DNA of 64,000 nucleotides, from NCBI GenBank assembly GCA_028280345.1, contig JANQLY010000009.1, positions 43,402 through 107,401 on the forward strand, written 5' to 3'. Shown piece by piece: positions 1 through 64,000 of this stretch (positions are counted from its first letter, which is position 1; each line of letters starts with the position of its first letter). Position numbers and translations under genes: made by a program. A model generated the notes under the pieces. It ran no database searches, was not told the origin of the DNA, and saw only the letters and a list, made by a program, of their open reading frames with translations. Source of the DNA: Pseudomonadales bacterium (GTDB lineage: Bacteria; Pseudomonadota; Gammaproteobacteria; Pseudomonadales; UBA7239).

Positions 1-297
1 AAGAATGTCGCTGATCTTGATGCTGATGGAGACAAGGACATGCTACTTCAGAACGGTGGCAATGGTGCGATAGCAGCCGTCGAGATAGAGAATGGTATTA
101 AAGTGACAGGCCGCTGGCTCGGCAACCACGCTTATGATGTCAAGGGTGTGGCTGATGTTGATGCTGACGGTGATGAGGATATTGTGATGCAGGACGGCAG
201 TGGCAATATTGCATTGATTGAAGTGCAAAGTGGTATGAAAGTGGGTGGGGCAAGCTGGCTTGGTATCAATACCGGTGAGCTTAAACTGTCTCCTTGA
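1..297 (+). CDS. 3' end of a large secreted repeat protein (C-terminal WLG/DxDxDGD repeat domain), partial
   Basis: Frame 1 is open from base 1 (KNVADLDADGDKDMLLQNGG...WLGINTGELKLSP*) and aligns by eye with the C-terminus of 2227..7665 (...KVTGRWLG...YDVKGV.D.DADGD...WLGVNTGEL). Confidence 0.85.
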   Translation, partial: KNVADLDADGDKDMLLQNGGNGAIAAVEIENGIKVTGRWLGNHAYDVKGVADVDADGDEDIVMQDGSGNIALIEVQSGMKVGGASWLGINTGELKLSP

Positions 298-318
298 TAG
301 TTAATTAAGGAGATTTAC

Positions 319-361
319 CCGGCTCGCAAATATCTACTTCTATCAGATATTTGCGAGCCGG
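319..361. terminator. perfect 17-bp inverted repeat between convergent genes, probable bidirectional terminator
   Basis: CCGGCTCGCAAATATCT-N9-AGATATTTGCGAGCCGG between stops at 297 (+) and 392 (-); no strong U-tract. Confidence 0.6.
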
Positions 362-391
362 AATAACAATAAAGATTTATAAAGAAAAACG

Positions 392-1897
392 TCAGGTGCC
401 ACAAAAAGTTTGATAATACTTGTCGCCATCGTCAGGACTATCCTGATAAAGATGTGTTGTTGGTAAAGATTGATAGGGTGATCTTAATACTAACAGGAAG
501 TCTTTTATAGCTTGCGTGCTGCCACTTTCTTCACAATCTTTTAACACAGCCTCAACATGGTGATTGCGTGGAATAACAACAGGGTTGCTTTTTTGCATTA
601 GATCAACAGCAGATGAAGGTTCGATGTGTTTTTCTTCAAGAAGTTGACGCCATGTTGAATGCCAGTCGCCGAGCTTGTTAACAATTTCTTTACTTTTGCT
701 GTTTTCTTGTAGGGCTGAAGTGTTGCTTTCAATGTTGTTTTTTAAGGAGTCCGAGAGTGCGACAAAGGCTTGGGTATAGTCCATTTGTTGATTTTTCATT
801 AATTCCATTAATTCAACAATACACTCAATATCTTTATCTTGTGGTTGCTCAAACCCCAGTTTATTAGCAAACATGGTGAAATAGTTGGATTCAAAATCGC
901 TGTGAAACTGTTCCAATACACCTTTGGCTTTTTCAACAGCTTGCTTTTCATCTTTATCGATCAGCGGCAGTAGGCATTCTGCGAGTCTGGTGATATTCCA
1001 CAAAGCAATAGTTGGCTGATTACCAAATGCATAACGCCCGCCGTGGTCAATAGAGCTGTAAACGGTACCCGGGTCATAGGCGCCGAGCATGGCGCAGGGG
1101 CCAAAGTCGATGGTTTCTCCGGAGATTGCGCTATTGTCGGTATTCATCACGCCATGAATAAAACCGACACGCATCCATGCCACAACAAGTTCAATCTGTT
1201 TTTGCATAACGGCTTCAAGAAAGGCCAGCGCCTCGTTTTCACTACCGGCAATCTGTGGGTAATGTCGCTCAATGGCATAGTCGAGCAAGTTGTTTAACGA
1301 CTCAATATCATCGCGTATTGCAAAATACTGGAAGGTGCCGACCCGGATATGGCTTGCGGCAATACGGGTAACAACAGCACCGGGTTTTACATCTTCACGG
1401 TAGACTTCTTCACCCGTAGCCACTACTGCAAGACAGCGGGTAGTGGGTACACCGAGATAAAACATCGCTTCGCTCATAATAAATTCGCGCAGGGCGGGTC
1501 CCAGCGCACAGCGGCCATCACCTTGGCGTGAAAATGCTGTTCTTCCCGAACCTTTCAGTTGAATATCAACGCGTTGCCCATCCTTATTTAACACTTCACC
1601 CAGTAAGTGAGCACGGCCATCGCCAAGTTGCGGATTTAAATGGCCAAACTGATGGCCACAGTAAGCGAGCGCTACGGGTTCAGCTCCCTCGGGTAACAGG
1701 CTGCCAGAGAAATAGTCGGCCTGAAGATCAGAATTATTGCGTAGTTCATCGCTGAGTAATAATTGCTCAGCCAGTGTGTCATTCCAGAGCAGCAGACTGG
1801 GCTGCTGCGCCTGGGCAGGTGGGGCTGACTGGTAAAAAGCTTCACCGAGGTGTGTATAAGTATTAGAGAAAGGAATATCTGGGTCAGAACTACTCAT
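392..1897 (-). CDS. selO: SelO/YdiU family protein adenylyltransferase (pseudokinase fold)
   Basis: Motifs YCGHQFG, LGDGRA, QLKGSG, DGR..L...[19 protein letters not shown] and C-terminal TFCGT. Confidence 0.95.
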
Positions 1898-2226
1898 AGG
1901 TCTTTAGTTTATTTCAGAAAGCGAAAATTATATCAGCACTTAGTCTGAATTTAGCTAAAGAAAGATGTGGGTAGAATCATATTAATATTTCGCTAAAAAT
2001 GATCATGGAATTAGTAACAGTGAAATTAGAATATCTAGTTAAAACAATTAGTTAGGAGGTATGGCTCCGAGGGTACATAGCCCCCGGAGTTTCTGTTGAT
2101 ATGGCCGTATCTGGTGGTATGATGATCAACCAGGCGGCTTGGTATATCGCAGTATAAGGAATTGTCGCTATCAATAAATCTGTATTCAATAGCGTCTTTA
2201 AATAAAACGAGAAATGAGAGGACACC

Positions 2227-5200
2227 ATGAATCACGATAGTCGTTTTGTTACCCTGATTTTTTTACTTTTATCTTTACTCACTTTTCCTGTGTTGGCACT
2301 GGATACCGATGGTGACGGTATTGCTGACAGTCTTGATCCATTTCCCGCTGATAATACCCAGCCAGATCTTGTTGTTTATACCCTTCAGGGAGCCGAAAGT
2401 AGTGCAAAATTTGGGTGGAGTGTCAGAGCAGTCGGGGATATTGATAAAGATGGCTATACGGATTTTATTGCCGGAGCTCCGGAAGAGGATGCTGCGGGTA
2501 AACTCAATGCTGGCAGGGTGCGGGCCTTCTCAGGCTATGATGGCTCCGAGCTGTTTGCCTTTGACGGTGGTGCCTATGAAGAGATGGGTCGAGCTATTGG
2601 TGATGCCGGTGATGTCAACGCCGATGGTTACCACGACATTATTATAGGCACTTCAAGCTCGGATGAGCTGTTTACTAACGGGGGGAAGATACAGGTTTTT
2701 TCCGGTAAAAATGGTGAGCTATTTTATGAAATCCTCGGCGAGGGTTATAACGATTTATTTGGCTACGCAGTGAGTGGTGCCGGAGATGTGAACGGCGATG
2801 GCTTTGATGATTTTATGGCCTCCAGCCCCTATGACGGTAATCTGATCTTCGAAGGTGGTAGCGTCAGTGTTTTCTCCGGTGCTGATGGTTCACGGTTACA
2901 TATTTTTGACGGAACCGCCCAGGGTGATTTGTTTGGTTATTCGATCGCAGCAGCGGGTGATGTGAATGCCGATGGTTATGATGATGTTATTGTCGGTACC
3001 AGATTTGATGATCTAAACGGTAATAATTCTGGCAGTGCCCGGGTTTTTTCCGGTGTTGATGGTTCCTTGCTCTATCTGTTCAATGGAGATTTTGCCGATG
3101 ACAGATTAGGTCAGTCGGTTAGTGGTGCGGGTGACATCAATAACGATGGTTACGATGATGTTATCGTTGGCTCGGCAAATAATGATAACCAGGGTTCGAA
3201 CTCCGGTTTTGCGCGCATCTATTCAGGTGTTGATGGTTCGATTTTGTATACCCTGGAAGGAAATGCGGGAGATGCTCAGGGGGTTGCTGTTGCTGCAGCG
3301 GGTGATGTGAATTTTGATGGTTATCCTGATGTGGTTGTCGGTGCCGTCGGCGCAAATGACGGGAATAGCGATACCGGAGCGGTAAGAGTCTATTCCGGTA
3401 GTGATGGAGAGTTGTTGTACGAATTCTTTGGTGATACGAACGGCAATCTTGGTAGTACAGTTGCGGGTTTATCCCGCATCAATGATTTGTCTTTCGGTGT
3501 TGCTGCGGGTGATTCTGCGGCGGTAGAAGGTATTGTCAGAGTATTCAAGCTGGAAATTGATACCGATGCTGATGGTATGCACGATGCCTGGGAAGCCGCC
3601 AACGGTTTAAACACCAATAATCCGGCAGATGCAGCCGCCAATAATGATGGTGATGGTCTGACAAACTTGCAGGAATTTATCGCAAGAACAGACCCTGCTG
3701 TTGCCGATACGGATGGTGACGGCTTCGATGATGATGTGGATACTGTACCACTTGATGCCTCGGAAAATGCAGATGCAGATGCAGATGGTCTGGGCGATAA
3801 CGCCGATTTGGATGATGATAACGATGGAATGCCAGATAGCTGGGAACTTAGCTACGGTTTAAATCCCAATCTTGATGATTCTGCGGGGGATGGTGACAGC
3901 GATACACTGACCAACCTGCAGGAATACAAGCTCAATTCGAACCCGTTACTGATGGACACGGATAGTGACGGTGTTGACGACAATCTTGATGTGTTCCCCG
4001 CTGATGGTACAGAAACGGTTGATTTTGACGGCGATGGCATAGGAGATAATGCAGACTTTGATGACGATAATGACAGTATTGCAGATGTTGTTGATGTTTA
4101 TCCTTTTGATGATACGTTACCGGATTTGCAGCAGTACGATGTTTACGGTGCAGATAATGCAGAAAGTTTTGGCTTTTCCGTAAGTGGGCTCGGTGATGTA
4201 AATGGTGATGGCTATGCCGACTATGTTGTTGGAGCACCGAGTGACAAAGATGAGTTTGATGAGACCACAGGTAGCGCCCGTGTTATTTCCGGTCTGGATG
4301 GTACAGAGTTGTTTAAATTCTATGGTAATGATCCGGGTGAAAATTTTGGCCAATCGGTTGGTGGGGCTGGAGATGTTAATAATGATGGTTATATGGACAT
4401 TATTGTCGGTGCCTACAGGGATGATGAAGCAGGGAATGATCGCGGCAGCGCCAGGGTCTATTCCGGGATAGATGGTGCGGTGCTATATACCTTCTATGGT
4501 GCAGCTGATAATGATGAGCTGGGTTACTCTGTTGACGGTGCGGGGGATGTCAACGCCGATGGCTATGCGGATGTGGTCATTAGTGCTCGAGATGACGCCG
4601 TTGGAGATGATGGCGCTGCAATAGTTTATTCCGGCATTGATGGGGCCGTACTGCACAAGTTTTTAGGGAATTATGGCAGTGATTTCTGGAAGTCGGTCAG
4701 TGGTGCCGGTGATGTCAATGGAGATGGTTACGCGGATATTATTGTTGGTGCCTATGCAGAAGATAATAATGGTGAATCATCAGGTGCGGCCAGGGTTTTT
4801 TCCGGTGCTGATGGTGCAGTGCTTTATACCTTTAATGGAACCAATAGTATGGATCGTTTCGGTGTCTCTGTAAGTGGTGCTGGTGATGTGAATAATGATG
4901 GCTATGCAGATGTTATTGTGGGTGCTAATGGCTATGATCATTATGGCTTTGAGTCTGATTCCGGTATGGCTCGTATTTACTCCGGTATTGATGGAGGTAT
5001 TCTCTATACCTTTTATGGTGCTGATTACAATGATGAATTTGGCGTTTCCGTAGCGGGTTTAGGTGATGTGGACAAGGATGGCTACGACGACGTTATTGTC
5101 GGTGCGGCTTTTGCCGGTACGCCAACCAATGAAATGGGTATGGCAAGAGTTTTTTCAGGTGCTAATGGTTCAATACTCTACGACTTTAAAGGCGATGCAG

Positions 5201-7665
5201 ATGATGACCGGTTCGGTTATGCCGTCAGTGGCGCCGGTGGTGACAGTGTCGACGGCTTTGCCCGGATTATAGTTGGAGCATTTAACAGTGATATCAATGC
5301 CGTTAACGGTGGCCTTGCCAGGATTTACCGCCTGCTGCTGGATTCAGACCTGGATGGTATGGATGATGGCTGGGAAATAGCTTTTGGTCTTGATCCGCAG
5401 GATGATTCGGATGCATCACTGGATGGAGATAGTGACAATCTGACTAATGTGCAGGAATACAATCTTGGCACTAATCCATTGCAGACGGATAGCGATGGCG
5501 ATGGCATTGATGACGGAGTTGAAGATGCTAATCTGAACGGGGTTGTTGATAATGGCGAAACAAACCCGGCAAAAAGTGACAGCGATGATGATGGTTTAAG
5601 TGACAGCGCGGAGATCAATACTCATTTAACTGCTCCTTTGTTAGCAGACAGTGATGGGGACTCCATTCTTGATGGTGTTGAAGTCAATAACGGTCGTGAT
5701 CCTTTATCACCGGACTACCATATTAGTGCCGGGGATTATCATAACTGTGTGATTGATGATGCCGGTGTGACATGCTGGGGGAATAATGGCAGTGGTCAGA
5801 CAACAGCACCATCGTTAACTAACCCGGTGGATATATCAGCAGGTGCCAACCATACCTGCGCGATTGATGATGCAGGTGTGGTGTGCTGGGGAAGCAATGC
5901 CTCCGGGCAAAGTACCGTGCCGTCATTAACTAACCCGGTTCAGGTAGCGGCGGGTACTGCGCACACTTGTGCTCTGGATGATAGTGGCGTTACATGCTGG
6001 GGAGATAATTTCTTTGGTCAGCGCAATGTGCCTGCATTGGTGAATCCGATACAAATCAGTAGCGGTGATCACCATAATTGTGCGCTGGATGATAACGGCG
6101 TAGCTTGCTGGGGGTATAACGCGGATGGACAGACCACAGTGCCGTCCTTGTCGAATCCGATAATGATAAGTGCGGGCCGTCGTTTTACCTGTGCACTGGA
6201 TGATACCGGTGTGGTGTGTTGGGGTAAAAATGAATTTGGGCAAACAGATGTGCCGGTATTAAACAGCCCGAGCGATGTAGCGGTTGGTGGTTATCATAGT
6301 TGTGCAATTGACAGTGACATTATCTGCTGGGGTGCGAATGGCAGTTTGCAGTCGACACCGCCATCAGTATCTGCAGCCGGTGCGCTGGATATGGGTGAGT
6401 TTCATAGTTGTGCGCTACACGCCAGTGGAGTGAGTTGTTGGGGGAGTGATACTCAAGGTCAGGTAACCGTGCCGTCATTATTTTTTGATGCTGACAATGA
6501 CGGGCTTTCTAACAGTGCGGAAGATGTTAATCAGAATGGTGTGGTTGATACGGGAGAGACAGACCCGGCTAACAGCGATACAGATGGTGACGGTGTTGAT
6601 GATGGTACAGAGATTGCTAACGGTACTGACCCAACCGTGTATAACAAGTTCTTTGGCGTGCGCAGCGATGTTGATGCGGACAACGATGATGACCTTGTCT
6701 TCCAGAATGGTGTCGGTTCAGTAACCGTGTGGTTTATGCAGGATGCGAACAGGCAGTCTTCTGCCTGGCTGGGTGATTTATCGACGGCTGCGATTGTCGC
6801 TTACGCCGATGTGGATAATGACAATGATGCGGATTTACTGTTCCAGAATGCAGGGACGAGTGATGTTACATTGTGGACGATGCAAAACGGTTCCCGCGAA
6901 TCGACGACATGGCTTGGTGCTCAAAGTGGTTATACGTTGAGTTTCAGTGGTGACCTGGATAGCGACGCTGATGCCGACCTCGTGTTTGGTGATGCGTCTG
7001 GCAATATTATTATCTGGGTGATGGAATCCGGTGCAAAACAGTCGGCGAGCTGGCTGGGGCAGTGGAGCGGTCAGTCGGTTATGGCAATGGTGGATATCGA
7101 TGGTGATGGTGATGACGATATTGTTACTCAGGACAGTGGTGGTAATGTCAATGTGGTTGAAATGGAAAACGCGACAAAAGTAGCAGCTCGCTGGCTCGGA
7201 GTCTGGAGTGGCAGAAATGTTGTCGGTGCAGGTGATGCGGATAACGATGGCGATGAGGATATCTATATGGAGACCATCTCGCCCTCCGGCGATGTGATGG
7301 TGATTGAAATGGAAAATGGCCTGAAGGTTACGGGTCGCTGGCTGGGTATCTGGAGTGGTACTGAGGTACTGGCGGTTGGAGATATTGATAGTGACGGTGA
7401 TGCAGATTTGATTCAGCAGAATAGTGGCAGCGGATCTGTTCAGGTGGTGGAAATTGAAAACGGTGCCAAGGTAACCGGTCGCTGGCTAGGTACCTTTGCC
7501 TATGATGTTAAGGGTGTGGTTGATGCGGATGCTGATGGTGACGTAGATGTCGCCCTACAGGATGGTTCGGGCAATGTGGCACTGATTGAGCTGGAGAATG
7601 GCAGCAAGCTCGGTGGAGCGAAGTGGCTCGGTGTGAATACCGGGGAGCTTGTGCTGCCTGATTAA
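2227..7665 (+). CDS. giant secreted multi-repeat protein: two FG-GAP propeller blocks, TSP3-like DxDxDG linkers, RCC1-like repeats, C-terminal WLG-repeat domain
   Basis: Signal peptide (LLLSLLTFPVLA); many AGDVNxDGYxDxIVGA repeats; DSDGDG repeats; SAGxxHxCAxDDxGVxCWG repeats (~5716-6480); C-terminal repeats ending in WLG (~6655-7665). Confidence 0.9.
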   Translation: MNHDSRFVTLIFLLLSLLTFPVLALDTDGDGIADSLDPFPADNTQPDLVVYTLQGAESSAKFGWSVRAVGDIDKDGYTDFIAGAPEEDAAGKLNAGRVRAFSGYDGSELFAFDGGAYEEMGRAIGDAGDVNADGYHDIIIGTSSSDELFTNGGKIQVFSGKNGELFYEILGEGYNDLFGYAVSGAGDVNGDGFDDFMASSPYDGNLIFEGGSVSVFSGADGSRLHIFDGTAQGDLFGYSIAAAGDVNADGYDDVIVGTRFDDLNGNNSGSARVFSGVDGSLLYLFNGDFADDRLGQSVSGAGDINNDGYDDVIVGSANNDNQGSNSGFARIYSGVDGSILYTLEGNAGDAQGVAVAAAGDVNFDGYPDVVVGAVGANDGNSDTGAVRVYSGSDGELLYEFFGDTNGNLGSTVAGLSRINDLSFGVAAGDSAAVEGIVRVFKLEIDTDADGMHDAWEAANGLNTNNPADAAANNDGDGLTNLQEFIARTDPAVADTDGDGFDDDVDTVPLDASENADADADGLGDNADLDDDNDGMPDSWELSYGLNPNLDDSAGDGDSDTLTNLQEYKLNSNPLLMDTDSDGVDDNLDVFPADGTETVDFDGDGIGDNADFDDDNDSIADVVDVYPFDDTLPDLQQYDVYGADNAESFGFSVSGLGDVNGDGYADYVVGAPSDKDEFDETTGSARVISGLDGTELFKFYGNDPGENFGQSVGGAGDVNNDGYMDIIVGAYRDDEAGNDRGSARVYSGIDGAVLYTFYGAADNDELGYSVDGAGDVNADGYADVVISARDDAVGDDGAAIVYSGIDGAVLHKFLGNYGSDFWKSVSGAGDVNGDGYADIIVGAYAEDNNGESSGAARVFSGADGAVLYTFNGTNSMDRFGVSVSGAGDVNNDGYADVIVGANGYDHYGFESDSGMARIYSGIDGGILYTFYGADYNDEFGVSVAGLGDVDKDGYDDVIVGAAFAGTPTNEMGMARVFSGANGSILYDFKGDADDDRFGYAVSGAGGDSVDGFARIIVGAFNSDINAVNGGLARIYRLLLDSDLDGMDDGWEIAFGLDPQDDSDASLDGDSDNLTNVQEYNLGTNPLQTDSDGDGIDDGVEDANLNGVVDNGETNPAKSDSDDDGLSDSAEINTHLTAPLLADSDGDSILDGVEVNNGRDPLSPDYHISAGDYHNCVIDDAGVTCWGNNGSGQTTAPSLTNPVDISAGANHTCAIDDAGVVCWGSNASGQSTVPSLTNPVQVAAGTAHTCALDDSGVTCWGDNFFGQRNVPALVNPIQISSGDHHNCALDDNGVACWGYNADGQTTVPSLSNPIMISAGRRFTCALDDTGVVCWGKNEFGQTDVPVLNSPSDVAVGGYHSCAIDSDIICWGANGSLQSTPPSVSAAGALDMGEFHSCALHASGVSCWGSDTQGQVTVPSLFFDADNDGLSNSAEDVNQNGVVDTGETDPANSDTDGDGVDDGTEIANGTDPTVYNKFFGVRSDVDADNDDDLVFQNGVGSVTVWFMQDANRQSSAWLGDLSTAAIVAYADVDNDNDADLLFQNAGTSDVTLWTMQNGSRESTTWLGAQSGYTLSFSGDLDSDADADLVFGDASGNIIIWVMESGAKQSASWLGQWSGQSVMAMVDIDGDGDDDIVTQDSGGNVNVVEMENATKVAARWLGVWSGRNVVGAGDADNDGDEDIYMETISPSGDVMVIEMENGLKVTGRWLGIWSGTEVLAVGDIDSDGDADLIQQNSGSGSVQVVEIENGAKVTGRWLGTFAYDVKGVVDADADGDVDVALQDGSGNVALIELENGSKLGGAKWLGVNTGELVLPD

Positions 7666-7965
7666 ATCTATATACATCTATAGAAGATAACGAAATGATC
7701 AATCGATGGTGTAAGTCTGGTATGGTTTTTATGTCAGTGCTAAAAACTCTATAAATAACAAATGCTTATGATTGTTATCAAAGCTTAACGTTATTGCTTG
7801 AATGGTGATTGATTCACTACGAACCGGAAAAATATGGTATGTTTTGTCTGTTCCCTTGCTGTTGATGCGGTGTCATTGATATTGTCGATTGGCAGCCTGT
7901 ATCAAAGGGGAATTGTACGGTATGCAGGAAGAATACAGACCGGAATAAACATGAGAAATATAACA

Positions 7966-10900
7966 ATGAAAAAGCTTCAAAAGGTGTTGTCGCTTGCGGG
8001 TTTTGCCCTGACTTGTCTCAGTGCCATGGCTATAGATTCTGATCTGGACGGTATTGTTGATCAGTTTGATCCCTTTCCCAATGATATTACCCGACCGGGC
8101 TTTCAACCACTCTATGAAATAGACAATGCCGGTTCCATGGTCTCTGCGGCAGGTGATGTAGATGCTGATGGTTATGATGATTTTGTTGTAGGAAAATATG
8201 GTATTACCGGGTATGTCCGCATTTATAGCGGCCTCACGGGTAGCCTGATTCATGAGTTTGAGGGTAACCATGGTGATTACTTTGGTCGCTCAGTGGGCGC
8301 TGCCGGTGATGTCAATAATGATGGTTATGCCGATGTGATTGCCGGAGGGTATAGCAGCACAGATGGCCACGTCAGGGTAATCAGCGGTGCAGATGGCTCA
8401 CTGCTTTATGATTTAACCGATGGTGGCCCTAGTGACTATTATGGGCATGCTGTGAGTGGTGTCGGGGATATTAATAAAGACAATTATGATGACTTTCTGG
8501 TCGGTACCTACCGCTCTGATAGTGCTCAGCCTGGTGAGGCCTGGTTGTATAGCGGGCAGGATGGTACGTTGTTGCATGTATTTGGAGGTTTCACGAACGC
8601 AGATTATTTTGGTCGCAGTGTCAGTGGTGCTGGTGATGTTAACCAGGATGGTTACCCGGATCTTGTGATTGGAGCCTACCGATTTGGTCAGGGATCAAGC
8701 CGGGCTTTTGTATACAGTGGACAGGATTACTCTTTGCTGTTCGCTTTGGATAATGATGTCTGGTTTTTCCCAGGCTCGCTGAATGGTGCAGGTGATATTA
8801 ATAATGATGGCTACCCCGATCTGATTGCAAGCAATCCTGATGTCAATTATGACTACTGCTGTAGTTCAGGCAGGGTCAATGTCTATAGTGGTTATGATGG
8901 TTCAATACTCTACGATCTGCATAGAGAGTTTAACCAGCTGGATTTCGGGCAGGGCGTCGCCGGTGTTGGAGATGTGAATGGCGATAATTATGATGATTTT
9001 GCTATCAGTCATTACATCAATCTCAATGACTATGCGCCAGGTATGGGGATGGTGCAAATCTATAGTGGTAAGGATGCGAGTATTCTGTTTTCTTTTTACG
9101 GAACGCATGAGGATCGTGTCATGCTGGGTCGTTCAGTCGCGGGTGCTGGGGACGTTGATGGTGATGGTTATGCAGATATTATTGCGGGTTTTTCTGGAAG
9201 TTTTGTGAATAGTAATGGTGGCCTTGATGGCTTTTCTGTTTTTGGCGGCAGTTTATTATTGCAGTGGATTCAGGACGCGGATTCTGACTCGATTATAGAT
9301 GCAGTCGATAATTGTATTCATACGGCGAATACGGATCAGTCAGACCTGGATGGTGATAATACTGGTGATGTTTGCGACGGGACAATCTATGGTGACCTGG
9401 ATAATGATGGCTACGATGATCTGATCGTGGATAACTGCCCACATCTGCCAAATCCTGATCAACTGGATACTGATAGTGATGGCGTAGGCGACGTCTGCGA
9501 TGCAGATCAGGGTGGACAGGAAATTGTGATGTCACCAGGTACCCGAGTCTATGCAAAAGACCAGGATGTGATTGTGCGCGTGATGGATGCCGAGGCTGGT
9601 TACACTAGCGAATTGTGGTTAACGTCGCCAGGGCCGGCGCAGTTGATTGCCACCAACCGTGACGTTGACACCGTGGTTAACCTTGGCAAGTTCAATGATG
9701 GTGAAGAGCTGATATTCAGCATTTATATCCAGGAGACTGGTTATACCTACGCGACAGGGCCTGCAAGTCGCAATCCGGATAATGAGCTACATGCGGCAGT
9801 TTATTCTCCGCAAATTGGTGTTGCGGTGGTGGGCTTCGAGGATTTGTACGGAGGAGGTGATCAGGATTTTAACGACAATGTTTTTCGTTTTTATGGCTTG
9901 TCGGATAGCTATGCGGATACCGATAACGATGGTATCTCCAATTATCTTGACGATGATGATGATAATGACGGTGTGCTGGATATTAATGATGCATTTCCGC
10001 AGGATGAACTGGAGTGGTCAGATAATGATAACGATGGATTGGGTGATAATGCGGACACGGATGATGATAATGATGGTGTGATTGATGATATCGATACACA
10101 CCCGTTGGATACGACACGCTGGTTAGCTGATACAGGAATTCTGTATAACTTCTATGGTGATTATGAAAATTTGCGACTCGGCGAGCAGGTGAGTCTGGGT
10201 GATGTGAATAATGATGGCTACAGCGATATAGCTGTAGAGGGGCAGTATTCGTTTGTTTACAGTGGTTTGGATGGCAGTGTTTTAAAGGCTTTCTTTGGTG
10301 GTTACCGTTTCCATACTGTTGGTGATATTAATGCGGATGGTTATGAAGATTTGCTGCGTAGTTATAATAATAATGATGAACGATCAGTAGAGATTATTAG
10401 TGGTGCGGGTTACAGTATTCTCTATCAATATGCTGGCTCGACGTATGCCACTTCTACCAGTCACAATTTTGGAACTATCGCGTCAGCGGCAGCTGGTGAT
10501 GTCAATAATGATGGTTATGATGATTTTATTATCGGAAATCCATCGAACGACAGGACAGGCTACGGAAGTAATGATAATACGGGTGCTGCTTATGTATTTT
10601 CCGGCGCTGACGGGAGTTTGTTATACACCTTCGACGGTGCCGCTGCGGGTGTTGAACTTGGTGATGTTGTGAGTGGAGCCGGTGATGTTAATGGCGATGG
10701 TTATGATGACGTATTAATTGGTCACGATAATACACTGGAAATAAAGATTATTAGCGGTGCTGACGGTACTGAATTGTATACGGTGATAAAAAACCACTGG
10801 TCACTGGCTCCAGTGGGTGATATCAACATAGACGGTTATGATGACTTTATTGTTGGTGATATGCAGGATGATTTGTTGGGGCCGAATACTGGGTCGGCAA

Positions 10901-11559
10901 CGGTTTACTCCGGGGTTGATGGTCAGGAATTGTTTACTCTTTATGGGGGAGATGTAATCGACTATTTTGGTATGTCGGTTAGTGGTGCTGGTGATGTTAA
11001 TGCAGATGGTTATCCGGATATTATCGTTGGTAGCGCGTCAGAGAACCTTTATGAAGTAATTTATGGATCTGTAGGGACCGCGCGAGTATTCAGTGGTTAT
11101 GATAGAGCCTTGTTGTATGTGTTTGCCGGCGATGATTACAATGATCGTCTCGGAGAGGTCGTTAGTGGAGGTGGCGATGTCAACGGCGATGGCTACGATG
11201 ATCTGGTTGTTGGTGGCTCCTATGTAGATGACTATGGTTACCGATCAGGTTTAGCCAGGGTGTATAGTGGTGCGGCGCTGTGGACAGATTCTGATAGTGA
11301 TGGTTTAAACGACTCTATTGATGGCAATGATGATAATGATGGGTTAATGGATATTATTGATTTTATGCCCCAGATTTTTACCGCTATTGATACAGATAAT
11401 GATGGGATTGATGATAGCATTGACTGGGATGATGATAATGATGGAGTTCCTGATGTCGTTGATGCTACACCGCAGGACAGCAGTGATACGAGTGAAGTCA
11501 ATCTGCCGGCAGATGGAAGCTATCGTGGGGTATTGGATAGTCGGCAAATATTGCGTTAA
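7966..11559 (+). CDS. large secreted FG-GAP/TSP3 repeat protein with DUF4114-like domain
   Basis: Start probably ATG 7966 (MKKLQKVLSLAGFALTCLSAMA signal peptide) or 7951, not 7834. FG-GAP repeats, DNCP..NPDQ.D TSP3 repeats, GFEDLYGGGDQDFND motif. Confidence 0.85.
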   Translation: MKKLQKVLSLAGFALTCLSAMAIDSDLDGIVDQFDPFPNDITRPGFQPLYEIDNAGSMVSAAGDVDADGYDDFVVGKYGITGYVRIYSGLTGSLIHEFEGNHGDYFGRSVGAAGDVNNDGYADVIAGGYSSTDGHVRVISGADGSLLYDLTDGGPSDYYGHAVSGVGDINKDNYDDFLVGTYRSDSAQPGEAWLYSGQDGTLLHVFGGFTNADYFGRSVSGAGDVNQDGYPDLVIGAYRFGQGSSRAFVYSGQDYSLLFALDNDVWFFPGSLNGAGDINNDGYPDLIASNPDVNYDYCCSSGRVNVYSGYDGSILYDLHREFNQLDFGQGVAGVGDVNGDNYDDFAISHYINLNDYAPGMGMVQIYSGKDASILFSFYGTHEDRVMLGRSVAGAGDVDGDGYADIIAGFSGSFVNSNGGLDGFSVFGGSLLLQWIQDADSDSIIDAVDNCIHTANTDQSDLDGDNTGDVCDGTIYGDLDNDGYDDLIVDNCPHLPNPDQLDTDSDGVGDVCDADQGGQEIVMSPGTRVYAKDQDVIVRVMDAEAGYTSELWLTSPGPAQLIATNRDVDTVVNLGKFNDGEELIFSIYIQETGYTYATGPASRNPDNELHAAVYSPQIGVAVVGFEDLYGGGDQDFNDNVFRFYGLSDSYADTDNDGISNYLDDDDDNDGVLDINDAFPQDELEWSDNDNDGLGDNADTDDDNDGVIDDIDTHPLDTTRWLADTGILYNFYGDYENLRLGEQVSLGDVNNDGYSDIAVEGQYSFVYSGLDGSVLKAFFGGYRFHTVGDINADGYEDLLRSYNNNDERSVEIISGAGYSILYQYAGSTYATSTSHNFGTIASAAAGDVNNDGYDDFIIGNPSNDRTGYGSNDNTGAAYVFSGADGSLLYTFDGAAAGVELGDVVSGAGDVNGDGYDDVLIGHDNTLEIKIISGADGTELYTVIKNHWSLAPVGDINIDGYDDFIVGDMQDDLLGPNTGSATVYSGVDGQELFTLYGGDVIDYFGMSVSGAGDVNADGYPDIIVGSASENLYEVIYGSVGTARVFSGYDRALLYVFAGDDYNDRLGEVVSGGGDVNGDGYDDLVVGGSYVDDYGYRSGLARVYSGAALWTDSDSDGLNDSIDGNDDNDGLMDIIDFMPQIFTAIDTDNDGIDDSIDWDDDNDGVPDVVDATPQDSSDTSEVNLPADGSYRGVLDSRQILR

Positions 11560-11687
11560 TCGACCGGTTGACTAATACCGGGTGTAGCGTGGTAACACCT
11601 TGCTGTAAATACCAGAAATAACGATTAGACTTCACAGCTGTGAGTGCTATTTTATTGCTATAGCATTTGATCGTTTGGAAGTCTTCC

Positions 11688-12104
11688 ATGGCAAACTGGA
11701 AATATTTCAGCAAAGTGCATAAAACTGTCTACCGTTTGAGTGGTGGCTTGCTTGGCTCGCGGCTGGGTGGTGTCAATATGGCGCTGGTATCGGTGAAAGG
11801 CCGCAAGTCAGGGCAGGTGCGCACTACGCCGATTGCCTGTTACCCCTATAAAGATTCCGTTGCAGTATCTGCATCCAATAATGGCCTTGATAAACACCCG
11901 TTGTGGTATCTGAATCTTAAGGCTAATCCGGAGGTTGTTATTCAATTTCGCCGTGACCGCTATCGCGCCATAGCAAGGGAGGTTTCCGGGGAGGAACGTG
12001 ACAAACTTTGGGAAATCGTCATTAAACGCAATCCGGCTCAGGCAGATCATCAGTCCCATACCGAAAGGTTGATTCCGCTAGTCTGGTTTGAGCGTAAAAC
12101 ATGA
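11688..12104 (+). CDS. deazaflavin (F420)-dependent nitroreductase-like oxidoreductase (Ddn/FDOR-A family)
   Basis: GRKSGQVRTTP, ASNNG..KHPLWYLNLKANP and ERLIPLV motifs; ATG 11688 preferred over TTG 11667. Confidence 0.85.
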   Translation: MANWKYFSKVHKTVYRLSGGLLGSRLGGVNMALVSVKGRKSGQVRTTPIACYPYKDSVAVSASNNGLDKHPLWYLNLKANPEVVIQFRRDRYRAIAREVSGEERDKLWEIVIKRNPAQADHQSHTERLIPLVWFERKT

Positions 12105-12415
12105 GTGAGAAGGATTTAAAACGGGATATAGCCTACGTGCGAAATGGCAATATGGCACGGGATTTTGCCATGTTTCGGGATTGGATAAACGGTGAGTCGT
12201 TTAAAGCAATCGGGAAGAAGCATAACTGCCGAGCTTCATTAACAGCCACAACCTGCCGCCGTATTTCGCAGCGACTTGTCGATGAAAACCAATGGAGCGG
12301 GAAGCAAACAACAGGCAAGTTTAGCGGTGAATTTCCGGAGTCTGAGAAAGCGCGCTGGCTTGAGGCTGCTGATGATTTTCATAGCTATCTGCTTGGTCTT
12401 GTAGATCGAGACTGA
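12101..12415 (+). CDS. hypothetical protein (possible HTH-like segment)
   Basis: ATGA overlap with the upstream stop suggests translational coupling; GESFKAIGKKH is HTH-like. Confidence 0.6.
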   Translation: MSEKDLKRDIAYVRNGNMARDFAMFRDWINGESFKAIGKKHNCRASLTATTCRRISQRLVDENQWSGKQTTGKFSGEFPESEKARWLEAADDFHSYLLGLVDRD

Positions 12416-12492
12416 AGTTCTTATGTATAAATGATATAGCTTGCGGCCTTCGGAAATTACAGGGCAGTGGCGCATTGAGTCGCCAGTAGTAA

Positions 12493-12509
12493 TTTGACAG
12501 AATGTCAAA
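12493..12509. promoter_or_regulatory. palindromic operator copy 1 (TTTGACA-GAA-TGTCAAA)
   Basis: Perfect 7-bp inverted repeat upstream of the SDR/TetR genes; same core at 14242 and 21884. Confidence 0.7.
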
Positions 12510-12570
12510 AAATGTTTGTAATAACCTTTAAATTTGAATTTTCAATTACCCGAGAAGAGTGGAGCTGAGT

Positions 12571-13446
12571 ATGAGTGATATTCGTTACGATGATCGCGTT
12601 GCCGTGATAACCGGTGCCGGTGGTGGTTTGGGGCGCAGCTATGCGCTGTATCTGGCGGCGCGCGGTGCCAAAGTAGTTGTTAACGATCTAGGTGGCAGCA
12701 CTGATGGTGAGGGTAATGACACCAAAGCGGCAGACACGGTAGTTGATGAAATCAAGGCAGCGGGCGGTGAAGCGGTAGCTAATTACGATTCTGTTTCTAC
12801 CCCGGAGGGTGGTGAAAACATTGTTAAAACTGCTGTGGATGCTTTTGGCAAGGTTGATATTGTGATTAACAACGCCGGTATTTTGCGCGACAGTTCCATG
12901 GTGAAAATGCCGTCTGCCAATTTTGACGCCTTGATTGACGTACATCTCAAAGGTGCGTTCTATGTAACTCAGCCGGCGTTTCGCCTGATGAAAGAAAATG
13001 GTTATGGGCGTGTAATTTACACGGCATCTGGTGCCGGAGTATTTGGTAATTTCGGTCAGGCGAATTATGCAGCGGCGAAGATGGGTTTGGTTGGATTGTC
13101 CAGTGTCACAGCCATTGAGGGCGCCAAGTATAATATTAAATCCAACGTGGTGACTCCGATTGCGCGTACCCGACTTACTGAAGATGTAATGGGCGCCACA
13201 GGGGATATGTTTGCGCCGGAATTCATTGCTCCGATGGTGGCCTATCTGGTTTCTGAAGAGTGTGACTACAGCCATGAAATCTTTAATGTAGGTGCGGGTC
13301 GCTATTCACGTATTTTTGTTGGTTCTGCACCGGGCTGGAATGCAGCACAGGGTAGTACTCCTTCCGTAGAAGATATTCGCGACAACCGTGAAGCAATTTT
13401 CTCTACAGAGGGCTTTAAAATTCCGGCAAATGCGGCTGAAGCCTGA
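12571..13446 (+). CDS. SDR oxidoreductase, MFE-2/(R)-3-hydroxyacyl-CoA dehydrogenase-like
   Basis: TGAGGGLG, VVVNDLG, NNAGILRD, GNFGQANYAAAK; ATG 12571 follows GGAG. Confidence 0.9.
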   Translation: MSDIRYDDRVAVITGAGGGLGRSYALYLAARGAKVVVNDLGGSTDGEGNDTKAADTVVDEIKAAGGEAVANYDSVSTPEGGENIVKTAVDAFGKVDIVINNAGILRDSSMVKMPSANFDALIDVHLKGAFYVTQPAFRLMKENGYGRVIYTASGAGVFGNFGQANYAAAKMGLVGLSSVTAIEGAKYNIKSNVVTPIARTRLTEDVMGATGDMFAPEFIAPMVAYLVSEECDYSHEIFNVGAGRYSRIFVGSAPGWNAAQGSTPSVEDIRDNREAIFSTEGFKIPANAAEA

Positions 13447-13509
13447 TTTTAACTCTGGTAAGCTGCGACTATGCCGTAAGGTGAGTCAGATAGCAGGTTA
13501 AACAGAAGA

Positions 13510-14196
13510 TTGAAAAAAAACACGCAGGAAAAATCAGCGCCGGCACAAGCCAAACCGGCGAAGACCAGGCCGGTTAAGGATAAGGCGGGTCGTGACCTTG
13601 GAACCCGGGCATTAAAAACTCGTCAGAAGTTTCTTGATGCCACGGCCCAACTGCTTGCAGAACGCAGTATTCTGGATATTTCAGTCACAGAGATCGCGCG
13701 ACGTGTCGATAGCGTATCGAGCCTGTTCTATCACTATTTCCAGGATGTGGAAGATGCTGCGCGACACCTCGCAAAGGAAGCTTCTGGTGAAATGCCTGCG
13801 ATGGTAGAGCTGATTGATGGCAGTTGGGATGGAGACGAAGGCTTGCAGCGTGCGCGCCGTCTGGTTAAGGCTTATCTGGAGCACTGGGAAAAGTATCACG
13901 GCGTGTTGTTGTTACGAAATCATGCAGCAGACCGCGGCGACAAGCACTTTCTGAATATTCGCAAACAGGCTCTTGAGCCACTAATCGAAAAGCTGACGGA
14001 GCTTATTGATGCCGCACAGCAACAGGGTCGGGTGGCAGAAGATATTCATCCTTACCTTGCTGCTTCTGCATTGGTTTCGATCCTCGAAAAACTGGCGGCT
14101 TATGCGCGCAGTCTGCCGCATTTTCAGGCAAGCGAGAAAGATCTCGTCGATACCTGTGCGCGCATGATTTATAACACCGTTTCCGGTCTTTCCTGA
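13510..14196 (+). CDS. TetR/AcrR family transcriptional regulator
   Basis: N-terminal HTH TRQKFLDA...ISVTEIARR....SLFYHYF. Confidence 0.9.
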   Translation: MKKNTQEKSAPAQAKPAKTRPVKDKAGRDLGTRALKTRQKFLDATAQLLAERSILDISVTEIARRVDSVSSLFYHYFQDVEDAARHLAKEASGEMPAMVELIDGSWDGDEGLQRARRLVKAYLEHWEKYHGVLLLRNHAADRGDKHFLNIRKQALEPLIEKLTELIDAAQQQGRVAEDIHPYLAASALVSILEKLAAYARSLPHFQASEKDLVDTCARMIYNTVSGLS

Positions 14197-14241
14197 ACAC
14201 TAAATACTAGTGGAAATACACAGGGTAAAAGCTCCGACAGG

Positions 14242-14262
14242 TATTTGACACATTGTCAAATA
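14242..14262. promoter_or_regulatory. palindromic operator copy 2 overlapping a sigma70-like -35
   Basis: TATTTGACA-CAT-TGTCAAATA; TTGACA (14245) is followed after 17 bp by CAATAT (14268), which is preceded by TG. Confidence 0.75.
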
Positions 14263-14340
14263 AGTGCCAATATGTCCGCCATTAAAGATAGGCAACGTCC
14301 GATTATTTTTTAACTGGTTAACGAAAAGAGGTTAAACAAC

Positions 14341-15231
14341 ATGGGTTTATTAGATGGTAAAGCAGCGGTTGTAACAGGTGCCGGTCGCGGTATCGGTAAA
14401 GGTCACGCGCTTCAATTCGCTAAAAACGGCGCGAGTGTTGTCGTCAATGATATCGATAAAGATGTAGCGGATGAGGTTGTTGCCGAGATCAAGGAGCTTG
14501 GTGGTAACGCCATCAGTAATACTGACAGTGTGGGTGAAAAAGCCGGTGCTGATGCGATGGTGGCAGCCTGTGTTGAAGCCTTTGGTAAAATTGACATCAT
14601 GATGGCGAATGCCGGTATTGCCCGTGACCGTACCTTTCTGAAGATGTCCGAGGAAGAGTTTGATTCCGTGATGAATATTCACGTAAAAGGAACTTTTCTG
14701 TGTCATCAGGCGGCGGCTTTGCAAATGAAGGAGCAGGGTACAGGCGGTGTGCTTCTGTCTACAGTTTCTGCGGCCCACTTCGGCAACTTTGGTCAAACCA
14801 ACTACTCCGGTGCAAAAGGTGCAATCGCTTCCATGACCTATACGATGGCTATGGAGCTGGCACGCTATGGTATTCGCGTGAATGCAATCTCTCCGTCCGG
14901 TACCACTCGTATGTCAGATACTTATGTCGGCCCGGATGGTAAAAAACACCCGATGCCGTTTATCGACCCTGAATTGAATGGTCCGGTGATTGCTTATCTG
15001 TGTAGTGATGAAGGTAACTACATTTCCGGCCAGATCTTCGGTACCGGTGGTGAGCGTATTGCACTGCTTGAGCAGCCGAAATATGGCCACACCTTGTTTA
15101 TGCCAGGTGGCTGGACGGTTGAAGAAGTACAAAAGAACTTCAAACAAAATCTGGGTAACAAGCTGGAGGCGTTGGGTATTACGAAACCGCCGTATCCATT
15201 CGCAGACGGCATCAACCCACCTGAAAAATAA
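14341..15231 (+). CDS. SDR family oxidoreductase (3-hydroxyacyl-CoA dehydrogenase-like)
   Basis: TGAGRGIG, NAGIARD, GNFGQTNYSGAK; GAGG RBS. Confidence 0.9.
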   Translation: MGLLDGKAAVVTGAGRGIGKGHALQFAKNGASVVVNDIDKDVADEVVAEIKELGGNAISNTDSVGEKAGADAMVAACVEAFGKIDIMMANAGIARDRTFLKMSEEEFDSVMNIHVKGTFLCHQAAALQMKEQGTGGVLLSTVSAAHFGNFGQTNYSGAKGAIASMTYTMAMELARYGIRVNAISPSGTTRMSDTYVGPDGKKHPMPFIDPELNGPVIAYLCSDEGNYISGQIFGTGGERIALLEQPKYGHTLFMPGGWTVEEVQKNFKQNLGNKLEALGITKPPYPFADGINPPEK

Positions 15232-15358
15232 CTTTTCAGGTGCTGCGCTCGGAATCTCGTCGTTAAGCATGATCTCAAAATCCTCAGGTATTATTTATAC
15301 ATTCCGGTTTTTCGATCATGCTTGCCTCGACCTTCCATTGCTCGCGATACTGAAAAGT
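15231..15358. repeat. ~128-bp intergenic palindromic element (RPE/ERIC-like)
   Basis: Terminal inverted repeat ACTTTTCAG...CTGAAAAGT, inner arms AAGCATGATC/GATCATGCTT, core AATCCTCAGGTA-N-TATACATTCCGGTT. Confidence 0.6.
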
Positions 15359-15403
15359 ATTTTTTTGAGTTATCGCGCTCAAAACAGTTGTTTCAAATAA
15401 GGG

Positions 15404-15429
15404 AAGGGATGTGTAGACATCCCTTTTTT
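15404..15429 (+). terminator. intra-cluster Rho-independent terminator-like hairpin
   Basis: AAGGGATGT-GTAG-ACATCCCTT followed by Ts. Confidence 0.55.
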
Positions 15430-15456
15430 GTCGAATAAAAAAGAGAGAGAAGCTCT

Positions 15457-16902
15457 ATGTCACAGGTCGGAATTTCTGCTTACGGTTGCTATATCCCTTC
15501 AACTCGTTTGCCGCTTGCGATGATTCATGGTGGGCGTGCAAAAGAAGGCGGGCCAGAAAAAGCTGTTGCAGGCTTTGATGAAGATGCGATTACCATGGCA
15601 GTGACTGCGGCTGCAGATTGTCTCGTTGGTGTTGATCGCGAAGGCATTAGCGGTCTGTATTTTGCAAGTACCACATCACCGTTTCGTGAAAAGCAGGCGG
15701 CAGCTTTTGTAGCCAAGGCGCTAGATTTACCTGTGGCGATAGAGACTATCGACTTTGCGGGCACCTTGCGTGCAGCAGCAGGTGCACTTAAAGCAGCGGT
15801 TAATGCAGTAACCGCCGATACCACAAAACAAATTCTTGTCGTCGCGGCGGATTCCCGTCTCGCGCCGCCGCGTTCCATGATAGAAAGCAATTTTGGTGAT
15901 GCTGCTGCGGCATTTCTGGTTTCTGCGCATAAACCGATAGCGGTTATTGAGAGTAGTTATGCAGTAGCTGATGAAATTTATGATGTCTGGCGCTCCGAGC
16001 ATGATGACTACATTAAATCCTGGGAAGACCGTTTCAATGTTATGCATGGTTATACCGATAATATGCTCGCCGCAGGTAAGGGATTGCTTGAGAAGTCAGG
16101 TGGTGCAGCGAGTGACTATGCAAAAGCGGTTCTCTATGGGCCGGATGCACGCAGCATTGGTGGCATTGTGAAAGGTTTGGGTTTTGATAGAGAGCAGTGC
16201 CAGGATGCAATGTTTGGTCGTGTGGGTAATTGCGGCACCGCATTCACTCCGTTGTTACTGGTTGCTGCATTGGAAAGCTCCGCAGTAGATGAAAAACTGT
16301 TTGTGGTGTTTTATGGCGATGGTGCTGAAGCATTATCGGTAAAAGTTACCGAAGCTATTGCTGACTTTAAACCTCACCACACGATTGCCTGGTATCTCGA
16401 ACGTGGCAAGGCGTTGCGTTCCTACGACAGTTATTTGAAATCCCGCCATCTTGATGCAAGCGAACATGATCGTCGCGCAGGAGATGGTGTGCCGGCAACA
16501 GTGCACTACCGCGAACGCGATATTGATGTGAGTTTCCTGGCGCAGAGATGTACAGAATGCGGTACAGTGCATTTTCCTGCTTGCCGGGTTTGCTACGGCT
16601 GTTATGCCAAAGACAAATTTGAGAATGTCCGTCTATCTGATCTCAAAGGTAGGGTGATGAGTTTTTCGTTTGATTACTTTTTCCCAAGCCCGGAACCACC
16701 ATTAATTGTGGGTATGTGTGAAGTCGAAAATGGTGCCAGGGTTTATCTGCAGATGACCGATGCCACCCAGGATATGTTGCGTTGTGATTTGCCGGTGGAA
16801 TTTGTGTTCAGGAAAATTCACGATGTAGGTAAAAAACCCAACTACTTCTGGAAAAGCCGACCCCTTGTTGAAGAAAATGCAAATGAGGAGGCTGCGGCAT
16901 GA
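15457..16902 (+). CDS. HMG-CoA synthase-like domain (no catalytic Cys) fused to DUF35 Zn-ribbon/OB-fold domain
   Basis: N-terminal YIP..RL, EKAVA..DED..TMAV.AA, FGDAAAAFL, GNCG; C-terminal CTECG..HFP...VC..C and OB fold. Confidence 0.85.
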   Translation: MSQVGISAYGCYIPSTRLPLAMIHGGRAKEGGPEKAVAGFDEDAITMAVTAAADCLVGVDREGISGLYFASTTSPFREKQAAAFVAKALDLPVAIETIDFAGTLRAAAGALKAAVNAVTADTTKQILVVAADSRLAPPRSMIESNFGDAAAAFLVSAHKPIAVIESSYAVADEIYDVWRSEHDDYIKSWEDRFNVMHGYTDNMLAAGKGLLEKSGGAASDYAKAVLYGPDARSIGGIVKGLGFDREQCQDAMFGRVGNCGTAFTPLLLVAALESSAVDEKLFVVFYGDGAEALSVKVTEAIADFKPHHTIAWYLERGKALRSYDSYLKSRHLDASEHDRRAGDGVPATVHYRERDIDVSFLAQRCTECGTVHFPACRVCYGCYAKDKFENVRLSDLKGRVMSFSFDYFFPSPEPPLIVGMCEVENGARVYLQMTDATQDMLRCDLPVEFVFRKIHDVGKKPNYFWKSRPLVEENANEEAAA

Positions 16903-18071
16903 GCGACAAAACTGTAAATGAAGGTATAAAAGATAAAGTTGCCATTGTCGGTGTTGGTTGTTGCAAGTTTGGCGAAAACTGGCACCAGGGCCCGGAAGAT
17001 ATGATTGTCGAAGCGGCTTATGAAGCCTATGAAGATGCAGGATTGGATAATCCGCAGGAGCAAATTGAAGCAGTCTTTTGTGGCTCGGTATATCCATCCC
17101 GTGGCACAGCAGAAGTTGCAGAATCGCTTAAACTATTCGATCGCCCGGTCTCACTAACACAAAACTACTGTGCTACCGGTACGGATGCATTTCGTTATGG
17201 TGTGGCAGCAGTTGCCGCGGGTATGCATGATACGGTTTTGGTCGTGGGCTTTGATAAGCCAAAAGATCGTGGCGTATCGGGCCCAAGTATCCATATGAAT
17301 ACCGCGCGGGGTTTGCCGATGACACCGGCAGGCTGGTTTTCACTGTGTTGTGCGCGTTACTTTGAAACCTACGGTGCGGGTCGTGAGGAGCTGGCAAAGA
17401 TTGCGGTGAAGAATCATCACAACGGCACGCTCGCTCCCAAGAGTATGCTAAAAAAGGAAATTACAACCGATGATGTGATGAAGGCGCGCATGATTTCCTG
17501 GCCATTTACGCTCTATGATTGTGCGGCACAGTCTGACGGTGCAGCAGCTGCGATTATTACCCGCAAGAACCTGGCAAAGTCTTTCCGTCGCGATGACCCG
17601 GTTTATGTAAAAGGTATCAGTATTGCCCTGTCAGCAAATCCTCAGACGGACCCCACCTTTGATTTTCTCGCCTGGAAACCAACGATTGCTGCGGCAAAGG
17701 ATGTCTACAAGCAGGCGGGCATTAGTGATCCGGCAAAAGAGATTCACCTTGCTCAGGTGCACGACTGTTTTACGATGACGGAACTGCTGACCTATGAAGA
17801 TCTGGGTTTTATCGAAAAGGGCTCTGCGAAGGAGCATATTGAAAGTGGTACGTTTGAGCTGGATGGTGAATTACCGGTTAACACGGACGGTGGCCTGAAA
17901 ACTTTTGGGCATCCTACCGGCGCGACCGGGGTGCGAATGATTTATGAAAATGTGTTGCAGTTACAAGGGCGTGCCGAAGGGCGCCAGGTGAAAAATGCCA
18001 CAATGGCTATTTCGCATAATCTGGGCGGAGCGCCGCAGACCTGTGCGCTTGCATTGCTGGGTATGGAGTGA
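16899..18071 (+). CDS. thiolase (SCP2/PhlC-like acetyl-CoA C-acyltransferase)
   Basis: NYCATG, IAVKNH, DGAAA, HDCF, GHPTGATG, HNLGG; overlaps the upstream stop (ATGA). Confidence 0.9.
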   Translation: MSDKTVNEGIKDKVAIVGVGCCKFGENWHQGPEDMIVEAAYEAYEDAGLDNPQEQIEAVFCGSVYPSRGTAEVAESLKLFDRPVSLTQNYCATGTDAFRYGVAAVAAGMHDTVLVVGFDKPKDRGVSGPSIHMNTARGLPMTPAGWFSLCCARYFETYGAGREELAKIAVKNHHNGTLAPKSMLKKEITTDDVMKARMISWPFTLYDCAAQSDGAAAAIITRKNLAKSFRRDDPVYVKGISIALSANPQTDPTFDFLAWKPTIAAAKDVYKQAGISDPAKEIHLAQVHDCFTMTELLTYEDLGFIEKGSAKEHIESGTFELDGELPVNTDGGLKTFGHPTGATGVRMIYENVLQLQGRAEGRQVKNATMAISHNLGGAPQTCALALLGME

Positions 18072-18883
18072 GTGGCGTGAGCTACGATACGATCAAACTC
18101 GAAAAGGATAACCGCGTTGCGATTTTAACGTTAAATCGACCTGAGCGTCACAATGCGTTCAGCTTTGCTATGGCTCGGGAGCTTTCTGATGTCTGGCGGG
18201 TGATCAAGAAAGATGATGATATCAATTGCATTGTAGTGACTGGCGCCGGTGAGAGAGCCTTATGCACCGGTGTGGATGTGCAATCAGTGGTTGAAGAGGG
18301 TGGTTTTGAGGAAGATCGTCAGAATAGTGACGAGAAACCACCGTTTTTGTCTATGACAGCGATTCAAAATCAGTGTTGGAAGCCGGTGATTACCGCTGTG
18401 AACGGTATGGTCTGTGGCGGTGGTCTACATTTTGTGGCGGACAGTGATATTGTTGTATGTGCTGAGCATGCAACGTTTTTTGACACCCATGTAAAAATTG
18501 GCACAATTGCCGGGCTGGAACCGGTAGGGCTGTCGCGTCGTATGCCATTCGAAGCAGTGATGCGTATGGCCTTGCTTGGCGGCTCTGAAAGAATGACGGC
18601 GGAGCGGGCATTGTCACTGGGTCTGGTTGGTGAGATTGTCTCACTTGAGCAATTAATGCCACGCTCTATTGAGCTGGCTCATAAAATTGCTGCGCATTCA
18701 CCAACGGCATTGGCAAAAACTAAAAAAGCTATCTGGCAAAGCCTTGATACCGGTTTATCAGAGGCTAATGAACATACCTGGAATATCATCAAGCAGCATA
18801 CAAGTCATCCGGACCAGGCAGAAGGCACATTGGCTCTGGTGGAAAAGCGGGCACCAAATTGGGCGCCTTACAACGAAGAGTAA
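18068..18883 (+). CDS. enoyl-CoA hydratase/isomerase (crotonase) family
   Basis: LNRPERHNA, TGAGERALCTGVD, KPVITAVNG. Confidence 0.9.
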   Translation: MSGVSYDTIKLEKDNRVAILTLNRPERHNAFSFAMARELSDVWRVIKKDDDINCIVVTGAGERALCTGVDVQSVVEEGGFEEDRQNSDEKPPFLSMTAIQNQCWKPVITAVNGMVCGGGLHFVADSDIVVCAEHATFFDTHVKIGTIAGLEPVGLSRRMPFEAVMRMALLGGSERMTAERALSLGLVGEIVSLEQLMPRSIELAHKIAAHSPTALAKTKKAIWQSLDTGLSEANEHTWNIIKQHTSHPDQAEGTLALVEKRAPNWAPYNEE

Positions 18884-18911
18884 AGCAAAAGGCTAAATAA
18901 GAGATAAAACT

Positions 18912-19646
18912 ATGTATGAATATCTTGAAGTGGATGTGTCTGACAATATAGCGACTATATTTTTTGACCGTGCTGAAAAGAAAAATGCCTATACGCCGGA
19001 GATGGGTGAGGAAATTGTTGCCGCACTAAATGATGCCATGGCTGATGATGAAGTGCGTGTGGTGATTCTCACTGGCAGAGGAGATGCATTTTGTGCCGGT
19101 GTTGATCTCGATTATTTCAAAGCTCATATGGCGGGAGAAAATAAGAGTAAGGGCCCAAAACTTGGTGAAGAGTATTTTGTTAACGGCTGGCCGCTGGATT
19201 TGGTGGATTATCCAAAGCCTGTTATTGCGGCGATGAACGGTGCAGCATTTGGTGTCGGAGTGACCATGACACTCGGTTGTGATGTGCGCTATGCAGCAGA
19301 AGGTGCGAAACTCGGTTTAAATTTTACTGCATTGGGTGTGTTGCCGGGACTGGGCAGTACGCACCACTTGCCACAACTGGTTGGTGTCGCCAAGGCAATG
19401 GAGCTCGTACTAAGTGCTGCAAAGATTTCTGCGGAAGAGGCCTTTGAAATTGGTTTGGTGCAGCGATTGTGCCCACCGGATGAAGTGTATAGTGATGCAC
19501 GCAAATTGGCTCAGGCTATTGCCAAAAACAAACCGGAAGTGATTGCTGCGGCAAAAAAAGCTTTACGTAGCGGTGCGTTGAGTTCGTTAGATGATGCAAT
19601 CAAAATGGAAAAGCAATTGAGTCGTGACATTGGAAATATTAAGTAG
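18912..19646 (+). CDS. enoyl-CoA hydratase/isomerase (crotonase) family
   Basis: RAEKKNA, TGRGDAFCAGVDL, KPVIAAMNG. Confidence 0.9.
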   Translation: MYEYLEVDVSDNIATIFFDRAEKKNAYTPEMGEEIVAALNDAMADDEVRVVILTGRGDAFCAGVDLDYFKAHMAGENKSKGPKLGEEYFVNGWPLDLVDYPKPVIAAMNGAAFGVGVTMTLGCDVRYAAEGAKLGLNFTALGVLPGLGSTHHLPQLVGVAKAMELVLSAAKISAEEAFEIGLVQRLCPPDEVYSDARKLAQAIAKNKPEVIAAAKKALRSGALSSLDDAIKMEKQLSRDIGNIK

Positions 19647-19657
19647 CGGGGTGTGAA

Positions 19658-20845
19658 ATGAAATTATCTTTTTCTCCCGAAGATGAAAACTTTCGTAGTG
19701 AGCTGATTGCTTTTCTCGACGAGCACTGCCCGGCGGAGGCTAAAAAGAATCGCGATCTGATTGGCAGTGATTGTGTCGATGAAGATGGCATTATGATGAT
19801 TCCCGAGTGGGCAAAGCAGTGGCAGGCAACACTGTTTGATCACGGCTGGATGATACCGTCTTATCCAGTCGAACTTGGCGGTCGCAATGCGACACCGTTA
19901 CAAACTATGATTTACCTTGAAGAGCTGGCCTCAAGAGGTATTCCCCGTTCGGTTCATTTTGGGGGCTATGCGATTGTTGCTCCATCTTTGCTGGAGTTTG
20001 GTAACGATGCTCAGAAGGCGTTGGCTCCTGCGGCGATTCGTGGCGACACTGTGTGGTGTATCGGTATGTCTGAACCGGGTGCGGGTTCTGACCTGGCGGC
20101 ACTGTCTACCCGTGCAGAAGATAAAAGTGATCATTTTCTTGTCAGTGGCCAGAAAGTCTGGACCAGTTATGCAATGGTGGCATCAAAGTGTTTCTGTTAT
20201 GTGCGTACTGATCCGGAAGCGCCAAAACACAAAGGCATTTCCGTGCTGATTATCGATCTTGACACCCCGGGCATTGAAGTCAGACCGCTGCGCCATGTTA
20301 CCGGACATGCCGAGTTTGCAGAGGTATTTTTTGATGAGGTAAAAGTGCCAAAAGAAAATCTCGTCGGCGAACTCAATAAAGGCTGGCGTATTACCATGGG
20401 TTCGCTTGCCCATGAGCGCGGTGGTTTGTGGGTGACCGGTGTAGCGGGTTGCCAGCGCGCAGTGGATGATATTGTGGCGATGATTAAACGCCGCGGTTTG
20501 GAAAACGATGCAGCGATACGTCTCAAGGTTGCGAAACTCTATGCCCAGGTGCACAGTCTGCGCGCGATGGGTTGGAAAGGTTTTGCCTCTTTTGCCCAGG
20601 GCAGCAGTGCGCCTGAACATTCATTTATGAAAGTGGCAACATCGGAGTTGCAACAGACACTGTTTGAGTTGGGTATGGATATTCAGGAATCAGGGCTTGC
20701 GATCACAGATCCCGCTGTAGCAGAGGAAGAGGGGCGTTGGCAAAATACTTTCTTCGGCGCACTGGCATCGACGATCGGTGGTGGGACGTCTGAAATACAG
20801 CGCAATATTATTGCGCAGCATGTTTTGCAGTTACCAAAAAATTAA
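19658..20845 (+). CDS. acyl-CoA dehydrogenase (probable catalytic subunit)
   Basis: CIGMSEPGAGSDLA, GQKVWTS, EVFFDEV, TIGGGTSEIQRNII. Confidence 0.92.
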   Translation: MKLSFSPEDENFRSELIAFLDEHCPAEAKKNRDLIGSDCVDEDGIMMIPEWAKQWQATLFDHGWMIPSYPVELGGRNATPLQTMIYLEELASRGIPRSVHFGGYAIVAPSLLEFGNDAQKALAPAAIRGDTVWCIGMSEPGAGSDLAALSTRAEDKSDHFLVSGQKVWTSYAMVASKCFCYVRTDPEAPKHKGISVLIIDLDTPGIEVRPLRHVTGHAEFAEVFFDEVKVPKENLVGELNKGWRITMGSLAHERGGLWVTGVAGCQRAVDDIVAMIKRRGLENDAAIRLKVAKLYAQVHSLRAMGWKGFASFAQGSSAPEHSFMKVATSELQQTLFELGMDIQESGLAITDPAVAEEEGRWQNTFFGALASTIGGGTSEIQRNIIAQHVLQLPKN

Positions 20846-20860
20846 TATCAGGGTTTAACG

Positions 20861-21844
20861 ATGGATTTTTCACTTAGTGATGAACAACGCATGATCCAGG
20901 ATACAGCACGCTCGCTGTTTAACAAGGAGTGTGGTCTTGATCTGGTGCGCGCGGCCTGGCAGGACCACAATGCGGCGAAGCCGTTATGGGAAAAACACCT
21001 GAATGAATGGGTTGAAATAGCCCTGGGTGATCTGGCCGATCTGGCGTTGTTCATGGAAGAGTATGGTCGTACTGCAACTCCCGGTGAGTTTTTTGCCAAT
21101 GTGCTGGCACAGCAGGTGGCTACCGAGGCAGGCCTTTCCCTGAGCGGCTCAGCAACCGTAGCTGTTGCCGGTGAAGACGGACTGTGGCAACCCAACCAAC
21201 AATCCACCAAACATTTTGTGCCATCTGCGCATGATGTTGAGCAGATTATTGTGGTGACAGGCTCTGAGCAAATTATTCAGGCGGCACTGGTTTCAACAAC
21301 TGATGTAACTATCAATGAAGTGGAGCATATGGATCAGTTGCGTCCGCAGTGTACGGTAACTGTCAATGCGATGGGTGAAACGGCAGATATTGCGCCCGGA
21401 CAGTGGAGTTATTGCGTACAGCGTTGTCTGGTGACAACAGCGGCTGAACTTGTCGGGGTAGGTCGATATTTGCTTGAGAGTGCGGTTGAGTATGCTAAAG
21501 AACGTGAACAGTTTGGTAAACCGATAGGCGCTTTTCAGGGTTTGCAGTGGAAGCTGGTAGATGCGGCACTGGAACTGGAAAGAGCGGCGGCTGCAGTGGC
21601 TTATGCGGCAATGTGTGTTGATGCGGATGACGCGGATCGTGTGCGTGCTGTACACATTGCCAAGGCGGAAGCCGGACAGGCCGCGCGGCGCTGTGCGCGC
21701 ACCAGTATGCAGGTTCATGCGGGTATTGGTTATACCTGGGAACACGGTTTGCACTACTGGCTGCGTCGGGCTTATGCAGGTGATGCGTTTATGGGTACCT
21801 CCGAGTACCATTTCAAGCAACTAGCCGCAGAGCTGTTTGTTTGA
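20861..21844 (+). CDS. acyl-CoA dehydrogenase (short partner subunit)
   Basis: MDFSLSDEQ, YAKEREQFGKPIGAFQG, QVHAGIGYTWE; degenerate N-terminal half. Confidence 0.88.
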   Translation: MDFSLSDEQRMIQDTARSLFNKECGLDLVRAAWQDHNAAKPLWEKHLNEWVEIALGDLADLALFMEEYGRTATPGEFFANVLAQQVATEAGLSLSGSATVAVAGEDGLWQPNQQSTKHFVPSAHDVEQIIVVTGSEQIIQAALVSTTDVTINEVEHMDQLRPQCTVTVNAMGETADIAPGQWSYCVQRCLVTTAAELVGVGRYLLESAVEYAKEREQFGKPIGAFQGLQWKLVDAALELERAAAAVAYAAMCVDADDADRVRAVHIAKAEAGQAARRCARTSMQVHAGIGYTWEHGLHYWLRRAYAGDAFMGTSEYHFKQLAAELFV

Positions 21845-21883
21845 AATTCGTATTGCGAGCCATGCAAAGCTATGCTCTAATTA

Positions 21884-21910
21884 ACTTATTTGACAGACTG
21901 TCAAATAAGT
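21884..21910. promoter_or_regulatory. palindromic operator copy 3
   Basis: ACTTATTTGACA-GAC-TGTCAAATAAGT, a perfect 12-bp inverted repeat upstream of the MaoC pair. Confidence 0.8.
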
Positions 21911-21973
21911 CTGTACAGGATTGTAAGTGATTGTTTTTAAAATACTTTTGGAAATGAACGAGGTGAAAATCTA

Positions 21974-22468
21974 ATGAGTTTTGACGACTTTATCGGCAAG
22001 CCGACAGGCGCCAATACGATCCATGTTGAGCGTGGTTCAGTGAGCCGTTTTGCTGATGCCCTGACGGACAGTAATCCGGTCTACAGTGACCTGAATGCAG
22101 CGAAAGAAGCAGGTTTTGATGCACCGCCGTTGCCACCAACCTGGACTTTTGCCTCGGCCTTTCTCGGTGCGTATGCGGAAGATCAACCGGAAGATCCCAC
22201 CGGTGGTGAAGGTAATCCGATGATGAAAATCATGCGTGGTTTAATGAAAGATGGCGGTATGGTGTTGCACGGTGAGCAAGAGTTTCAATATCACCAGCCG
22301 GTACAGTGTGGCGATGTGCTGCATGGCGAAGGCAAGATTACGGATATCTACACCAAAGAATCCAAAGGCAAGGTGATGACCTTTGTTGTGATGGAAACAG
22401 TTTTTAAAAATGACGCCGGTGAGCCGGTTGTGACTGAAATTTTTAACCTCATTCACCGTGGTAAGTAG
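21974..22468 (+). CDS. MaoC-like dehydratase N-terminal-type subunit (HadA-like hot-dog fold)
   Basis: VERG...FA.A....NPVY, PPT, LHGEQEFQYHQPV..GD. Confidence 0.85.
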   Translation: MSFDDFIGKPTGANTIHVERGSVSRFADALTDSNPVYSDLNAAKEAGFDAPPLPPTWTFASAFLGAYAEDQPEDPTGGEGNPMMKIMRGLMKDGGMVLHGEQEFQYHQPVQCGDVLHGEGKITDIYTKESKGKVMTFVVMETVFKNDAGEPVVTEIFNLIHRGK

Positions 22469-22480
22469 GAGGGTAGAACA

Positions 22481-22909
22481 ATGGCAAATCCGGTTTTGAA
22501 ATTAAAATTTGATGATATTAACGAAGGCGACGAAGCGCCGGTTGTCAGCCATGAGCTGACTCGCACTGACCTGGTAAAATATGCCGGTGCTTCCGGTGAC
22601 TTTAACCCGATGCACTCTGACGAAGTGGCTGCCCAGGCGGCGGGCCTGCCAAGTGTGTTTGGTCACGGTATGTTTTCCATGGGTCTGCTCGGTCGTGCAA
22701 TTACTGATTGGGCTGGTGCGGGCAATCTGAAAAATTACACTGTGCGCTTTACCAAACAAACCTGGCCTGGTGAAACTCTGAGCACAAAGATTGTAGTAAC
22801 TGGTAAGGAAGAAACAGATGAGGGTAAAGTTGTTACTGCAGAAGTTACCCTGGTAAACCAGGATGGCGAGTCAAAACTGTCAGGCACGACAAAAGTATTG
22901 GCTGCCTGA
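22481..22909 (+). CDS. MaoC family (R)-specific enoyl-CoA hydratase/dehydratase
   Basis: Hydratase-2 motif YAGASGDFNPMH...HGM. Confidence 0.9.
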   Translation: MANPVLKLKFDDINEGDEAPVVSHELTRTDLVKYAGASGDFNPMHSDEVAAQAAGLPSVFGHGMFSMGLLGRAITDWAGAGNLKNYTVRFTKQTWPGETLSTKIVVTGKEETDEGKVVTAEVTLVNQDGESKLSGTTKVLAA

Positions 22910-22924
22910 TTCACGGCTCTTAAT

Positions 22925-22965
22925 ATAATGGCCCGGGTATTTAAAGATACCGGGCCATTATTTTT
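22925..22965 (+). terminator. Rho-independent terminator
   Basis: ATAATGGCCCGG...CCGGGCCATTAT followed by Ts. Confidence 0.65.
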
Positions 22966-23031
22966 GATCAGGTTTAAACGACAGACTACTAATATTCAAA
23001 GACCCCTAATCTTGAAATAGCGGAGAAAAAA

Positions 23032-24192
23032 ATGGCGAATTTTGGCAAGGTATATGTAATTGGTGTCGGTATGACCGATTTTGGCCGCTGTGAAGTGGAT
23101 ATCAAGGAACTTGCACAATCTGCTGCAAAGGATGCGTTAAAGGATGCCAATGTTGAATACAATAAAATTGAGCAGGCCTTTTGTGGTTATATTAATGGCA
23201 TGAGCACATTGGGGCAGCAATCACTCTATGGTGTCGGTATGACGGGTATACCTGTGTACAACGTACACAATAACTGTTCAACAGGTTCTACGGCTTTATA
23301 TCTTGCCTACAATGCTATTCGTACCGGCCTTAATGATTGTGTGCTGGCGCTGGGTTTTGAAAAAATGCAAAAAGGTTCTCTCGAGACACAATTACCAGGC
23401 CTTGAGGAGATTGCCAAGGATACAGAAAAAGAAAAGAAGGCGCCGATAGCAGCGCGTTTGTTTGGTGATGCGGGTCGTGATCATATGGAAAAATATGGCA
23501 CGAAAGCAGAAACCTTTGGCAAGATCGCAGTAAAAAACCATTTGCACTCGGTTAATAATCCGCGCTCCCAGTATCAGGAAACCTGCACGCTCGATGAAGT
23601 AATGGCTTCGCGCATGATCTATGATCCGATTACTCTGTGGCAATCCTGTCCTACGAGCGATGGTGCGGCTGCGGCAGTGGTGGTATCCGAAGACTGGTTA
23701 AAGAAAAATCCGCATCCAGGTGCGATTGAAATTGTTGGTATGTCTCTGACTACTGACATGATGGAAGATTTTTCCCGCGGCAAGATCGGCAATGTTGGCA
23801 TGGGGATGTGTGAGCGTGCCGCTAAAGAAGTGTATGAAATGTCCGGTTTTGGCCCCGAAGATGTCCAGGTTATTGAGCTGCATGACTGTTTTAGTACTGC
23901 TGAGTTGATTGCTTATGAAGGTCTTGGGCTGTGTGCTGAAGGAGAGGGAGAAAAGCTCGTTGAAGATGACGCGACTGGCTATGGTGGTAAATGGGTTGTT
24001 AACCCTTCCGGTGGTTTGCTTTCAAAAGGCCACCCGATTGGCGCTACGGGTCTGGCTCAATGCGCAGAATTAACCTGGCAGCTGCGAGGTACAGCGGACA
24101 AACGTCAGGTGGACAATGTCAATCTGGCATTGCAACATAATCTGGGTCTCGGTGGCGCTTGTGTTGTTGCAATGTATAAACGCGCTTCGTAA
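23032..24192 (+). CDS. SCP-x type thiolase / lipid-transfer protein
   Basis: NNCSTGSTA, GFEKM, CPTSDGAAA, ELHDCF, NPSGGLLSKGHPIGATG, HNLGLGG. Confidence 0.92.
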   Translation: MANFGKVYVIGVGMTDFGRCEVDIKELAQSAAKDALKDANVEYNKIEQAFCGYINGMSTLGQQSLYGVGMTGIPVYNVHNNCSTGSTALYLAYNAIRTGLNDCVLALGFEKMQKGSLETQLPGLEEIAKDTEKEKKAPIAARLFGDAGRDHMEKYGTKAETFGKIAVKNHLHSVNNPRSQYQETCTLDEVMASRMIYDPITLWQSCPTSDGAAAAVVVSEDWLKKNPHPGAIEIVGMSLTTDMMEDFSRGKIGNVGMGMCERAAKEVYEMSGFGPEDVQVIELHDCFSTAELIAYEGLGLCAEGEGEKLVEDDATGYGGKWVVNPSGGLLSKGHPIGATGLAQCAELTWQLRGTADKRQVDNVNLALQHNLGLGGACVVAMYKRAS

Positions 24193-24206
24193 TTGAATTT
24201 GTACTC

Positions 24207-24241
24207 AATAAAAAAGCCGGGCTAACCCCGGCTTTTTTATT
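24207..24241. terminator. bidirectional Rho-independent terminator
   Basis: AATAAAAAAGCCGGG-CTAAC-CCCGGCTTTTTTATT between convergent genes. Confidence 0.85.
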
Positions 24242-24254
24242 CGCAGCAGTATAA

Positions 24255-24905
24255 TTACTGTTTGAGTGCAGCAATAAACTCTCGGGACTCGGCAATTGAT
24301 TTGTCCATTTCCGCAATAAGCTTTTTTACATCCTTGTCAATGCTGGTGAGTTCGCCTTTGAGAGAGGCAATTGCTCGCGCATTGAGATTGTGTTTAAGAT
24401 AAAGCGTATGGTCGTGAAAGGTGTCGAGAACTGGTTGTAAACTGGCTTCCGAGCGTCGCATCGCTTTCATCAGACGCTCATAGTCACGGTGGGTCTGCTT
24501 GAGTTTTTTCTCGCTGTCACGTTTTAGTGAATCGCTATTGTAAAGGTCGATTTCATCTTCCCATTCATCAAACAGGGCTTCGGATACACTTTCTACCGCA
24601 TCAATTCGGTCGCGAATTTCCTCTGCGGCCGCGAGACTCTTTTCGTATTCCTTGTTCAGTTTGTTGTAAATCGCTTCGAGATCACCACCGTCGTAGTCGA
24701 CAACCGAACTGAACTGTTCAAGCGCATTTTTAAACTGTTGTTGGCCTTCCTCTTGAGCTTCGGTGACATCTTCAATACGATCCACCATAATTTCACGTTT
24801 ATGATAACCGACTTTCTCCATGGCGGAGTAGTAGGTTGATTCACAACCGGTGACTAGTAGAGCCAGACTGAGTATTAATGTGAAGCGGGGAAGATTAAAG
24901 TTCAC
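24255..24905 (-). CDS. DUF2959 family lipoprotein
   Basis: Lipobox LVTGC, YYSAMEKVGYHKR, LKHNLNARAI. Confidence 0.85.
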   Translation of the reverse strand: MNFNLPRFTLILSLALLVTGCESTYYSAMEKVGYHKREIMVDRIEDVTEAQEEGQQQFKNALEQFSSVVDYDGGDLEAIYNKLNKEYEKSLAAAEEIRDRIDAVESVSEALFDEWEDEIDLYNSDSLKRDSEKKLKQTHRDYERLMKAMRRSEASLQPVLDTFHDHTLYLKHNLNARAIASLKGELTSIDKDVKKLIAEMDKSIAESREFIAALKQ

Positions 24906-24907
24906 GG

Positions 24908-25102
24908 CTAGTCACGCTCTTTCATGGCTTTTTCGATTTTTTTATCGGTCTTATACTGGCTCAAAGCATAGACAGACCAGATGGCGGCGGGAATCCAGCC
25001 AATCAAAGTCAGTTGTAAAATCAGACAGATGATGCCTGCAAACGGGCGGCCAATGGTAAAAAACTGTAGCCAGGGTAGCAGCAGGGCGAGAATCAGGCGC
25101 AT
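24908..25102 (-). CDS. YqaE/Pmp3 family small membrane protein
   Basis: LLLPWL.F....R....IICLILQ.TLIGWIPAAIW pattern. Confidence 0.8.
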   Translation of the reverse strand: MRLILALLLPWLQFFTIGRPFAGIICLILQLTLIGWIPAAIWSVYALSQYKTDKKIEKAMKERD

Positions 25103-25201
25103 GTTTTAACCTCGTTATAGTGTTCGCGGCAGACAATGGTGTTGGATAGTACACGAAGGAGTGTGCTTAATCCATTCAAAGAGTGGCTTAAGGAGATGGC
25201 G

Positions 25202-26227
25202 TTATAGTAGGCCTTTGAGGCGGTTGTAAGCGGGCTGTTCTATAAATCGGAAACTTAATTCCGCAACAGCAAAAACCACTGCTGTCGTTATGACAAGATA
25301 ACCAATATTGGAAAAATATCCTTGCCAACCAAAACTGCTCCAGACAACACTGATTAAACCAGTCACTATCAAGTGGCACAGATATAAGGAATAGGAGCTA
25401 TCACCGAGGTGGGCGAGTGCTGCAGTGCCTTTGGCCTTGTGAAACTCCAGTGAAAGAAAACCGTAGACGATCATCACTGAAGGAATGCCCCAGGCGAGGA
25501 AGCGCCATGTTTCAATATCACTGATAAAATAGCGTGCGATAAAAATAGCAGGGAAGCCGGTTAACACAAATAGTAAGGCAGTCTGTCGTGACAAAAACCG
25601 CTGTTGTAAATAAATGTAACCAACAAATACCCCGGCAAGAAATTCAAGAACGATCGGATTAGTGTAAAAAGTGATGTCTTTGAACGACCAGTACACCTGG
25701 AAGGGATTGGCGAGAAAGCCGGCGAGGCAGGTGCCGGCTAGCCAGATAGTCAGTGCCAATAGGCGCCAGTGTCTTGGTAGCAATAGTGTTATTGTAAAGA
25801 CAAGATAGAAGTACATTTCATAGTTGAGTGTCCAGCCTACCATAAGCACGGGAAAGCCATCGGGAATAAACAGCAGGCTTTTCACGACTCTATCCACATC
25901 GGGTATGTCGCGGTTAAATGCTATGTACAAGGCGATAATCAGCAGAGTGTAGAACCAGTAAAGTGGTACGATGCGAATAACCCGGCGATAAAGAAATCTC
26001 CCGGCTATTGCAGGGCCGCTTGCTGTATCGCGGTTGATATACACCATAATAAAACCGCTGATAACAAAAAATAGATCAACTCCCCAGGAGCCATCAAAAT
26101 TGGCAAACAGCATATGCCCGGCATCCACCAGTTCCTGGCCATTTTTAATATGGAACAATGCAACTGCCGCAGCGGCAATAGCGCGTACGGACTGAATCGA
26201 ATCCAGTTTAAGCGTTGGTAAGGCCAT
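25202..26227 (-). CDS. acyltransferase-3 (OafA/YrhL-like) membrane O-acyltransferase
   Basis: R.IAA..V..FH, GVDLFFVISGF, F..RR.IRI.P, WTL.YE..FY, GD.SYSLYL.H, FIEQP. Confidence 0.9.
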   Translation of the reverse strand: MALPTLKLDSIQSVRAIAAAAVALFHIKNGQELVDAGHMLFANFDGSWGVDLFFVISGFIMVYINRDTASGPAIAGRFLYRRVIRIVPLYWFYTLLIIALYIAFNRDIPDVDRVVKSLLFIPDGFPVLMVGWTLNYEMYFYLVFTITLLLPRHWRLLALTIWLAGTCLAGFLANPFQVYWSFKDITFYTNPIVLEFLAGVFVGYIYLQQRFLSRQTALLFVLTGFPAIFIARYFISDIETWRFLAWGIPSVMIVYGFLSLEFHKAKGTAALAHLGDSSYSLYLCHLIVTGLISVVWSSFGWQGYFSNIGYLVITTAVVFAVAELSFRFIEQPAYNRLKGLL

Positions 26228-26420
26228 GCTGTCTATGCGAACTTGTTATTATGTGCTGTGGTCGAAATAATGGTGTCAAACTGGCAAGCCTTGAGGGCAA
26301 TGAGTCGGGGAATTATCCGTCTGTGCAGTAAGGTTTGTCAATTTGCGCACTATAAAAGGTAACTTTTCTTCCGCAACAGACTGTCATACCATAGATGCCA
26401 GTATTTTAAAGGGGAAATAG

Positions 26421-26855
26421 GTGATGAAGAAAATATTACGGTTATTAATGATATCAGGTTTGCTGCTGAGCTTTTCGCAGTTTGCAATAGCGAAGGGAGC
26501 CAAGGTATTGACCGATGTAAAAACCGACCTGAATGGCATGGACGTCACCCATGAGATTTTTGCTTATGAAAAACAGATCACCATGAAACTCAATAATCTA
26601 TCCGGCGTTGCGGCACGATGTGAAGCTGAATTTGATCTGAAAGCCCAGTCAAAGGAAAGACGCAAGGCAACGATTGAGTCGGGTAAATCTCATACGATGG
26701 TGGTTAGACTGGGCCGCACGCAAACCAAAATTAATATTAATCTGACTTGTTATGATGCCGCAGCTGGTGCGCCGGAAGAAGGCGACAAGGGGGCAGAGCA
26801 GGATGAGCCTTCAGTCGATGTCAGTGGCTCGGTCGGGGTGGAAGTGAGTAAATAG
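26421..26855 (+). CDS. hypothetical secreted protein
   Basis: Signal peptide, one Cys pair, acidic tail; GGGGA RBS. Confidence 0.7.
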   Translation: MMKKILRLLMISGLLLSFSQFAIAKGAKVLTDVKTDLNGMDVTHEIFAYEKQITMKLNNLSGVAARCEAEFDLKAQSKERRKATIESGKSHTMVVRLGRTQTKININLTCYDAAAGAPEEGDKGAEQDEPSVDVSGSVGVEVSK

Positions 26856-26921
26856 CCGTTAGCTGTTTGGCGGGCTTTTCCGTATAATTCGCGCGAGTTT
26901 TAGTAACAAGCCTGTTGACCC

Positions 26922-28436
26922 ATGACTGTCAGAACCCGTATCGCACCGTCGCCAACTGGTGATCCCCATGTTGGCACGGCGTATATTGCCCTGTTTAATT
27001 TGTGTTTTGCCCGCCAACACGGTGGCCAGTTTGTTTTGCGCATTGAAGATACTGACCAGCAGCGCAGTACTGCGCAGTCGGAGCAATTGATCTTTGATTC
27101 ATTGCATTGGCTTGGACTGGATTGGGATGAAGGGCCGGACAAGGGTGGCCCTCATGGACCTTACCGCCAAAGTGAGCGCGGTGATATTTACCGTGAATAT
27201 GCTCGCCAATTGGTTGATGCCGGGCACGCTTTTCACTGCTACCGCACACCGGAAGAACTTGAGGTGCTGCGCAACAGCCGCCGTGAGGCTGGATTGGCCA
27301 CGGCATTAAAACCGAGTGATCTGGCTTTGCCAGAGGCAGAAGTCGCAAAACGTGAGGCGGAAGGCGCACCGAGTGTGATTCGTATGTATGTGCCAGAAGA
27401 AGGTGTATGTACCTTCCAGGATCGCTTGCGTGGTGAAATCGAGATCGACTGGGCTCAGGTAGATGCGCAAATCTTGCTCAAGCAAGATGGTATGCCCACA
27501 TACCACCTGGCTAATGTGGTGGATGATCACCTGATGGAAATCACCCATGTGATTCGCGGTGAGGAGTGGATCAATTCTGCGCCAAAACACAAGTTGCTCT
27601 ATGAGTACCTGGGCTGGGAGATGCCGGAACTGATTCATTTACCGCTACTGCGTAATCCTGACAAATCCAAACTCAGCAAGCGCAAAAACCCGACAAGTAT
27701 CCTGTTTTACCAACGCATGGGTTTTATGCCAGAGGCCCTGACCAATTATCTTGGCCGTATGGGCTGGTCGATGCCCGACGAAAGTGAGAAATTCACGCTG
27801 GAGCAGATGCTTGAGGCTTTCGATATTGATCGTGTCTCTCTTGGTGGACCGGTATTTGATATGGAAAAGTTGCGTTGGCTCAACGGTTGCTGGATTCGTG
27901 AGGAATTGACGACAGAAGAATTTGCCGAACGTCTGATTAAAAACTGGTCTTATAACCAGGAATATCTACTTCCGGCGCTGAAACACCTGCAACAGCGTGT
28001 AGAGATATACAGCGATGTCGCACCGGCAGCCTGTTTTCTCGTCTCCGGCATGTTGGAAATAGATGACGAGAATTTTCGTCAGGGCTCAAGACTGGAGCTC
28101 GAGAAGCAACGGGAAATTTTGCAATTCTCTCTGTGGAGAATGGAAGATATGCTGGACTGGAATCGCGACTTGCTATTTGCAATGCTTAAAGACCTTTCAG
28201 AAAAGATGGATATTAAGCTGAAGGATTTCCTGACTCCGATCTTTATCGCGATTGCCGGTAGTACTTCTTCATTCTCCGTGATGGATTCAATGGAGATTCT
28301 CGGCCCGGATATGAGCCGAGCGCGCCTGCGCCACGCGCTGGAGGCATTGGGTGGTGTTTCGAAGAAAGCCGCGAAAAAGCTTGAAAAGGCCTATAGGAAA
28401 CTGGATGAAGGTGCCTCTGGGCCAGAGGAAGATTAA
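26922..28436 (+). CDS. gltX: glutamate--tRNA ligase
   Basis: [41 protein letters not shown]. Confidence 0.97.
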
Positions 28437-28438
28437 AG

Positions 28439-28638
28439 CCATAAAAAACGCGGCAATTTGCCGCGTTTTTCGTGTTGGTGGAGCTAAGCGGGGTGAGAAG
28501 TGACGGAGGCAAAACGCTGTTTTGTCCGCTTCGAACGCCCACGACCTACCGGGAGTGGGCCGGGGGATCGCGCTTGTGTGACACCCATAAAAAACGCGGC
28601 AATTTGCCGCGTTTTTCGTGTTGGTGGAGCTAAGCGGG
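28439..28638. repeat. 54-bp direct repeat (tRNA-Ala 3' end plus terminator), two copies 92 bp apart
   Basis: CCATAAAAAACGCGGCAATTTGCCGCGTTTTTCGTGTTGGTGGAGCTAAGCGGG at 28439-28492 and 28585-28638. Confidence 0.9.
28443..28470. terminator. bidirectional terminator between gltX and tRNA-Ala (second copy at ~28589-28616)
   Basis: AAAAAACGCGGCA-ATT-TGCCGCGTTTTT. Confidence 0.8.
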
Positions 28639-28697
28639 ATCGAACCGCTGACCTCAACACTGCCAGTGTTGCGCTCTCCCAGCTGAGCTATAGCCCC
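28622..28697 (-). tRNA. tRNA-Ala (GGC)
   Basis: Reverse complement GGGGCTATAGCTCAGCTGGGAGAGCGCAACACTGGCAGTGTTGAGGTCAGCGGTTCGATCCCGCTTAGCTCCACCA; 76 nt, G3:U70 pair, encoded CCA. Confidence 0.98.
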
Positions 28698-28753
28698 GTA
28701 ATTTCTATATTGAGGTTCTGATACGCAAGGGGTGAATAGCCCCTTGATCAGGA

Positions 28754-28789
28754 GGACGGCATTCTAGAACCAAGGCCCTCAACTGTCAA
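28754..28789 (-). promoter_or_regulatory. sigma70 promoter of tRNA-Ala
   Basis: Minus strand TTGACA (28789-28784)-17 bp-TAGAAT (28766-28761), then a GC-rich discriminator GCCGTCC. Confidence 0.8.
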
Positions 28790-29085
28790 TGTGAGAATGG
28801 TCTTATCCTGCTTTGCTATATTTCATTCAATCAGCTTATATTAAAAGTATAAAGTAGCTATTGCCTGGGTTATCTGCGCTAAGGTGACTAACTTTATGGC
28901 ATTGTTGTGGTAACAGTTTAATTAGTAGTCTTGCGCAACAAACTAAAAACAGGTTTGCATATTTGTTTGGATAGTGTAGTCTCTTTAGTTGCAGCGCGTT
29001 GATTTGTACGTGCGAACGAACTGGTTAAATGCTTTGCTAAAAAGAAAAACAGTTTTGTGTACACGCTAGCCAAGCGAATACACTG

Positions 29086-29119
29086 GCGGCACAAGCCCTA
29101 CACTTGTGCTGCTTTTTTT
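29086..29119 (+). terminator. orphan Rho-independent terminator (end of candidate sRNA)
   Basis: GCGGCACAAG-N7-CTTGTGCTGC-TTTTTTT with no + strand ORF directly upstream. Confidence 0.7.
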
Positions 29120-29219
29120 ACATAATAAACAATCTATAGACTGTACTGTTATTTGGAGGGTTGATCATACTTCAGCAGGGCTGTGGTGAATAATGAGTGT
29201 TACACGGGAAGTTGGTGTT

Positions 29220-30080
29220 ATGAAAAAGTCTTTACCTCTATTTATGGCTATTGCATTGGTGGCGGTGCTTTATTGGTATTCAGGCAAACAGAGTGATGAG
29301 TCGCTTGAAGAATCTCGCCCCGCGATTTTATCAGAACCTGTAGTACCTGTTGTACAAACGCAAACCGAAAGTACAGCGCTGCCACCATTAACAAAAAATT
29401 TGCCGCTAGCAACACAGCCGGTTGCAGATTCGTCTGAAAATATTTCTGTAGTCGCGGCACAATCTGTTGAAATTGACGAGGTATCAGAACCTATTGTCAA
29501 AGCGCCGAATGCTTTGGCTGGTAGTGATAGCCGCGTTTTTATCGCCGTGCAGGATCTAAAACCGGAATTGGCCCAGTGGTTAGTGGATCGTGAGCTTGTG
29601 CGTAAAATTGTACTCATGGTGGATTTGATGGCGCAGGGTGACATTCCGGTCAAACATCGCCCACTGGATTACGCCATGGATCAGTTTAGAGTTGTGCAGC
29701 GAGGGCAATCCTATGAAGTTGATCCGAAAAATTATGAACGCACCATCCCTTTGGTATTTGCTTTAACGGCGATTTCGCCGCAGCGCCTGGCAGACTATTA
29801 TCGTGGCTGGTATCCCTTGCTGGAGCGTGCCTACGCAGAGCAGGGGCGTAATGATCATTTTGATAATCGTGTCCATATGGCAATTGATAATATTCTTCAG
29901 GCACCACCTGCGCCACAAGGAGCCTTGCTAAAACAGCCGCGGGTGCTTTATCAGTACGCAGACCCCGAACTGGAGCAGGCCAGTCATTTACATAAATGGC
30001 TGTGGCGTCTCGGTCCGGAAAACCAGCAGCGCATCCAGCAGTTTTTACAGAGCTTCAAACAATATTTGCTGGCGGAGTAA
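29220..30080 (+). CDS. DUF3014 family membrane-anchored protein
   Basis: N-terminal TM helix, Pro-rich linker, then SD.., NYER, YPLLERAYAE, YQYADPELE, K.L.R.GPEN. Confidence 0.8.
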   Translation: MKKSLPLFMAIALVAVLYWYSGKQSDESLEESRPAILSEPVVPVVQTQTESTALPPLTKNLPLATQPVADSSENISVVAAQSVEIDEVSEPIVKAPNALAGSDSRVFIAVQDLKPELAQWLVDRELVRKIVLMVDLMAQGDIPVKHRPLDYAMDQFRVVQRGQSYEVDPKNYERTIPLVFALTAISPQRLADYYRGWYPLLERAYAEQGRNDHFDNRVHMAIDNILQAPPAPQGALLKQPRVLYQYADPELEQASHLHKWLWRLGPENQQRIQQFLQSFKQYLLAE

Positions 30081-30092
30081 TAAAAAACATTC

Positions 30093-30140
30093 TTTCAGAC
30101 ATAAAAAAGCGGGGCAGGCCCCGCTTTTTTATGTCTGAAA
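30093..30140. terminator. bidirectional terminator, perfect 22-bp inverted repeat
   Basis: TTTCAGACATAAAAAAGCGGGG-CAGG-CCCCGCTTTTTTATGTCTGAAA. Confidence 0.88.
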
Positions 30141-30151
30141 TTGAAGCTGGA

Positions 30152-30757
30152 TTAAAAACGATAATCAAAGCCAATATGAGTATAGGAGGGTTTGTCGAAA
30201 ATGATGCGAAGGCCATCTTCGGTATCCAGTGCATCAATATGATCGATAGTGTGAGCAATACGAACAGAAAAGCTATCGAGGAAGTTATAACGCATGCCGA
30301 GGCCATAGCTGAAAAAGTTTTCCCGTTCGCTAAAAGATGGGAAGCCATTAATGTAGGTATTTGGCTGGTAATATTTGGCAGAACTGCCACCAAGTTCGGC
30401 GTAAAGACCAAAACCTTCGGTGTTAATAATATTCCAGATCATAAAGCCGCCTAACTGATACACGTCAACTTCAAAATCAACGTCAAACAAAACGCCACCT
30501 GTACTACCGAGATTAACCTTGCCATTCGGGTTGCCGCGCATATAACGCAATTCGAAACGTATGACGTCCTCTTTGTCTTTGTAGTTGCCTGACCAGCCGC
30601 CATAGATAATGTAGTTGGTGTCTTCAAGATCGTTTACAAGCTCGTAATCAGCGGCACCAATGCCGATATAGGCGCGGCTAGTCAAGTCGCCAGTATTTTG
30701 CGCCATTGCGCTCTGACTGACAAAAACAGCCAATAAAATAAGAAGGTATTTATACAT
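30152..30757 (-). CDS. small outer-membrane beta-barrel protein (OmpA-TM-like), paralog 2
   Basis: Signal peptide, alternating beta strands, YGLGMRYNF, C-terminal DYRF. Confidence 0.8.
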   Translation of the reverse strand: MYKYLLILLAVFVSQSAMAQNTGDLTSRAYIGIGAADYELVNDLEDTNYIIYGGWSGNYKDKEDVIRFELRYMRGNPNGKVNLGSTGGVLFDVDFEVDVYQLGGFMIWNIINTEGFGLYAELGGSSAKYYQPNTYINGFPSFSERENFFSYGLGMRYNFLDSFSVRIAHTIDHIDALDTEDGLRIIFDKPSYTHIGFDYRF

Positions 30758-30895
30758 GTTTAACTCCTGGATATTCTATTTTAAACCTGTGCCTGCTATC
30801 AGGGAGGGTAATGGTTACTATTATGCTGAAACAAAAAGCGGCCATGAAACTGTATGAGTGTTCATAACCGCTAATAATGGTTAATCTTATTAGTC

Positions 30896-31495
30896 CTAGA
30901 AACGATAATCTAAACTGAATTGGGCGTAGGCCGGCTTATCAACATCAACCGTACCGTAGATATCGTATTTTACCTGATCGATATGATCAATCGTATAGCT
31001 CAAGCGTGCTGAAAAGTTATCGAGGAAGTTATAACGAAAGCCAAAACCATAGCTGAAGAAACTTTCACGTTTACTTTCATAAATTTTGGTATTGGTTGGA
31101 ATTTCCTCGTAGTTCACATAGTACTTCGCTGAATTGGCGCCGAGTTCAACGTACATGCCAAAGCCTTTAGTGTTAATAAAGTTGTAGATACCGTGAACAC
31201 CCAGCTGATAGACATTCATGGCAGTGCTATCAACAACTACACCGTTAGAGGTATTTTCATCGGTTGGCTCAGCTCGCATATAGCGAAGCTCAAGGCGCAT
31301 AATGTCGCTCTTATCTTTATAGTCAGCTGACCAGCCGCCGTAGAGCAGATAGGCAGTATCATTGATGTTGTTGAGTTCGTAGTCGGCAGCACCGAGACCA
31401 ATATAGGCACGGCTGTTAAAATCACCGCTTTGACCTTGTGCCAGTACAGACTGGCTGGTGAATGCGGCCAGCAGGATAAATAGATACTTGTACAT
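30896..31495 (-). CDS. small outer-membrane beta-barrel protein (OmpA-TM-like), paralog 1
   Basis: Same architecture as 30152..30757, also ending DYRF. Confidence 0.8.
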   Translation of the reverse strand: MYKYLFILLAAFTSQSVLAQGQSGDFNSRAYIGLGAADYELNNINDTAYLLYGGWSADYKDKSDIMRLELRYMRAEPTDENTSNGVVVDSTAMNVYQLGVHGIYNFINTKGFGMYVELGANSAKYYVNYEEIPTNTKIYESKRESFFSYGFGFRYNFLDNFSARLSYTIDHIDQVKYDIYGTVDVDKPAYAQFSLDYRF

Positions 31496-31951
31496 GTTTT
31501 AACTCCTTGAGCTTTTCAATTCGGTTCTCGGGTCTGCGGTTGTTTTACAGGCTGTCAGATACTGCTCTGCAAACAGGCATATATATGGCCAATGCCCTTG
31601 TCACCGTTGCTGAAACGAAGGTTAAACCTGCCAAAATAAATAAGCAATCACGAATTCGCCAATATTTTTTTAGACCACAAGATATAGTGGTTTGAAAGAC
31701 TTTTTAACACAATTCTATAAAAATATTTTTTAAATATGTGTTATATCTCACTGAATCACAAGGGAAAACTTCAGCCTAGAATCTGGTTTAAGAAGATACG
31801 TTAACAGTTTGAAACTATCTGGCGTATTGGCTGCTGTGCTGATCTTGCTGCAGGGATCAAACAGGGCAAATTGTATAAGGCCTGGATTTGGCAAATGTAG
31901 CCAGGGTAACGATAATAGCGCGACTGAATAACACCGGGTTTCCATACTGTA

Positions 31952-32353
31952 ATGAAAGCTACGATGAAGAAAATCTGTTCCTCCTGTCTATACTTGTGGC
32001 TACTTTGTTTGGGCTTGCTGCTGACAGCTTGTAGTAGCCCTGTGGAGCAACCAGTGCCTGAAAGTGATACCGCAAGTATTGGTGCCTCAATCGGGGTTAA
32101 GAATGGCAACTGGCTATTTTTGATTGATTTTGTCGAAGGCGGACCAGTAGATAAAAACGGGGTGATTCGTGAGGGTGATAGACTCATCGGCATCAAGGAG
32201 AGTCCGGGTGCTGAAGTTGTGGATGTGCATAGCCTCAGCCAGCAAGAGGTCGTTGACCTGATTCAGGGGGCACCGGGTACAGAAGTCACTCTGAGACTGA
32301 TGCGCAACTATACGACGTTTTTTATTACCCTTGAGAGGGAATTAATAAGATAA
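31952..32353 (+). CDS. PDZ-domain lipoprotein
   Basis: Lipobox LLTAC; IGA, GGP..K.G.I..GD.L.GI, I.GAPGTEV.L (C-terminal-protease-type PDZ) with no protease domain. Confidence 0.75.
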   Translation: MKATMKKICSSCLYLWLLCLGLLLTACSSPVEQPVPESDTASIGASIGVKNGNWLFLIDFVEGGPVDKNGVIREGDRLIGIKESPGAEVVDVHSLSQQEVVDLIQGAPGTEVTLRLMRNYTTFFITLERELIR

Positions 32354-32443
32354 CTCAAGCCTGCAATTTACAGCAGCTAAAAATTGGAGTCTTAATTAAA
32401 CAGGGTTTCCCAAATAAGTGGTATTTGGGCATGCAGCGGCAAC

Positions 32444-33133
32444 TTATTCATCGAGGGCAGCAAGGGCGCCACAGGCACTGTGATCAACCTTGAGCACAAG
32501 ATCCTCTTCATCAATCATATCGTTGCGCAAGTAGTAGTGGGTGGATCGATATTCCGCCCAATGTTGCCTGAAAATATTCTCTTCGCGAATTGCCTGGCCT
32601 TCTGAATCAAAATACAGCCAGGTGCCGTTCATTTTATGGCGCGCATGTGAAAGCTCATGAAACAGGTTCTGTAGTGCAGTAAATTCGATAAATCCGCCTT
32701 TTTCACCGCGTACACAGTTAGTGCCCTCCATTTCCATATCGAGGTAAAACTTGATAAATGCATCCTCACCGACTCCATTGACGAGGTTTTTGCTAAGCCG
32801 GGCACCGGTAAGGCCCGCGGAGTATAACGCTGTATCGTGGTGATAAATCAATAAACGGTTGCCGCTGTCATTGATAGCTTCCAATGTTGTTCTGCCGATT
32901 TCAGTGAGTTTGATCAGATCCAGCCAGCGGAACACCCGGACTGCCTGTTCAAATGACTCTACCTGGACATAAACACTGGTGGAATATTCGAAGACGCTGC
33001 TACCCACCTCTGGTTCAGAGGATTCGGAGCCTGCGGCAAACAGGGGCATTGCGAAGATCAGGAAGGGCAGCAATGCCAGCTTTGCCAGGGTGACGCTTTG
33101 TTTCCGCAGGTTGTTCGTGCTAACTACACGCAT
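32444..33133 (-). CDS. secreted HExxH zinc metallopeptidase-like protein (M91-like)
   Basis: Signal peptide; LFHELSHARH...SE.QAI.EEN.FR. Confidence 0.6.
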   Translation of the reverse strand: MRVVSTNNLRKQSVTLAKLALLPFLIFAMPLFAAGSESSEPEVGSSVFEYSTSVYVQVESFEQAVRVFRWLDLIKLTEIGRTTLEAINDSGNRLLIYHHDTALYSAGLTGARLSKNLVNGVGEDAFIKFYLDMEMEGTNCVRGEKGGFIEFTALQNLFHELSHARHKMNGTWLYFDSEGQAIREENIFRQHWAEYRSTHYYLRNDMIDEEDLVLKVDHSACGALAALDE

Positions 33134-33386
33134 GTAACCACCGGGATTTTCTTATTATCTGCGCTTTCCAGTATAAAAATCTTTATACTTTATTAATAGA
33201 AAATATAGGATTTTTTTATTTTTAAAAGTTATAAGCACAATCCCTTTAATAAGTAAAATAAACAGCTAAAACAGGCAGCGACAGCATGATTCAGTTTGCG
33301 TTCAGCCCGGGGTTGCTACCCTGCGCACTGACTGGCTGACAGTCATAATGAATAAACGTATAGTGAACTGAAACGCAGGAGTAAAT

Positions 33387-33857
33387 ATGAAAGCAAGATA
33401 TATGAGTGAAAAAGGCCCTTTAAACAGGATGATATTGGCAGTGTGTCTGATGTTGATGGCCGGGCTGGTTCAGGCCAAAACCACGCTGGATGCTGAGGAC
33501 TATATCGGAACCTGGTATGAACACCATGGTATGCCTCTACCGCAAAGTGCCGAAGAGCTTGCCGGTATTGCGAGTGGTACACTCACAATCAGTGCAGATT
33601 TCAACTTTACCTTTACTCGTGAAATAAGCTATGACCTTGTGACATTCAGTGCGACAGCCGAAGACGTGTTGTTTGGCGATGGCCTGATGGTGATTACCTT
33701 CCCGGCGGATGAAAATGGTCGCTATATCACGATTACCCTGCAGGGCTGGCATGCAGAGGAGGGTGCAAGGCTATTTGGCTCTCTGTATTTTCACGATGGT
33801 GCGAGTATTGAAAATGCCTACCCCCTGACATTTTCCATGCTACCTGTAACTCTTTAG
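33387..33857 (+). CDS. hypothetical secreted protein
   Basis: AGGAG RBS; signal-like segment; beta-rich mature part (YIGTW). Confidence 0.65.
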   Translation: MKARYMSEKGPLNRMILAVCLMLMAGLVQAKTTLDAEDYIGTWYEHHGMPLPQSAEELAGIASGTLTISADFNFTFTREISYDLVTFSATAEDVLFGDGLMVITFPADENGRYITITLQGWHAEEGARLFGSLYFHDGASIENAYPLTFSMLPVTL

Positions 33858-33912
33858 AGGTATTCTATAAGATTTTACTAACTATTTGATTTTTAAGGAA
33901 AAATATATTGAT

Positions 33913-33945
33913 AAGGCCTTTTATCATTGGTAAGGGGCCTTTTTT
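33913..33945 (+). terminator. Rho-independent terminator
   Basis: AAGGCCTTTTA-N7-TAAGGGGCCTT-TTTT; argues against the 33927 start for the next ORF. Confidence 0.5.
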
Positions 33946-34025
33946 ATAAGGGTTTAAGAAAATCAGTACTGTTTGACAAAATCCCGGTCTATAATCGCCC
34001 ACTTTTAAAAACTCCGTGGACCATA

Positions 34026-35009
34026 ATGACCTCTATGACCGACTCCCGTTTTAACCTTCCTATCCCTTACGGTTGGTACGCCGTTGCTATGTCCAATGCG
34101 CTTAAGGCAGGTGAATCCATGCCAGCGAGTTACTTTGGTGAAGAACTCGTGCTGTTCCGTACACAGTCGGGCAAGGCAAAGGTATTGAATGCGATTTGCC
34201 CGCATCTCGGCGCGCATCTGGGGTATGGCAGTTCGGTTAAGGGTGAATCACTTGCATGTCCATTTCACGGCTGGGAGTTTAATGGTGATGGTATCTGTAC
34301 CGATGTACCCTATGCGCAGCAAATGCCGCCGCGTGTGGCTGATGGCAAGCAGTGTATTCGCAATTACCCCGTCGTAGAAATGGCAGGAGCGATCTGGGCC
34401 TGGTATCACCCGGAAGGTGCAGGGCCCCTTTTTGAGATTGAGGATGTTGCGGAATTGAGTGACCGACAGAGCTGGTCCGAGCCTACTGTAACCGAGTGGC
34501 GCATTAATGCACCGGTGCAGGAGATGGGCGAAAATGCGGTCGACAAGGCGCATTTTGAGACGGTACATAATATTGCTGAGATGCCGGCCAGTGATATCAG
34601 AACTGAAGGGCATCGGCGTACCTCAATTATGGATATGCGTCAGGCCTCGTATAACGAAGATGGTACGCGCAATGAAGATGAGCTAATGGATCGCAATATC
34701 ACGACCATCAGTCTTGGTCCAGGCTATACGCTACAACGTTTTATCGGTCTGTGTGATATTGTCATGCTGGGTACGGTGACACCGATTGACGCAGAAACCA
34801 CTTTGCTGCGTTTTGTTACGGTACAAAGCAAGGATATATCAGAGACGGGTGAGATCATCGCCCAGGCGATGTTGGAGACCCTCAATAGTCAGGTGGAGCA
34901 GGATATCCCAATCTGGAATCACAAACACTACCAGGAAAACCCGATACTGTGCGACGGTGATGGCCCGATTGCAATGTACCGCAAATGGTTTTCGCAGTTT
35001 TATGCTTGA
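34026..35009 (+). CDS. Rieske non-heme iron oxygenase, KshA/Neverland-like
   Basis: CPHLG...CPFHG Rieske motif; ENAVDKAHF..VH iron site; QDIPIWNHK...PILCDGDGPI...RKWF.QFY. Confidence 0.88.
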   Translation: MTSMTDSRFNLPIPYGWYAVAMSNALKAGESMPASYFGEELVLFRTQSGKAKVLNAICPHLGAHLGYGSSVKGESLACPFHGWEFNGDGICTDVPYAQQMPPRVADGKQCIRNYPVVEMAGAIWAWYHPEGAGPLFEIEDVAELSDRQSWSEPTVTEWRINAPVQEMGENAVDKAHFETVHNIAEMPASDIRTEGHRRTSIMDMRQASYNEDGTRNEDELMDRNITTISLGPGYTLQRFIGLCDIVMLGTVTPIDAETTLLRFVTVQSKDISETGEIIAQAMLETLNSQVEQDIPIWNHKHYQENPILCDGDGPIAMYRKWFSQFYA

Positions 35010-35033
35010 ATAATTTTATGCGGCTGATCGATT

Positions 35034-35069
35034 AAACAAAAACGGCACCGTCAGGTGCCGTTTTTGTTT
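35034..35069. terminator. bidirectional terminator
   Basis: AAACAAAAACGGCACC-GTCA-GGTGCCGTTTTTGTTT. Confidence 0.85.
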
Positions 35070-35083
35070 GTATGTTGTGGGTA

Positions 35084-36988
35084 TTAATCAAACACACCCG
35101 GGCATGAAGCAACATTGGCCAATGTACCATCCGGGCAAATAGATGTACCACTCCAGATTACATTGTCCGCTGTGACCGGGCAGTTACTGACAGTTGCACC
35201 GGTTAAGTCAGCCCAGACACTGATAGTTGAGTAGTAGGAGCTAACCGTACAGTTGCTAAAGGTAGCATTCTGGAAGTTACTGTCGCCTGCACCGGTCGAG
35301 CCGCCGAGGCGGAAGATAGTGGTAAAGGTGGTGCTGGTAAAGTTTGCGCCACTGAAATTACCGGGAAACTGATAGGGGCCTTCAATCGTCGCGTTACTAA
35401 AATCGGCATTTACAAAACGGCCTTCAATCTGGTTTGAGTTGGAGTCGGTGCTGTCAGTAAAGAAGTTCGCACCGGTAAAGTCGAGTACGGCTGTTGTATT
35501 GGTGTTGTCATGGGTTGAAAATAGAAAGCCATAGACAATTGAAGCATTAGTGAAGTTGAAGTTGCCGACCTGATCGCCCTGGAAAGAAGGGGAATTCAAA
35601 AAAGCACCAGAAAAGTTTGGTGCGTTTAACTCACCAAAAGCAGTATCAATGATGCGCGCGTCAATAAAACTTAAACCGTTGATGGCGCCGCTAGCACTAC
35701 GCATTTTAACGTTTTCCAGTTCGGCGTTATCGAAGTTGGCATTGGTCAGCGTAGCATTATCAAGATCCAGACCTGTGATTTCTGCATGTTGAAACTTGGC
35801 GCCGATTAGAGTGGCATTATCAAAATTGCCTTTGCTAATCGTGGTGTAAGAAAAATCAGCATTGTCCAGGATGCTGAAATCAAAGTCGTGTTTTAATTTG
35901 ATACCTTTAAAGTCAGTATTATCGATAACCTTGCCACTAAATACATCAGCATCAGTGTTGAGGAAATTTACACCAAATAGCTTCAGTGAGGCTGCGGAGT
36001 TGGCAGATAGATTGGCACCGGAGCCGAACAGAATGTAGCGGCTTGAGCCTTCACGCATTTCTTCACAGTACCAGCTATCACCGGATGGGGTTGGGTATGG
36101 ACAACCGGTGAGCTCAGCTGCAGAAAAGCCATCGACATCATTCGTGTCGTACATGTCCCAGCCAGATAAATCCATGTTGGTCATTGTTGCGCCCTCAAGT
36201 GAAACAGTGACGTAGGCAGGATAGGGCATGGCGTAATTATTAACTGCGCCATCCCAGTAAGTATTGTCGAGGGTAACGGCATCAAAACCAGATGCGTCGT
36301 AAGTTGTACCAATAAACTGTGTTCCGGTCATGTCGACGCCATAAAAATTAATACCGGAAATATCTGCACCACTTAAATCGAGATTGGTAAAATCGGTGTC
36401 TGCGCCATCATGTAAGGTGCTCCATAATTCCGGTATGCCGGTATTGGGAAACTCGGAGCCGGCACCGAGGCATTTCTCTGCAATCGACAACCATTTACCT
36501 TTACTGGCAACACAGATGCCCTCGAGAATATTGTCGTATTCCTGAGCGGTTTTATTGCCGAGAGACAGTGCCAGTGTCGAAGTAAAAGCATGGGGAGATG
36601 AGGTCAGTAAGTGGCGAGGTGACAAGGTCTCGTAGCTGCCCGCATTGTGTTCAGAAACTTCCAGTTCCAGATACAGATCGTTGATATTGCCTTGCCACAG
36701 ATCGATATCCCATGTGCCAGTAATCGGTGTCATGGTGCCGACCAGAAATGAATAAACACCATCGTTAACTTGCACATTGCTATGTGCTTCGGCATAGAGC
36801 AAGGTGCCGGTATTCAGGTCGTCATAGATATTGACGCGGAAATCGTAACCACCGGTTACGGGTACGCCACTATCATCAAGCAGGCGCCCTTGGTAGTTTA
36901 GTGGGCCAACCGGTGTGGCCGCGTAGGAAAGGGCGGGCAGTAAACAACATAGAACTACAGCAACAAGTCTTTTCATAACAAACCTCAT
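35084..36988 (-). CDS. secreted pentapeptide-repeat protein with a fibre-protein-type N-terminal domain
   Basis: Signal peptide; LNYQGRL...G.P...F..IY...G.YSF.VG...LSPR..L.S.P; repeated A(D/N)(F/L)xx units. Confidence 0.75.
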   Translation of the reverse strand: MRFVMKRLVAVVLCCLLPALSYAATPVGPLNYQGRLLDDSGVPVTGGYDFRVNIYDDLNTGTLLYAEAHSNVQVNDGVYSFLVGTMTPITGTWDIDLWQGNINDLYLELEVSEHNAGSYETLSPRHLLTSSPHAFTSTLALSLGNKTAQEYDNILEGICVASKGKWLSIAEKCLGAGSEFPNTGIPELWSTLHDGADTDFTNLDLSGADISGINFYGVDMTGTQFIGTTYDASGFDAVTLDNTYWDGAVNNYAMPYPAYVTVSLEGATMTNMDLSGWDMYDTNDVDGFSAAELTGCPYPTPSGDSWYCEEMREGSSRYILFGSGANLSANSAASLKLFGVNFLNTDADVFSGKVIDNTDFKGIKLKHDFDFSILDNADFSYTTISKGNFDNATLIGAKFQHAEITGLDLDNATLTNANFDNAELENVKMRSASGAINGLSFIDARIIDTAFGELNAPNFSGAFLNSPSFQGDQVGNFNFTNASIVYGFLFSTHDNTNTTAVLDFTGANFFTDSTDSNSNQIEGRFVNADFSNATIEGPYQFPGNFSGANFTSTTFTTIFRLGGSTGAGDSNFQNATFSNCTVSSYYSTISVWADLTGATVSNCPVTADNVIWSGTSICPDGTLANVASCPGVFD

Positions 36989-37220
36989 TGAAACGATATT
37001 GAATTTAAACTGTTCACTACAACGATAGGATATTGGGGGACTGCTGGTCAGTCCACCCTGTTTTTATGCGCGCTATTCTACCCTGGTGGGTTCTCAAGCT
37101 GTATAAATAAATGCTTTTTTTGCTTAACCCGAGTATTAAGACCTACTGTTATTGTGGTCAAATGCAAAATTGTCAAAAAAACGTTAAGTTACCGCTGGCT
37201 ATTTAAGAAAGGTAAAGAGA

Positions 37221-38183
37221 ATGAGCTATAACTACGACCCTGAACTCAAAGATATCGTACCAATGTTGCCGGATTTTCCCATTGACGATGTGGATTCTTG
37301 CCGCAAAGCCATCGATAAGCTGATTGCAGGTTTTAATGCCGAGGTAGATACGCAGGGCCTCGAAGTCTCTGATAAAGCCATCCCGGGTTTTTTGAGTGCA
37401 CCGGATGTTACTGTACGTCATTACTGCCCCGCAGGGATTAACGCGACTGATGAGCCATCAGCCGCATTGATCTATATCCATGGTGGTGGTTTTATTATGG
37501 GGAGTATTAATTCCGAGCACGCTGGTGCGGCGAGCCTTGCGAGCCGGCTGGGGGTTCAGGTGTTTTCGGTTGAATACCGCTTGGCGCCGGAAAACCCATA
37601 TCCAGCTGGTTTGCTCGATTGTTATGCGGCCTTGCTCTGGGTCGCGGACAGAGCTTCGATGCTGGGTGTTAACCCGGAGCGTATCGGTGTGTGTGGCGCA
37701 AGTGCTGGCGGCGGTCTTGCTGCTGCTCTATGTCTGTATGCAAAGGAACAGCAGGGCCCAGCCATTTGTTTCCAATGCCTGGATATGCCGGAGCTTGATG
37801 ATCGTTTGTTAACTGCGAGTATGCAGCAATTTGTGGATACCCCGATGTGGAACCGCTCGAAAGCCGAAGTAAGCTGGCGCTATTACCTTGGTGACAGTTA
37901 TACCCCGGGCGGCAATGATGTGCCGATTACTGCGGCACCAGCCCGCGCGTTGGCAACTGATTTAAGTGGCTTGCCTCCGGCATATATTTCTGCGATGGAG
38001 TTTGATCCGTTGCGCGATGAGGCAATTGAATACGGTCTGAAATTGCTACAGGCGGGAGTACCTGTGCAGCTGGTAAGCTATCCGGGGACTTTTCACGGTT
38101 CCTCGCTGGTGGAAAACGCTGCAGTGAGTAAACGCGCTGATCGCGATTGTCTCGAAGCATTACGACGGGCTTTAGTTGTTTGA
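37221..38183 (+). CDS. alpha/beta hydrolase, HSL-family esterase/lipase
   Basis: HGGGF, YRLAPE.PYP, GASAG, DPLRDE, FHG. Confidence 0.92.
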   Translation: MSYNYDPELKDIVPMLPDFPIDDVDSCRKAIDKLIAGFNAEVDTQGLEVSDKAIPGFLSAPDVTVRHYCPAGINATDEPSAALIYIHGGGFIMGSINSEHAGAASLASRLGVQVFSVEYRLAPENPYPAGLLDCYAALLWVADRASMLGVNPERIGVCGASAGGGLAAALCLYAKEQQGPAICFQCLDMPELDDRLLTASMQQFVDTPMWNRSKAEVSWRYYLGDSYTPGGNDVPITAAPARALATDLSGLPPAYISAMEFDPLRDEAIEYGLKLLQAGVPVQLVSYPGTFHGSSLVENAAVSKRADRDCLEALRRALVV

Positions 38184-38191
38184 AACCTGGT

Positions 38192-38785
38192 TTATGTGTC
38201 GGTCTCGGGAATAAAAGCGGGCAGGGCTGCGACAAAACTTGCAGCGGGTTTTGCCAGCAAGGCCCGATCCGGGCAGGCTTGCACAAATGAGCGGGCAAGG
38301 CCACTGGCGGCAAGCCGCCGGTAAAACGGTAGCTCATCAACAAAAAATGGCAGTGTAGCGAGTAGAGAGTCACCCGTGTTAAAAGTATCGACAATATTGT
38401 CCTGAAAGATTTGCAGAGCTTCCAGCAATTGAGGGCTTTCCTGAATATCTACCAGAGGCTCCAGCGACCAGGTCATATCGCTGCGTAGCTCACACCTGCC
38501 GAGGAAATCACCAAAGTGGTCATCGCGCCAGCGCTGTGGTTCAATCAGGCTCAGTTTCCATTGCCGGTTTTTCAGATACAGATAGTAGGGTACTCCGGGT
38601 ACAGGTTTGAAATGAAATTCTGCCGAGATAATCAGTAGCGAAACAAAGTAATCACTAAAAAGTTGTCGTGGCGCTTTTGTGCTTACATTCCTCGGAGTGA
38701 ATGCCTGTAAGGCATCAAGAACAGGTACTGATCCCTTACCTTGTGGATTGGGATTATCGAGGGCAGGTGTTGCGGCTTTGCTCAT
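38192..38785 (-). CDS. conserved hypothetical protein (DUF2452-like)
   Basis: NPQGKG, AEFHFKPVPG..YYLY, LSLIEP..W, DMTW. Confidence 0.65.
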   Translation of the reverse strand: MSKAATPALDNPNPQGKGSVPVLDALQAFTPRNVSTKAPRQLFSDYFVSLLIISAEFHFKPVPGVPYYLYLKNRQWKLSLIEPQRWRDDHFGDFLGRCELRSDMTWSLEPLVDIQESPQLLEALQIFQDNIVDTFNTGDSLLATLPFFVDELPFYRRLAASGLARSFVQACPDRALLAKPAASFVAALPAFIPETDT

Positions 38786-38915
38786 GGCATTGATGGTATT
38801 GATTACAAGTCATTGTACGAGTATGTACGCTATATTGCGAATAATGCTGCTTCGGTTTAACGAGGGCAGACAGGTTTATGGCTATTTCCTACAATATCGG
38901 TGCTTTTGTCGATGA

Positions 38916-39389
38916 TTGCCGAACATGAACAAGGTTTCTGACTTTTTTATCAAAATGAATCCGGTGATTCACCCGATTCTTGATTCCTGTTTTCATCGCC
39001 TGTTCAGCTCTCGTCTTGTATTGCTGAAATTTACTGGCCGTAAGTCAGGAAAGGAATTTGTCACCCCGGTGGGCTATAGCAAGTTCGGCGATACCATTCT
39101 CATTGGACTCACCGAGACCCATAATCGCAATTGGTGGCGTAACTATCGCGAACCCTGGCCGATGATGCTCAAGCACAAAGGGCGCTGGCTTGAAGGGGAG
39201 GGCCTGGTGGTAGTTCCCGGCAGTGAGGAATACGTGGCCTGGTGCGATAAAATTTTCACGCGTGATGCGTTTATGCCGAAAATATTCAAAATCCATGACT
39301 ATAACCCGGACGAAGGCCTACAGGACGGTCAGCTACAGATTCTCCTTGAAAATGGTTCAGGGCTCGTAAAATTTACCCGTCAGGCCTGA
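38916..39389 (+). CDS. deazaflavin-dependent oxidoreductase-like protein (DUF385/FDOR-A-like)
   Basis: NP....IL.S..H.L.S..L.LL.FTGRKSGKEF.TPV.Y, WWRN; start may be ATG 38925. Confidence 0.7.
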   Translation: MPNMNKVSDFFIKMNPVIHPILDSCFHRLFSSRLVLLKFTGRKSGKEFVTPVGYSKFGDTILIGLTETHNRNWWRNYREPWPMMLKHKGRWLEGEGLVVVPGSEEYVAWCDKIFTRDAFMPKIFKIHDYNPDEGLQDGQLQILLENGSGLVKFTRQA

Positions 39390-39501
39390 TGCCGCTTGTC
39401 CGCCCGGGTGTGGGTGTTCGACTGCGGCTTTTTCCAGTAACATATCCCTTCTTTACAGCCGGACTTTAATATCTATACAGGCACCACAGGAGAAGTCCAC
39501 G

Positions 39502-40005
39502 ATGAGCGAATTAATTACAAAATGCCCGAAATGTGAGACAACCTTTAATGTCCCGCACGAATTATTGACAGTGGCCAAAGGCAAGGTGCGCTGTGGTCAC
39601 TGTCGCCATGTATTTAATGCGTCGATGTATCAGGTTGGAGGTACAGTGCCTACGGTGGCTAAACCGGCGGAGCCCGAACCGGTCGAGCAGGGAGGTAAGT
39701 TCCAGTTCGATCAGAACGAAATTGATGGCTCCACCGCCGAGGGTTTTATTACCAAACTGGAAATGCCTGCAATCAATACCTTTGGTGAAATGCGAGCTGT
39801 GAAAGACGATGATGTACAGCATACAGTAAACGAAGATGCAATTGCGGATACGCAATCTGTTCAGCTCATTGACATTCCTGATGACGGAAGTAGTGCGGAT
39901 CGCTTTAATACGACGTATGTTGATGAAGTTACCGGCGAATTGTTGTCTAAAAAGGATGAAGCCGATGAAGATTGGATTCAGGATCTTTTAAAAGACGACG
40001 ACTAA
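39502..40005 (+). CDS. MJ0042-type zinc-ribbon protein with acidic tail
   Basis: TKCPKCETTF.V.......GKVRCGHC..VFNA; AGGAG RBS. Confidence 0.8.
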   Translation: MSELITKCPKCETTFNVPHELLTVAKGKVRCGHCRHVFNASMYQVGGTVPTVAKPAEPEPVEQGGKFQFDQNEIDGSTAEGFITKLEMPAINTFGEMRAVKDDDVQHTVNEDAIADTQSVQLIDIPDDGSSADRFNTTYVDEVTGELLSKKDEADEDWIQDLLKDDD

Positions 40006-40022
40006 CTAATCCGCTATTTATC

Positions 40023-40511
40023 TTGAAGAGAATTGCTATTTTTGTAGATGTGCAAAACATCTATTACACCACCCGGGATGTGTACGGGCGGCAGTTTGAT
40101 TATCGTAAATTCTGGCAAAAAATCAGCGAGCAAGGTGAAGTAGTTTGCGCGAACGCCTATGCGATCCAGCGTAACGATGATGGGCAGATAAAATTTCAGG
40201 ATGCCCTTAGACATATTGGCTTTGATGTCAAGCTCAAACCTTTTACACAACGCAGTGATGGTTCCGCAAAAGGCGATTGGGATGTGGGGATTACGATTGA
40301 CGTAATGGAAAGTGCTCCACAAGTAGATGTAGTGGTGCTGTTATCCGGTGATGGGGATTTTGAAATCCTTATGCATAAAATTAAAATGGACTATGGTGTT
40401 ACAACCTGTGTCTACGGCGTACCTGAGTTGACAGCGAGGGCTTTAGTTGAAGTGGTTGATCAATTTTGCCCGATTGAGGCAGACAGTTTATTGAATTACT
40501 CACGCGAATAA
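40023..40511 (+). CDS. NYN/LabA-DUF88 (PIN-like) domain protein
   Basis: IAIFVDVQN, KGDWDVGITID, LLSGDGDF; likely TTG start at 40023. Confidence 0.88.
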   Translation: MKRIAIFVDVQNIYYTTRDVYGRQFDYRKFWQKISEQGEVVCANAYAIQRNDDGQIKFQDALRHIGFDVKLKPFTQRSDGSAKGDWDVGITIDVMESAPQVDVVVLLSGDGDFEILMHKIKMDYGVTTCVYGVPELTARALVEVVDQFCPIEADSLLNYSRE

Positions 40512-40533
40512 CTTATGAACAAGAAAATTCGTT

Positions 40534-40764
40534 ATGACAGAAGAAGATTTACGTGAAGCATTATTTCAGATAATGCCCTTTGGTAAATACAAGGGGCGAA
40601 AATTGATAGATTTGCCAGAGCCTTACCTGGTCTGGTTTTATAGCAAGGGGTTTCCGCAGGGAAAACTTGGTCAGCAGTTGGCATTGATATATGAAATCAA
40701 GCTCAATGGATTGGAAACCATGTTTAAAGATATTGATCATCAGACAGCTGGCAAGGAGAAGTAA
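40534..40764 (+). CDS. DUF3820 family protein
   Basis: MPFGKYKGR.LIDLPEPYL.WF...GFP.GKLG...YEIKLNGLE. Confidence 0.88.
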   Translation: MTEEDLREALFQIMPFGKYKGRKLIDLPEPYLVWFYSKGFPQGKLGQQLALIYEIKLNGLETMFKDIDHQTAGKEK

Positions 40765-42410
40765 TGGTTACAGGTTTGAAAGTGCTACTGATAACATTGC
40801 TTACGCTAGCTATTCTCGCAGTTGGTTTTCGTGCAGGTATGCTCTATCAGAAAAGTGATCATTCAGATTATGGATATGATTACGATAATTATGAGGAAGA
40901 CGAGTTGCCGGAATTGCCCCGTACTTTGAGTCACTCAGAAACAGGTTGTTACATTGATGGCAAACGGGTACTCAATCAACAATTATGTGATGATGCTCCA
41001 ATTCGTTTGCAGAGAAAATCATGCTGGTTCGAAACAGAAGAAGACTGGCCAGTTACCGAATGCTACGACATGTATGTGCCGGAAAACCATTTGCAGCCAC
41101 AGGGTCGAAGTATTAGTTTCCCGGTTCTGGTTTTTCGGGCGGAGTACTATACACAGCAGGCACCGGTGTTACACCTTGGTGGCGGTGGGCCGGGTAGTCC
41201 GGTATACATGTCCGCCAATGATATCAATCAAAATATTTGGCTGTATTATTGGGATATGTCGTTGGGGTGGGGTGCTGATTTATACATTATTGATCCACGT
41301 GGATTGGGTAAGCCATTGTTGAATTGCCCCGATTATTATGAAACTTTTCTTGATGTTGCTGCAGAAATTCGCACTCCGCAGGAGGATTATGAGAGAACCT
41401 ATAAAATTTATAGCGAATGTTATTCGCAGCTATTAGCTGAAGGTGTCGATTTTTCTCAATACAACAGTACAGCTGTTGCTAAAGATGTTGATTTGCTGCG
41501 ATATACACTGGGGCTTGAGCAATGGAATCTGTTTGGTATTTCCTATGCATCACGTTATGCACAAACTGTAGCGCGCGATTTTCCTGAGCGTGTCAATGCT
41601 ATGGTGCTTGATAGTGTGGTCTTTCCGGATATTCGCTATACAGAAACCGGTATGTCGGATGCAAGAGATGCATTTAATCATGCGTTTGAGTTTTGCGAAA
41701 ATGAAAGCTGGTGCCGGCGTGATTTCCCCGATCTTGAAAAGCGTTTTTGGCAAGTAGTCGAGGATCTTGAAGCGAATCCGCTGTCTCTGGCTGTTACGCA
41801 CCCGGACAATTATACCCGAACAAATGTGATGCTTAATGGTCAGCGCTTTCTATCCAGTGTATTCAGTGATTTGTATGACAGCAATTTTCTTTACGACCTG
41901 CCCGGGATGATAGCGAGTCTGGAACACAGAAATGCGGACATGGTTGCGCCGACAGTGCGAAACTGGCTGTTATTTCAACTGGATGAGGAGTATGCCGATT
42001 TATCTGCTTCAGCTCACTATTGTTTTGAAGAGTATCCGTTTGTAAACCATGAGCATGTTTTCAAAGATCAGGAAGAACATGCGCCTAATGACTGGTACAA
42101 AGATATGGCCAGACTGGGTAGTGAGTACGAAAAGAAATATTGTGATCTATTCAATTTTCCAACTCCTCCACAGCAGGAGGGGAAAATGCAGAAAACTGAT
42201 GTGCCTGCATTGCTATTACATGGTGAGCTGGATCCGGTGTTGCCGGTTAAGGATGTTAGGAAACGCATCAAATATTTTCCCAATGGTGAATACCTGATTT
42301 TTTCTTCACTTGCCCATGGGGTCGTTGACATGGATGCCTGTGCTGAAGAGGCAGCAGGGGATTTCTTTTACGGCAATTTTAATAGAAGCTATTACGAAAG
42401 TTGCCTGTAG
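40764..42410 (+). CDS. membrane-anchored alpha/beta hydrolase (TAP-like peptidase family)
   Basis: GGGPGS, DPRG, GISYA, LDS, GELDP, HG. Confidence 0.82.
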   Translation: MVTGLKVLLITLLTLAILAVGFRAGMLYQKSDHSDYGYDYDNYEEDELPELPRTLSHSETGCYIDGKRVLNQQLCDDAPIRLQRKSCWFETEEDWPVTECYDMYVPENHLQPQGRSISFPVLVFRAEYYTQQAPVLHLGGGGPGSPVYMSANDINQNIWLYYWDMSLGWGADLYIIDPRGLGKPLLNCPDYYETFLDVAAEIRTPQEDYERTYKIYSECYSQLLAEGVDFSQYNSTAVAKDVDLLRYTLGLEQWNLFGISYASRYAQTVARDFPERVNAMVLDSVVFPDIRYTETGMSDARDAFNHAFEFCENESWCRRDFPDLEKRFWQVVEDLEANPLSLAVTHPDNYTRTNVMLNGQRFLSSVFSDLYDSNFLYDLPGMIASLEHRNADMVAPTVRNWLLFQLDEEYADLSASAHYCFEEYPFVNHEHVFKDQEEHAPNDWYKDMARLGSEYEKKYCDLFNFPTPPQQEGKMQKTDVPALLLHGELDPVLPVKDVRKRIKYFPNGEYLIFSSLAHGVVDMDACAEEAAGDFFYGNFNRSYYESCL

Positions 42411-42491
42411 ACTGATATATAGTCTTTTTATTTGTAGGGCTAAAAAATAAAAAGAGGGGATTAATGTCCTGCCCCGGTAAACCGCAGTGCC

Positions 42492-43466
42492 ATGCAATCA
42501 GTGATTGATGGTAACCTTTCTGCAAAATATCAGGTTGTTATTATGAATATTATCGCTACAGCAGTTGTTTTGCTGACAACACTATTGGCAGTTCCTCTAT
42601 TCTCATGGTTTTTTGGTACGCCGCTTGGCACCACAGAAATGGCGGCACTTGAGACGGTTGTTTATATGATGCTGGGGGTGGCCTTGCTGTGTTTTGTTGT
42701 AGGTGAGTTAACCAACAATGTCAGTCAGGTCGATAAAGTCTGGAGTCTTGTGCCGATTGCCTATGTCTGGACTGTAACTGATTATGGCGACTATGCGCCG
42801 CGCCTTGTGATTATGGCGGTACTGGTGACGCTGTGGGGAGCGCGTCTGACTTACAACTTCTCTCGCCATGGTGCTTATCAACTGAAATTCTGGGGAGGTC
42901 ATGAAGACTATCGGTGGGAAATTTTGCGTCAACGCCCGGAATTTCAAAAGCGTTGGGTCTGGAGCCTGTTCAATTTTGGTTTTATATGTACCTATCAAAA
43001 TACCGTTATTTTGTTATTTACCTTGCCGACTATTGTTGTGTTGCAAAATCCTGATACCCCCCTGGGTCTATGGGATTATGTGTTGGCGGGGCTGCTGTTT
43101 GGTTTGATTGTATTTGAAACGATTGCTGATAATCAGCAATGGAGCTATCAGACTGCAAAATATGCAAAAATCAATGCGGGTGAAGCGCTGGAAGGCGATT
43201 ATAAGAAAGGTTTTCTTGATAAAGGTTTGTGGGCCCTGTGCCGCCACCCAAATTACTTTGCTGAGCAAAGTATCTGGGTATGTTTTTACTTTTTCAGTGT
43301 TATTGCCTCTGGTGAGTGGTTTAACTGGAGTATTGCCGGCTGCTTGCTGCTTGTTGTGTTGTTTCGCAGTAGTTCAAGCTTCAGCGAAGAGGTTAGCGCA
43401 GAAAAATATTCACTTTATACAAACTATCAAAAAACGGTGCCGCGCTTTTTTCCAAAATTTTGGTAG
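42492..43466 (+). CDS. DUF1295 / steroid 5-alpha-reductase-like membrane protein
   Basis: SQVDKVWS, WGARLTYN, EDYRW, ETIADNQ, GLW..CRHPNYFAE; start may be 42543. Confidence 0.85.
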   Translation: MQSVIDGNLSAKYQVVIMNIIATAVVLLTTLLAVPLFSWFFGTPLGTTEMAALETVVYMMLGVALLCFVVGELTNNVSQVDKVWSLVPIAYVWTVTDYGDYAPRLVIMAVLVTLWGARLTYNFSRHGAYQLKFWGGHEDYRWEILRQRPEFQKRWVWSLFNFGFICTYQNTVILLFTLPTIVVLQNPDTPLGLWDYVLAGLLFGLIVFETIADNQQWSYQTAKYAKINAGEALEGDYKKGFLDKGLWALCRHPNYFAEQSIWVCFYFFSVIASGEWFNWSIAGCLLLVVLFRSSSSFSEEVSAEKYSLYTNYQKTVPRFFPKFW

Positions 43467-43468
43467 TG

Positions 43469-44083
43469 CTACTCAGCTTTCGCTTTGGCCATGGACTCAG
43501 CAGTGATGAGCATAATGGTCATAAGCAAAAAAGCCATTAGCCAACAAATGATGGAAATATAGATTTCTCCCTGTGGTGGTGCAATGGAAGGCATCACAAA
43601 ACCCTGTTGCGGGAGCAGTATAAAAGTAAGGCCTGTTGAAATTGTAATGATGGCCATAATCAGGCTGGCTCGAAGACTGATTGTCATATAGGCGATTAGT
43701 GGAGAGCAAAACAACAATACCATAACCGGTGATGACGCGCCGCCAGTATAGAAAGCACCGATAGCAACGGAGAGATAATATTGCACAGAATAGGCTGCTG
43801 CGGTGACTCTTAGATTACCGAAGGACTGAAAGTAAAGGTGTTGGCTGACTAGCCATGTAAACACAACGAGATAACTGATCAGAGCGGTTGAAAAATCAAT
43901 ACCGGTGATTAACTGGACACATAGAAAAAACAGCAGGGCGGCCAGCGGAGTGAGAATAGAGCATATTAACATGGCAACCATAGCCCTTGTCCGTACTATG
44001 TCCGAGGGGTGGATGTCAGGTTTTTCCGCTAACTTTCTTGGTACAAAGCGATCCAGAAAGGTGTTAACCGCAAGTGTATTCAT
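43469..44083 (-). CDS. multi-pass membrane protein (stand-alone sensor-like domain)
   Basis: About six hydrophobic helices, TGG..SP motif, no cytoplasmic output domain. Confidence 0.7.
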   Translation of the reverse strand: MNTLAVNTFLDRFVPRKLAEKPDIHPSDIVRTRAMVAMLICSILTPLAALLFFLCVQLITGIDFSTALISYLVVFTWLVSQHLYFQSFGNLRVTAAAYSVQYYLSVAIGAFYTGGASSPVMVLLFCSPLIAYMTISLRASLIMAIITISTGLTFILLPQQGFVMPSIAPPQGEIYISIICWLMAFLLMTIMLITAESMAKAKAE

Positions 44084-44330
44084 GATTTTTCAGAGAAATC
44101 CTTTGCTGTGTATTGTGCAAAAGCCTAATGATGAACGCAAGTCCGGATGCTGAATTCCTGATGATTCGGGGTAAAAACTGTTATTTCTTAAAGACTATAT
44201 GGGTAATCTGATTGACCCCTGCCAATACACCAGCCAGTATGGTCTGAAAAGAACTGACTGCCAGGTAGTTTCCAGGCTGTAAATTCTAAATTGACAGCAT
44301 AGACTGGCCCATTTTTGTTATCTTCTGTTT

Positions 44331-45500
44331 ATGTCTTTCTCATCAATGGATTATTTATTTAAAGACTCTCGCGTACTGGTTGTCGGAGGCAGTGGTTTTA
44401 TCGGTGCCTGGATTGTCAGGCAGTGTCTGTTGCAGGGCTTGCGGCCGGCAGTATTGAGCCGGCAACAGCTGGAAGAGCACCCGTTGTTTGGTGATCAGGT
44501 TGAGGTGATACAGGGAGATCTTGAAAGTCTGACAGAGACAGAGTACGTCGAGCTGCTGGAACCGTTTGACAAACTGGTTTTTGCGGCTGGCGTAGATGAA
44601 CGGGTTGCACCTGTTGGTGATGCCTACACCTTCTATGCTCATGCCAATATTGAACCTTGCAGAAAGCTGTTTGCCGCGGCACAGCGCAGTGGTATTACTC
44701 ATGCAGTCTTGTTGAATTCCATTTTTGCCATGTTGCACCACCAGCACCCTGAGCTGGCGTTAGCTGACAGACATCCCTATATTCGTAGTCGTGTTGAACA
44801 GAACGAATGCTGTCAGTCATTGGCCCGTGATCATTTTGTACTGACGACCCTTGAAGTGCCCTGGGTTTTTGGTGTGCCGCTGGAGTCTTTTGAAAAGAGC
44901 ATTATTGCCTCGGAAGACTGCTTGCACAGCATTGAAAATATTCCACAGATCAAACAACATTGCCCATCCCAATGGGATGCGCTAATTGACTATGTACGTG
45001 CTGCTGCACCACTACTGGCCTGTCGGGGAGGGACCAGTGTGATATCCGTTGAGTCGCTTGCAGAAGCTTGTGTGGCGGCTTTGCATAAACCAGAGTCTTC
45101 GTCGGTGCTGGCAGTGGGAGATATTAACCTCAGCTACAGAGATCTGCTAAAACAGCTGTGTGTATTTGCCGGGCGCCGTGATGCGCACGTGACCAATATT
45201 AATGATCAGTTATTTCTGGAATTAATGAAAACCGGTGGCGCTTTCAAACGATTGTTGAATATTCAGTCAGGTCTCAATACGGGGTACATCGGTGATCTAT
45301 TGTTAAGCAATCTTTATGTGGATGTCGAAAAAGCGCACGCCTTGCTGGGTTACCGCACCGGTGTGGCATTGCAGGCAATGGAAGTGTTGGTGAAAACGCG
45401 TCCGGAAAACCGTCTGCTTAAAAACTGGCGGCAGATGCTTAATATGTCACAGGCGATGATGCTGAATAGCGGCAAAACAAAAAAAACGGAGAAAGAGTAA
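44331..45500 (+). CDS. NAD-dependent epimerase/dehydratase (extended SDR)
   Basis: GGSGFIG, FAAGVDER, HPYIRSR. Confidence 0.8.
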   Translation: MSFSSMDYLFKDSRVLVVGGSGFIGAWIVRQCLLQGLRPAVLSRQQLEEHPLFGDQVEVIQGDLESLTETEYVELLEPFDKLVFAAGVDERVAPVGDAYTFYAHANIEPCRKLFAAAQRSGITHAVLLNSIFAMLHHQHPELALADRHPYIRSRVEQNECCQSLARDHFVLTTLEVPWVFGVPLESFEKSIIASEDCLHSIENIPQIKQHCPSQWDALIDYVRAAAPLLACRGGTSVISVESLAEACVAALHKPESSSVLAVGDINLSYRDLLKQLCVFAGRRDAHVTNINDQLFLELMKTGGAFKRLLNIQSGLNTGYIGDLLLSNLYVDVEKAHALLGYRTGVALQAMEVLVKTRPENRLLKNWRQMLNMSQAMMLNSGKTKKTEKE

Positions 45501-45508
45501 AAAGCGGG

Positions 45509-46426
45509 TTACGCGCCTTCACGGAAGATAGTGGAAATGTACTCATCCTCGTCGACGGAGAATTCTTCGTCAAGAACGGGAATATCGTCGAAGATAGAAC
45601 GGGGTTTCATTGGTGAAACCTTGAGAATATGATTAATATAATCAATACATTCCTGCATTGAAGCAAAACGTTCATCGGGATTTTTCGCAAGCATTTTGTC
45701 AACCAGCGGTTGAAATTGTTCAAAATGGCTATTGAGCTTGGGGACATCCATTTTAATCTGGTTAATCAGAGTGTCCTGCATGTTTTCACCGCGAAACGGA
45801 TTTTTTCCGGTGAGCATTTTTATAAATACGAGACCGGCACTGTATATATCTGTGCGCTCATCCATTGGCCAACCCTGTGCCTGCTCAGGGCTACAGTAAT
45901 CCGGACTGCCGGCAATCGTTGCAGAAATCTTCGGTTTGACACTGGCGGGCCCCTGACAGCGTTTGGCAATGCCAAAATCCGTGAGCACCAGTGAGCCATC
46001 ACGGCGGAACAGGATATTGGCCGGTTTGATATCACAGTGAATCAGACCGTGGTTGTGGACGTATTGCAACACATAGGCCAGTTCAATCAGCATGCCGAGT
46101 GCCTGAATTTCACCAATATCCCGCTTTATGCGCTGCTGCAAATCGCCACCTTCAAGGTACTCCATCGCCATGTAGAGACAACCATTATCAAGGCTGCCCC
46201 ATTCGTAGATGCGCACGACATTGATGTGATGTAATTCCGAGAGCATTTTGGCTTCATGGAGAAAGGATTCAGCGACTCGCGGATCGGGATTTTCAGGTTC
46301 GTAAACCTTGAGAGCGAGCTTGCGACCACCATCATCCGGCTGCGCGAGATAGACCTTGGCCATACCGCCTTTGGCAATCAGGCTTTCGATCGTATAGCCG
46401 GGTATCTGTGGAAAAGTCATCGCCAT
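45509..46426 (-). CDS. Hanks-type Ser/Thr protein kinase (stand-alone)
   Basis: AKGGMAKVY, ALK, HCDIKPAN, DFG, SPE, DIYS. Confidence 0.92.
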   Translation of the reverse strand: MAMTFPQIPGYTIESLIAKGGMAKVYLAQPDDGGRKLALKVYEPENPDPRVAESFLHEAKMLSELHHINVVRIYEWGSLDNGCLYMAMEYLEGGDLQQRIKRDIGEIQALGMLIELAYVLQYVHNHGLIHCDIKPANILFRRDGSLVLTDFGIAKRCQGPASVKPKISATIAGSPDYCSPEQAQGWPMDERTDIYSAGLVFIKMLTGKNPFRGENMQDTLINQIKMDVPKLNSHFEQFQPLVDKMLAKNPDERFASMQECIDYINHILKVSPMKPRSIFDDIPVLDEEFSVDEDEYISTIFREGA

Positions 46427-46607
46427 TGAGTCTATAAAGTGCTGATTAATAGTACTGATTGTATGCTTTTTGGCGCAGCAAAAGCGTGCTAGCCAAGGCC
46501 CAAAATCAACCGCTGGTCAAGCATTGATCTTTAAGCAAAGATTTTGGCATTAGTGCGGCTTTATTTATGCATTATGCTTAATGGGTATGTATTAAGTTGG
46601 CTGATTT

Positions 46608-47447
46608 TCAAGCACTTTGTTCGCTCAGTGTGGGTACGTCACTATCGGCGATAAGCAGTTCATCGAGCATATCCAGGCACTCGCGCATGGATGAAAAACG
46701 TTCGTTTGTAGATTTTGCCAACATGTTATTGAGCAACGGTTGGTAGCGAGCTTGCTTTCCTGTGAGCACGGGGATATCCATTTGCAGATGATTCATCAGT
46801 GAATCACGGACAGTAGGGCCGCGATAAGGGTTTTTCCCCGTCAGCATCTTTAAGAAGACCACACCAAGACTGTAGATGTCAGTGCGTTGATCCAGCGGCA
46901 GGCCTTGTGCCTGCTCCGGGCTGCAATAGTCCGGGCTTCCCTCGGTAATCGGTGAACGTTCCTGGTCAGTGTGCTGAAAACGTTTGGCAATGCCAAAATC
47001 CGTTAAAATAAGAGTGCCATCGCGGCGAAACAGAATATTTGCAGGCTTGATGTCGCAGTGGATCATATTGTTGTTATGTAGAAATTGCAGCGCAAAGGCC
47101 ATTTCAATCAACACATTGAGTGCCTGATTTTCAGCGAGCCCCTCTTTTTGCAACTTTTCCAGGTCGCCGCCTTGTACATACTCCATAGTGATATATAGAC
47201 CGCCATTATCAAGCACGCCCATATCGTAGATAGAAATGATATTAATATGGTGCAGGCTGCCAAGCATACGTGCTTCGGCGAGGAAACGTTCGGTAAAGCG
47301 TGCATTGGCTGCATTGAGGTGAAAGGCTTTGATCGCAACTTCACGGTCCATATCTAGATGGTGGGCGAGGTAAACGTTGGCCATACCGCCTTTGGCAAGC
47401 AGGCGCTCGATACGATAACCGGGGATACTCAGGTCAAACTCTGTCAT
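46608..47447 (-). CDS. Hanks-type Ser/Thr protein kinase (stand-alone paralog)
   Basis: AKGGMANVY, AIK, HCDIKPAN, DFG, SPE, DIYS. Confidence 0.92.
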   Translation of the reverse strand: MTEFDLSIPGYRIERLLAKGGMANVYLAHHLDMDREVAIKAFHLNAANARFTERFLAEARMLGSLHHINIISIYDMGVLDNGGLYITMEYVQGGDLEKLQKEGLAENQALNVLIEMAFALQFLHNNNMIHCDIKPANILFRRDGTLILTDFGIAKRFQHTDQERSPITEGSPDYCSPEQAQGLPLDQRTDIYSLGVVFLKMLTGKNPYRGPTVRDSLMNHLQMDIPVLTGKQARYQPLLNNMLAKSTNERFSSMRECLDMLDELLIADSDVPTLSEQSA

Positions 47448-47708
47448 TGGCTTAATCCGGTGTTGGCCGGAAACATCTAGCTACGATCCGAATTCCATCA
47501 TAACCCCGAGGCTGCTATTAACCGTGTACTGGTTCGCGAAACCTGCCGTTTGTACCCGATAGTTTGTGAAAGTGTGGGCTGTTACCTGCGGAATTGTGAA
47601 CAGGGGCACAATTCGAAAAGGGTATGTTTCAGATTGTGAGACTTGTTAATTGACCTCAAGCAGGTATATTCACATTCACCATAAGAATATTCAGGATGAA
47701 AAGTCGCG

Positions 47709-49430
47709 ATGAAAGTTAAACCCTGGGTGGCGCTATTAGTACTGATGATTTTTGGCGGCATCATTGGACTCAAGGTTTGGGCAGGGCATCAGTGGCGCTC
47801 TCTGGGTGGAGCCACGATGTTGCATGTGGACCGTCAGGGGCAGCTCTGGATCAATATCCATGAGCATTTATTCGCGTTCAATGAACAAGGCGAAGCCCTT
47901 GCGCAATACAATCTCAATGCCATTGATATTGAAGAATTGGCTGGCGGCTTTGCCTTCTTTGATAATGATGAAATTCTGCTGCGTTGGGGAACCTATGATC
48001 CATCTTTAATCAACAGGATATTGATTTTCTTTCGTTCCGGCACAGAGAATGACTTACTCAAGGGTGATGAAAATAAACTGGTGCGATGTCATACCGAAGC
48101 CTGGCATTGCCAGCCATTATCGAATTTCCCGGAGAGCTTCGTGCGCACCTTTCACCTGTATATCGACGGGAACAATGATATTTTCGTTGCTGATACCTCC
48201 AACCACAGACTTTTCTGGCTTGATGAGCACGGTATTGTTAAAGACAAAATTACCAGTGGCCTGCGTTTTCCTAATCAGGTACTTAAATACAATGGCCAGC
48301 TCTGGCTTGCCAATACCAACCGTCATCATATTGCCGTTATTGACATAGAAGAGGGAGTTTTGCAAACAGACTGGCGAGAGATTTCCATGAAAAATGAGGT
48401 GAGTAGCCCCCTTGATGAAATTTGGCCAGTGAATTTCGCGATTATAAATGAGCAACTATTTGTGCTTTCTCAAGGTAATAATCTTATGCGAGGTTCAGTG
48501 TATGCCTATGATCTTGAAGGCGAGCTGTTGCAGCGTTTTGATTTGGGCGGCGACAGTGATCCGGTAGCGATGACTGCATTCCGTGGAGAAATTCTGGTCA
48601 GCGATTATAGCCGTATGGTGATTGAACGTTTTGATATGGCGGGTAACAAGCTTGGAGAGTTTGATCCACAAGTATTGAAATCCATAACACTGTCTAACAA
48701 GATTAAACAACAGGAATACAAACAGCTTGATCAATGGTCGTTGTACCTGTTTGTTATTTTAATGATTCCTGGTTTTATTGTTGCGGCTGTGCTCGATAAG
48801 AAACACCGTGAAGAAACACAACAGAAAAGCACTGAGCAGCAGGCGGGAAAGATTTCCGGCAATATTGCCGGGATTGCCAAACCTGAGCCAGATGATACAG
48901 AAATTATCTGGCTTGAAGTTAAGGATAAATTCAAAAAGCAGTTAAAGTGGCTGCCTTGGCTATTTGCGGGCTTAATAGCTCTGCCTATGTTTTTATTACT
49001 GCTTGAGACTAGTCTGACTATGGTTATGGTTTGTTTGGGTCCGTTCCTGATGTTGCTGTTAGTGGTAGTGGCTCTCTACAAGCAATGTAAAAACGTGTTC
49101 AATAGTGCTATTGGTGTTAAGGGGCAGTGGCTGTTATTGCGCAGTGGCAATGGGGAGGTGGCGATTGGTAGTGGTGAGGAAATACTACGTCGACAGAAGC
49201 TGTTGATCATTGGTAGCAATTGTCTTGTTACGGGCTCTTACCATGGATCCTGGTTTGACGAAGGCAGCTATGAAGAACTGGTTGAGCCACGCCTTGTACT
49301 GGCTCGCGAGATCAGTGAAATGGAGTGGCTGCAATGGCAGTGGCAATACCGTCGTTCTTTGATACTTGTGCCTGCAGTATTAATAGTTGTGATGCTGTTG
49401 ATGTACTTACTGCTTAAAACAGCAATTTGA
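47709..49430 (+). CDS. membrane protein with NHL-repeat beta-propeller
   Basis: IFVADTSNHRL, LRFPN, LANTNRHHI repeats plus several TM helices. Confidence 0.72.
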   Translation: MKVKPWVALLVLMIFGGIIGLKVWAGHQWRSLGGATMLHVDRQGQLWINIHEHLFAFNEQGEALAQYNLNAIDIEELAGGFAFFDNDEILLRWGTYDPSLINRILIFFRSGTENDLLKGDENKLVRCHTEAWHCQPLSNFPESFVRTFHLYIDGNNDIFVADTSNHRLFWLDEHGIVKDKITSGLRFPNQVLKYNGQLWLANTNRHHIAVIDIEEGVLQTDWREISMKNEVSSPLDEIWPVNFAIINEQLFVLSQGNNLMRGSVYAYDLEGELLQRFDLGGDSDPVAMTAFRGEILVSDYSRMVIERFDMAGNKLGEFDPQVLKSITLSNKIKQQEYKQLDQWSLYLFVILMIPGFIVAAVLDKKHREETQQKSTEQQAGKISGNIAGIAKPEPDDTEIIWLEVKDKFKKQLKWLPWLFAGLIALPMFLLLLETSLTMVMVCLGPFLMLLLVVVALYKQCKNVFNSAIGVKGQWLLLRSGNGEVAIGSGEEILRRQKLLIIGSNCLVTGSYHGSWFDEGSYEELVEPRLVLAREISEMEWLQWQWQYRRSLILVPAVLIVVMLLMYLLLKTAI

Positions 49431-49597
49431 ACTTCCCGTTGATTATTATTTAACCTTCTGCTTATCAAGAAATAATCAAAATGGGTGAGCTGCACTATAT
49501 AACCCTGGTTCAAGTGTTGACAGTTGATGAAAAGTTGAGATTTAATGGCCCTTTCTGAGGTATAGGAATACCTCATTTATGATAGGAATCCATTTAG

Positions 49598-51565
49598 ATG
49601 ATCGTAGTAGCAGGTTGTGGCAGGGCTTTATTGGCGGCTGCCTTGTTGGTGTTGCCTGTCTTTTGGGCCGCAGCTGACGAAACCAGTGAAGAAGTTGATG
49701 TTTACTCGCTGACTCTTGAAGAGTTGGTCAATATCCCTGTGACATCAGCGACCTCAAAACAGGAAGAAAGCTTCCTGGAAGCTCCCGGCATTGTGTTTTA
49801 CGTAACAGCCCATGATATTGAAATGATGGGAGCCAATGATTTGCTCGATTTGTTGCGTCGCTTGCCAGGTATCGAATCTCCCTCGCTCTATCTGTTTCGC
49901 AACAACGTCACTTCTATCCGCGGTCAACACTCCGATACCATTGATACACGGGTATTACTGTTACTCAATGGCCGCCCGATGCGCGAAACCTATAACGGTG
50001 GAGTGAACTCGGCGATCTACCAGGGCTTCCCGTTATCGCGTATCCGCTGGCTTGAAGTGATTCGAGGGCCGGGCTCAGTATTACATGGTTCTGGTGCTTA
50101 TTCCGGTGTAATCAATATTGTGACAAAGGAGGCAGAAGAGGAACTGAAAGTCGATACGACGGTTAGTTACGGCTCGTTTGATACGAAAATCGTTGATGCC
50201 AGTGCCTCAGGTAAAGCGGGCGAGGTGGCCATAACCGGTGGATTGAAATTTTATACAATGGATGGTTGGGAGTATAAAACCCGTGATGTGGCCAATGTCT
50301 ACGATGAAACGGATTATGGCGAAGATAACTGGACAGGCACATTCAATGTCAATTACAAGAACCTTAACTTTGAGTATTTTGAAAGCCGCAATGAAACCGA
50401 TGTGCTTGGCACGACACCGCAGTGGCCGAGTGGTGAGGTCAATGCTCATCGGCGTTTTTTTAATCTGGGCTATACCTGGCAACACCACAGCAACTGGCGT
50501 TCGGAGTTTAATCTCACGCACAATTTTTACGACGGGCTAACGACAGATCCCACCAACGATAATGGTAGCAAGGACTATATGTTCGAGTTTACTGAGTATG
50601 GAAAGGTTTCCGAGCAGGTGAATCTGCTATTTGGTGCGACAAGGGAACGGCTGACCTGGTATCGGGTTAATGTGCCTGGGGATAGCGGTAAAGACTATGC
50701 AACCCGCGCCTATGGAGAAGCAGTATATCGCCCGCAGGATGGTGTACGTCTTGCTGCTGGCGTGCAGTATAACGAAGCGCCGGGTGCCGACTCGAATTAT
50801 TCACCGCGTCTGGCAGCTACCTTCACGTTTTACGAAAACTATGGTGCAAAACTACTGTATGGTGAAGCGTTCCGTGCCGCCTCTCAACTTGAGCGTAATG
50901 CACAAATTCTGCTGAATAATAATGTATTTTTTGAAGGCAAAGACGACCTTGACCCGGAAACCATTGAGACCTTTGATGCACAGCTGTTTTATTATAATGA
51001 TCGTGTTTTTACCGCATTCACCTATTATCAAAGCCGGGAAGATAGCACGATTGCATTGGATTTCAGTGGTATGCCGATTACCTATCGCAATGCAGGTGAG
51101 ACCAGATACGAAGGCCTGGAACTGGAATTTCGCTGGCAGCTTTATGACAATATACATATGGAAGGTTCTTATACCTACCAGACCAATGAAAATGAATTTG
51201 GGAAAAAAGGCACCAAGCTCACACCACAGTATATGGCCAAGCTGGGTTTTTCCTATGACAGCAGAACCGGTTATACCCTCGGAATCTTTAACAGCTACTT
51301 TGATGAATATACGACACGGATGATCGAGCCGGTGGTCTATAACCCGCCTAATGAAAGCTATCACCATCTGAGTATTAACTTTGTGACAGATCTGAATCAG
51401 GTTTTTGGCATTAATTCAAAATACCGTTCTACAATTACTCTCTACGGTGATAATCTGCTGGAGTCGGGCCCACAATATGCCCCGGATCTCGCACGCGCTG
51501 AAGTCAACACTTTCCCGATTCGTTCGGGCAGGGCATTATACCTGCGTTATCAGCTTGAATTTTAA
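49598..51565 (+). CDS. TonB-dependent receptor
   Basis: LTLEELVNIPVTSA, plug LLNGRP...IEVIRGPGS.L.G-like motif, YGEAFRA, C-terminal F. Confidence 0.9.
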   Translation: MIVVAGCGRALLAAALLVLPVFWAAADETSEEVDVYSLTLEELVNIPVTSATSKQEESFLEAPGIVFYVTAHDIEMMGANDLLDLLRRLPGIESPSLYLFRNNVTSIRGQHSDTIDTRVLLLLNGRPMRETYNGGVNSAIYQGFPLSRIRWLEVIRGPGSVLHGSGAYSGVINIVTKEAEEELKVDTTVSYGSFDTKIVDASASGKAGEVAITGGLKFYTMDGWEYKTRDVANVYDETDYGEDNWTGTFNVNYKNLNFEYFESRNETDVLGTTPQWPSGEVNAHRRFFNLGYTWQHHSNWRSEFNLTHNFYDGLTTDPTNDNGSKDYMFEFTEYGKVSEQVNLLFGATRERLTWYRVNVPGDSGKDYATRAYGEAVYRPQDGVRLAAGVQYNEAPGADSNYSPRLAATFTFYENYGAKLLYGEAFRAASQLERNAQILLNNNVFFEGKDDLDPETIETFDAQLFYYNDRVFTAFTYYQSREDSTIALDFSGMPITYRNAGETRYEGLELEFRWQLYDNIHMEGSYTYQTNENEFGKKGTKLTPQYMAKLGFSYDSRTGYTLGIFNSYFDEYTTRMIEPVVYNPPNESYHHLSINFVTDLNQVFGINSKYRSTITLYGDNLLESGPQYAPDLARAEVNTFPIRSGRALYLRYQLEF

Positions 51566-51623
51566 TCCTGCTATTTAACTTATATCATCTGTCCCGTTGC
51601 CCTTTGTCCATTAGCCGGGTAAG

Positions 51624-52688
51624 GTGATGGCCATTGAGAAATACGGCCAATCCATGCAAGCCATTACCATTGATAAAGATAGAAAAATTTTCATCGAGCG
51701 TGACAGCGGCAAACAGTTTCGCCCACTGGGTTTTAACTACGATCACGACGAGCAGTTTCGCCTTATTGAAGATTACTGGTTAACAGAATGGGACAAGGTA
51801 CTCCATGACCTGGATCGTATGTTACAACTGGGTGCCAATACCATTCGTTTGCATTTGCAAACTGTAAAGTTTTTGCCACAACCGGACCAGCCGAACTATC
51901 GTCAGCTTGATCAACTGGGAAAAATCATTGAGACAGCTGCTGCTATGGGACTGTATCTTAATATTACTGGCCTTGGTGCCTACCACCGGGAAGATCAGCC
52001 GGACTGGTATACATTTCAAAGAGAGCAGGCGCGTTGGCAAACCCAACAAAAATTCTGGCGCGAAGTCGCAAAGGTGACAAATGGACACAACAATGTGTTT
52101 TGCCTGAATATTATGAATGAGCCAGTTATTGCTGGAGGGCATCGGCTGCCGGGTGAGTGGCTTGCCAACAGCTTTGTTGATGGCAAGCACTACACGCAAT
52201 TTGTGGTGCTCAAGGGGCGCAGTCGCGATCGCGCTGCTCTGGCGCGCAAGTGGCTTGGCTTGATGTGTGAAGCTATCCGGGAACATGATAGTGAACATCT
52301 GTTAACGCTGGGACTTATGGACTGGTGCCTTGATCGTCCTGGTGAAATGAGTTCCGGTTTTGTACCACAGCAAATTGTGGATTTGCTGGATTTCCTATGT
52401 ATCCATGTTTATCCGGTAAATGGAAAACCGGAACACTTTGTAGAAACAGTAAGGGCTTTTAAACAGGGAAAACCGGTGGTGATCGAGGAATTTTCACATC
52501 TGGAATGCGAGCTCGAAGATATGCCGGCATTTCTGCAACTGGTTCGGGATGATATTGAAGGTTTAATCACATTTTATACCGACGATATAGAACCGGCAGA
52601 GACCTATGCGCAACGCGAACACAATCGTGGTATTGGTGAAATTATCGACTTCTTTTACCGGCATGGCCGGTTTCTGTTTGAAAAATAG
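51624..52688 (+). CDS. glycoside hydrolase family 5-like (TIM barrel)
   Basis: GFNY, GANTIR.H, NEP acid/base, H.YP, IEEF nucleophile; no signal peptide; start may be 51654. Confidence 0.8.
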   Translation: MMAIEKYGQSMQAITIDKDRKIFIERDSGKQFRPLGFNYDHDEQFRLIEDYWLTEWDKVLHDLDRMLQLGANTIRLHLQTVKFLPQPDQPNYRQLDQLGKIIETAAAMGLYLNITGLGAYHREDQPDWYTFQREQARWQTQQKFWREVAKVTNGHNNVFCLNIMNEPVIAGGHRLPGEWLANSFVDGKHYTQFVVLKGRSRDRAALARKWLGLMCEAIREHDSEHLLTLGLMDWCLDRPGEMSSGFVPQQIVDLLDFLCIHVYPVNGKPEHFVETVRAFKQGKPVVIEEFSHLECELEDMPAFLQLVRDDIEGLITFYTDDIEPAETYAQREHNRGIGEIIDFFYRHGRFLFEK

Positions 52689-52733
52689 CTGCCGGACAAG
52701 GCCCGGCAGCTATGCGGATATGTGAGTTGTTGT

Positions 52734-55085
52734 CTAGTCTGTGAGTGTGACAAAAACCCGATCAAGATCGCCGTTAAACGGATACGGATCGACATAATGA
52801 CGTGACACCTGGGTGCCGGTGTCACGTCCAACATCAAAGGTCTCTGCCAGCGAATAGGTACTGATATGCATCTTCGGCATATTGGTTTCGGCCACTTTTT
52901 CGCCGTTGATATACAGTTCACCTGTACCGGCGAATTCTCCGGTTTTAATAAAGTTGAACTTCATGTCGACGATACCATCGGGCAGGGGTGGTGACTTAAG
53001 AATATAGTGCACACCGTCCAGATAGTTGTAATCGTAGTAAAGTCGATTATTTTTGATAAACAAGCTGAAGCCGCCGGTCATGCCACCGACCGCGACAATC
53101 ACACCCTCGTCTTCACCATCAAGATCAATGGTTGTCGTAATTGTATGGGAACGATTTTTCACCGGGGCCGAGGCTTTTTCTGCAATACGTACAGCGCCCG
53201 GATAATAGTAGATAAACTCCTTTTGGTCGCCAAACAGACGATCCTGCTGTTTGGCAAGGCGCGTAATCATATCGTCATAGAGTGGATAGACATTATATTT
53301 CCATGCTTCTTCATCAAAGATGGCGATGAGTTCTTCAAGTTTTTCCGGATGTTTCTCTGCGAGGTTATTGCTCTCGGAGAAATCCTCAGCAACGTGGTAA
53401 AGTTCCCATTCATCTTCTTCAAATGGTAATACTACGTTCAATTCCCAGGGGAGTCGTTCAGCATGTAAGGTGACTGCTTTCCAGCCATCAACCCAGATAG
53501 CGCGGTTGCCAAACATTTCATAGTACTGTCGTTGCTTGCGGTTAGGTGCATCGGCTTTATTAAATGAGTACATCATGGAAACGCCATCCATCGGTTGCTG
53601 TTCAACCCCGTGATAGGTTTCCGGTACGGTAATGCCTACAGCTTCCATAATAGTCGGTGCAATATCGCTGATATGATGATATTGGTTGCGGACTTCACCT
53701 TTGTTTTTGATTCCGTTAGGCCAATGGACAACCAGGTGGTCGTGTTGGCCGCCGCGGTGTTCGCTTTGTTTGAAATAGCGAAACGGGGTATTGCCGGCCA
53801 TTGCCCAGCCAGCATGATAGTGAGGGTAGGTGTTTGCGCGCCCCCAGTCTTCATAGTGACGCATATTGGCTTCAAACGGGGTTTGTAAACCGTTAAGCAC
53901 ATAGGTTTCATTAAATGTACCAGCGAGGCCGCCTTCACCACTTGCACCGTTATCGGCAGTGACAAAAATCAGTGTGTTATCCAGCTCACCGATACGTTCA
54001 AGGGTGTCTACAACACGACCGATTTGCAAATCTACCCATTCCATTTGTGCAGCGAACACTTCCATCTGTTTTGCATAGAGCTGTTGTTCTTCATCCGAGA
54101 GTGAATCCCAGGCGGGAATTGCATCAATGCGTTCTGTGAGTTGAGTGTTTTTCGGAATAATGCCGAGTTCTTTCTGTTGCTTGATAATCTGCTCGCGCGC
54201 TTCATCCCAGCCCATATCAAACTTGCCACGGTATTTGGCAATAAAATCATCCGGAGCGTGGTGAGGAGAGTGCATGGAGCCTGATGCCCACAGCATCATA
54301 AACGGCAAGTCCGGCTTGATTGATTTGTGTCCAGTAATCCATTGAATTGCTCGGTCGGCAAGATCTTTGTCGAGATGCTCGGACTTTCGATAAGGTTCGG
54401 GAGTGTGGTCGTTCCACATCACCGGTACAAACTGGTGAACATCTGCTGCCATAAATGTATAGGCATGTTGAAAGCCTTCGCCACTGGGCCAACGGTCAAA
54501 TGGGCCAACCTGGGATACTTCATAGAGCGGAGTATGATCCCATTTGCCGAGAGCATAGTTAATGTAACCATGTTCCTGTAGATAGTTGGCAACTGATTTG
54601 GCTGATTCCGGCATTACCGCGTTATAACCGGGGAAACCCATTGCGGTCAGGGCGTGGCTACCAAGGCCAATAGAGTGTGGGTTACGTCCGGCCATCAGCG
54701 AAGCGCGCGATGGTGAGCACAGAGCTGTAGTGTGAAAGTTGTTATAGCGCAGGCCATTGCTTGCGAGTTTGTCGATATTCGGTGTGTTGATTAAACCGCC
54801 AAAGCTACCTACTTGGGCAAAACCTACATCGTCAAGCAAAAAGATAACAACGTTCGGCGCATCTGCAGGAGGACCTTGCTCTTCCGGCCACCATTCGACC
54901 GAATCTTCATAGCGTTCGGCAATAACACCACCAAAGCCTTCCACGGTTTTGGTTTTAACATCACCACTACTTTTGGGTGTATCACTACTGGTAGAAGATG
55001 TCTCCGGTTCATCGCCGCCACAGGCAGCCAGTAGTAATGTCAGGAATAGGGTAAAAAGGAAGGGGAGAGACAGAAGCTTTTTCAT
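52734..55085 (-). CDS. arylsulfatase (lipoprotein, AtsA-like)
   Basis: Lipobox LLAAC; PNVV..LLDD.G, CSPSRASLMAGR formylglycine motif, GKW.H, ADNG. Confidence 0.92.
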   Translation of the reverse strand: MKKLLSLPFLFTLFLTLLLAACGGDEPETSSTSSDTPKSSGDVKTKTVEGFGGVIAERYEDSVEWWPEEQGPPADAPNVVIFLLDDVGFAQVGSFGGLINTPNIDKLASNGLRYNNFHTTALCSPSRASLMAGRNPHSIGLGSHALTAMGFPGYNAVMPESAKSVANYLQEHGYINYALGKWDHTPLYEVSQVGPFDRWPSGEGFQHAYTFMAADVHQFVPVMWNDHTPEPYRKSEHLDKDLADRAIQWITGHKSIKPDLPFMMLWASGSMHSPHHAPDDFIAKYRGKFDMGWDEAREQIIKQQKELGIIPKNTQLTERIDAIPAWDSLSDEEQQLYAKQMEVFAAQMEWVDLQIGRVVDTLERIGELDNTLIFVTADNGASGEGGLAGTFNETYVLNGLQTPFEANMRHYEDWGRANTYPHYHAGWAMAGNTPFRYFKQSEHRGGQHDHLVVHWPNGIKNKGEVRNQYHHISDIAPTIMEAVGITVPETYHGVEQQPMDGVSMMYSFNKADAPNRKQRQYYEMFGNRAIWVDGWKAVTLHAERLPWELNVVLPFEEDEWELYHVAEDFSESNNLAEKHPEKLEELIAIFDEEAWKYNVYPLYDDMITRLAKQQDRLFGDQKEFIYYYPGAVRIAEKASAPVKNRSHTITTTIDLDGEDEGVIVAVGGMTGGFSLFIKNNRLYYDYNYLDGVHYILKSPPLPDGIVDMKFNFIKTGEFAGTGELYINGEKVAETNMPKMHISTYSLAETFDVGRDTGTQVSRHYVDPYPFNGDLDRVFVTLTD

Positions 55086-55280
55086 AGCAGATATCCTTGC
55101 ATCGGGGCTAACAAAAAATGATCAAGCGTATGTCTTTGTATCAACCCTTAACAGCGACATCATGGATAATATAGCCATATAGATATCAGGTAATACAGAA
55201 CATACAGTCATTGCAGAATGAATAGACAACGACAGACAGCTAACGTTAAAACAAAGCCGGTACGATGTAAACGCCAAAGT

Positions 55281-55310
55281 AAAAAGGCCCCGTCAGATAG
55301 CGGGGCCTTT
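55281..55310 (-). terminator. terminator downstream of glcB
   Basis: AAAAAGGCCCCG-N8-CGGGGCCTTT. Confidence 0.7.
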
Positions 55311-55350
55311 AGGATAGTGATAAAAGCTCGGAAGAGGTGTGAAATATGCC

Positions 55351-57543
55351 TTAACTTGCCTTGAGCTCACGGCGGCGGCGGTGCAAGACTGGCTCGGTAT
55401 ATCCATTCGGCTGATGCACACCACCAAATACCAGCTCGCAGGCTGCCTGAAAAGCCACGGACTCATCGAAGTTCGGTGCCATTGGTTTGTAATCCGGGTC
55501 GTTGGCATTCTGCCGGTCTACGACCAGTGCCATACGCTTGAATGTTTCGAGTACCTGGATACGTTTTACAAAATCATGGCGTAGCCAGTTGGCAATGTGT
55601 TGGCTGGAAATGCGCAGTGTGGCGCGGTCTTCCATCAGGCCTATATCATTAATGTCAGGAACTTTTGAGCAGCCAATGCCGAGATCAATCCAGCGCACTA
55701 CGTAGCCGAGAATGCCCTGACAATTGTTGTCGAGCTCCTGCTGAATTTCTTCTTCAGACAGTTCGGTGTCGCCGAGCAGTGGTAGAGTAAGAATATCGTC
55801 AAGGCTTGCGCGTGGTCGATTTTTCAATTCATCCTGGCGGTCACTGACAAGTAACTGGTGATAGTGGGTAGAGTGTAAGGTGGCCGCTGTGGGTGAGGGC
55901 ACCCAGGCGGTATTGGCGCCGGCACCAAGATGAGCCATCTTGGTATTCAGCATCTCTGCCATCAGGTCAGGCTTTGGCCACATGCCTTTACCGATTTGTG
56001 CTACACCCTGCAAGCCACATTCCAGACCGATGTCCACATTCCAGTTTTCATAGGCCTGAATCCATTTTTCCTGCTTCATGGCCTCCTTGCGAATCATTAC
56101 ACCGGCTTCCATCGAGGTATGAATCTCATCACCGGTACGATCAAGGAAACCGGTATTAATAAAGATAATACGCTCTTGCGCAGCGCGGATACACTCTTTG
56201 AGGTTAACGGTGGTACGGCGCTCTTCATCCATAATGCCAATTTTTAATGTGTTGCGCGGTAGTTTGAATGCATCTTCGACCTTGTCGAACAGTTCACAGG
56301 CAAACGCCACTTCTTCCGGGCCGTGCATCTTCGGTTTAACAATGTACATGGAGCCGGTGCGAGAGTTGCGCAACTGGTTCAGACCTTTAATGTCGTAAAG
56401 GGAAATCAGTGTAGTAATCACTGCATCAATGATACCTTCAGGGACTTCTTCACCTTTTAACAGTACTGCCTCGTTAGTCATCAGGTGTCCCACATTGCGA
56501 ATCAACAACAGAGAGCGCCCGTGCAGGGTCATCGGCTGACCCTTTGGATTTGAGAAATGTAAATCCGCGGCCATACTGCGAGTCAGGCTCTTGCCATTTT
56601 TATCAAAGGTTTCAGTCAAGGTGCCGCGCATCAGGCCAAGCCAGTTGCGATAAACTTCGGCTTTGTCGGCACCATCAGCGGCAGCAACAGAATCCTCACA
56701 ATCCTGAATTGTGGTAATCGCCGATTCCAGTACGATGTCCTTGATACTGGCGCTATCGTCTTTTCCAATCGGATGTCCAGGGTCGATTTGTAAAATGGCA
56801 TGCAGATTGTTGTTGCGCAGTAAAATCTCTGCCGGTGCATCAACGCGTCCGTTATAACCGGCAAATCTGTCTGTGTGTAGTAAACCGGTAGTTGAACCGT
56901 CCTTTAATTCAATTTGTAGCTGACGATTATCAACTGTGTAATTCACCGCATCGGCATGGGAGCCGCTGACTAGTGGTGCCATTTGATCGAGAAACTCGCG
57001 CCCCCACGCAATGACTTTTGCGCCCCGTGTCGGGTTATAGGCTGCGGTTTTTTCAGCGCCATCTTCGTCGCCAATCACATCGGTTCCGTAAAGCGCATCG
57101 TAGAGTGACCCCCAGCGTGCATTGGTAGCGTTTAATGCATAGCGTGCATTTTTGACTGGAACTACAAGTTGCGGACCGGCAATGGTTGCGATTTCATCAT
57201 CCACATTGCTGGTAGATACGGTAAAGTCTGGGCCCTCGGGTAACAGATAACCGATTTTCTCGAGAAACTTTTTGTACTGAGCTGCATCGTGGGGTGCATC
57301 ACAGCGCGACTGGTGCCAGGTGTTGATTTCCGCCTGTAGCTTGTAGCGTTTTAATAGCAGAATATTGTTCTTTGGCGCCATCTCAGTAACGACACTTTCG
57401 AGCACAGCCCAGAACGACTCAGGCTCCATACCGAGATCCGGCAGTATTTCGTTAACAACAAGATCATAGACCGGTTTTGCGATCGCGAGGTCGCTGTCTG
57501 GAATATGCTGGTGTGTGGAATCTGAAGCCGAATATGAAGCCAT
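55351..57543 (-). CDS. glcB: malate synthase G
   Basis: [64 protein letters not shown]; ATG 57543 or TTG 57558. Confidence 0.97.
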
Positions 57544-57713
57544 AATGTTACCTGCCAATCATGGGTGTTATCTGGAAAGCGGCGCATTATAGCGGTTATT
57601 GTCGTGAAAATGTGCAGCGATAAAAAGAATCGGGTGGTAGTCAGATAAGGGGATAGGGCATAGGTAATATTCCTTTAAATTTCAGTGGTTTATGTTTCTA
57701 TTGGAGGTGGCTT

Positions 57714-58280
57714 TTATTCACTCGCTCCACTTCTTTCCGTCTGTCCGGGGCTAACAAGCTCGAAAGACTGGGCAAGTATTCGTTTCCCATTGATGTAATA
57801 ACTGAAAGTCCAGCTGCCGGTGACCACTTCATAGTCTTTATCCAGGCGATAGGCGCTACCGCGGTTGGCATAGCCGTTGCGAAACAAGGCCTGAATCGTC
57901 ATGCGCTGTTCTGTAAGAGTACGCCCATCCGGAAGTTGCATCTCCGGGTGTGTAATGACCAGAGTGATGGGTACATTGCCATCCAGCTCCTCGCTGTATA
58001 GCTCACAGGAAAAACCAAATCGGGTACCTAGTAGCGCCGGTATCTGTTTTGTTATGTGCTCAAAGTGCATTTGCCGGATTGAAAAATGGCGTTGCTCTCC
58101 GGTAACTATATCCGGGTTTTGTGTTGTTGCGAGCGGTTGAATGTCATGATTAATGACACCGTAGGCGTTTACGTGAGCGATGATACCTGGCTTTATTGAA
58201 CCATCAGTGGTAGCGGGCAGGGCACTGGAGTGAAATAAGGTGAAGGTTACATAAAGAAGAAGTAATATCGTGTTACGCAT
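57714..58280 (-). CDS. secreted DUF3859-like protein
   Basis: Signal peptide; YG..., T.QIPA.LG.RFG, THP, E.V.G.W.F...F.L. Confidence 0.7.
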   Translation of the reverse strand: MRNTILLLLYVTFTLFHSSALPATTDGSIKPGIIAHVNAYGVINHDIQPLATTQNPDIVTGEQRHFSIRQMHFEHITKQIPALLGTRFGFSCELYSEELDGNVPITLVITHPEMQLPDGRTLTEQRMTIQALFRNGYANRGSAYRLDKDYEVVTGSWTFSYYINGKRILAQSFELVSPGQTERSGASE

Positions 58281-58283
58281 AAG

Positions 58284-58595
58284 CTATCTGCGCCTCGCTT
58301 TCTCTGCTCGTCTCAGGATCGTTGAAGGTGTTGTGTCAAGTGCAAGGGAAATAGCAAATAGTTTATTGATCGTGGTGTTAATTTCACCACGCTCAATTCG
58401 CGAGTAATAGTTAACATTGATGTCCGCATGTTCGGCGACATCTTCGTGTGTGAGTTTAAGTTTTTCCCTTCTTTCCTTGAGCGCAGCACCTACCCATATT
58501 AAATATTCACTACTCCTCATAAACGCACAGTAATGCTTTAACCCGGGTTTAACCAGTTCATATATGGATGGTTGGGGTCTGGATTTCAGTGCCAT
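58284..58595 (-). CDS. XRE-family HTH transcriptional regulator
   Basis: G..LKERR...LT.EDVAE.A.I..NY.SRIERGE.N; start may be 58520. Confidence 0.85.
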   Translation of the reverse strand: MALKSRPQPSIYELVKPGLKHYCAFMRSSEYLIWVGAALKERREKLKLTHEDVAEHADINVNYYSRIERGEINTTINKLFAISLALDTTPSTILRRAEKARRR

Positions 58596-59213
58596 AAAGT
58601 AAAAATAAATGTATTAATTAGTAGACATTTTAAGATGATCTGCTAGTATGTCCAGTATTGTAGACATATTATTAAGCGTGATGTCTGCAAACAACTGGAA
58701 AGTTTTATCGATGTATATAGATGTATAAAAGGGAATCGAAAATGATAGAAAGAATTATTTTGCCGTTAAATACCAGGGAGGGGATGTCATGACATAAAAC
58801 ATTACTGCGCGATACCGCTCAGCATGGTGTTGATTGAGAGGTGTTGTGTTTTTTAAAAAAGATTTCAGAAAAGTCAGTTGTTATTTCTTTTAGGACATTG
58901 TTCATGCGATCCCTAACAGGCTGCTGGAAGTATTTTTTAAAGATATCGTTATAAAAATACTGTTGTAAAAAGTGCCGCATGAGTGATGTGCACAGTGTTC
59001 ACTGCTCTTTGACTATAAGGGTAGGGCTAACTGCGTTTTGAAATCTGCTTTTTCTATTGCGCTTGTTGTGGTTTGACTTGCAAGGGTGGCTATTGCCTTG
59101 GAATTTGCAAGTAACTATTACTCAGGTGCTGTGATTCAAGGGCGTGTCATGTAGTGCCTGTAAGGCTAGTAGAAACTACTACATGAAGTACGCATTTTAA
59201 GCGCAGCTTTAAG

Positions 59214-62200
59214 GTGGTGATTATGTCATATGTTAGTGAGTTACAGAAAGAGGAATTTTCTGACGGTACTCATGTAGTAGTTTATAGCACAGAAAATAAT
59301 AGTAGTGCAGTTAGAGATGCCGGAGTTATTAAAGAAATTTTGATTTTTACGGCAAGCTTGCTTGTCCTGTTGCTTTTTTATGGTAATGCAAGAGCGGGTG
59401 ATTTTATTTGCGCAGCGTGTACTACTTACAATTGTCATTACATCTATGATTCTGCTGCGGATGCTTGTGCCATTTATGGTGGGGCTGTCAAAGTAACCGA
59501 TCAACTTTATCGCTGTAAGGACAATACAAACATTGTGGCGAAATGTCAGGGACATTGTGGGGCAGGGCAGTATAGAGATCTTGCGGGAGATATTCAGTGT
59601 GTCAATGTTAATCAGAAGCCGGATTGTGACTCTGCTCAGGGAAATCCCATACTGACCCGTACAGGAGGGAAGCGCCAATGGGAAACAGATTATCGCTATC
59701 ACGGCATTGTACCTGTTTCGATTGAGCGTGTTTACGACTTTCTTGATAGGAAGGGTTATTGGTACTTTGCTTATACTCAACATATTGATAGCGTGCCTTA
59801 CGGAAGCTGGAACGTAATAGATGGTTTCGATTACGGGGGTTACTACACAACGATTGACCGAGCCAATGGTGAACGTTATCTCTACGAGGGATTGGTTGTT
59901 GAAAATGGCAGTCAGTTGTTTACATCACGTGTGCTTTATTCCCAATATCAGTTACAAGTCCATTTTGTAAGTTCTGCAATTAGTGGTTACACTTTGACGC
60001 ATACAGATGGTTCAATAGAAAGCTTTGATGCGAACGGAGTTCTTGTTTCAATTGAAACGCCGGAAGGTTTTCTGGTAACGATTGATACCGGTCAGGATGG
60101 TCAAACCGGGTTGCCAATAAAAATAATTACGGACTCAGTCAGTGGTATCGTGATGATGTACTACTATGATGTATTGGATCGAATCGTCAGTATAGCTGTT
60201 ACGCATTCTTCACCTGTAAATGAGATATTTGAATATCACTATAGCTATGATGATGGCGTTGATGGCAGTGGTTTGCTGGACAAGGTGACTTATCCGGATG
60301 GTTCGACAATCAAGTATCGTTATGGTGAAAACGGTGCGCCAACTAAAGCGTTAACCAGTAAACTGGATGAAGAAGGTAGTGTCTATGCCAGTTGGCAATA
60401 TGACTCGATAAGTGGGCGTGCTATTCACTCTAGTCGTGGCAATGCGTCGCGGCAGATTGACATCACTTATGCTGCGGATCCTGTAAGCGGTTTGATCGAT
60501 AGTGCAATGGTTACCAATGCCGCTGGTAAACAACAGCATCTGCATTTTGCTGACCTTGGTAATAATCGCCGCCGCGTTAGTCGCTCTGAAGGTATGACGC
60601 TAGGGGGATGTGCACCATCAGACAGTTATTTTACCTATGATGATAATGGGTGGAAGGTCACAATAACTGAAGGAGTAGACCTGTTAGCGGACCCGGTTCA
60701 GGAAGGTGTTGTAACTCACTATGTGCGGGATGAGACAGGTTCACCTCATCGCGTAACAGCAAAGATTACCGGCTTGCAATGGGGAGAAGAAAAGCCCTGG
60801 AATATGGCTCAGCCTGATCCGGCTACCTTGCAGCCACTACCGGAAAGTCAAAAAGTTGAGCTCGACTGGCATACCTTGCGTGATCAGGTAATTGAAAAGC
60901 GATTTTTTGCACGTGACGAAAATAACAGCGCCTGGATACATTACAAAACTATTGCCTACGATTATGACGATGGAATCAATCATGATTGTGATAATCGCAA
61001 TAATATTGATGAGGTTGATACCTGGCGGTTGTGTTCGCGGCGAGTGACAGATGTGGTTGACGGGATAACGCGAGAGTGGACTTACACTTATCAACTGAAT
61101 GGGTCGGATGGTGTTGTAAACAGCAGATTAGTGAATGGCCCCGGGCCGGGTAACACAGATTCAACAGTCTATACCTATAATAGTGCAGGGCAGCTCGTGT
61201 CGCGGGAAAATGCGTTATCACATATGACAACATATGGAGAATATAATGGGTTTGGTTTTCCTCGGCATATAACAGACAGTAATGGTGTATTGAACACGCT
61301 GGACTACGATTTGCGTGGGCGTGTTACTTCAATAACTGCGGATAGTGGCAGCGGCGGTGCAAGTACGACCACACAGTTTGCCTGGTATGCCAATGGTTTG
61401 CTCAAGCGAATTGACTGGGCAGATAGTAGTTTCGTTGAGTATTACTATAATGCGGCCCATGAGTTAGTTGGGCTGGAGAATCAGTTTGGCGAATATGTAG
61501 AATTTACACCTTCAGTAATCTCTGAAAACTGGTCATCGCTAAAGATATGCACAGAAAAAACTGGAGCAGGTTGTGACGCCTCAAATGTTATCTTCGAACG
61601 TATACAGGACATTGATGCACTTGGACGTGTGGTCGGTATTCGTGATGCCAATGGCAGCTTGCGTCGAGGTTATGGTTATGACCGCTATAACAATATTACG
61701 ACAAGAGTAGATTATGGTGATGTCGGCAATGCTCCTGATCATGACGATAATAATCTTGTTACATACTTTAGTTATGACGGTCTGCAACGCTTAACCCGTA
61801 TAGCAGGCGCGTTTATTTGTGGCAGTGATTGTGCTGTTGATGCCTATGGAAATCTCGCGTCTGCGGTTCCTCAGACAGCGCCTGAAATACTATATAGCTA
61901 TAGTGTTGAAAACAAAGTAGCCACTCTGACAGATCGTGGTGGCATTGTTACGCACTGGCATTACAACGGATTTGGCGAGGTTGTACGTGAAGATAGCCGT
62001 GACCGTGGCACATTGGTTTATGCTTACGATAGCGCTGGCCAGTTGATTGAGAAGCATCAATATGGATACATAGATGCGGAGTTGGCTCCGTCGGGTACGT
62101 TCCACAAAACCCGCTATGCTTATGACACTCTCGGCCGCCTGACCGCTGTGTATTTTTCAGAAATACCGGGGGAACATGCGGAAGACATTATTTATACCTA

Positions 62201-63143
62201 TGATTTGAATGACGGTGCTCATGGCAAAGGGATTGGCCGACTTACTCGTGTACAAGATCAAAGTGGTATATCGGATTATCACTATGACAGTCTGGGGAGG
62301 GTGTTGACGCAAAGTTTTGACCCGGATGGCGATGCTCCCTTGTCGTTTTCCCAGCATTATACTTATAACGAGGTTGGAGCTTTGACATCTGTCACCCATG
62401 AGCCGGGTAACCATAAATTTAATTATACCTACAGTGAGGGCCGACTAAATACCATTGACTACGGTGCAATGTATGACCTTGTTGTAGATGTTGATTATCG
62501 TCCATTTGGAGGAATTGCTGGATATAGCAATACGATGTATTCGGTGGGTCAGCCTTTGCTGATAACAACGCGTAATTACAACAAAAGTGGTCAATTGATC
62601 AAAAGTAATACTAATTTGCATAACGATGGTGGTTATGACGTTCATTATAACTATGATGCTTACGGCAACATTAGTGAAATTGCTGATGAGTGGGCTGGGA
62701 CTACAGCTGATCAGACTTTCGAGTACGATCCGTTGCGGCGATTGACGAGAGCTACGGGATTATATGGTCAGTATCGCTACAAATATGACAAGGCCGGTAA
62801 TCGTCTGGAGCGTGAACTATACCGAATAGACCCGGCGAACCCGCCTCCAGTTGGGCCTGACTATGGTGACTCAGATACAGAAGTTTTTACTGAGCATTAT
62901 TACTACGATGATGGTACGGCTATGGGTGGTGATACACCGGAAGACTTTATTAGCCATCGATTGTTCACCGTTGAGCGTGATCATGTTGAAACAGGTCTGT
63001 CGTTACGCCGTCGCAGCTTGCACTATGACGAGCAGGGTAATCTCATTGAGGACAAGCGTGAAGACTTATTGCAGTCATCGGAGGTAAAAGTTAAGCCGGT
63101 TTACGGTGATGATAATCGTATCAATAACCTGGATGTGGAATAG
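59214..63143 (+). CDS. RHS/YD-repeat protein, N-terminal part lacking the RHS core and toxin tip
   Basis: Hydrophobic segment ending ARA, Cys-rich region, DUF6531-like GNPI..TG.K...ETD, many YD repeats; ends YGDDNRINNLDVE* with no PGQY/DPxG core. True start uncertain (59214-59340). Confidence 0.88.
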   Translation: MVIMSYVSELQKEEFSDGTHVVVYSTENNSSAVRDAGVIKEILIFTASLLVLLLFYGNARAGDFICAACTTYNCHYIYDSAADACAIYGGAVKVTDQLYRCKDNTNIVAKCQGHCGAGQYRDLAGDIQCVNVNQKPDCDSAQGNPILTRTGGKRQWETDYRYHGIVPVSIERVYDFLDRKGYWYFAYTQHIDSVPYGSWNVIDGFDYGGYYTTIDRANGERYLYEGLVVENGSQLFTSRVLYSQYQLQVHFVSSAISGYTLTHTDGSIESFDANGVLVSIETPEGFLVTIDTGQDGQTGLPIKIITDSVSGIVMMYYYDVLDRIVSIAVTHSSPVNEIFEYHYSYDDGVDGSGLLDKVTYPDGSTIKYRYGENGAPTKALTSKLDEEGSVYASWQYDSISGRAIHSSRGNASRQIDITYAADPVSGLIDSAMVTNAAGKQQHLHFADLGNNRRRVSRSEGMTLGGCAPSDSYFTYDDNGWKVTITEGVDLLADPVQEGVVTHYVRDETGSPHRVTAKITGLQWGEEKPWNMAQPDPATLQPLPESQKVELDWHTLRDQVIEKRFFARDENNSAWIHYKTIAYDYDDGINHDCDNRNNIDEVDTWRLCSRRVTDVVDGITREWTYTYQLNGSDGVVNSRLVNGPGPGNTDSTVYTYNSAGQLVSRENALSHMTTYGEYNGFGFPRHITDSNGVLNTLDYDLRGRVTSITADSGSGGASTTTQFAWYANGLLKRIDWADSSFVEYYYNAAHELVGLENQFGEYVEFTPSVISENWSSLKICTEKTGAGCDASNVIFERIQDIDALGRVVGIRDANGSLRRGYGYDRYNNITTRVDYGDVGNAPDHDDNNLVTYFSYDGLQRLTRIAGAFICGSDCAVDAYGNLASAVPQTAPEILYSYSVENKVATLTDRGGIVTHWHYNGFGEVVREDSRDRGTLVYAYDSAGQLIEKHQYGYIDAELAPSGTFHKTRYAYDTLGRLTAVYFSEIPGEHAEDIIYTYDLNDGAHGKGIGRLTRVQDQSGISDYHYDSLGRVLTQSFDPDGDAPLSFSQHYTYNEVGALTSVTHEPGNHKFNYTYSEGRLNTIDYGAMYDLVVDVDYRPFGGIAGYSNTMYSVGQPLLITTRNYNKSGQLIKSNTNLHNDGGYDVHYNYDAYGNISEIADEWAGTTADQTFEYDPLRRLTRATGLYGQYRYKYDKAGNRLERELYRIDPANPPPVGPDYGDSDTEVFTEHYYYDDGTAMGGDTPEDFISHRLFTVERDHVETGLSLRRRSLHYDEQGNLIEDKREDLLQSSEVKVKPVYGDDNRINNLDVE

Positions 63144-63155
63144 GGGGGAAGAATC

Positions 63156-64000
63156 ATGCAGATTGAAAAATATATTTTAATGGTTCTAGTTATTGCTCTG
63201 TTGCCGGGTTGTAAAATTGATGTGAGCGTCAATGGTGATGGTAGTGTGACTTCTTCTACAGGTAATATTGCTGACTGTAGGGAAGAGAATGCTGGTAGCG
63301 AAGCTTGCCGGCACGAATATGTCACAGTACTGGAAAATTGTGACGGTTATGATGCTTTTGATAGTAACAAAGATGAAGCTCATGAGCTCGATTGCACCGT
63401 TATAGGTAGTGGCGAAGCTGTGGAAGAAGAGCTGGTGGCAACGCCTGATGAAGATAATAGTTTTGACGGTTGGGCGGGAGATTGTAGTGGTGCGAATACT
63501 TGTCGCTACACGATTACTGAGGATGAAGCGGCCGACGATAGCAAAACATGGCAAGTAGAGGCGAGCTTTGAGCCAGAGCCTTTACCGGAGGAGGCAAGTT
63601 ATACTCATAATTACCTGGGCCAGCGTACTAGTAAAACTGTAGGCACGCTCACGACTTACTACATTTATAATCAAAGTGGCCAGTTGGTACGAGAGCATAC
63701 CTCAACAGGAATTAGCCGGGTTTATGTATATATGTATAAGGAGCTGGTGTCTGTTTATGAGGAAAATGATCAGGGATCGCAGAACATCTATTACCCTGTT
63801 AAAGATCACCTGGGACAGCTGCGACAACTACTGGCGATAGGAGAGACACTCAGTAGTGAACGTTATGCAACGCCTTTTGGGCAAACCCATAGTCAATATC
63901 AGGTGGCCAGTCTCAGTGAGCACAATACAAGATTGCCCGGCCAATACTATGATAAGGAAAGTGGTTATCACGAAAATGGTTTTCGCAGTTATGAGCCGGG
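63156..64000 (+). CDS. predicted lipoprotein: InlB-B/Flg_new-like domain fused to the C-terminal YD repeats and RHS-associated core (partial, runs off window)
   Basis: Not in the ORF track; translated by hand: MQIEKYILMVLVIALLPGCKIDVSVNGDGSVTS...ATPDEDNSFDGWAGDCSG...VEASF...SYTHNYLGQRTSK...YIYNQSGQLVRE...DHLG...NTRLPGQYYDKESGYHENGFRSYEP; GGGGGG RBS 5' of ATG 63156. Confidence 0.88.
   Translation, partial: MQIEKYILMVLVIALLPGCKIDVSVNGDGSVTSSTGNIADCREENAGSEACRHEYVTVLENCDGYDAFDSNKDEAHELDCTVIGSGEAVEEELVATPDEDNSFDGWAGDCSGANTCRYTITEDEAADDSKTWQVEASFEPEPLPEEASYTHNYLGQRTSKTVGTLTTYYIYNQSGQLVREHTSTGISRVYVYMYKELVSVYEENDQGSQNIYYPVKDHLGQLRQLLAIGETLSSERYATPFGQTHSQYQVASLSEHNTRLPGQYYDKESGYHENGFRSYEP

Follow-up and report, generated by a model that had tools for sequence, protein, structure and literature searches.

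Organization of the RHS Locus

The window, a stretch of 64,000 nucleotides from a Pseudomonadales genome (GCA_028280345.1, contig JANQLY010000009.1), ends inside the second of two adjacent RHS genes, named here ORF1 and ORF2 (Table 1). ORF1 encodes a YD-repeat shell protein with matches to RHS_repeat (E 3.7e-31, Pfam) and YD_repeat_2x (E 2.8e-24, NCBIfam) and fold matches to the shells of Rhs, Tc and teneurin proteins; the family scan of ORF1 gave no RHS core (Rhs_assc_core, TIGR03696). ATG 59223, preceded by an AAGGTGG ribosome-binding site, is a likelier start than GTG 59214, and the protein database entry P0168 corresponds to ORF1 at 1306 aa. Its C-terminus reads ...YDEQGNLIEDK...PVYGDDNRINNLDVE, followed by the stop codon. 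SpvB and TcdB_mid domains were not found in ORF1, where the Pfam matches consist of RHS_repeat and a weak DUF6531 match below the cut-off (E 0.0027, 18.4 bits against 24.1); two residues of this candidate plug motif, G140 and P142, are invariant in an alignment of six shells.

Table 1. Features of the two-gene RHS locus and its continuation past the window.
Feature	Position	Strand	Basis or remark
ORF1, exported RHS/YD-repeat shell without core	59223..63143	+	1306 aa from ATG 59223; 1309 aa from GTG 59214
ORF1 hydrophobic segment, residues 42-61, ILIFTASLLVLLLFYGNARA	59337..59396	+	Translation reading; candidate signal peptide or signal anchor
Candidate N-terminal plug motif of the shell, DUF6531-like, ...GNPILTRTGGKRQWETDY...	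59640..59750	+	Weak
Junction: stop TAG 63141-63143 and 12-nt spacer with Shine-Dalgarno GGGGGAAG (63144-63151)	63141..63155	+	Sequence
ORF2 predicted signal peptide and lipobox-like LLPG-C19	63156..63212	+	Cys19 invariant, 28/28
ORF2 residues 20-147, Cys-rich InlB-B-repeat-like (Flg_new_2-like) domain	63213..63596	+	Pfam, below cut-off
ORF2 residues 148-238, last YD hairpins (YTHNYLGQRTSK ... DHLG)	63597..63869	+	Alignment to P0011 and solved Rhs cores
RHS core start, residues 239-281 in the window (core to 340, window-equivalent 64175)	63870..64000	+	TIGR03696
ORF2 tip, residues 341-456 (116 aa)	L001 7177-7527, beyond window	+	Contig continuation
ORF3, 142 aa, hydrophobic N-terminal segment, overlaps the ORF2 stop	L001 7527-7955, beyond window	+	Downstream ORF

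ORF2 (456 aa, ATG 63156) was completed by reading the contig past the window, which placed its end at window-equivalent position 64526 and gave the remainder of the core, the tip and a candidate immunity gene, ORF3. The order of its parts is signal peptide, Cys19, a six-Cys domain, the last YD hairpins, Rhs_assc_core and the 116-aa tip. The sequence-only reading had described a shell ORF that stops before the core and, 12 nt on, a new ORF with a lipobox-like start (C19), a Cys-rich domain, repeats resuming at residue 148 and then the core, and all of these features were located at the coordinates given there.

The N-terminus of ORF2 reads MQIEKYILMVLVIALLPGC(19)K, and six further Cys follow Cys19, the last at residue 116. 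The Flg_new_2 (PF18998) match in this region (E 6.7e-4) stays below the gathering score, with 20.0 bits against 23.6; a distant kinship with the InlB B-repeat is nevertheless likely, because proteins recovered with the profile of this domain (A1) carry 10-33 Flg_new_2 repeats. In the AF2 model, residues 20-147 have a pLDDT of about 67-96 per 10-residue block and the YD hairpins at 148-238 of about 84-93. After DHLG the protein reads RLPGQYYDKESG, and in a profile comparison residues 147-340 align to the final ~175 residues in solved structures of Rhs cores. Rhs_assc_core spans ORF2 residues 239-340 (E 3.9e-12; 46.5 bits, cut-off 32.5), with both catalytic Asp present and a ~22-aa insertion that is common to two paralogues. 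The usual RHS cleavage motif is DPxGL, and the roles of the Asp residues are known from Tc and Rhs structures; the motif in this copy is DVSGL. Across 28 sequences, D290, D336 and G339 do not vary, and L340 is almost invariant.

Neither the ORF2 tip nor ORF3 matched a Pfam or NCBIfam family, and the tip had no usable match in Atlas. ORF3 probably encodes the immunity protein. Its nearest Atlas clusters are PliI lysozyme inhibitors (0.87), a likeness to be taken as a lead only, because it lies under the 0.9 level.

Candidate Export and Lipidation Signals

The first Cys, corresponding to Cys19 in ORF2, is invariant in 28/28 family sequences. The number of Cys from this residue to the YTYN motif is odd in each of the 28, as expected for one unpaired Cys plus pairs. 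When the lipobox was scored in the same 28 members at the Cys picked by script, the strict pattern was found in 22. The PROSITE-type pattern is [LVI][ASTVI][GAS]C; ORF2, with L-P-G-C and thus Pro at -2, fails it. Of the lipobox proposed earlier at LLPG-C19, the Cys stands and the strict motif in this copy does not, and ORF2 is probably a lipoprotein. An export signal of its own had also been attributed to each half. This agrees with the predicted signal peptide of ORF2 and is less clear for ORF1, whose N-terminus looks atypical for a signal peptide, with an unusually long acidic stretch before the hydrophobic segment at residues 42-61; the five other shells examined have short, ordinary signal-peptide-like N-termini.

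A Junction Conserved in Diverged Gene Pairs

The spacer between the TAG and the ATG of ORF2 is gggggaagaatc, and the break lies between the hairpin ...YGDDNRINNL and the hairpin ...YTHNYLGQR. Five diverged pairs of shell and lipoprotein-core genes are present in the genome with the same junction. In each, the shell gene (1256-1577 aa) ends in a stop, and after 12-15 nt containing a purine-rich Shine-Dalgarno a lipoprotein-core of 456-531 aa begins at an ATG or GTG. The shells share just 32-43% identity among themselves, which implies that the arrangement was retained while they diverged widely, and its occurrence at five places in the genome points to a conserved design rather than a broken gene. 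The hairpin boundary is also shared by a related genus (G012), where a 1311-aa shell overlaps (ATGA) a 1265-aa lipoprotein-core whose N-domain contains a ~800-aa beta-propeller. The search for the same split in other loci, suggested by the sequence-only reading, gave both paralogous and more distant examples.

ORF1 and ORF2 share a reading frame (12-nt gap), as would be expected had a single-chain rhs gene been interrupted by a recent nonsense mutation or by an error of sequencing or assembly. Four of the five pairs share this property, which by a binomial estimate is not significant and does not count as evidence of readthrough. Against such an origin, the contigs of runs X2 (63118-63423) and X3 (62913-63151) have 0 differences at the junction, as do those of X1, which is possibly the assembly's own source; the stop, Shine-Dalgarno, start, signal peptide and 128-aa domain that separate the two RHS parts are absent from single-chain relatives, and the layout recurs at the shell identities given above. 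Stretches of the locus that the X2 and X3 contigs leave uncovered are given no weight. Contig agreement and the five diverged pairs contradict a misassembly or nonsense mutation, and we give this explanation hardly any credence.

Rhs_assc_core was found in every lipoprotein-core scanned (P0001, the C16 and C13 copies, the G012 protein, P0056 and P0084) and in none of the four shells scanned. The tips, of 115-173 aa, are unrelated among eight paralogues, and the sequence upstream is kept up to the core. Arrays of core-tip and immunity genes lie downstream of the main gene on C16/C6, C13 and C10, and orphan core-tip fragments without start or signal occur on C10, C13 (99931-99362) and C6 and also in G001. 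These fragments lend some support to the idea that ORF2 is an ordinary rhs orphan cassette and ORF1 a truncated main gene. ORF2, however, has its own Shine-Dalgarno, ATG, signal peptide, invariant Cys and an extra folded domain, and ORF1 has no core of its own, with the junction kept in five diverged pairs, so that we regard this explanation as very unlikely.

Collinearity and Model of the Complex

Together, ORF1 and ORF2 are collinear with single-chain RHS proteins: in P0011, residues 459-957 match ORF1 623-1197 and residues 1016-1179 match ORF2 147-340. A model of the complex was built with shell residues 690-1306 and a shell alignment of 6 rows. It closes the sheet across the break, which is what the sequence-only reading had proposed to look for. 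Three runs gave an ipSAE of 0.89-0.91, against 0.00 for the highest-scoring of three controls; the mark applied is reached by 58/80 solved complexes and by 2/110 mismatched pairs. The model has ~300 contacts, at least 93% of them common to the runs, and a partner pLDDT of at least 86. In it, shell residues 1297-1305 contact ORF2 143-153, and core residues 283-333 contact the shell interior. The high score may stem from resemblance to cocoons of known structure, both single-chain Rhs and TcB-TcC. Assembly of shell and lipoprotein-core as two chains is a prediction of this model. None of the outcomes that the sequence-only reading had named as refuting it was encountered, and its interpretation is supported.

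Stand-Alone Copies and Distribution

Three of the eight full-length lipoprotein-core genes in the genome (C3, two on C20) have no upstream shell, and a second class of cartridges, with a signal peptide only, is found on C2 and C11. The related genome G002 (100% complete, 4 contigs) has a lipoprotein-core (P0056); a search there with the final 500 aa of the shell found nothing, and RHS_repeat had no match at E <= 0.01. Given G002 and the three unpaired copies, pairing with a shell may not be obligatory. The lipoprotein-cores might then be self-sufficient toxins, in which hairpins and core are only a release module and the shell is a separate protein, adjacent through ancestry or recombination. 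The compact architecture in 21 of 25 examined proteins, drawn from at least 150 cluster representatives, also agrees with this.

Self-sufficiency is nonetheless unlikely in our view. All five core-less shells here, and that of G012, are directly followed by a lipoprotein-core, within 15 nt or overlapping, and a core-less shell has no evident function alone. Modelled alone, the ORF2 core is disordered (pLDDT 33-59), and in the complex it becomes ordered. Identity to the C16 partner is 55-76% for the stand-alone copies, which could therefore use the C16 shell in trans, and the G002 copy, which adjoins an ORF read by eye as IS3-like, may be a relic. Pairwise identities of shells and cartridges correlate with r 0.62 over 10 pairs, which is not counted as co-evolution because these pairs lack independence.

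Around the five loci there are no accessory or secretion genes that recur from one to the next. The PAAR_motif had no match in the whole genome (completeness 94%), and the T6SS sheath gene TssC is present on C15. TcA_TcB_BD also had no match in the genome, in a weak search that left control genomes unmatched too.

When the spread of the N-domain was examined, any match was found in 11/41 relatives, 6/401 genomes of the order and 6/400 of the class. Among these genomes, the N-domain was seen only in family f1 (G002, G012, G001) and on a 2.4-kb contig of G330; matches elsewhere cover only the YD part or are partial profile matches. About 20 metagenomic clusters have the lipoprotein-core architecture. 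Contig scans gave 7 loci in genome contigs, one of them with the N-domain, and 10 loci in metagenome contigs, none with a true N-domain. Fused single-chain forms with the B-repeat domain were not found in these searches, where matches in longer proteins cover only the YD/core half of ORF2. Three candidates for such fusions, L033 and L040 (metagenome) and G716 (genome), are ordinary single-chain RHS proteins, and the insertion in G716 is a different one. For core-less shells, the query ORF1 1000-1309 gave as close relatives only the shells of the same genome, and the C-termini of the 22 ORF1-query matches inspected, out of 61, had no further YGDxNR-type ending.

Proposed Two-Gene Toxin Module

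Taking the observed gene layout, its conservation, the single-chain collinearity and the domain content as a starting point, here it is proposed that the two genes form an RHS polymorphic toxin module exported by Sec, with the shell followed by the lipoprotein-core and the immunity gene. We consider this reading fairly likely as a whole, with lipidation, assembly, cleavage, toxicity and immunity as its predicted steps. The first gene would provide an exported protein with a plug-like N-terminal motif and nearly the whole YD shell, lacking the core. The second, 12 nt on and with its own ribosome-binding site, would provide a small lipoprotein with a disulfide-bonded InlB-B-repeat-like domain after the acylated Cys, continuing with the final YD hairpins, the RHS core (plug and aspartyl autoprotease dyad) and the 116-aa variable toxin tip. 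Once both proteins are exported, the lipoprotein would pair through its first hairpin with the final shell strand, the core would insert as the closing plug with the tip enclosed, and the tip would be cut after L340. The outcome would be a membrane-tethered two-chain cocoon, in principle like TcB-TcC, with the B-repeat domain outside the shell, where it could bind a receptor.

The stand-alone lipoprotein-cores would be possible alternative cartridges for the same shells. In a more tentative extension, which we consider possible but less likely than not, the system would be an extracytoplasmic combinatorial loader, in which Sec-exported shells are closed by interchangeable lipoprotein cartridges, adjacent or remote, giving several combinations of cocoon and toxin displayed on the envelope of one cell. 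The inventory here would be 5 shells and at least 8 cartridges, plus the class on C2 and C11, with the N-domain as targeting module. Such a loader would require the cocoon to enclose a toxin from another chain after membrane translocation, and it would be an RHS toxin delivery route independent of T6SS and Tc.

RHS cocoons occur in T6SS effectors, Tc toxins, WapA-type wall proteins and teneurins. If the two-gene module is correct, it adds a further RHS form, where the shell and a lipoprotein carrying plug and toxin are exported apart and assembled outside the cytoplasm. It would open two questions, namely how a cocoon closes round the toxin of another chain and how cartridges are swapped without recombination into a 4-kb gene, and would give a function to a set of ~370-530-aa proteins whose sole label in one database is RHS repeat-associated core protein. 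The host is coral-associated and has unusually many modules, so the system may bear on habitat competition or host interaction.

Comparison with Known Systems

This layout was not described in the open-access full text and bioRxiv searched. The sequence-only reading had taken all characterised RHS toxins to be single chains, a premise that is wrong, as in TcB-TcC (including YenB with YenC1-3) two chains build one RHS cocoon. The gene layout here fits such a design, for which a two-chain cocoon is predicted by the model, and the second chain of Tc bears the core and variable toxin as ORF2 does. TccC2/3 and YenC2 are among the matches by fold and by profile. The break point differs, with an RHS part of ~195 aa in ORF2 against 660-690 aa in TcC, and of these regions only the last ~110 residues align with the ORF2 profile (TccC2 552-664, YenC2 601-690). 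Tc subunits assemble in the cytoplasm, whereas here both chains have candidate export signals and the second is a probable lipoprotein. A Tc shell can take C subunits of other loci, including an orphan locus, according to one report (PMC11067744).

With the single-chain Rhs proteins (the T6SS effectors RhsA, Tse15 and RhsP, and WapA), the pair shares the YD shell, the Asp dyad of Rhs_assc_core, a variable tip and an immunity gene, here a candidate one, and among PDB entries 8h8a, 7q97 and 8uy4 match best by profile. WapA is a Sec-dependent RHS toxin. In these proteins one chain holds everything, whereas here shell and core are on two. Unlike T6SS Rhs effectors, the pair has no T6SS adaptor and has a hydrophobic export segment at the ORF1 N-terminus.

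Bacterial teneurin-like proteins (TLPs) are, in the excerpts available (PMC13018210), single chains built from FN-plug, NHL propeller and TIP domains. Some have predicted Sec/SPII signals, and their C-terminal domains are small and polymorphic. They resemble the pair described here as shell toxins of RHS type for which a lipid anchor and surface display are predicted, and TLP-type structures (9ifo and 9pt5) are among the PDB matches. Here, in contrast, the predicted lipid anchor is on the small core subunit, and the TLP domains were not found by Pfam. The rhs orphan or toxin cassettes, as far as an excerpt describes them (PMC3482391), are alternative core-tip and immunity arrays like those on C16/C6, C13 and C10. 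The cartridges here differ in being whole genes with Shine-Dalgarno, start, signal peptide and an extra domain, next to a main gene without core. To our knowledge, neither SitA nor MafA/MafB involves RHS repeats. SitA of myxobacteria (PMC5562445) and MafA/MafB (PMC3482391) are, in the passages available, polymorphic toxins that need a lipobox protein to be placed at the outer membrane or surface, like the pair here as predicted, and the lipobox of the latter is on MafA, the non-polymorphic partner (PMC3482391). In the pair described here, the lipobox-like motif is instead on the toxin-carrying chain. Two-chain RHS cocoons are thus already known from TcB-TcC, and what is new in this system is the predicted Sec/lipoprotein export and the different break point.

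Organization of the locus

At the end of the window (G000:C19:43402-107401) lies an RHS toxin module whose split is both genuine and conserved. It consists of a YD-repeat shell protein (ORF1), a small lipoprotein-core protein (ORF2) with the last YD hairpins, the RHS core and a tip, and a candidate immunity gene (ORF3). ORF1 and the 3'-open ORF2 agree with the sequence-only reading, and reading the contig past the window end supplied the end of the core, the tip and ORF3. ORF1 matches RHS_repeat (E 3.7e-31) and also contains YD_repeat_2x, while the family scan gave no Rhs_assc_core in it. Judging from the sequence, its likelier start is the ATG at 59223, behind AAGGTGG; the protein database entry is P0168 (1306 aa). 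Window positions 59214-59336 encode an acidic stretch of about 40 aa ahead of the hydrophobic segment, unlike five other shells; the start may have been mis-called, or the hydrophobic segment may be a signal anchor. ORF3 also has several Cys and, because of these and its N-terminus, is probably exported. A weak lead comes from Atlas, where the clusters closest to it are PliI lysozyme inhibitors (score 0.87). The candidate immunity proteins of three further pairs of the genome (C13, C16 and C9) are without such hydrophobic N-termini.

Features of the split RHS locus and of the second kind of split in the same genome
Feature	Position	Length	Description
ORF1	59214-63143	1309 aa	YD-repeat shell
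ORF1/ORF2 junction		12-nt spacer	TAG, then gggggaagaatc, then ATG
ORF2 (P0001)	starts 63156, 3'-open in the window	456 aa when the contig is read past the window end	Lipoprotein-core
ORF2 signal peptide			Ends LLPG-C19 (Cys at residue 19)
ORF2 Cys-rich domain	residues 20-147		Six further Cys
ORF2 YD part	from residue 148		Begins YTHNYLGQRTSK
ORF2 Rhs_assc_core	residues 239-340		E 3.9e-12, above cut-off; ends ...NPIMRFDVSGL
ORF2 tip	C-terminal, after the core	116 aa	
ORF3	L001 7527-7955, just beyond the window end	142 aa	Overlaps the ORF2 stop; hydrophobic N-terminus
Second-kind small proteins		294, 329, 279 aa	Signal peptide, Rhs_assc_core, tip
Second-kind loci	G000:C2:357657-363955 (L068); G000:C11:193609-207514 (L069)		The small proteins lie behind giant secreted proteins

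Recurrence of the split

As a check for misassembly across the junction, contigs from three runs with the label coral metagenome were aligned to 62400-64000, covering the whole stretch (X1), 63118-63423 (X2) and 62913-63151 (X3); all three agree with the window, with 0 differences in the covered parts. The X1 run is a possible source of the window's DNA. More telling as evidence for a real split is its recurrence, as the genome (G000) carries five shell and lipoprotein-core pairs, on contigs C19 (the window's), C14, C16, C9 and C13. The shells (1256-1577 aa) have pairwise identities of 32-43%, and the small proteins (456-531 aa), all with a lipobox-type Cys, are 43-53% identical to each other in their conserved parts. 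Rhs_assc_core was found in none of the four shells scanned and in all small proteins scanned. At the five junctions a spacer of 12-15 nt, which contains a purine-rich SD, separates the stop from the next start codon (ATG or GTG). Both ORFs share a reading frame in four of the five pairs (C19, C14, C9 and C13), where the spacer measures 12 or 15 nt; that of the C16 pair is 14 nt.

The two-gene split also occurs in G012, from another genus of the same family, where the gene for a 1311-aa shell overlaps that for a 1265-aa lipoprotein-core (L020 4568-8365, G012:C30). The N-domain of the latter is interrupted by a DUF5122/delta-60 beta-propeller of about 800 aa, which suggests that the N-domain is a variable, outward-facing module.

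Lipoprotein-core genes without a shell count against obligate pairing. Three full-length genes (one on C3, two on C20), whose products are 55-76% identical to the small protein of the C16 pair, have no shell upstream, and the genome G002 (100% complete, 4 contigs) has one lipoprotein-core, P0056 (L021 5759-7189, G002:C1, minus strand), with no match in that genome to the last 500 aa of the shell or to RHS_repeat. Beside the P0056 gene is an ORF that on inspection resembles an IS3-like transposase.

Position of the break and structure models

Relative to the single-chain RHS protein P0011, residues 623-1197 of ORF1 align with 459-957 and residues 147-340 of ORF2 with 1016-1179. Compared with ordinary RHS proteins, the break falls between the ...Y(G/D)xxNR(L/I/M) and ...YTYNxxGQRxxK hairpins, with no RHS repeat visibly missing; the additions are a stop codon, an SD, a start codon, a signal peptide and the Cys-rich domain. 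The ORF2 family profile aligns with only the last ~175 residues of solved Rhs cores and with only the last ~110 of the RHS regions of TccC2 and YenC2, and therefore the break point is unlike that of TcB/TcC.

ORF2 was modelled by AlphaFold2 with 27 relatives (mean pLDDT 69.9), with a confident N-domain and hairpins, and with pLDDT of 33-59 for the core and 33-55 for most of the tip when modelled alone; in Foldseek the model falls among Rhs, teneurin and Tc shells. The proposed modelling of the pair, using shell residues 690-1306 and ORF2 residues 20-345, gave ipSAE values of 0.89, 0.90 and 0.91 (best of three controls, 0.00). The mark used is one that 58 of 80 solved complexes attain, as do 2 of 110 mismatched pairs; passing it is evidence of likeness and not of binding, because the two partners together make up a fold for which single- and two-chain examples have been solved. 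The partner had a pLDDT of 86 or more, and the runs had 93% or more of their contacts in common. In the model, ORF2 143-153 pairs with the end of the shell (1297-1305), and the core lies along the inside of the shell.

The small protein family

Searching 1.84 billion representatives (E ≤ 0.001) with a profile (A1) built on the N-terminal portion of ORF2-type proteins gave 3255 matches of two kinds. The first are long proteins with many matched stretches, including 10-33 copies of Flg_new_2 (InlB B-repeat) in the four scanned, which supports a distant kinship of the N-domain with the B-repeat; the Pfam score of the N-domain itself is below threshold. The second are proteins of 370-531 aa with one match across the entire profile. 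Of 25 examined, out of 150 matches listed, 21 are complete and carry a signal peptide, a Cys, the Cys-rich domain, the YTYN motif, a core and an unrelated tip. An alignment of 28 members shows no variation at the first Cys, at four Cys of the domain or at D290, D336 and G339. Counted from the first one up to the YTYN motif, every member has an odd number of Cys (5, 7, 9 or 13), which would fit an exported domain in which one Cys is acylated and the rest form disulfide pairs. Among the 28, 22 pass a strict PROSITE-type lipobox pattern; the ORF2 copy, LLPG-C, fails it on Pro at -2.

Other RHS genes of the genome

G000 has a T6SS sheath gene but no match to PAAR, and C7, C15 and C8 carry RHS genes of the conventional single-chain type; the flanks of the five pairs showed no conserved accessory genes. 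A second kind of split is also present, in which an ordinary signal peptide is followed almost at once by core and tip. The giant proteins ahead of these have RHS and cadherin-like parts (1492 aa) or FG-GAP, RTX and RHS parts (3998 aa), and on C11 two such cartridges lie in tandem. The C16 locus runs out at the edge of its contig in the N-terminal part of a second lipoprotein cartridge (G000:C16:366969-367426), and C6 opens with a core-tip fragment (G000:C6:20-805); the two may be parts of one further cartridge, in tandem with the first behind a single shell. A cassette closely resembling these sequences, on a 2.4-kb contig of a genome from another family (L060, G330:C23:1-2373), may be bin contamination or a recent transfer. 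Orphan core-tip fragments of the classical type, which lack signal peptides (G000:C10:94561-97058, G000:C13:99362-99931 and L022 on G001:C459) and some of which begin within the B-repeat domain, are each followed by small candidate immunity genes.

Comparison with known systems

The premise that characterised RHS toxins are single-chain does not hold for Tc toxins, whose two-chain RHS cocoons are already established, with YenB accepting C subunits from three loci. Single-chain teneurin-like RHS toxins with a lipid anchor have been predicted. Searches of open-access full text and bioRxiv returned no account in which a Sec-exported shell is paired with a lipoprotein core subunit. For the split module we infer assembly, lipidation, cleavage and delivery; in its architecture it is a variant of RHS systems already known.
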